24,000 nucleotides of DNA from Faecalimicrobium dakarense (GCF_000499525.1 NZ_HG529388.1:40202-64201); one strand, 5' to 3'; shown: positions 1-24,000, counted from the first letter of the stretch. Made by a program: numbers and translations. The notes: a model not told the origin generated them from the letters alone.

Positions 1-1386
1 GACCAAGATTTTATATTATCAAATGAAGTAGCTAAAACCTTATATCATAATAATGCTTCAAAAATGCCTATATTTGATTACCACTGCCACTTGCCAGCAG
101 TTGAGATAGCAGAAGATAAAGAATATGAAAACATAACTCAAATGTGGTTATACCATGATCACTATAAGTGGAGGGCTATGAGAAGTTTTGGCATAGATGA
201 AAGATATATAACTGGTGATGCTAGTGATTTTGAAAAATTCTACGAATTTGCAAAGATGATGCCTTATTTAATAGGAAATCCTATATATCATTGGTCACAT
301 CTAGAACTTAAAAGATACTTCAACATTGAAGAAAATTTAAGTGCAAAGACTGCAAAAGACATTTGGGAAAAATGTAATAATGCTATAGTAGAAAATAATT
401 TAACTGCTAGAAACTTAATACGTATGTCTAATGTAGTTTATATAGGAACTACAGATGATCCAATAGATGATTTAAAGTATCATAAAGAAATTAATGCTGA
501 TGATAGTTTTGAGTGTGAGGTAAGACCTACATTTAGACCAGATAGAGCATTAAAAATACAAAATAAAGATTTCTGTGACTACATAAAGTTATTAGGGAAA
601 ACAGAAAATACGGAAATTAAAGATTATGATAAATTAATAGAAATATTAGAAAAAAGGTTAAATTACTTTGTAGACAATGGTTGCAATATAACAGACCATA
701 GTTTAGAAAGAGTTTATTTTAAACCTACAAACAAAGAGGAAGTTGTAAATATATTTGTTAAAGTTTTAGCTGGAGAAGAAATAAGCATAGAAGAAGCTCA
801 AAAATACACAACATTTACATTAATAGAATTAGGGAAAATGTATAGTGAAAGAAATATGGTAATGCAACTTCATATAGGGGCACTTAGAAATAATAATACT
901 CGAATGTTTAATGCTGTTGGAGCAGATGCAGGATTTGATAGTATTGATGATGGGGAAATCGCTTCCTCTTTATCGAGGTTATTAGATAGTTTAGATGTAG
1001 AAGATAAGCTACCTAAAACTATTCTTTATTGCTTAAATCCAAAAGATAATGAAGTATTAGGAACTATGATTGGAAACTTCCAAGGCGGACAAGTTGCAGG
1101 TAAAATTCAATTTGGATCTGGATGGTGGTTCAATGACCAAAAGGACGGAATGGAAAGACAGCTTATAGCACTTTCACAATTAGGTTTAGTCAGTAAATTT
1201 ATAGGAATGCTTACGGATTCAAGAAGTTTCTTATCATTTACAAGACATGAATATTTCAGAAGAATTCTTTGTAATTACTTAGGAAAGTTAGTTGAAAATG
1301 GTGAATATCCATGTGATTTAGATATATTAGGTGAGATAGTAGAAGATATATGTTACAACAACGCTAAAAAATACTTTGAAAAATAA
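1..1386 (+). CDS. uxaC: Glucuronate (uronate) isomerase, 5' end cut by window edge
   Basis: Frame 1 is open from nt 1 (DQDFILSNEVAKTLYHNNASK precedes the listed Met at 64), so the true start lies upstream of the window. 'PIFDYHCHL' N-terminal motif and the remaining sequence match the UxaC family. Stop TAA at 1384-1386. Confidence 0.9.
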   Translation, partial: DQDFILSNEVAKTLYHNNASKMPIFDYHCHLPAVEIAEDKEYENITQMWLYHDHYKWRAMRSFGIDERYITGDASDFEKFYEFAKMMPYLIGNPIYHWSHLELKRYFNIEENLSAKTAKDIWEKCNNAIVENNLTARNLIRMSNVVYIGTTDDPIDDLKYHKEINADDSFECEVRPTFRPDRALKIQNKDFCDYIKLLGKTENTEIKDYDKLIEILEKRLNYFVDNGCNITDHSLERVYFKPTNKEEVVNIFVKVLAGEEISIEEAQKYTTFTLIELGKMYSERNMVMQLHIGALRNNNTRMFNAVGADAGFDSIDDGEIASSLSRLLDSLDVEDKLPKTILYCLNPKDNEVLGTMIGNFQGGQVAGKIQFGSGWWFNDQKDGMERQLIALSQLGLVSKFIGMLTDSRSFLSFTRHEYFRRILCNYLGKLVENGEYPCDLDILGEIVEDICYNNAKKYFEK

Positions 1387-1405
1387 TCCTAGGGGGAATT
1401 TATAG

Positions 1406-2416
1406 ATGAATAAAAGGATTAAGGCACTTTTACTTGTTGCCATAACTAGCTTATCAGTAGTTGGATGTAGTTCAAGTAAAGAAAATGAAGCAAGAGTTAT
1501 GAGGGTGGCACATAACCAAGGAGAGGAACATCCAATACATTTAGCACTAAAAGAATTTGAGAAAATTGTAGAAGATAAAACTAATAATGAGATAGATATA
1601 CAAGTATACCCAAATGAGTTATTAGGGGGACAGCGTGAGGCCGTAGAACTTACTCAAACAGGAGCTATAGATATAGCTGTTGGAAGTATAAGTTTACTTG
1701 AAAGTTTTAATAAATCATATAGTGTATTCAATCTTCCATACTTATTTAATAGTAAAGAACATTATCATTCTGTAATGAATGACAAAGATATAATGGACAA
1801 TATATATGAGTCGACTAGAGAATCTGGATTTGTTGGTCTTACATGGTTTGATGCAGGTTCAAGAAATATGTACACAACAGATAAGCCTATAATGAAACCA
1901 GAAGATTTAAAAGGGAAGAAAATAAGAGTACAACAAAGTCAAACAAACATAAGAATGATGGAATTATTAGGTGGTTCTGCTACACCAATGAGTTTTGGAG
2001 AAGTGTATACAGCTCTTCAACAAAAGGTTATAGATGGAGCAGAAAATAATGAATTAGCACTTACTAATAATAAGCATGGTGAAGTTGCTAAGCATTATTC
2101 ATACAACCAACACGCAATGATTCCAGATATATTAATAATGAACGCAAAATTATTAGATAGTTTAAGCGAAGAACATAGAACTATAATACTAGATGCAGTT
2201 AATGAGATAAATAAGTTTGAAGTTGATGCATGGGAAGATAAGGTAGCAGAAGCAGTAGAACAATCAAAAGCTATGGGAGTTAAATTCTACTATCCAGAAA
2301 TCGAACCATTTAAAGAAAAAGTTTTACCACTTCATAAAGAAATGACTGAAGATGATGAAGAAGTAAAAACTTTATACAATAAGATACAACAAAAAGCACC
2401 AAAAGAAAGTAAATAA
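1406..2416 (+). CDS. TRAP transporter substrate-binding lipoprotein (DctP family)
   Basis: 336 aa. Signal peptide with lipobox VVGC. DctP-like sequence throughout. SD 'aggggga' upstream of the ATG. Followed directly by DctQ and DctM genes. The uxaC neighbour suggests a hexuronate substrate (inference). Confidence 0.9.
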   Translation: MNKRIKALLLVAITSLSVVGCSSSKENEARVMRVAHNQGEEHPIHLALKEFEKIVEDKTNNEIDIQVYPNELLGGQREAVELTQTGAIDIAVGSISLLESFNKSYSVFNLPYLFNSKEHYHSVMNDKDIMDNIYESTRESGFVGLTWFDAGSRNMYTTDKPIMKPEDLKGKKIRVQQSQTNIRMMELLGGSATPMSFGEVYTALQQKVIDGAENNELALTNNKHGEVAKHYSYNQHAMIPDILIMNAKLLDSLSEEHRTIILDAVNEINKFEVDAWEDKVAEAVEQSKAMGVKFYYPEIEPFKEKVLPLHKEMTEDDEEVKTLYNKIQQKAPKESK

Positions 2417-2438
2417 ATACTAGTAGGGAGGAATTAAG

Positions 2439-2945
2439 ATGGATAATTTAAGAAAAGCATTGAACAAAGTAATAGAAGTCATATGTATGGCACTACTAGC
2501 ATTTATGGTAGTTTTAGGTACTTGGCAGATAATAACTCGTTATGTATTAAATAACCCAAGTACAGTATCAGAAGATTTATTAATATATTCATTTGTATGG
2601 ATGGCTTTACTTGGTTCATCATATGTATTTGGAAAAAAAGACCACATGACTATGGTATTTTTTAGACAAAGATTAGAGGGGAAAAGCCCTAAAGTAAAAA
2701 TGGGATTAGAAATAATGACAGAATTAGTGGTAATGGTATTTTCAGCACTGGTTTTAGTTTTAGGTGGGGTTCAAATAAGTATGCTAGCTATGGGACAAGT
2801 TTCTCCTGCATTAGGTATACCAATGGGATATATTTATCTAGCTCTACCTTTATCAGGGATAATAACGATTATATATAATATTTTAAATTTAGTTGACTTA
2901 AAAAAAGAATCAACATCATCAAAAAAAGTTGTAAATAATAATTAA
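2439..2945 (+). CDS. TRAP transporter small permease (DctQ family)
   Basis: 168 aa with about 4 hydrophobic helices. Sits between DctP and DctM. SD 'gggagg' upstream. Confidence 0.85.
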   Translation: MDNLRKALNKVIEVICMALLAFMVVLGTWQIITRYVLNNPSTVSEDLLIYSFVWMALLGSSYVFGKKDHMTMVFFRQRLEGKSPKVKMGLEIMTELVVMVFSALVLVLGGVQISMLAMGQVSPALGIPMGYIYLALPLSGIITIIYNILNLVDLKKESTSSKKVVNNN

Positions 2946-2963
2946 TCTGAGGGAGAGAAGATT

Positions 2964-4271
2964 ATGGAACTAGCACTTCAAGCAGGTACAGCTATAGCTA
3001 TTGTTTTTCCTATATTACTTTTATTAGGAATACCAATATCTATAACTATAGGAATAGCATCTATATTTGGTATATTAACTACATTATCATGGGATGTAGC
3101 AGTATTAACTGGAGCACAAAGAATATTTACAGGTATAAGTAGTTTCTCATTACTAGCGATACCATTTTTCGTATTAGCTGGAATCATAATGAACAATGGT
3201 GGTATAGCTTTAAAGTTAGTAAACTTTGCAAAAGTATTAAGTGGTAAATTACCGGGATCTCTAGCACATACAAATGTAGTTGGAAATATGTTATTTGGAG
3301 CTGTAAGTGGTTCTTCGGTTGCAGCAGCTGCTGCTATAGGTGGAACAATGTCTCCACTTCAAGAAGCTGAAGGATATAATAAAAATTACAGTGCAGCAGT
3401 AAATATAGCTTCTGCACCAACAGGACTTTTAATTCCTCCAAGTAACTCGCTTATAATATATTCACTAGTAAGTGGTGGAACATCAGTAGCAGCATTATTT
3501 ATGGCAGGTTATATACCGGGTATATTATGGGGATTATCAGTAATGGTAGTTGCTTTTATACTAGCTAAGAAATATAAGTATTCATCAAAATATCAAATAA
3601 GTTTCAAAGAAGCTATGAAAATATTTGTAGATGCTTTACCAAGTTTAGCTTTAATATTTGTAATAATAGGTGGTATAGTAGGTGGGATATTTACAGCTAC
3701 AGAAGGAGCAGCAGTTGCAGTTGTATACTCTTTTATACTATCATTTTTCTTCTACAAATCAATAAAAGTAAAAGATATACCAAGAATATTATTAGAAACA
3801 GTTGAAATGACAGGAATAATAATATTTTTAATAGGAGTATCATCTATAATGTCTTGGGTTATGGCATTTACAAATATACCAAGTGCTATAACTGAAATAT
3901 TATTAGGAATATCTTCAAATCCAGTTGTTATATTATTAATAATGAACTTAATACTATTAATAGTTGGTACATTCATGGATTTAACACCAGCAATATTAAT
4001 ATTTACACCAATATTCTTACCAATAGCTAAAAACTTTGGAATGGATTCTGTGCAATTTGGGATAATGCTTATATTTAACTTATGTATAGGGAATATAACA
4101 CCTCCAGTTGGAAATACATTGTTTATTGGATGTAAAGTAGGTAAAACGAAGATAGAAGATGTAATAAAATACTTATTACCATTTTATGTAGGTATATTGG
4201 TTGTACTTATGTTAGTAACATTTATACCAGAAATAAGTTTATTCATACCTAAACTTATGGGAATGATTTAG
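2964..4271 (+). CDS. TRAP transporter large permease (DctM family)
   Basis: 435 aa polytopic membrane protein with DctM-like sequence. SD 'gagggaga' upstream. Confidence 0.9.
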   Translation: MELALQAGTAIAIVFPILLLLGIPISITIGIASIFGILTTLSWDVAVLTGAQRIFTGISSFSLLAIPFFVLAGIIMNNGGIALKLVNFAKVLSGKLPGSLAHTNVVGNMLFGAVSGSSVAAAAAIGGTMSPLQEAEGYNKNYSAAVNIASAPTGLLIPPSNSLIIYSLVSGGTSVAALFMAGYIPGILWGLSVMVVAFILAKKYKYSSKYQISFKEAMKIFVDALPSLALIFVIIGGIVGGIFTATEGAAVAVVYSFILSFFFYKSIKVKDIPRILLETVEMTGIIIFLIGVSSIMSWVMAFTNIPSAITEILLGISSNPVVILLIMNLILLIVGTFMDLTPAILIFTPIFLPIAKNFGMDSVQFGIMLIFNLCIGNITPPVGNTLFIGCKVGKTKIEDVIKYLLPFYVGILVVLMLVTFIPEISLFIPKLMGMI

Positions 4272-4367
4272 ACCCTTTTTAGATCAATTTTACCTTTTTT
4301 AATATTTTGGGGTAAATAAAAAAGTTCTATTTATATATGCAAAATATTAAATTATTAAGTCTATGCT

Positions 4368-4397
4368 AAGTTACTCTTTTTGAGTAACTTTTTTTAT
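4368..4397 (+). terminator. Rho-independent terminator of the uxaC-TRAP operon
   Basis: Perfect 9-bp stem aagttactc (4368-4376) / gagtaactt (4382-4390), 5-nt loop, then a T-run. Confidence 0.75.
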
Positions 4398-4501
4398 TAT
4401 AATTTATAAATGGTGCTATCTTTATGTAGCGCAGGTAAGATGGTAGATAGCCTTTGATAAAGTGTATTTCAAATAATAAATAAAATATACAATAAAAATT
4501 A

Positions 4502-4530
4502 TTGACAAATCTGAATGGTAAATATAAAAT
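4502..4530 (+). promoter_or_regulatory. SigA-type promoter of the siderophore ABC operon
   Basis: TTGACA at 4502-4507, 17-nt spacer, TAAAAT at 4525-4530. Confidence 0.6.
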
Positions 4531-4541
4531 AATATTGAAAT

Positions 4542-4560
4542 GATATTGATAATTATTATC
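4542..4560 (+). promoter_or_regulatory. Fur box
   Basis: GATATTGATAATTATTATC matches 17 of 19 positions of the classical Fur consensus GATAATGATAATCATTATC. It lies just downstream of the -10 and upstream of an iron-siderophore importer. Confidence 0.75.
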
Positions 4561-4622
4561 AATAAAGCAGATAATTAAAAATTTATACAAAAAATACTAA
4601 CATAACAATCAGGAGGATGATT

Positions 4623-5651
4623 ATGAGACTAAAAAAAATAGGTTCTGTTGTTATTGCTTGTGCTTTACTAATAACAGGATGCTCAAGCCCAGCAGGCAAA
4701 GATCAAGATAAATCTAATACAGGACAAAGTAGTTCTACCAGTTATCCAATGACAATTAAACATGCATTTGGAGAAACTGTAATAGAAAAACAACCAGAAA
4801 GGGTTGCTACAATTTCTTGGGGAAATCAAGATACACCTTTAGCATTAGGTGTTGAACCAGTTGGTGTATCTAAGGCTAACTATGGTACAACAGATAAAAA
4901 TGGGTTATTACCTTGGACTGCTGAAAAATATAAGGAATTAGGAGTAGAAAAACCGGCTACTTTTGATGATATAGATGGTTTAGATTATGAAGCTATAAGT
5001 AATTCTAACCCAGATATTATATTAGCTGCATACTCAGGAATTACAAAAGAGGAATATGATTTATTAAGTAAAATTGCTCCTGTTGTAGCATATCCTAAAC
5101 TTCCATGGCAAACATATTGGCGTGACCAAATAACTATAAACTCTACTGCCATAGGTAAAAAGGATGAGGGAGAGAAATTAGTTTCAAACTTAGAAAAATT
5201 AATAAAAGAAAAAACTAGTGACTATTCACAACTTAAAGGTAAAAAGGGAGGATTCTTCTACTTTAACCCAGCTGACTTAGGTAAGTTCTATGTATATCTT
5301 CCAGCGGATCCTCGTGCAGCATATTTAAACGACTTAGGGCTAGAGTTACCTGAAAGTGTTAATAAACTTGCAGAAAGCTCAGATAGTTTTGCTATTGAAA
5401 TTAGTTCAGAAAATATTGATAAATTAAAAGATATAGATGTTATAGTGACTTATGGAAATGATGCATTATTAAAGCAATTACAATCAGATCCTTTATTAGG
5501 AACACTTCCAGCAATAAAAAGAGGTTCAGTTGCTATTATAGAAGATGGTTCAGCACTAGCAGCATCTGGTACACCTAGTGCATTATCTATTTCAGCAACA
5601 ATAGATGAATACTTAAAGACACTTGGAGAGGCAGCAAATAAAGTACAATGA
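4623..5651 (+). CDS. fhuD: Iron-siderophore ABC transporter substrate-binding lipoprotein (FhuD-like)
   Basis: Lipobox ITGC. Periplasmic-binding-protein type 2 sequence. First gene of an SBP-permease-permease-ATPase operon. AGGAGG at 4611-4616 abuts the ATG at 4617, so the ATG at 4623 (6-nt spacer, MRLKKIG...) is the more likely start. Confidence 0.85.
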   Translation: MRLKKIGSVVIACALLITGCSSPAGKDQDKSNTGQSSSTSYPMTIKHAFGETVIEKQPERVATISWGNQDTPLALGVEPVGVSKANYGTTDKNGLLPWTAEKYKELGVEKPATFDDIDGLDYEAISNSNPDIILAAYSGITKEEYDLLSKIAPVVAYPKLPWQTYWRDQITINSTAIGKKDEGEKLVSNLEKLIKEKTSDYSQLKGKKGGFFYFNPADLGKFYVYLPADPRAAYLNDLGLELPESVNKLAESSDSFAIEISSENIDKLKDIDVIVTYGNDALLKQLQSDPLLGTLPAIKRGSVAIIEDGSALAASGTPSALSISATIDEYLKTLGEAANKVQ

Positions 5652-6646
5652 GACTTACAAAAACCATAGGAATATACTTAGTTAGCTTTATTTGTCTAGG
5701 TATATGTGTAATAGCATCATTAGCATTTGGTTCAAAAAATATTGAATTTAGTCAAGTAATAAATGCTTTATTAAATAGTGATAATACGTCTTTTGCTGCA
5801 GTGGTAGTTAGTGAACGTATTCCAAGAACTATTTTTAGTATTATGGCAGGGGCTTCTCTTGGAATATCAGGAGCCCTTATGCAATCTATTACTAGAAATC
5901 CAATAGCTGACCCAAGTATTTTAGGAGTAAATACTGGAGCATCTTTGTTTGTTGTAACTGGAATTGCATTTTTAAATATAAGTACAGCGAATGAATATAT
6001 TTGGTTTGCACTTGCTGGAGCTGGGATAACAGCAATATTTGTTTATGGTATAGCATCTATTGGACCTGGAGGTATGACACCTATAAAACTTGCTTTAGCA
6101 GGTGCAGCCACTAGTGCAGCTTTATCATCACTAGTAAGTGCGGTTATCTTACCAAGAGCAGAAGTTATGGATGCATATAGATTTTGGCAAGTTGGAAGTG
6201 TAAGCGGTGCAACATGGGAAAGCATTAATTTAATATTACCATTTCTTATAGTTGGCTTACTTATAAGTATAATAGCAACACCAGCATTAAATGCTTTAGC
6301 ATTAGGAGATGAGGTTGCAACTGGACTAGGAGTAAATACAGGGATTATTAGAATTATATGTGCAATTGCAGGGGTTATACTATGTGGTGCAACTACTGCA
6401 ATTGCGGGACCTATTGGATTTGTAGGATTAATGATACCTCATAGTATACGTCTTATTTTTGGTTCAAATATGAGAAGTTTAGTCCCTATGTCAGCTGTTG
6501 GAGGAGCAATGCTTTTAACAATTTCAGATGTTATAGGAAGAGTAATTGGAAGTCCAAGTGAACTCGAGGTAGGTATTATTACTGCATTTTTAGGAGCACC
6601 AATTCTTATTATTGTTGCTAGGAAAGCGAAGGTGAGGACTATATGA
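5648..6646 (+). CDS. fhuB: FecCD-family iron-siderophore ABC permease
   Basis: 332 aa polytopic protein with FecCD/BtuC-like sequence. ATGA start/stop overlap with the upstream gene. Confidence 0.85.
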   Translation: MRLTKTIGIYLVSFICLGICVIASLAFGSKNIEFSQVINALLNSDNTSFAAVVVSERIPRTIFSIMAGASLGISGALMQSITRNPIADPSILGVNTGASLFVVTGIAFLNISTANEYIWFALAGAGITAIFVYGIASIGPGGMTPIKLALAGAATSAALSSLVSAVILPRAEVMDAYRFWQVGSVSGATWESINLILPFLIVGLLISIIATPALNALALGDEVATGLGVNTGIIRIICAIAGVILCGATTAIAGPIGFVGLMIPHSIRLIFGSNMRSLVPMSAVGGAMLLTISDVIGRVIGSPSELEVGIITAFLGAPILIIVARKAKVRTI

Positions 6647-7674
6647 TGCAAACTACTCACACTATGATTAAACAAGGATATACTAAAAGGAAAATTCGTA
6701 TGATTAGCGTTACTATTATACTTCTTACTTTAACAGTATGTCTTTGTGGAATGATGCTTTTATATGGCAAGACTAATTATCCATTAAGTACAGTTATGAA
6801 AGTTTTAGGTGGAGAACAAATACAAGGTGCATCATTTACAATAGCTACCCTACGTTTACCAAGGATGCTTAGTGGACTTTTAGTAGGTTTAGCTTTTGGA
6901 ATAGCAGGAAATACATTTCAAACCATGCTTAGAAATCCATTAGCTAGTCCTGATATTATAGGTGTAACTTCAGGTTCTAGTATTGCAGCAGTATTTTGTA
7001 TATTAGTTCTTCGTATGAGTGGAAACAGTGTTTCTATAGCTGCAGTAATTTCTGGGATTATAGTAGCAACACTGATATATCTATTATCTAAAGGTTCAGG
7101 ATTTTCAGGCGGTAGATTAATACTTATAGGAATTGGAATACAAGCAATGATAAATGCACTTATATCATTTTTATTACTTAAGGCATCACAGTATGATGTT
7201 CCAGGTGCACTTAGGTGGTTAAGTGGTAGTTTAAATGGAATGCGTATGGAAGATGTGCCAAGTTTGTTTATAGTTGTAGTTATATTTGGAAGTATTACTT
7301 TATGCTTAACAAAGCATCTTCAAATATTAGAACTAGGGGACGAGTTTGCAACTACACTTGGCGTTAAGATAAATTTAGTCCGGATTTTATTAATTTTAAG
7401 TTCGGTATTTTTAATTGCCTTTGCGACTGCTGTTACAGGACCAATAGCATTTGTTGCATTTTTATCGGGACCAATAGCATCAAGGCTTGTTGGACCAGGA
7501 GCACCAAATGTTTTATCATCGGGTCTAGTTGGAGCATTATTAGTACTTGGAGCAGATATGATTGGCCAGTTTGTATTTAGTACAAGATTTCCTGTGGGTG
7601 TAGTTACGGGAATTTTAGGAGCTCCATATATGCTATTTCTACTAATATGTATAAATAGGAGGGGGCAAGCATAA
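6643..7674 (+). CDS. fhuG: FecCD-family iron-siderophore ABC permease (second subunit)
   Basis: 343 aa paralog of the preceding permease. ATGA overlap with the upstream gene. Confidence 0.85.
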   Translation: MMQTTHTMIKQGYTKRKIRMISVTIILLTLTVCLCGMMLLYGKTNYPLSTVMKVLGGEQIQGASFTIATLRLPRMLSGLLVGLAFGIAGNTFQTMLRNPLASPDIIGVTSGSSIAAVFCILVLRMSGNSVSIAAVISGIIVATLIYLLSKGSGFSGGRLILIGIGIQAMINALISFLLLKASQYDVPGALRWLSGSLNGMRMEDVPSLFIVVVIFGSITLCLTKHLQILELGDEFATTLGVKINLVRILLILSSVFLIAFATAVTGPIAFVAFLSGPIASRLVGPGAPNVLSSGLVGALLVLGADMIGQFVFSTRFPVGVVTGILGAPYMLFLLICINRRGQA

Positions 7675-8480
7675 TGAATAAGAAACAGAACTTATTTGAA
7701 GCAAAAAATATAGTAACAGGATATGATAAAAAGATTATAATTGATGGTATTGATATAACTATTCCAAGTAATAAAATAAGTGTTATTATAGGAGCAAATG
7801 CGTGTGGTAAATCAACTTTACTAAAAATACTTGCTAGACTTATTAAACCTGCTTCGGGAGAAGTTATAATTGATGGTAAAAAAATTACTTCAATGCCTTC
7901 TAAACAACTAGCAAAAACTTTAGGTTTACTTCCTCAATCACCAGTAGTTCCAGAAGGTATAACTGTTTGTGACTTAGTTTCAAGAGGTAGATTTCCATAC
8001 CAATCACTTTTAAAAAATATGGACCAAACTGATTTTGAAGCTGTAGAAGAGGCACTTGAAATAATGGGTATATCAGAGCTTGCTAATCGTAGTGTAGATG
8101 AGCTATCAGGAGGACAACGTCAAAGAGTTTGGATTGCCATGGCACTTGCACAGCAAACAGATATACTTCTTTTAGATGAGCCGACTACTTATCTAGATAT
8201 TACTTATCAAGTAGAGATTCTTGATTTATTAACAGATTTAAATCGTAAAAGAGGAACCACTATTGTAATGGTACTTCATGATATAAATTTATCTGCTAGA
8301 TATGCAGATTATATATTTGCTCTTCGTAAGGGAGAGTTAATTGATCAGGGTAAACCATCTGAGGTTATAACATCAGAATTAATTAATACAGTATTTGGAT
8401 TAGATTGCATGGTTATAAAAGATCCGGTATCGTCTTCACCTTTTATAGTACCAAGGGGAAGACACCATGTTAATACCTAA
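7674..8480 (+). CDS. fhuC: Iron-siderophore ABC transporter ATP-binding protein
   Basis: Walker A GANACGKST, ABC signature LSGGQRQR, Walker B ILLLDEP. TAATG overlap with the permease gene. Confidence 0.9.
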   Translation: MNKKQNLFEAKNIVTGYDKKIIIDGIDITIPSNKISVIIGANACGKSTLLKILARLIKPASGEVIIDGKKITSMPSKQLAKTLGLLPQSPVVPEGITVCDLVSRGRFPYQSLLKNMDQTDFEAVEEALEIMGISELANRSVDELSGGQRQRVWIAMALAQQTDILLLDEPTTYLDITYQVEILDLLTDLNRKRGTTIVMVLHDINLSARYADYIFALRKGELIDQGKPSEVITSELINTVFGLDCMVIKDPVSSSPFIVPRGRHHVNT

Positions 8481-8512
8481 AATCTATTAAATTGAATATA
8501 TATTAAAAAAAA

Positions 8513-8555
8513 CAAGGCTGTAATCTATCATAAAGATTATAGCCTTGATTTTTTA
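8513..8555 (+). terminator. Rho-independent terminator of the fhu-like operon
   Basis: 14-bp stem caaggctgtaatct (8513-8526) / agattatagccttg (8534-8547) with one G-U pair, 7-nt loop, then the T-run attttttat. Confidence 0.8.
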
Positions 8556-8570
8556 TAAAACGTTTAAAAG

Positions 8571-8586
8571 TGTATCATATGATACA
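8571..8586. promoter_or_regulatory. Perfect 16-bp palindrome, candidate operator
   Basis: TGTATCATATGATACA equals its own reverse complement (TGT-N10-ACA type). Located about 70 bp upstream of the activase-like gene start. Confidence 0.35.
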
Positions 8587-8622
8587 GAATTCATAATTAA
8601 ATTAGACTATAATAAATTCATA

Positions 8623-8641
8623 GCAAATAATAATCATTATC
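8623..8641 (+). promoter_or_regulatory. Fur-like box upstream of the activase-like operon
   Basis: GCAAATAATAATCATTATC matches 16 of 19 positions of the Fur consensus. It lies between a TATAAT (8608-8613) and the SD (8645-8652). AT-rich background raises the chance-match risk. Confidence 0.35.
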
Positions 8642-8656
8642 GATAAGAGGTGAGTT

Positions 8657-9010
8657 ATGAATAAATTAGGAATTGACATAGGTTATTCAACATTTAAATA
8701 TATTTATTTAGATAATAAAGACAATATAATTGAAAAAGGATATATATTTCATAAAGGTAATATTGAAAAATATTATAATGAATTAATAAATAAAGTTAAA
8801 TTAGAAAATAAAGACAAAAAGTTAATATTTAGTATAACAGGAAGCCTTGCACAAAGAGTTAATATAGATAAAAAATACTTTATAAACAACAGCATAGCAC
8901 TAGTAGAAGGAGCTACGTATAAAAATCAAAAGGTTAAATCTATTATAGAACTTGGAGCTCAAGAAACTAAATATATTACAAATATAGATAAAAGTAAAAT
9001 ACTAATATAA
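8657..9010 (+). CDS. N-terminal fragment of a BadF/BadG/BcrA/BcrD (HgdC 'activase')-type ATPase domain, interrupted by a frameshift
   Basis: GIDIGYST phosphate-1 motif. ELGAQETKYI is a degenerate form of the GGQD[ST]K motif. The ORF stops at TAA 9008-9010 in mid-domain, and the domain continues in another frame at 9019. Confidence 0.7.
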   Translation: MNKLGIDIGYSTFKYIYLDNKDNIIEKGYIFHKGNIEKYYNELINKVKLENKDKKLIFSITGSLAQRVNIDKKYFINNSIALVEGATYKNQKVKSIIELGAQETKYITNIDKSKILI

Positions 9011-9018
9011 AATTCTTT

Positions 9019-12000
9019 ATGAATAGTAGTTGTGCAGCTGGAACAGGTTCATTTTTAGAAGAACAAGCATATAGACTATCTGTTGATATAAAAGATATTT
9101 CTAAACACATTGAAAAAGCAACTAGTATACCAAGAATTGCTGGTAGATGTAGTGTGTTTTCAAAAACTGATATGATACATCATCAACAAGATGGAACAAA
9201 AATTGAAGATATATTATTAGGTCTTTGTTATGCACTTGTTAGAAATTATAGAGCAAATGTTATACAAAAAAATCCTATAAACACACCAATCATGTTAACT
9301 GGAGGAGTAATCAACAATACTGGTGTACTAAAAGCTTTAAAAGATGTTTTAAAACTTGAAGAAAAAGACTTAATAGTTGATGAAAATTTTGAACTTATAT
9401 CATGCTTTGGTGCTTGTAATGTAGCAAAAAATAAAGAATTAATCTTAGAAACTAACAATCTAAAAGATATGGACAAAGTAGAAAAAATAATAAATAAAAA
9501 CTCTATTTATCCTAAGTTAGATAAGTTTGGAAATTATGATAGTTTGGACAAACATGTTTGTAAAAGTGATTCAAAAGAAGGTTATTTAGGAATTGATATA
9601 GGGTCAACTAGTACAAATTTTGTAGTTATTGATGATGAAAATAAAGTTATAGACTATATTTATACTAAAACAATGGGTAACCCTAAATTAGTAGTTGAAG
9701 AGTCTTTAAAATTACTTAAAAGTAGATTAGGAGAAGACTTTAAATTTAAGGGAATAGGTACTACAGGTTCTGCAAGAGAGCTTATAAAAAGAGAGTTAAA
9801 TGCAGACTTTGTTGTAAATGAAATTACAGCTCAAGCAAAAGGAGCTACTATTGTTGATAGTGAAGTGGATACAATATTTGAAATTGGTGGACAGGATTCA
9901 AAGTATATAAGTATAGAAAATGAAGTAGTGAAAGACTTTGAAATGAATAAAATATGCGCTGCAGGAACTGGAGCATTTATAGAAGAACAAATAAAAAAAC
10001 TAGGAATAAAGTTAGAAGACTTTGGAAATCTAGCACTAAAAGGAGAATATCCAAGTAACTTAGGAGATAGATGTACTGTATTTATTGAAGGGAATATAGG
10101 AAAAGCCATATCTCAAGGAGAAAATATTGAAGATATATCAGCAGGTCTTTCATATTCGATAGTTAAGAACTATTTAAACAGAGTAGTTGGAAATAGAAAA
10201 ATAGGTAATAAGATATTTTTACAAGGTGGTATAGCTCACAATCAAGCCGTAGTAAATGCATTTAGATCAATACTTAATAAAGAAATTGTAGTTCCAGAAT
10301 TCTTTAGTGTTACAGGAGCCTTAGGGGTAGCTGTACTTACCAAAGAAAATATAGCTAAAAATGAAGTCATAAAGAAAAATGACTCAATAAATGATTATTT
10401 AAAAGAAAAAGGAAAAAAACTATTCTTAGATGGATATAGTGGAAAATTAGATAAAGATAAAAAAACTATAGGAATACCTAGAGTGTTATTTATAAATAAA
10501 ATGTTCCCATTATTTAATGCCATATTTACTAAGCTTGGTTACAATGTTATTTTATCAGAACTTACAAATGAAGATATAGTTAGATTAAGCCAAGAATATT
10601 CATTTGAAGAAACTTGTTTCCCTGTAAAATTAATAAATGGACATGTAGCCACATTACTAGAAAAAAATGTAGATTATATTTTCCTACCAAGTTTACACAC
10701 TATGAAGCATGAAGGTTCAAAAACTAGAGAAGACTATTCATGTGTTTACATGCAAACATCACCAAAAATAATTGATACTGTATTTAACTTAAAAGAAAGA
10801 AATGTTGAGCTAATAGCACCAGCTTTATCATTTAACTTTGGTAAAGAATATATGATGAAAACTTTCTTACAAATAGGACAACAACTTGGAAAGAATAAAA
10901 TTGAAACAAGTGCCGCAGTAATGCACGGTATGACTAAGTTTATGAAATATGGAAAACAATTAGGAGAATTAGGAAAAGAAGTTTTAGATGATATAAATAA
11001 AGATGAAAAAGTATTTGTAATATTAAGTAGAGTTTACAATATAGTAGATCCAACTTTAAATATGGGAATAGAAGATAAGTTAAAAGAATTAGGATATAAA
11101 GTAATTCATCTAGGACATCTTGAAATAGATGATATAGAACTTGGTGATGAATATAAAAATATGTACTGGCCATTTGGGCAACACACATTAGCAGGTGTTG
11201 AAGTAATTAAGAAAAATAAAAACTTATACCCTATATATATAACAAATCATGGTTGTGGACCTGATACTATACTAACTCATTACTTTAAAAAAGAGATAAA
11301 TAATAAACCATATCTTCATATAGAAGTAGATGAACACTCATCTAAAGTAGGAGTTATGACTAGAGTAGAAGCATTTATAAATTCACTAGACAATTACAAG
11401 GGTGAAGCTAATAAAAATAACGATATAAAAATAGAAAATAAGGAAAATAATAATATATTAATTCCAAACATATATCCGTATAGCAATGTATTTAAAGCAT
11501 TTTTAGAGAGAAATGGAAAAAATGTAACTATATTAGATGCAGTTAATGAAAATACTATTGAACATGGTAAGGAATTTTCAATGAGTAAAGAATACTTCTC
11601 ATCAATAGCTTTAATTGCAGAAGTTATAAATAAGCTTAAAAATAGTGATGATAAATATACACTATACTTACCTACAAATGAAGGTAGTGAAACTTTTGGT
11701 CAATATGGAAAGCTTATAAGGGATAAAGCTTTAGAAATAGGTAAAAATATTAATTTAGAAGCACCATTTATAGAAGACTTATTAGGTGATAAGTTATATG
11801 GATTAGAATTTTTTAAAGCTATTATTATCTGTGATTTAATAAACTTATTAGATGATAAAAAAGCTAAAATATATTTAGAAAATCTAGTAAAAACAATAAA
11901 ATATAATGATTTATCAAATGATTATTTAAATAGAATATCAAAATCTATAAAAAATGATATAAAAGAAGATAAATCTAAAAAGAAACTATTAATTATTGGA

Positions 12001-12504
12001 GAGCCTTTAGTTGTATATAAAGATTATCTTAACTATAACAAGATAAATGAGTTAAAGGAAAATAATGAAATTATAAGACAACCATTAGCAGAAGTTTTAT
12101 ATATGACATGGAAAGATTTCTCTAATAAAAGAAATAATAAAAATAAAGAATATATAAGTCTATTAAAACAAGCTAAAGAATTAGTTGATAACACTAATAA
12201 TATATTAGGTGGGAAATCTCCATTTAATGAAGATATAGACTCAATAGATGAAGTATTAAAAGATAAATTGCCTATGTATCAGGGTGGATCAGGAAGATAT
12301 AGACTAGGAAAATTATTTACAGCTAAAAATGTTGATGGAATTATATTAGTAAGTTCAATGTATGAAAATACAGCTACAATACTAAAAATAATTAGAGAAA
12401 AATATAAAGAACAAATTAATATACCTTTATTAGACTTATACTTTGATAGTAATATGAACAAAAATAATGATGAGTTAATAGAAACATTTATAACTTATTT
12501 ATAA
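9019..12504 (+). CDS. Remainder of the double activase-ATPase / 2-hydroxyacyl-CoA dehydratase-like fusion protein
   Basis: Begins mid-domain with MNSSCAAGTGSFLEEQ and RCSVF. A complete second activase domain follows (GIDIGSTSTN, EIGGQDSKYI, KICAAGTGAFIEEQ, RCTVF). About 700 aa then carry dehydratase-component/DUF2229-like motifs (EETCFPVK, HGCGPD). The frame is already open from 8998. Confidence 0.8.
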   Translation: MNSSCAAGTGSFLEEQAYRLSVDIKDISKHIEKATSIPRIAGRCSVFSKTDMIHHQQDGTKIEDILLGLCYALVRNYRANVIQKNPINTPIMLTGGVINNTGVLKALKDVLKLEEKDLIVDENFELISCFGACNVAKNKELILETNNLKDMDKVEKIINKNSIYPKLDKFGNYDSLDKHVCKSDSKEGYLGIDIGSTSTNFVVIDDENKVIDYIYTKTMGNPKLVVEESLKLLKSRLGEDFKFKGIGTTGSARELIKRELNADFVVNEITAQAKGATIVDSEVDTIFEIGGQDSKYISIENEVVKDFEMNKICAAGTGAFIEEQIKKLGIKLEDFGNLALKGEYPSNLGDRCTVFIEGNIGKAISQGENIEDISAGLSYSIVKNYLNRVVGNRKIGNKIFLQGGIAHNQAVVNAFRSILNKEIVVPEFFSVTGALGVAVLTKENIAKNEVIKKNDSINDYLKEKGKKLFLDGYSGKLDKDKKTIGIPRVLFINKMFPLFNAIFTKLGYNVILSELTNEDIVRLSQEYSFEETCFPVKLINGHVATLLEKNVDYIFLPSLHTMKHEGSKTREDYSCVYMQTSPKIIDTVFNLKERNVELIAPALSFNFGKEYMMKTFLQIGQQLGKNKIETSAAVMHGMTKFMKYGKQLGELGKEVLDDINKDEKVFVILSRVYNIVDPTLNMGIEDKLKELGYKVIHLGHLEIDDIELGDEYKNMYWPFGQHTLAGVEVIKKNKNLYPIYITNHGCGPDTILTHYFKKEINNKPYLHIEVDEHSSKVGVMTRVEAFINSLDNYKGEANKNNDIKIENKENNNILIPNIYPYSNVFKAFLERNGKNVTILDAVNENTIEHGKEFSMSKEYFSSIALIAEVINKLKNSDDKYTLYLPTNEGSETFGQYGKLIRDKALEIGKNINLEAPFIEDLLGDKLYGLEFFKAIIICDLINLLDDKKAKIYLENLVKTIKYNDLSNDYLNRISKSIKNDIKEDKSKKKLLIIGEPLVVYKDYLNYNKINELKENNEIIRQPLAEVLYMTWKDFSNKRNNKNKEYISLLKQAKELVDNTNNILGGKSPFNEDIDSIDEVLKDKLPMYQGGSGRYRLGKLFTAKNVDGIILVSSMYENTATILKIIREKYKEQINIPLLDLYFDSNMNKNNDELIETFITYL

Positions 12505-12534
12505 AATAAAAACATATAAAAGGAGAGATAAAAC

Positions 12535-12873
12535 ATGCAAGAATTAATAAAGAATATTGAAAAATCAAAAGCTATAGATTTTGATAGCTTAGTAAGTTGT
12601 CTTGATGGACAAATAGAAACAGTAACAATGGCTCAGAAAAAGGGTGTTGGAGTAACAGTCTTAGCATTTGGAAAAGGTGAAGGAGTAGGACCGCATGCTG
12701 CTAAAGGAGATGCTTTAATTTATATACACCAAGGTGTTGCAACAGTAAAAATAGGTGATGAGACTATGGAAGCGACTAAAGGTCAATTTGTAGTAATGCC
12801 AGCTAATATACCTCATCAAGTAACAGCAAAAGAAGATATGAAAATGCTTTTAGTTGTTGTTAAGGAGGACTAG
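12535..12873 (+). CDS. Small cupin-domain protein
   Basis: 112 aa. Cupin beta-barrel signature [16 protein letters not shown]...[11 protein letters not shown] with only partial His ligands. SD 'aaggagag'. No terminator after the upstream gene. Confidence 0.7.
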
Positions 12874-12876
12874 GTT

Positions 12877-13212
12877 ATGAAGTATTTAAGAAATATTAAG
12901 CCATTTGAAGCTATTCCTATGACTGATATGATAAGTCATACAGGAAATAGTATAGCAAGTAAAGCTTTAATAGATAATGATAATACTGAGATAAGATTTT
13001 TTTCTTTTGCCAAGGGTGAAAGTATTGATAAAGAGTATTATGAGATGGAAACACTATTTGTAATGATAGAAGGTAGTGCTAAAGTTTTATATAATGAAAG
13101 TGATGAAACTATAATAAACAAAGGCGATGTAATTGCAATGGAAGCTAATATAGATTATGGGATAGAAGCTTTAAGCGATGTAAAATTGTTTAATATATTA
13201 GTAAAACCTTAA
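12877..13212 (+). CDS. Small cupin-like protein, metal ligands not evident
   Basis: 111 aa. Pattern FAKGESIDKEYYEMETLFVMIEGSAKV...GDVIAMEANIDYGIEA fits a cupin fold without the His motif. The SD 'aaggagg' lies inside the end of the previous gene. Confidence 0.6.
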   Translation: MKYLRNIKPFEAIPMTDMISHTGNSIASKALIDNDNTEIRFFSFAKGESIDKEYYEMETLFVMIEGSAKVLYNESDETIINKGDVIAMEANIDYGIEALSDVKLFNILVKP

Positions 13213-13231
13213 ATTTAAAATAAACAAAAAG

Positions 13232-13275
13232 AAGCTATTGCTTATGGTTAATTTAAAATCATTTTGCAATAGCTT
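13232..13275. terminator. Long-loop hairpin, possible bidirectional terminator
   Basis: 10-bp stem aagctattgc / gcaatagctt with a 24-nt loop. The T-run is weak on the + side (tagtagtttt) and strong on the - side (ctttttgtttatttt). Confidence 0.4.
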
Positions 13276-13436
13276 TAGTAGTTTTCATAGAAAATTACCT
13301 CCATTTTTAATTTTAGAGCTACATATATGAATTTAACCTTCGTAAAGGGAAATTATTTGAATAGTTATCGTATGGAAAAATATGCTATAATAACCATGGT
13401 TTTAAAGAAATAGACAACAAATGGAGAGCATAAAAT

Positions 13437-15110
13437 ATGAAAAATAAAAGAGACATAATTTTTAACACAGCCTTAGGAATGATATTTTTTACTTGTATAA
13501 CATCTATAGTTATATCAGTAGGAATGGCGCTAACTAAAAATTTTAATGAAATTTTTTCAGTGTTAGCTAAATTTGGATTTATTGAATTTGCAATGATAAT
13601 TTTAACAGCAATTATTTGGTTTATAACGGATGATTCAATTGATATTCCATTTTATAGTGATGGTCAATTTGAAAAGCTTGTATTATTATCTAAAAATGAC
13701 CCTCAGAAAATGAGAAAAAAGATAAAAATATTATGTAAGTATGAAAAAATTTATATAGCAGTGCTTACTGTTACTGTTATATCTACAGTTATTGGTCTGA
13801 TAATGATTCAGTATAAAAATGAGAGCTTACATTTAGGTGTAGTAGCAGTTGCTTTAGTAGGGAGTTTGTTCATTGTTTTAAAAACGATGTACATAAAACT
13901 TCAATACGAAAATGAAGTAACTATAAATAGGAAAGAACATCCAGCATTATTTGAGATTATAGACGATGCAATTGAGTTAACAAAGGCTCCTAAATTAGAT
14001 GAAGTTTGTATTGTTGAAGGTTCAAATGCGGCAGTTGCACTTATTCCAGATGGATTTGGATTTAATGGGAAACATGTTTTAGAAATAGGAATTCAGATAT
14101 TAAAAATATTAAATGAACAAGAGCTTAAATCTATAATAATTCATGAACTTGCTCATATTTACAATGATGACACAAATATAAGTAGTAAAATTTCAAGATG
14201 CTTAATTAGATGGAGTACAATAATTGATAAAGTTGAAGAAAAAGAAAATATTATTCAAGATATATTATTATTGCCATTTGCAAAAATTTATGTTGAAAAA
14301 TTAGAAACATATTTAAATGCAGTATCACAGCCAAGGGAGATAGAGGCAGATAAAGAAGCAGCCTTATATACTAGTGCTGAAGTTTATGCAAAGGCAAGTG
14401 TTAAGCTTGAAATTTTTGATTTATTTAAAAAAAATCCTTATTGCAAGGTAGAACTTAGAGCACAAGAAGAACCTCCAAAAAATTATTTAAATATCATGTT
14501 TGATGATTTTAACAATGAAATTATTGAGAGGAAAAGTCAGTGGTTAAATCAAATTAAAAAGAGAATATCATCAATATATGATACTCATCCAAGTTTTAGT
14601 GAAAGAATGAGTGCTTTAGGAATTGATGATTTTAATTATGAAATTGAGTTTGAAGACCAAAATGAAATTTATAAAAAAGAAATAGACAATTTAATAGATA
14701 TAAAAAATAAGCAGTGGTATGAGTCTTGGTGTGATGAATGGGAAGAATTTACAAAAGAATATAAATTACAATTAGATATAATTAAAAATTATGAAGAAAC
14801 AGATGATATAGAAAAAAGTATGGAGTATGGATTTGCACTTGAAGAAACTAGAGAATATGACAAGTCCATGCAAGTTTATGAAAATATTCTTTCTAAAGAT
14901 GAAAATTGTGCTATTGCTATGTATAGAATTGGACAAATCTTACTTATTAAAAATGATAATAATGGGATTGAGTTAATTAAAAAAGCAGCAGATTTAGATG
15001 ATGATCTTATCATTAGTGCTATGGATATTATTATTGAATATTCAATGGATAATGGAATGGAAGATGAAGTAGATGAAGTGTATGAATGGTTTAGTGAAAA
15101 ACTAAAATAA
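13437..15110 (+). CDS. Membrane-anchored M48-family zinc metallopeptidase with C-terminal TPR-like helical domain
   Basis: N-terminal hydrophobic helices. HELAH (HExxH) encoded at 14143-14157. Downstream EIEADKEAA matches the ExxAD third-ligand motif of M48. The C-terminus (AIAMYRIGQILLIKNDNNGIELIKKAADLD) looks TPR-like. Confidence 0.8.
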   Translation: MKNKRDIIFNTALGMIFFTCITSIVISVGMALTKNFNEIFSVLAKFGFIEFAMIILTAIIWFITDDSIDIPFYSDGQFEKLVLLSKNDPQKMRKKIKILCKYEKIYIAVLTVTVISTVIGLIMIQYKNESLHLGVVAVALVGSLFIVLKTMYIKLQYENEVTINRKEHPALFEIIDDAIELTKAPKLDEVCIVEGSNAAVALIPDGFGFNGKHVLEIGIQILKILNEQELKSIIIHELAHIYNDDTNISSKISRCLIRWSTIIDKVEEKENIIQDILLLPFAKIYVEKLETYLNAVSQPREIEADKEAALYTSAEVYAKASVKLEIFDLFKKNPYCKVELRAQEEPPKNYLNIMFDDFNNEIIERKSQWLNQIKKRISSIYDTHPSFSERMSALGIDDFNYEIEFEDQNEIYKKEIDNLIDIKNKQWYESWCDEWEEFTKEYKLQLDIIKNYEETDDIEKSMEYGFALEETREYDKSMQVYENILSKDENCAIAMYRIGQILLIKNDNNGIELIKKAADLDDDLIISAMDIIIEYSMDNGMEDEVDEVYEWFSEKLK

Positions 15111-15113
15111 AAA

Positions 15114-15139
15114 AAGTAGGGGTTATCTCTACTTTTTAT
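15114..15139 (+). terminator. Rho-independent terminator after the M48 gene
   Basis: Stem aagtagggg (15114-15122) / tctctactt (15126-15134) includes G-U pairs, with a 3-nt loop and a following T-run. Confidence 0.6.
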
Positions 15140-15257
15140 CTGACTTATATATTTACTTATGATTCAAATGGCATAAGAATATGTTTAAGGTAAGATTCAT
15201 TCATATAAAGATTGAACTTAATCGTTGTATTACTCCATCGATTCGCTAAAAATACAT

Positions 15258-15286
15258 TTGACAAAAAACTTTCATAGCATTAAAAT
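15258..15286 (+). promoter_or_regulatory. Strong SigA-type promoter of the deaminase cassette
   Basis: TTGACA at 15258-15263, exactly 17 nt of spacer, TAAAAT at 15281-15286. Confidence 0.65.
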
Positions 15287-15499
15287 TCTAATCTATATAA
15301 TCAAAAAATAAGAGGTATTTATGACAGAAATCTATAGGACATCAAATAATAGAAAAAACAAAGATTAAAAATTAATAACATAAATGATTTTAAAGATGCA
15401 TTAAGAAAAGAAGGATATAAAGAAATTGATTTAGAAGATATAGAATTTAAAGAAAATATAGCTAAAACTTTTAAAATAGATAATTCAGTAATAGATATT

Positions 15500-15838
15500 A
15501 TGTATAAATCTTTAAGTAATAATGATATTACCTATAGAGCAGATAATGTTAATGATTTTATAGAGTATATGAAAAATATAAGGTCATTTCAAAATGAGCA
15601 TAGCAAGTTAAGTAAGAAAATAAACAAAATAAGTAAATTAAACATATCTAGAGTTGAGTATGAAAGAGTTACAAGTACCCAAGACGATGTTGACCATATG
15701 ATAAATGATATAGAAAAAATAAAAAGAACAGTATCTGAAAGAATAAATCCAAAAGATATTTATAGACTAGAAAGCTTAGAAAAACAATTAGATAAAGATT
15801 ATATTTATGCAAAAGATATTGAATTATTAAAAAGATGA
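15500..15838 (+). CDS. Hypothetical helical/coiled-coil protein. The real gene probably starts at 15321 and is frameshifted at 15353-15359
   Basis: 112-aa ORF with no SD in front of the ATG at 15500. The same frame is open back to 15353. An SD (agagg, 15311-15315) plus ATG 15321 opens a 15-codon ORF in the adjacent frame. ATGA overlap couples this gene to the next. Confidence 0.65.
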   Translation: MYKSLSNNDITYRADNVNDFIEYMKNIRSFQNEHSKLSKKINKISKLNISRVEYERVTSTQDDVDHMINDIEKIKRTVSERINPKDIYRLESLEKQLDKDYIYAKDIELLKR

Positions 15839-16452
15839 TTGTTACTGGAAGAGGAAATAAAAGAGAAGTATATAATAATGATACTAAAACTAAAATAATA
15901 TCAATAGAAATATCTGATGAGATTAATTGTGAATATATTCCAGCTAAACTAGGTAGTATAGAATATCACAATCATATAAAAAACAATATACCTAGAATGA
16001 AAAGACTAAGAAAAAATATTGATAAATATATGGTAGTTAATGAAGATGAAGATCAAACATTTAATATAAATCAAACAAAAACGCTACAAGATACAATAAA
16101 CATTGCTGTAGCAATATATGATAATAAAGAGTTTAAGGCAATAAGTGGTAGTAATGATGTAGTTGAATTTTGTACAGCACCAAAGGATAGAGATGCAATT
16201 TTTAAAAGTAGTAAGGTAAATAAGTTAGGAAAGTTAGGAATAGGATATAATCGAGTTAATGATAGTGAAAAAAAGATATTTGAAGAAATCCATAATCAAA
16301 TAGAATCTGGTAAAATTAAAAATCATGGAAATCTTACTTTGTATAGTAAATGGGAGCCATGTCCAAGTTGTTATTATGTAATTAGCCAGTTTTGTGAAAA
16401 GTATCAAAATATAAATGTACAGATAAAATATAGCAAAGAATATGGAGAGTAA
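15835..16452 (+). CDS. Divergent cytidine/adenosine-deaminase-fold (TadA/CDA-like) protein, putative toxin/effector
   Basis: 205 aa. The C-terminal half aligns by eye to E. coli TadA. IAVAIYDNKEFKAISGSN matches VGAVLVHNNRVIGEGWN. DSEKKIFEEI matches HAEIMALRQG. LTLYSKWEPCPSCYYVI matches ATLYVTLEPCVMCAGAM. DSE is encoded at 16261-16269 and PCPSC at 16357-16371, 32 residues apart versus 29 in TadA. Confidence 0.7.
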   Translation: MIVTGRGNKREVYNNDTKTKIISIEISDEINCEYIPAKLGSIEYHNHIKNNIPRMKRLRKNIDKYMVVNEDEDQTFNINQTKTLQDTINIAVAIYDNKEFKAISGSNDVVEFCTAPKDRDAIFKSSKVNKLGKLGIGYNRVNDSEKKIFEEIHNQIESGKIKNHGNLTLYSKWEPCPSCYYVISQFCEKYQNINVQIKYSKEYGE

Positions 16453-16565
16453 AACTTAATTATAATATAACCCAAAAAATAGAATGTGCCTAAAAGTGAG
16501 ATACTAAGTATATAAACTCATAAAACTTAGCAAAATATATATATAATTTTGAAAAGGAGAAATCT

Positions 16566-16874
16566 ATGAAAAAATATACTTTTAATACTAGAGATGAACT
16601 CGTAGAATTTTTAGATAAACATAATTTTAAATACTATGTTCCGAGGTTAAGAGAGTACATGAGCAATATTAAAGATGAGTTTAAGCATTATTATGTAGAG
16701 CTATCAGATTCTCATGAAGTAAAATATTGTGGCATTGTATCTATTACAGGTGGAGAAGAGTTTGAAGAGAATTTCTTTGACATTAATAAAGTTATTGAGT
16801 TTGAAGATACTGCTTATAATAGAATATATAGAGAGAAGAAGTATAAAGAAGGCATTGAAAATGAATATTTTTAA
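16566..16874 (+). CDS. Small acidic hypothetical protein, candidate immunity/antitoxin partner
   Basis: 102 aa, rich in Glu/Asp. SD 'aaaggaga' 6 nt before the ATG. Last gene before the cassette terminator. I recognise no family. Confidence 0.6.
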   Translation: MKKYTFNTRDELVEFLDKHNFKYYVPRLREYMSNIKDEFKHYYVELSDSHEVKYCGIVSITGGEEFEENFFDINKVIEFEDTAYNRIYREKKYKEGIENEYF

Positions 16875-16893
16875 ATGACTAGTAATAAAATAT

Positions 16894-16925
16894 AAATGGA
16901 GGGCAATGCTCTCCATTTTTGTTTT
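16894..16925 (+). terminator. Rho-independent terminator of the deaminase cassette
   Basis: Stem 16894-16904 pairs with 16908-16918 (aaatggagggc / gctctccattt, one G-U pair) around a 3-nt loop. Followed by tttttgtttt. Confidence 0.85.
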
Positions 16926-16990
16926 ATTTAGAATATAAATTACAATATAGAGGAAAAATTTACTCAAGAGCAACTTGAGGAGGGAATGTA

Positions 16991-18232
16991 TTGGATAAAA
17001 AAGTTGTAAAGTTAGATTTAGCGTTAATGCTTAATAGCGCACTTATGGGCGCATTTGTAGGTCTTTTAACATGGATGTTTTTAGGGATTGTAAATATAGG
17101 TACACACTTTATATGGAACACTTTAAAAGATTTTTTTAATATAAAATATTGGACTTTAATAGTTGCAAGTATAGGTGGTATTTTAGTCGGAATCACTCAA
17201 AAATATTTTGGAGAATACCCAAAATATATGGACCAAACTTTAGAAGAATTTAAGAAAAATAAAAGAGTAGAGTATAAATCGTTAAAATATTCTATTATAG
17301 ATTCTCTAACAATACTATTATTTGGTGCAAGTGTTGGACCAGAGGCTGCACTATCAGGTATTGCAGGAGGCATAATTACCTTTGTTGGAGATAAAATGAA
17401 AGAACGATTTAGGAAAAAGAACGTTGTTAATGAGTATTCAGATGAACTAATAGAATGTAGTATGCAAGTTAGTGCAGGACTTATATTTAGAGCACCTTTA
17501 TTTGGACTATATACATTAAGTGAAAAAAGTTCAGAAAATACACATATAATAAAGAATATAAAAGTAATTGTTTATACTGTAACAACAATAGCTGGTTTTT
17601 TAGTATTTATGTTATTATCAGAATTTGATAATAGACCTTCATTTATAGTTAAATTTGGACAAAGTAATATTGGTTTTAAAGAGATTATTTGGTTTATACC
17701 ATTAATTATTATAGCTATGTTACTTGCATATATATACAAAATGTATGCTTTAGTACTACATAAAATATTAAAGCCTATTGAAAATAAAAAAATACTAAAA
17801 GGAATAATTGGAGGACTAGGGATAGGTATATTAGGAACTATTTTTCCTTGGACATTATTTTCTGGAGAACATGAATTAAGAGAGTTAGTGGTTGAGTGGA
17901 ATAATATATCTGCTTATATGCTTATCTTATTATCATTAGTAAAACTTTTATTAACAGAAATATGTTTATCAACAGGGCATAGAGGTGGACATATATTTCC
18001 TTTGATATTTTCTGGGAGTTGTCTAGCTTATGGATTGTCTAAGTTATTCTCTATAGATCCAGTTTTTTGTTTGTCTATAATAGTTACAGGTCTTGCAAGT
18101 AAGGCTATAGGAAATATGTTTGTAGCTATATTTTTATTGATATTTTTCTTTCCAATTAATACTATAGTACCAATGGTATTAGCCGCAGCTATAGGTAAAA
18201 TGATGAATGATATTGAAACTAAAGCAGTATAA
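16991..18232 (+). CDS. ClC-family (voltage-gated chloride channel-like) membrane protein
   Basis: 413 aa polytopic protein. GASVGPEAA resembles the ClC G(K/R)EGP motif and GGHIFPLIF the GxFxP motif. The GSGIP motif is not evident. TTG start at 16991 with a strong SD, GAGGAGGG at 16977-16984. Confidence 0.7.
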   Translation: MDKKVVKLDLALMLNSALMGAFVGLLTWMFLGIVNIGTHFIWNTLKDFFNIKYWTLIVASIGGILVGITQKYFGEYPKYMDQTLEEFKKNKRVEYKSLKYSIIDSLTILLFGASVGPEAALSGIAGGIITFVGDKMKERFRKKNVVNEYSDELIECSMQVSAGLIFRAPLFGLYTLSEKSSENTHIIKNIKVIVYTVTTIAGFLVFMLLSEFDNRPSFIVKFGQSNIGFKEIIWFIPLIIIAMLLAYIYKMYALVLHKILKPIENKKILKGIIGGLGIGILGTIFPWTLFSGEHELRELVVEWNNISAYMLILLSLVKLLLTEICLSTGHRGGHIFPLIFSGSCLAYGLSKLFSIDPVFCLSIIVTGLASKAIGNMFVAIFLLIFFFPINTIVPMVLAAAIGKMMNDIETKAV

Positions 18233-18302
18233 AAAAATTAAAGTATTAAGAAATAAATCTAGGGTTTTATTCCTGAGATTCGTCTCCAACATTGAAATCT
18301 AT

Positions 18303-18346
18303 AAATAGAAGTATTGATTTTTTAATCAATATCTCTATTTATTTTG
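18303..18346 (+). terminator. Rho-independent terminator after the ClC gene
   Basis: 17-nt arms aaatagaagtattgatt (18303-18319) / aatcaatatctctattt (18324-18340) with a central 2-nt mismatch, tttt loop, then attttgat. Confidence 0.65.
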
Positions 18347-18397
18347 ATAATATATTTAAAAGATAGATGAATCACAGAGTTAAAAAAATGAAAATAA

Positions 18398-18441
18398 TAG
18401 GTTAAACGTGTTGAATGATTTGTACAATTTAACCTATTAAA
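18398..18441. promoter_or_regulatory. Candidate enhancer (UAS) for a sigma-54 activator
   Basis: Inverted repeat TAGGTTAAA (18398-18406) / TTTAACCTA (18428-18436). Contains GGTTAAACG, GTACA (18422-18426) and CCTATTAAA (18433-18441). It lies 100-140 bp upstream of the -24 element. The same three words recur upstream of the second sigma-54 promoter. Confidence 0.5.
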
Positions 18442-18540
18442 TAATAAATAGTTAAAAAAATAAAATTAAATAATTGATGAAATTTAAGAGTATAAGCGTT
18501 ATAAAGGCGTTTCATATAAAAAATATCACTTTTTGTAAAT

Positions 18541-18556
18541 TGGCATGATTATTGCT
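18541..18556 (+). promoter_or_regulatory. Sigma-54 (-24/-12) promoter of ridA
   Basis: TGGCAT-gatta-TTGCT fits TGGCAC-N5-TTGCW with one mismatch. It lies 78 bp upstream of the ridA ATG. Confidence 0.7.
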
Positions 18557-18633
18557 TTATATAAAATAAAGAAATCTGAGAAATATCAGATGTATTAAAA
18601 TTTTACATAAACAGAAAGAAGGATGAATTTATA

Positions 18634-19005
18634 ATGAAAATACTTGAAACAACAAAAGCACCAGGAGCTATTGGACCTTACTCTCAAGGATATAAAATAG
18701 GAGATTTTGTATTTACATCAGGTCAAATACCAGTAAATCCAGAAGATGGATCTGTACCTACGGGGATATCATCACAGGCAGAACAAAGTTGTAAAAATGT
18801 TAAAGCTATATTAGAATCAGCAGGCGCTAATTTTGAACATGTATTTAAAACTACATGCTTTTTAGCTGATATGGCAGATTTTGCAGCTTTTAATGAGGTA
18901 TATGCAAAATACTTTATATCTAATCCAGCTCGTAGCTGTGTGGCAGTTAAAGAATTACCAAAAGGTGTGCTTTGTGAGATAGAAGCCATAGCTGTCATAA
19001 AATAA
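18634..19005 (+). CDS. ridA: RidA/YjgF/TdcF-family reactive enamine/imine deaminase
   Basis: 123 aa. Canonical APGAIGPYSQG...FTSGQIP N-terminus. Conserved Arg in NPARSCV. C-terminal LPKGVLCEIEAIA. Confidence 0.9.
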   Translation: MKILETTKAPGAIGPYSQGYKIGDFVFTSGQIPVNPEDGSVPTGISSQAEQSCKNVKAILESAGANFEHVFKTTCFLADMADFAAFNEVYAKYFISNPARSCVAVKELPKGVLCEIEAIAVIK

Positions 19006-19024
19006 TTTAATATTAATTATATAA

Positions 19025-19055
19025 ATAAGTCACTTTTTATAAGTGGCTTATTTTT
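19025..19055 (+). terminator. Rho-independent terminator of ridA
   Basis: Stem ataagtcactt (19025-19035) / aagtggcttat (19041-19051) with one G-U pair, 5-nt loop, then a T5 run. Confidence 0.8.
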
Positions 19056-19060
19056 ATTAA

Positions 19061-19183
19061 GCCAGACTACGGGAGGAAACCGAGATACGTGCAAATCAGG
19101 CCACTTGTTTTACAGAAGATGCAGATGAAGCTTTAAGCAGGGCGTTAGAATTAAATGCTAGTAATTCACTTGCTTTTAAATAG
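19061..19183 (+). pseudogene. Orphan 3' gene remnant, TPR-like C-terminus
   Basis: 40-codon open frame with no start codon: ARLREETEIRANQATCFTEDADEALSRALELNASNSLAFK*. The tail resembles a TPR repeat consensus. Local GC (gccagactacgggaggaaaccgagatacgtgc) is far above the surroundings. Confidence 0.3.
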
Positions 19184-19540
19184 GAATTATATAAACTGTA
19201 GATAGACACAATAAAACTGTACAAGAAAAGGTAAATTTAATTTCATGTACAGTTATTGATATAAATACTTTGTGCTTTTTTATTTTTTTATCTTCCGTAT
19301 AGCCATAGTCTATGAACTTTTAATGTTTTTTTCCATAGCCTTTACTTTTTTCACATATAATAATTCGTCTAAACTCAACATTACGATTTACATTTTCTAT
19401 TCCCGCTAAAATCAAGTATCATACTGGATTATGTGGCTGGAAAAATAAAAAAATCGATAGTAAAATATATATATAAACATAGTATTTGGAACAGCTTAGA
19501 GTACATTTTTCAACAATGAATGACATAATAATAATACCTA

Positions 19541-19569
19541 TTGACATTAAAGCCAGTCCAAGGTTTAAT
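19541..19569 (+). promoter_or_regulatory. Possible SigA-type promoter of the triple-RidA gene
   Basis: TTGACA at 19541-19546, 17-nt spacer, TTTAAT at 19564-19569. Confidence 0.4.
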
Positions 19570-19629
19570 ATTTAATTAGAGGGGTTTTAATAATTCTATC
19601 AATAAATATGGCAAAAGGGGAATATTATC

Positions 19630-20898
19630 ATGAATAACTATAACACAGTATTATCAAGAAACTCGGAAAATGTTATCAAAGACTCTGTATCTTCGCAAAC
19701 TGTAGCTTTCTCTCATTACAATAATCTTTCAGCTCAATTACCTATTGATCAAGAAACTGGTGAATTAGTAGCTGGTGGTGTAAAAGAGCAGGCCAAACAG
19801 TGCTTTGAAAACATCAAGTCAATTGTAGAAAGCATCGATCATGTTATGAATGATGTTGTTAGAATCACTGTATTCGTTAAGAATATAAAAGATATGGATG
19901 CTGTAGACGAAGTTTATAAAACGTTCTTCCCAAGCTATGTACCTACACGTACGGTAGTAGCAGTTGCAGCTTTACCTATGGATGCTTTAGTTCAAATTGA
20001 AGCACTTGTTTCAAACGCTGAAGGTACAATTCCAAACGCACCACAAGCAGGGGACATAATAAAGCTTACAAATAACACAGCAAATGCGCCAATAAGCTCT
20101 CTATCTTCACAAACTGTAGCTTTTTCTCATTACAATAATCTTTCAGCTCAATTACCTATAGATCCAAAATCAGGTAGAGTTGTAGCTGGTGGTGTAAAAG
20201 AGCAGGCTGGACAATGCTTAAAGAATATCAAGGCAATTTTAGAAAGTATCGACGTTCCTTTTGACGATATTGTTAAAATTAATATATTCCTTAAAAATAT
20301 TTCAGATATTGAAGCAGTAAACGAGGTTTATACAACATTCTTCCCAGACTCAGCTATCGCAAGGTCAGTAGCCTATGTACCTGCACGTACAGTAGTTGAG
20401 GCTTCAGCTTTACCTATGGATGCTTTGGTACAAATTGAAGCAGTAGTGTCACACGGAGATGGAACACCTCCACAAGCTGTTGAAGATAGGCATGGACTAA
20501 TTATAGAAGCAAACAATACGGAGAATGCACCAAAAAGTTCTCTACATACACAAACTGTAGCTTTCTCTCATTACAATCATCTTTCAGCTCAATTACCTTT
20601 AGATGCAAAAACTGGTGAAATGGTAGATGGTGGTGTAAAAGAACAGGCAAAGCAGTGCTTAAATAATATCAAGGCAATTATAGAAAGCGTTGACCACGTT
20701 ATGGACGATGTAGTTAAGGTAAACGTATTCCTTAAAAATATTGAAGATATGGACGCTGTAAACGAAGTTTACACAACATTCTTCCCAAGTGGTGCTCCTG
20801 CACGAAGAATAGTTGGGGTATCAGCTTTACCTAAAGATGCTTTAGTACAAATAGATGTAGTTGTATCAAATGCTGAAGGAACACCTCCAAAAGCATAA
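19630..20898 (+). CDS. Fusion protein of three tandem RidA/YjgF-family domains
   Basis: 422 aa. Three units each carry SxQTVAFSHYN(N/H)LSAQLP(I/L)D...GGVKEQA(K/G)QC...(A/S)ALP(M/K)DALVQI(E/D). The Arg equivalent to the RidA catalytic Arg is present in all three (PTRT, PARTV, PARRI). SD 'aagggg' upstream. Confidence 0.85.
   Translation: MNNYNTVLSRNSENVIKDSVSSQTVAFSHYNNLSAQLPIDQETGELVAGGVKEQAKQCFENIKSIVESIDHVMNDVVRITVFVKNIKDMDAVDEVYKTFFPSYVPTRTVVAVAALPMDALVQIEALVSNAEGTIPNAPQAGDIIKLTNNTANAPISSLSSQTVAFSHYNNLSAQLPIDPKSGRVVAGGVKEQAGQCLKNIKAILESIDVPFDDIVKINIFLKNISDIEAVNEVYTTFFPDSAIARSVAYVPARTVVEASALPMDALVQIEAVVSHGDGTPPQAVEDRHGLIIEANNTENAPKSSLHTQTVAFSHYNHLSAQLPLDAKTGEMVDGGVKEQAKQCLNNIKAIIESVDHVMDDVVKVNVFLKNIEDMDAVNEVYTTFFPSGAPARRIVGVSALPKDALVQIDVVVSNAEGTPPKA
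19696..20895 (+). repeat. Three intragenic tandem repeats of about 414 and 441 nt
   Basis: The word caaactgtagcttt(c/t)tctcattacaat recurs at 19696, 20110 and 20551. Long stretches are near-identical at the nucleotide level (for example tctttcagctcaattacct and ggtggtgtaaaaga(g/a)cagg). Confidence 0.85.
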
Positions 20899-20985
20899 CA
20901 TGCATTTGTTTGTAAATACAGGAACTATCAAAGTTACTTGTTAATGGCGAAGGTGAATGCGAAATCACATATCCTAATAGTAAAG

Positions 20986-21029
20986 AAAGGGAGCTTAAAA
21001 TATTTTTTAGCTCTCTTTTTTTATTTTTC
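20986..21029 (+). terminator. Rho-independent terminator of the triple-RidA gene
   Basis: 10-bp stem aaagggagct (20986-20995) / agctctcttt (21009-21018) with one G-U pair, 13-nt loop, long T-run to 21029. Confidence 0.65.
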
Positions 21030-21031
21030 GT

Positions 21032-21347
21032 TTATGCTAAGAACTTTATTATTGGACCTTGAGCCTTTTGATCTAACCATTTGAGCAGCTAATTTTTTAG
21101 CCTAAGCTTTTGAGCCACTGTGTGGGCGACCCTACCTTTATATTCTTCAAACTTCAAAGTACCAGAGCTTCTAATCATTGCTTGCTCTGCTATAATCCAT
21201 GTTCTACATATCTTTTTAACATCTTCACCAGTATCAAAATTGATGTTTTGATTTGAGGTAATAACGGAAGTTGAAGTTATTATCGATCTTTTTATGCCGC
21301 TGTAAATAATCGTGATAAACCTTATTTGATGAAAAGATAAATATCAT
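21032..21347 (-). pseudogene. Degenerate gene remnant of unidentified family, with frameshift and internal stop
   Basis: Minus-strand translation gives MIFIFSSNKVYHDYLQRHKKIDNNFNFRYYLKSKHQF*. In another frame it gives NQNINFDTGEDVKKICRTWIIAEQAMIRSSGTLKFEEYKGRVAHTVAQKLRLKN*LLKWLDQKAQGPIIKFLA*. The text is protein-like but broken. A local GC-rich patch (ccactgtgtgggcgaccctacc) is present. Confidence 0.3.
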
Positions 21348-21498
21348 TGTCACCTAACTTGTTCTACCAAATGTGAGAAAGTTGTCCAAAGAACGCAAAA
21401 TATATGAGATATATTTATATATCTATCTCGGTATCCCCCGAACTAGATTAGAAAATATATAAAATCTTTTTAATTTAGTCAAATAAAATAGATTTAAT

Positions 21499-21574
21499 GG
21501 GGTAAACAGTACACCTATTAAACCGATTTATTTTGTTTATGGGTTAAACGCATAAGAAAATTTATTAGGTTAAA
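21499..21574. promoter_or_regulatory. Candidate enhancer (UAS) for a sigma-54 activator, related to 18398-18441
   Basis: GGGGTAAAC-a-GTACA-CCTATTAAACC at 21499-21524, GGTTAAACG at 21542-21550 and GGTTAAA again at 21568-21574. It lies 100-175 bp upstream of the -24 element. Confidence 0.5.
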
Positions 21575-21675
21575 AAATCAGTTAAAGAATAATATTATTC
21601 ATTAAACTTAAAATAAAAAATATTTTTATTGAAATCTCAATAATTTTGACATATATAATATAAAAAAATAAATTT

Positions 21676-21691
21676 TGGCACACATATTGCT
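21676..21691 (+). promoter_or_regulatory. Sigma-54 (-24/-12) promoter of the C-S lyase gene
   Basis: TGGCAC-acata-TTGCT is a perfect match to TGGCAC-N5-TTGCW. The predicted TSS near 21702 makes the ATG at 21703 an unlikely start. Confidence 0.75.
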
Positions 21692-21735
21692 ATATATGTA
21701 AGATGGAATTTAAAAACACTGGAGGTATAGCAATT

Positions 21736-22905
21736 ATGAGTTATAATTTTGATGCTGTAATTGACAGAAGTAACAACTTTGCAGCAAAGTGGTCAGAAAT
21801 GGATAAAAAATATGGTACTAATGATCTTTTACCTATGTGGGTAGCAGATATGGATTTTAAAACAGCACCATGTATAATTGATGCTCTTAAAAGTAGATTA
21901 GAACAAGGTATCTACGGATACACAACTAGACCTGCATCATACAATGAATCTATAGCAAACTGGTCAAAGAGAAGATATGGATGGAATATAAAACCGGAAT
22001 GGTTAATATTTAGCCCTGGAGTTATTCCAACTATAAGTATACTAATACAAGAGATGACTAAAGAAAATGATAAAATAATGATACAAGAACCAGTTTACAG
22101 TCCATTTAATAGTGTTGTAAAACAGAATAAAAGAGAGCTTGTAATAAGTCCATTAATTAAATTAGAAGATGGAAATTATGTTATGGACTATGAAGATATA
22201 GAATCAAAAATTAAAGATGTTAAAATATTTATACTTTGTAATCCTCACAACCCAGTAGGTAGAGTTTGGACTAAAGAAGAGTTAAAAAAATTAGGGGATA
22301 TATGTATTAAGCACAACGTATTGGTAATATCAGATGAAATACACAGTGATATAATATTTAAAAATCATAAACATATCCCATTTGGTTCAATAAGTGATGA
22401 ATTTGCACAAAATAGTATAACTTGTATGGCTCCAACAAAAACATTTAATATAGCTGGACTTCAAACATCTCAAGTTATATTGCCAAATGAAGAACACTAC
22501 AAGATACTAGATGATGCTTTTATAAGATTAGATATAAGAAGAAATAATGCATTTAGCTTAGTGGCTACAGAGGCAGCTTACAATCATGGAGAAGATTGGT
22601 TAAATGAATATCTTGAATATATAGAAGGAAATATTGATTTTGCTATAAATTATATAAATGAAAATATACCATCTTTAAAAGTTAAAAAGCCAGAAGGAAC
22701 ATATTTATTATGGGTAGACTTTAGTGATACTGGATTAAGTGATGAAGAAATTACAAAAGCTTTAGTTGAAAAAGGTAAAGTAGCTTTAAATAGTGGAGAC
22801 TCTTTTGGTACTGGTGGAAAAGGTTATCAAAGAATAAATATTGCATGTCCAAGATCTATGGTTGAAGGTGGGTTAAATAGAATTAGAGAAGCTATAATGA
22901 GTTAA
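21736..22905 (+). CDS. PatB/MalY-type PLP-dependent C-S lyase (cystathionine beta-lyase-like aminotransferase class I/II)
   Basis: MSYNFDAVIDRSNNFAAKWSEM is the typical PatB/MalY N-terminus. The PLP-lysine context MAPTKTFNIAGL (family pattern SxSKxFNxAG) is present. GGAGG at 21721-21725 precedes the ATG at 21736. The listed ORF start at 21703 adds 11 atypical residues. Confidence 0.85.
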   Translation: MSYNFDAVIDRSNNFAAKWSEMDKKYGTNDLLPMWVADMDFKTAPCIIDALKSRLEQGIYGYTTRPASYNESIANWSKRRYGWNIKPEWLIFSPGVIPTISILIQEMTKENDKIMIQEPVYSPFNSVVKQNKRELVISPLIKLEDGNYVMDYEDIESKIKDVKIFILCNPHNPVGRVWTKEELKKLGDICIKHNVLVISDEIHSDIIFKNHKHIPFGSISDEFAQNSITCMAPTKTFNIAGLQTSQVILPNEEHYKILDDAFIRLDIRRNNAFSLVATEAAYNHGEDWLNEYLEYIEGNIDFAINYINENIPSLKVKKPEGTYLLWVDFSDTGLSDEEITKALVEKGKVALNSGDSFGTGGKGYQRINIACPRSMVEGGLNRIREAIMS

Positions 22906-22907
22906 CC

Positions 22908-22941
22908 ATAATCTAGCTTAAATTTATTTAAGCTAGATTAT
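22908..22941. terminator. Perfect 16-bp-stem hairpin after the C-S lyase gene, no U-tract
   Basis: ataatctagcttaaat (22908-22923) and atttaagctagattat (22926-22941) are exact reverse complements. No T-run follows on the + strand, so its function as an intrinsic terminator is uncertain. Confidence 0.45.
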
Positions 22942-22949
22942 AATAATCT

Positions 22950-22963
22950 TGAAAACGTTATCG
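22950..22963 (+). promoter_or_regulatory. cre-like (CcpA) site upstream of the NhaC-family gene
   Basis: TGAAAACGTTATCG matches 13 of 14 positions of the Gram-positive cre consensus TGWAANCGNTNWCA. The core GAAAACGTTATC is close to the clostridial GAAAANGTTTTC. Confidence 0.35.
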
Positions 22964-23025
22964 AAAATATTTATAAAACAATTAAAAAATATTTTAAATA
23001 GAATAAAAATGGGTGGAGAGCTAAT

Positions 23026-24000
23026 ATGAATAAAAATATAGAAAAAAGAAAACCTACATTTAAGTTTGCAGCATTAGTAATGATTGCAATTATATCTTTA
23101 ACTACAGTTGGTATGGTTGTATTTAAAGCATCTATAACAACAATGTTTTTATTATCATGGTTAATAGTAGTACCAGCAGCAATGAAATTAGGATACACTA
23201 ATAGCGAAATTGAGGATTTAGGATTTGAAGTAGGAAAGGGCGCTTTTCAATCTAATTTAATTATACTTTCTGTAGGAGTATTAATTGCTACTTGGATAGC
23301 AGCAGGTACTATTCCTACAATAGTTTACGGTGGACTTACAATAATAACACCTAAATATTTCTTAGTTACAACATTACTAGTGTGTTCGTTAACATCTATA
23401 GCTACAGGAACTTCTTGGGGTACTTTAGGAACTTCTGGTATAGCTTTAATGAGTATTGGTACTAGTATGGGAGTTCCAGGTGGTTTAACAGCTGGTGCAA
23501 TAATATCTGGTGCATTTTTCGGTGATAAGATATCACCACTTTCAGATTCTACAAACCTAGCAGCTGCAGTTTGTAAAACAAATGTTATGACTCATATAAA
23601 ACACATGGTTTCGTCAACACTTCCAGCTTATATAATTTGTATTGTTTTATATACAGTTATAGGATTTAAATATGCTAACAACACTATAGACTACAATCAA
23701 ATAAATCAAGTAATGGAAGTTTTAAATACTAACTTTCATATCGGTTTTGTTGCTATAATTCCAATAATATTTTTATTTACTTTATTATTGTTACAAAAGC
23801 CAGCCATAGTGTCTATACTAGCTTCTGGAGCATTAGGTGCAGTTATTGCATTTTTCCAAGAAGGAGAAAGTATTAATAGCTTATTAAATGCTATGCTTAA
23901 TGGTTTTTCTATAGATACAGGTCTTACTTATACAGACCAATTACTGAACCGTGGAGGTATAATGAGCATGGCTGAAACTGTACTATTAGTATTTATAGTA
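23026..24000 (+). CDS. nhaC: NhaC-family Na+/H+ antiporter-like transporter, 3' end cut by window edge
   Basis: Open frame from ATG 23026 (SD ggtggagag at 23012-23020) to the window end, 325 codons with no stop. It is absent from the ORF track for that reason. Polytopic, with NhaC-like segments GTSWGTLGTSGIALM and GAFFGDKISPLSDSTNLAA. Confidence 0.8.
   Translation, partial: MNKNIEKRKPTFKFAALVMIAIISLTTVGMVVFKASITTMFLLSWLIVVPAAMKLGYTNSEIEDLGFEVGKGAFQSNLIILSVGVLIATWIAAGTIPTIVYGGLTIITPKYFLVTTLLVCSLTSIATGTSWGTLGTSGIALMSIGTSMGVPGGLTAGAIISGAFFGDKISPLSDSTNLAAAVCKTNVMTHIKHMVSSTLPAYIICIVLYTVIGFKYANNTIDYNQINQVMEVLNTNFHIGFVAIIPIIFLFTLLLLQKPAIVSILASGALGAVIAFFQEGESINSLLNAMLNGFSIDTGLTYTDQLLNRGGIMSMAETVLLVFIV

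Follow-up and report, generated by a model that had tools for sequence, protein, structure and literature searches.

Zinc deaminases of the BURPS668_1122 clade (Pfam PF14424) were described by Iyer, Zhang, Rogozin and Aravind in 2011 (PMC3239186), where the SCP1.201 clade is their nearest relative. In the members described so far, the domain forms the C-terminal tip of a secreted polymorphic toxin (T2SS, T5SS, T6SS, T7SS, RHS, CdiA), and an immunity gene of the Imm2, Imm3 or SUKH family comes next; those members of the PF14424 clade that have been tested show ssDNA cytidine deaminase activity (bioRxiv 10.1101/2023.05.21.541555). DddA (BaDTF1, SCP1.201-like), SsdA (BaDTF2, DYW-like) and DddB (BaDTF3, Pput_2613-like) belong to different clades of the same superfamily; they are zinc cytosine deaminases acting on DNA and delivered by secretion systems, and each is kept in check by an acidic immunity protein from the adjacent gene, which mimics DNA (PMC7901873, PMC13346905). 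Among intracellular enzymes, the AID/APOBEC proteins are cytoplasmic or nuclear and work without an immunity protein, and dCTP deaminase, AvcD/AvcI and RADAR RdrB serve as anti-phage deaminase effectors, some of them as single-gene or two-gene systems. The latter group belongs to other deaminase clades, takes free nucleotides as substrates (dCTP/dCMP, or ATP/dATP for RADAR) and usually lies in defence islands.

In this work, we have analysed the interval 15258–16925 within a stretch of 24,000 nucleotides from Faecalimicrobium dakarense (hereafter the window), and all features given below lie on its plus strand. The first-pass annotation had read this interval as a very AT-rich, self-contained cassette of three ORFs between genes for an M48 peptidase and a ClC channel. 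The flanking genes and the ORF coordinates (15500–15838, 15835–16452 and 16566–16874) agree with our reading, while the AT-richness is modest only, with a GC fraction of 0.22–0.25 here and 0.25–0.30 in the adjoining genes. As for the cassette itself, the interval is in all probability composed of two unrelated transcription units. The first (15258–16452) would be one gene, whose product is soluble, cytoplasmic and 377 residues long. In this protein, about 210 N-terminal residues would form a region specific to the family, packed against the zinc deaminase domain at the C-terminus, which is of the BURPS668_1122 clade. The second (about 16495–16925) would be ORF3, an independent small gene with its own leader and terminator. 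Compared with the BURPS668_1122 toxins, the family described here has neither an adjacent immunity gene nor a trafficking domain, a signal peptide or alternative toxin tips, and carries its unique N-terminal region instead. It also differs from DddA, SsdA and DddB in that we found no DNA-mimic immunity partner for it, and from dCTP deaminase, AvcD/AvcI and RADAR in that it lies outside defence islands and has no PADLOC match.

One gene interrupted at two poly-A runs

As written, the deaminase gene lies in three pieces, 15321–15368, 15500–15838 and 15835–16452. Judged from protein and DNA alignments and from tblastn, a single PF14424 gene (15321–16452) has here been broken up into the short ORF at 15321, ORF1 and ORF2; it has 377 codons after two A's are restored. 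In tblastn with four full-length homologues, the frame changes at 15820–15823 and the alignment remains co-linear across the frames of ORF1 and ORF2. The repaired protein of 377 aa can be aligned end to end with 20 single-ORF homologues, the conserved MT... start included. The nearest relative is the R. lituseburensis copy (86% identical), and the DNA alignment against this intact gene contains exactly two one-base gaps, both of them in poly-A runs.

At the first site (15353–15358), a run of seven A's has become six; apart from this one-base gap the aligned DNA is nearly identical, and the conserved KKQRLKINNINDF stretch lacks a preceding start codon unless the base is restored. At the second site (15829–15833), six A's have become five relative to the intact orthologue. 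Here the homologues read straight through ...DIELLKKMI..., in which D166, E168, L169 and K171 are invariant. The second frameshift thus accounts for both the apparent stop of ORF1 and the ATGA overlap, which had been taken as translational coupling between separate genes. The protein proposed as a sensor or regulator is the N-terminal part of the same polypeptide, severed by the frameshift. We have therefore rejected ORF1 and ORF2 as separate proteins, since the homologues are single proteins of 350–380 aa. When ORF1 alone was searched against Pfam, nothing was found above threshold, and the sub-threshold hits were coiled-coil and HEPN noise.

The repaired reading frame is fully open, with no further stop codon, and gives a dN/dS of 0.19 over its whole length and of 0.11 for the deaminase domain. 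In other genomes (Clostridium, Romboutsia and related ones), the gene is an uninterrupted ORF, mostly of about 371–379 codons, in 81 of 83 loci, and in none of the 83 did we observe ORF1-like and ORF2-like proteins as separate conserved genes. RefSeq holds only a 205-residue fragment at this locus, under the name 'deaminase domain-containing protein', so that the public annotation is truncated in the same way. Some database entries of the family at first sight looked like genuine short forms (145–205 aa) or tandem fragments, and we have set them aside. One of the short forms (L093) results from a scaffold N-gap within the gene, and for two others (L091 and L092) the neighbouring genes on those contigs are also in pieces, which suggests that the assemblies are error-prone. 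For the apparent tandem fragments L033, L036 and L073, an ORF call that ran too far had fused an HxlR gene to the family sequence.

As to the origin of the two deletions, homopolymer under-calls in 454 reads and very recent pseudogenisation are about equally likely. The C. dakarense FF1 genome was sequenced by 454 GS FLX only, at 35x (PMC3910555), and if the deletions are under-calls, the gene would be intact in the organism. On the other hand, random error is disfavoured by the 156 homopolymer runs of at least 5 bases that remain unbroken in the rest of the window's coding sequence, and the probability that two random errors both land in the deaminase gene is about 0.004–0.01. An old pseudogene is disfavoured as well, because the dN/dS is low and the repaired frame is fully open. 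The breaks might also be functional, with programmed -1 ribosomal frameshifting or poly-A phase variation keeping a dangerous enzyme low or switchable. Actually, the first site reads A_AAA_AAC in the frame of 15321, a classical -1 slippery heptamer, at which a -1 slip gives exactly the sequence of the family; both sites fall within slippage-prone A runs, and the frame is open everywhere else. The second site (A_AAA_AGA), however, is not a standard slippery heptamer, and the single frame in 81 of the 83 orthologues means that frameshifting is no property of the family. Moreover, where the gene is broken elsewhere, the sequence derives from another genome read by 454, from noisy contigs on which the neighbouring genes are split as well, or from one further genome (L089). 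Overall, we regard functional breaks as very improbable.

Deaminase domain and N-terminal region

The deaminase domain covers residues 211–377 (15949–16449), and the PF14424 match within it extends over residues 247–373. This match scores 117.5 bits against a gathering cut-off of 29.6 (E 6.9e-34) and spans profile positions 3–146 of 146; the same Pfam family is precomputed on all homologues of the gene. ORF2, which had been left without a named family, thus belongs to the BURPS668_1122 'Toxin-deaminase' clade, and its earlier assignments to the zinc-deaminase fold and to the kin of polymorphic-toxin deaminases are both borne out, the former also by APOBEC proteins as the closest structures and the latter by the description of the clade in Iyer et al. 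2011 (PMC3239186).

At the residue level, the family shares with the clade a DxE within RxxDxExK and a short C-terminus with little beyond the last strand, and it carries a PCxxC motif that agrees with the clade's CxxC in its core. The RxxDxExK motif is R312-V-N-D315-S-E317-K-K319 here, with R312, D315, S316, E317, K318 and K319 invariant in 21 sequences. Its D315-S-E317 core (16261–16269) has DxE in place of HxE/CxE and lies at the start of a modelled helix (316–329). The C348-P-S-C351 motif (16360–16371), as part of P347-C348-P-S-C351, is at least 90% conserved in the same number of sequences and lies at the start of a modelled helix (349–361). Two residues after the second Cys there is a Tyr, compared with Ser in the CxxCxS form described for the clade. 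[quoted passage not shown]

The full-length AlphaFold2 model has a pLDDT of 89 and a pTM of 0.82, and places the deaminase elements where they had been proposed from the sequence, namely the strands IAVAIY, KEFKAI and LTLYSKWE and the helices SEKKIFEEI and PSCYYVISQF. In Foldseek against the PDB, the top matches are APOBEC3G, 3C, 3H, APOBEC1 and AID, with probabilities of 0.9–1.0 and E from 6e-3. AID/APOBEC proteins (APOBEC3G/3F/3C/3H, APOBEC1, AID) are the closest solved structures both by fold (probability up to 1.0) and by sequence, where a W-x-P-C-x-x-C strand-helix segment is aligned over about 38 residues, though at weak E-values (6e-3 for the fold, 4e-4 for the sequence). The Pfam models NAD1, SNAD4, APOBEC_N and APOBEC2 reach 27–33 bits, barely over their cut-offs, and PF14424 lies about 85 bits above any APOBEC model. 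In addition, the first zinc ligand here is Asp (D315) and not His, and Iyer et al. placed the BURPS668_1122 clade in the C-terminal-hairpin division but AID/APOBEC in the helix-4 division. We found no NCBIfam model that matches the deaminase, and the viral structure library gave nothing significant. The repaired protein has no hydrophobic segment, the maximum Kyte-Doolittle average over 19 residues being 0.48.

The N-terminal region (residues 1–210, 15321–15948) has a mixed alpha/beta fold in the model and is specific to the family according to profile searches. With a profile of residues 1–246, we obtained 41 matches among 1.84 billion representatives, all of which are full-length family members (349–379 aa) or shorter, apparently truncated fragments, with no other architecture. 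None of these 41 matches carries an alternative C-terminal toxin domain on the same N-terminal region. A known trafficking or sensor domain can also be rejected, since none was matched in Pfam, profile and Foldseek searches. Actually, there is no Pfam domain in residues 1–246, the N-terminal profile against PDB sequences returned only noise from de-novo TIM barrels, and the best Foldseek match of the isolated N-terminal model in the PDB has an E of about 1. The pLDDT of this region is 89 in the full-length model and 76 when it is modelled alone; in the model, the region appears to pack against the deaminase domain.

Transcription units and gene neighbourhoods

The sigma-A-type promoter-like site TTGACA-N17-TAAAAT (15258–15286), which had been claimed as the promoter of the cassette, has 11 of 12 consensus matches and the top score of the region, and would serve the deaminase gene. 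Promoter-like sites are not enriched in the region (14 found, 20 expected), while upstream of the R. lituseburensis orthologue the -35 hexamer, the spacer and the -10 hexamer are near base-for-base identical to this site, and TTGACA likewise stands upstream of the orthologue in a Peptostreptococcaceae MAG (L012). The putative Shine-Dalgarno sequence AAGAGG (15310–15315) lies 5 nt 5' of the ATG at 15321, and its AAGAGGT-N4-5-ATG layout is seen again in most orthologous loci. In the upstream regions of 74 deaminase loci, we observed -10 elements resembling those of sigma-A, together with a strong ribosome-binding site; a sporulation-type promoter was considered and dropped, as no alternative-sigma motif was evident by eye in these regions. 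The claimed terminator was found at 16894–16918 as an intrinsic terminator of ORF3 with an 11-bp stem and a T tract (2 terminator sites found, 0.2 expected). Between the deaminase gene and ORF3 we found no terminator, which makes read-through co-transcription possible in this genome.

Even so, ORF3 (102 aa, 16566–16874) should be an independent conserved gene according to the contexts of its homologues. It has 35 homologues, mostly of 102 aa, and the full-length ones are 57–85% identical among themselves. Its leader and promoter region (16495–16565) can be aligned with the upstream regions of ORF3 homologues in three other genomes, each with different upstream neighbours, and its terminator hairpin also follows the homologue in Clostridium sp. 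CCUG 7971. ORF3 homologues stand alone, without the deaminase, in three other contexts, and in the sample SRR29119121 the deaminase and ORF3 are both present, on different contigs. As far as the compared loci go, ORF3 adjoins the deaminase gene only in this genome: none of the 83 deaminase loci of other genomes has an ORF3 homologue, and the interval is thus no self-contained cassette. ORF3 has no match in Pfam, PADLOC, NCBIfam or the PDB (including its profile against PDB sequences), and in particular none to the Pfam families Imm2, Imm3 and SUKH, the sole match with E of at most 1 being a chance Fe-S motif of 15 bits.

The first-pass annotation had proposed an intracellular toxin-antitoxin or abortive-infection module, with ORF1 as a sensor or regulator coupled to the toxin ORF2, and ORF3 as the neutraliser. 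In its favour are the occurrence of the clade in toxins with adjacent immunity genes (PMC3239186) and the missing terminator before ORF3. ORF3 is also small and acidic (its pI is 5.1), acidic DNA-mimic immunity proteins being known for other deaminase toxins (PMC13346905). The module is contradicted by the fusion of ORF1 and ORF2 in 81 of the 83 loci and by the lack of linkage of ORF3 to any of them, so that the three genes do not co-occur elsewhere, an outcome that the first-pass annotation itself had named as refuting. It is further contradicted by the deaminase-free ORF3 homologues with their own conserved leader, and by the position of ORF3 outside the Imm2, Imm3 and SUKH families. PADLOC matched no family at the locus, and the neighbourhood consists of ordinary transport and metabolism genes and is no defence island, which also speaks against the anti-phage module that had been suggested. 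We consider the three-gene module highly unlikely, and have rejected ORF3 as an immunity gene on its distribution together with the absence of an Imm or SUKH match.

Intact orthologues of the deaminase gene are stand-alone and monocistronic, and occur in about 80 species that belong to Clostridium sensu stricto, to Romboutsia or to other Peptostreptococcaceae. No conserved neighbour or known immunity family was found beside the gene in 80 loci. The commonest neighbour family, the ABC-F ATPase, occurs in merely 16 of 80 loci, and the recurrent neighbours are housekeeping genes, e.g., thrS, ABC-F ATPase and glgB. The flanking gaps have medians of 160–180 bp; of 76 loci, 23 have the next gene downstream in opposite orientation, and in just 5 a same-strand gene follows within 60 bp. 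The small ORFs downstream of the orthologues encode thioredoxin, HTH, PadR, BlaI, TetR, HxlR, GSHPx and similar proteins. We have also examined the possibility of divergent immunity genes among the unclustered small downstream ORFs of the 80 orthologues, and rejected it: 17 of the 19 candidates were scanned, and these are regulators, redox proteins or proteins with no Pfam match. An immunity gene may lie elsewhere in the genome.

Possible roles of the family

Based on the above analyses, we are confident that the best overall reading of the locus is an orphan cytoplasmic nucleic-acid cytosine deaminase, either misassembled from 454 reads or recently inactivated. As for the mechanism, we tentatively propose hydrolytic cytosine deamination in a polynucleotide, most probably ssDNA and possibly RNA, inside the producing cell and under N-terminal control, which is a plausible reading though below even chances. 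Since no partner protein restrains the deaminase, its own N-terminal region would be the best candidate for gating the activity or choosing the substrate.

One possible role, which we hold at roughly one chance in a few, is that the intact family is a single-protein restriction factor against phages or mobile elements, comparable in bacteria to APOBEC3. In this scheme, the N-terminal region might sense infection or keep the enzyme off, and the activated domain might mutate viral ssDNA or host nucleic acid. Fold and sequence are nearest to the ssDNA deaminases APOBEC3, APOBEC1 and AID, the domain derives from a clade of conflict systems, and the N-terminal region is found in this family alone; in the absence of an immunity partner, self-restraint must be internal to the protein. 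In addition, the contexts differ between species, and copies from Romboutsia vary in identity between 46 and 86%, so inheritance should not be simply vertical. On the other hand, synteny is stable within subclades and both length and sequence are tightly conserved. The gene has no PADLOC match and was never seen in a defence island, its neighbours being thrS, ABC-F ATPase and glgB. We found no match for it in PHROGs or, by tblastn, in plasmid and phage collections, and the literature searched gave no report of an anti-phage system based on an APOBEC-like enzyme or a cytosine deaminase.

Another role, which we rate somewhat lower still, is that of a domesticated, non-toxic housekeeping or accessory enzyme, which edits a specific tRNA or mRNA or deaminates a nucleotide or small molecule. 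The monocistronic organisation with sigma-A-like promoters and strong ribosome-binding sites would fit such an enzyme, as would the surrounding housekeeping genes, the strong purifying selection with fixed length, and the lack of an immunity gene. However, no characterised member of the clade has such a role, the tested PF14424 members act on ssDNA, and no NCBIfam model matches. Judged from a patchy list, the gene is also absent from many related species, and so would not be essential.

It is also conceivable, at about the same modest level as a restriction factor, that Clostridia have domesticated a deaminase of toxin type, which is now a widespread APOBEC-like enzyme made of one polypeptide and able to do without an immunity protein. 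Its N-terminal region, with a previously unseen fold, would then control the activity, and nucleic acid within its own cell would be the substrate. The target of such an enzyme could be phage or plasmid ssDNA, as in restriction, or the host genome, as in a regulated mutator.

Overall, the result for the window is mainly corrective, since the cassette can be explained as a parsing artefact of two homopolymer frameshifts and a chance neighbour. The BURPS668_1122 clade has so far been treated exclusively in terms of secreted toxin tips and their cognate immunity proteins; here, the same catalytic domain is found under purifying selection in about 80 species, with a private N-terminal region and without an immunity partner. 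How the cell copes with such a deaminase, and on which substrate it acts, therefore becomes of interest. Should the enzyme prove to be an active ssDNA deaminase with built-in restraint, it could count as a bacterial analogue of the APOBEC restriction factors, and potentially also serve as a compact new scaffold for base editors.

Structure of the deaminase gene

The first-pass annotation had drawn a candidate three-gene toxin-immunity or anti-phage cassette at 15258–16925, and its reading frames, ORF1 (15500–15838), ORF2 (15835–16452) and ORF3 (16566–16874), are all accurately placed, as are the M48 peptidase and ClC channel flanking the interval. The proposed promoter (15258–15286) is also the top sigma-70-like site of the region, with 11 of 12 consensus matches. 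The gene structure, on the other hand, has to be revised. The ATG at 15321, preceded by the Shine-Dalgarno sequence AAGAGG, opens an ORF of only 15 codons, and the frame of ORF1 is open back to 15353 with no start codon ahead of 15500. With ORF2 as query, we have found 61 relatives, many of them 250–359 aa long and still spanning the entire 205-aa query, and their N-terminal halves match ORF1 plus the start-less stretch upstream of it. When four full-length homologues were compared with the window by tblastn, each gave two co-linear segments in different frames, with the junction at 15820–15823.

A 377-residue protein results when one A is added to each of two poly-A runs; it can be aligned over its full length with 20 homologues, the conserved MT...KK.R.KI start included. 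The closest orthologue, from Romboutsia lituseburensis DSM 797, is intact with 377 codons (86% amino-acid and 89% nucleotide identity). Against its DNA, the window shows exactly two one-base gaps, both in poly-A runs: A7 has become A6 at 15353–58 and A6 has become A5 at 15829–33. Taken together, the frame switch, the end-to-end alignment and the two gaps indicate that the "ATGA" overlap, once read as translational coupling of ORF1 and ORF2, is the second frameshift; the homologues read ...DIELLKKMI... through that point. Judged from these sequence comparisons, ORF1 and ORF2 are parts of a single gene (15321–16452) rather than two separate ones.

The ORF2 product has a 100% identical counterpart in RefSeq, a protein of [Clostridium] dakarense, a species now named Faecalimicrobium dakarense (Peptostreptococcaceae). 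RefSeq and UniRef list this 205-aa fragment (P0001, window 15835–16452) as a complete "deaminase domain-containing protein"; since the frameshift cuts the gene, its public annotation is truncated.

Origin of the two frameshifts

The sole published genome of the species comes from one 454 GS FLX Titanium library at 35x (PMC3910555). The repaired frame is fully open and, compared with R. lituseburensis, gives a dN/dS of 0.19 for the whole gene and 0.11 for the deaminase domain, which favours a gene that is intact in the organism. Both missing A's would then be under-calls of homopolymers, the characteristic error of 454 sequencing. The rarity of broken copies points the same way: only 2 of 83 other loci have them, namely Clostridium senegalense JC122 (L084), presumably another 454 genome from the same laboratory, and L089. 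The JC122 breaks (L084:6340–6600) fall in A-rich, poly-A sequence, a hint that homopolymer errors concentrate in this A-rich gene; the break region of L089 is 650–720. Two metagenome contigs likewise break the gene, and as the adjoining genes are fragmented too, the assemblies seem to be error-prone. On the other hand, the 156 homopolymer runs of at least 5 bases in the window's remaining coding regions carry no frameshift, and the probability that two random errors both fall in the deaminase gene is about 0.004–0.01; both observations argue against random artefact. We consider a very recent inactivation of the gene about as probable as the sequencing artefact, that is, the deaminase gene in this genome is either mis-assembled or freshly dead.

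Programmed frameshifting at the first site is unlikely. Although window 15351–15359 reads AGA-AAA-AAC in the 15321 frame and contains A_AAA_AAC, the classical -1 slippery heptamer, and although a -1 slip there would give back exactly the sequence of the deaminase family, 81 of the 83 orthologues lie in one frame and need no frameshift. The heptamer is probably a coincidence of the A-run.

A 197-aa "short form" (protein entry P0035, 66 members) was considered as a natural truncation and rejected, as it arises from an N-gap inside the metagenome scaffold L093. On that scaffold (L093:119–1700), the family member adjoins a divergent RRXRR+HNH gene, IscB-like as far as its Pfam domains tell, followed by a GC-richer non-coding stretch.

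Deaminase domain and N-terminal region

The first reading had found no named family for ORF2. Actually, the C-terminal part of the protein matches Pfam PF14424 "Toxin-deaminase" (BURPS668_1122 family) with an E-value of 6.9e-34 and 117.5 bits against a cut-off of 29.6, and several AID/APOBEC models score weakly, barely over their cut-offs. In the AlphaFold2 model of the repaired protein (pLDDT 89.3, pTM 0.82), the motifs fall on the strands and helices where they would be expected. All of the model's top 39 Foldseek matches against the PDB belong to APOBEC3G, 3C or 3H, APOBEC1 or AID (about 120–130 columns for the better-scoring ones; probability up to 1.0, E 6e-3 or weaker), and sequence searches of solved structures lead to the same families. 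The zinc-deaminase fold is thereby confirmed, and the domain is a genuine BURPS668_1122/PF14424 clade member. The feature that had been called divergent is in fact the hallmark of this clade (Iyer et al., PMC3239186). Among 21 aligned sequences, R312, D315, S316, E317, K318 and K319 are invariant, and W345, P347, C348 and C351 reach at least 90% conservation; the catalytic residues are all conserved under purifying selection.

Pfam gives no match for the first ~210 residues. A profile of residues 1–246 searched against 1.84 billion representative proteins gave 41 matches, all of them members of the deaminase family or fragments, with no other domain architecture among them. Modelled alone, residues 1–207 reach a pLDDT of 76, compared with ~89 within the full-length model, and this drop suggests that the N-terminal region may pack against the deaminase domain; the isolated model has no fold match in the PDB. 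As the repaired protein has no hydrophobic segment, it is predicted to be soluble and cytoplasmic.

Genomic context, ORF3 and possible role

The window is AT-rich (GC ~0.22–0.38), with all genes on the + strand. Its gene neighbourhood comprises glucuronate isomerase, transporters of the TRAP and iron ABC types, a CoA-enzyme activase, cupins, RidA proteins and an aminotransferase. A 422-aa protein at 19630–20898 carries three RidA (Ribonuc_L-PSP) stretches in a single polypeptide, downstream of a single-domain RidA gene of normal type (18634–19005); the RidA domain normally forms trimers, and the triple fusion is unusual. Three long stretches (19005–19630, 20898–21703 and 22905–24000) have no listed ORF of at least 50 aa except a 75-aa minus-strand one (22971–23198), and no Rfam match at gathering threshold. 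The first two could be regulatory leaders of the RidA-repeat and aminotransferase genes, and the third may carry a gene running past the window end.

Scanning one genome per species for the deaminase family turned up 84 relatives, and we retrieved 80 of them. The hosts are Clostridium sensu stricto (beijerinckii, butyricum, tertium, sardiniense, neonatale, disporicum and others), Sarcina, Romboutsia and other Peptostreptococcaceae. Almost all members are single ORFs, mostly of 371–379 codons, flanked by median gaps of ~160–180 bp. The gene that follows is encoded on the opposite strand in 23 of 76 loci, and a same-strand gene within 60 bp downstream is present in just 5. Clustering of all flanking ORFs of the 80 loci did not reveal any conserved partner: an ABC-F ATPase is the most frequent neighbour family (16/80), followed by thrS (12 loci), LysR and RpiR regulators and glgB, which is local synteny inside subclades without a functional theme. 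Among the small same-strand ORFs directly downstream (n = 19), the 17 scanned with Pfam encode thioredoxin, HTH, PadR, BlaI, TetR or HxlR regulators, glutathione peroxidase, a LigT-like protein or a methyltransferase, or are Pfam-less, and none is Imm2, Imm3 or SUKH. Many Clostridium orthologues (L013–L069) share a near-identical stretch, ...AAAGATAAGAGGTAAATATG, in the ~25 nt directly before the start codon, with differing sequence farther upstream; this could be a ribosome-binding region under strong conservation or a short regulatory element.

ORF3, once taken as the partner of the deaminase, is unrelated to it, being absent by tblastn from all 83 deaminase loci. Its 35 homologues, mostly 102 aa (full-length ones 57–85% identical), come from Paraclostridium sordellii, Romboutsia and Clostridium sp. 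CCUG 7971, and stand alone in three different contexts, each without the deaminase; in sample SRR29119121, the two genes lie on separate contigs. The ~85 nt before its start (window 16495–16565) are conserved over four genomes with differing upstream genes. The predicted strong terminator does exist (16894–16918); since it is shared with the CCUG 7971 copy, it belongs to ORF3's own unit and does not close a cassette. ORF3 has no match in Pfam, PADLOC, NCBIfam or PDB, and looks like a small autonomous gene with at least four different genomic contexts. Its unit covers window 16495–16925, and its protein family is tightly conserved in Peptostreptococcaceae, at 102 aa and without known domain.

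What the analyses establish is one gene with a PF14424 domain, no partner and a predicted cytoplasmic product. Cytidine deamination of ssDNA is reported for tested members of the PF14424 clade (bioRxiv 10.1101/2023.05.21.541555). The intact protein would deaminate cytosine in polynucleotide within the producing cell, with ssDNA as the favoured substrate by analogy with these members and the APOBEC-like fold. As nothing else restrains the enzyme, any gating or targeting would fall most plausibly to the integrated N-terminal region. Restriction of viruses or plasmids, or a regulated mutator, is a tentative assignment of the enzyme's role; a domesticated RNA- or nucleotide-editing enzyme is somewhat less probable still, and most of the weight falls on something else. 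No match to the deaminase was found in the plasmid and phage collections, in PADLOC, NCBIfam and PHROGs, or in the viral structure library, and the locus is not one of the known defence systems. A polymorphic toxin system was rejected as well: unlike such systems, the family has no trafficking domain, no swappable toxin tips and no adjacent immunity gene, all three of which were tested. Overall, the family represents a toxin-type deaminase in an orphan architecture that lacks an immunity gene, and it would merit more attention if the APOBEC-like reading is true.
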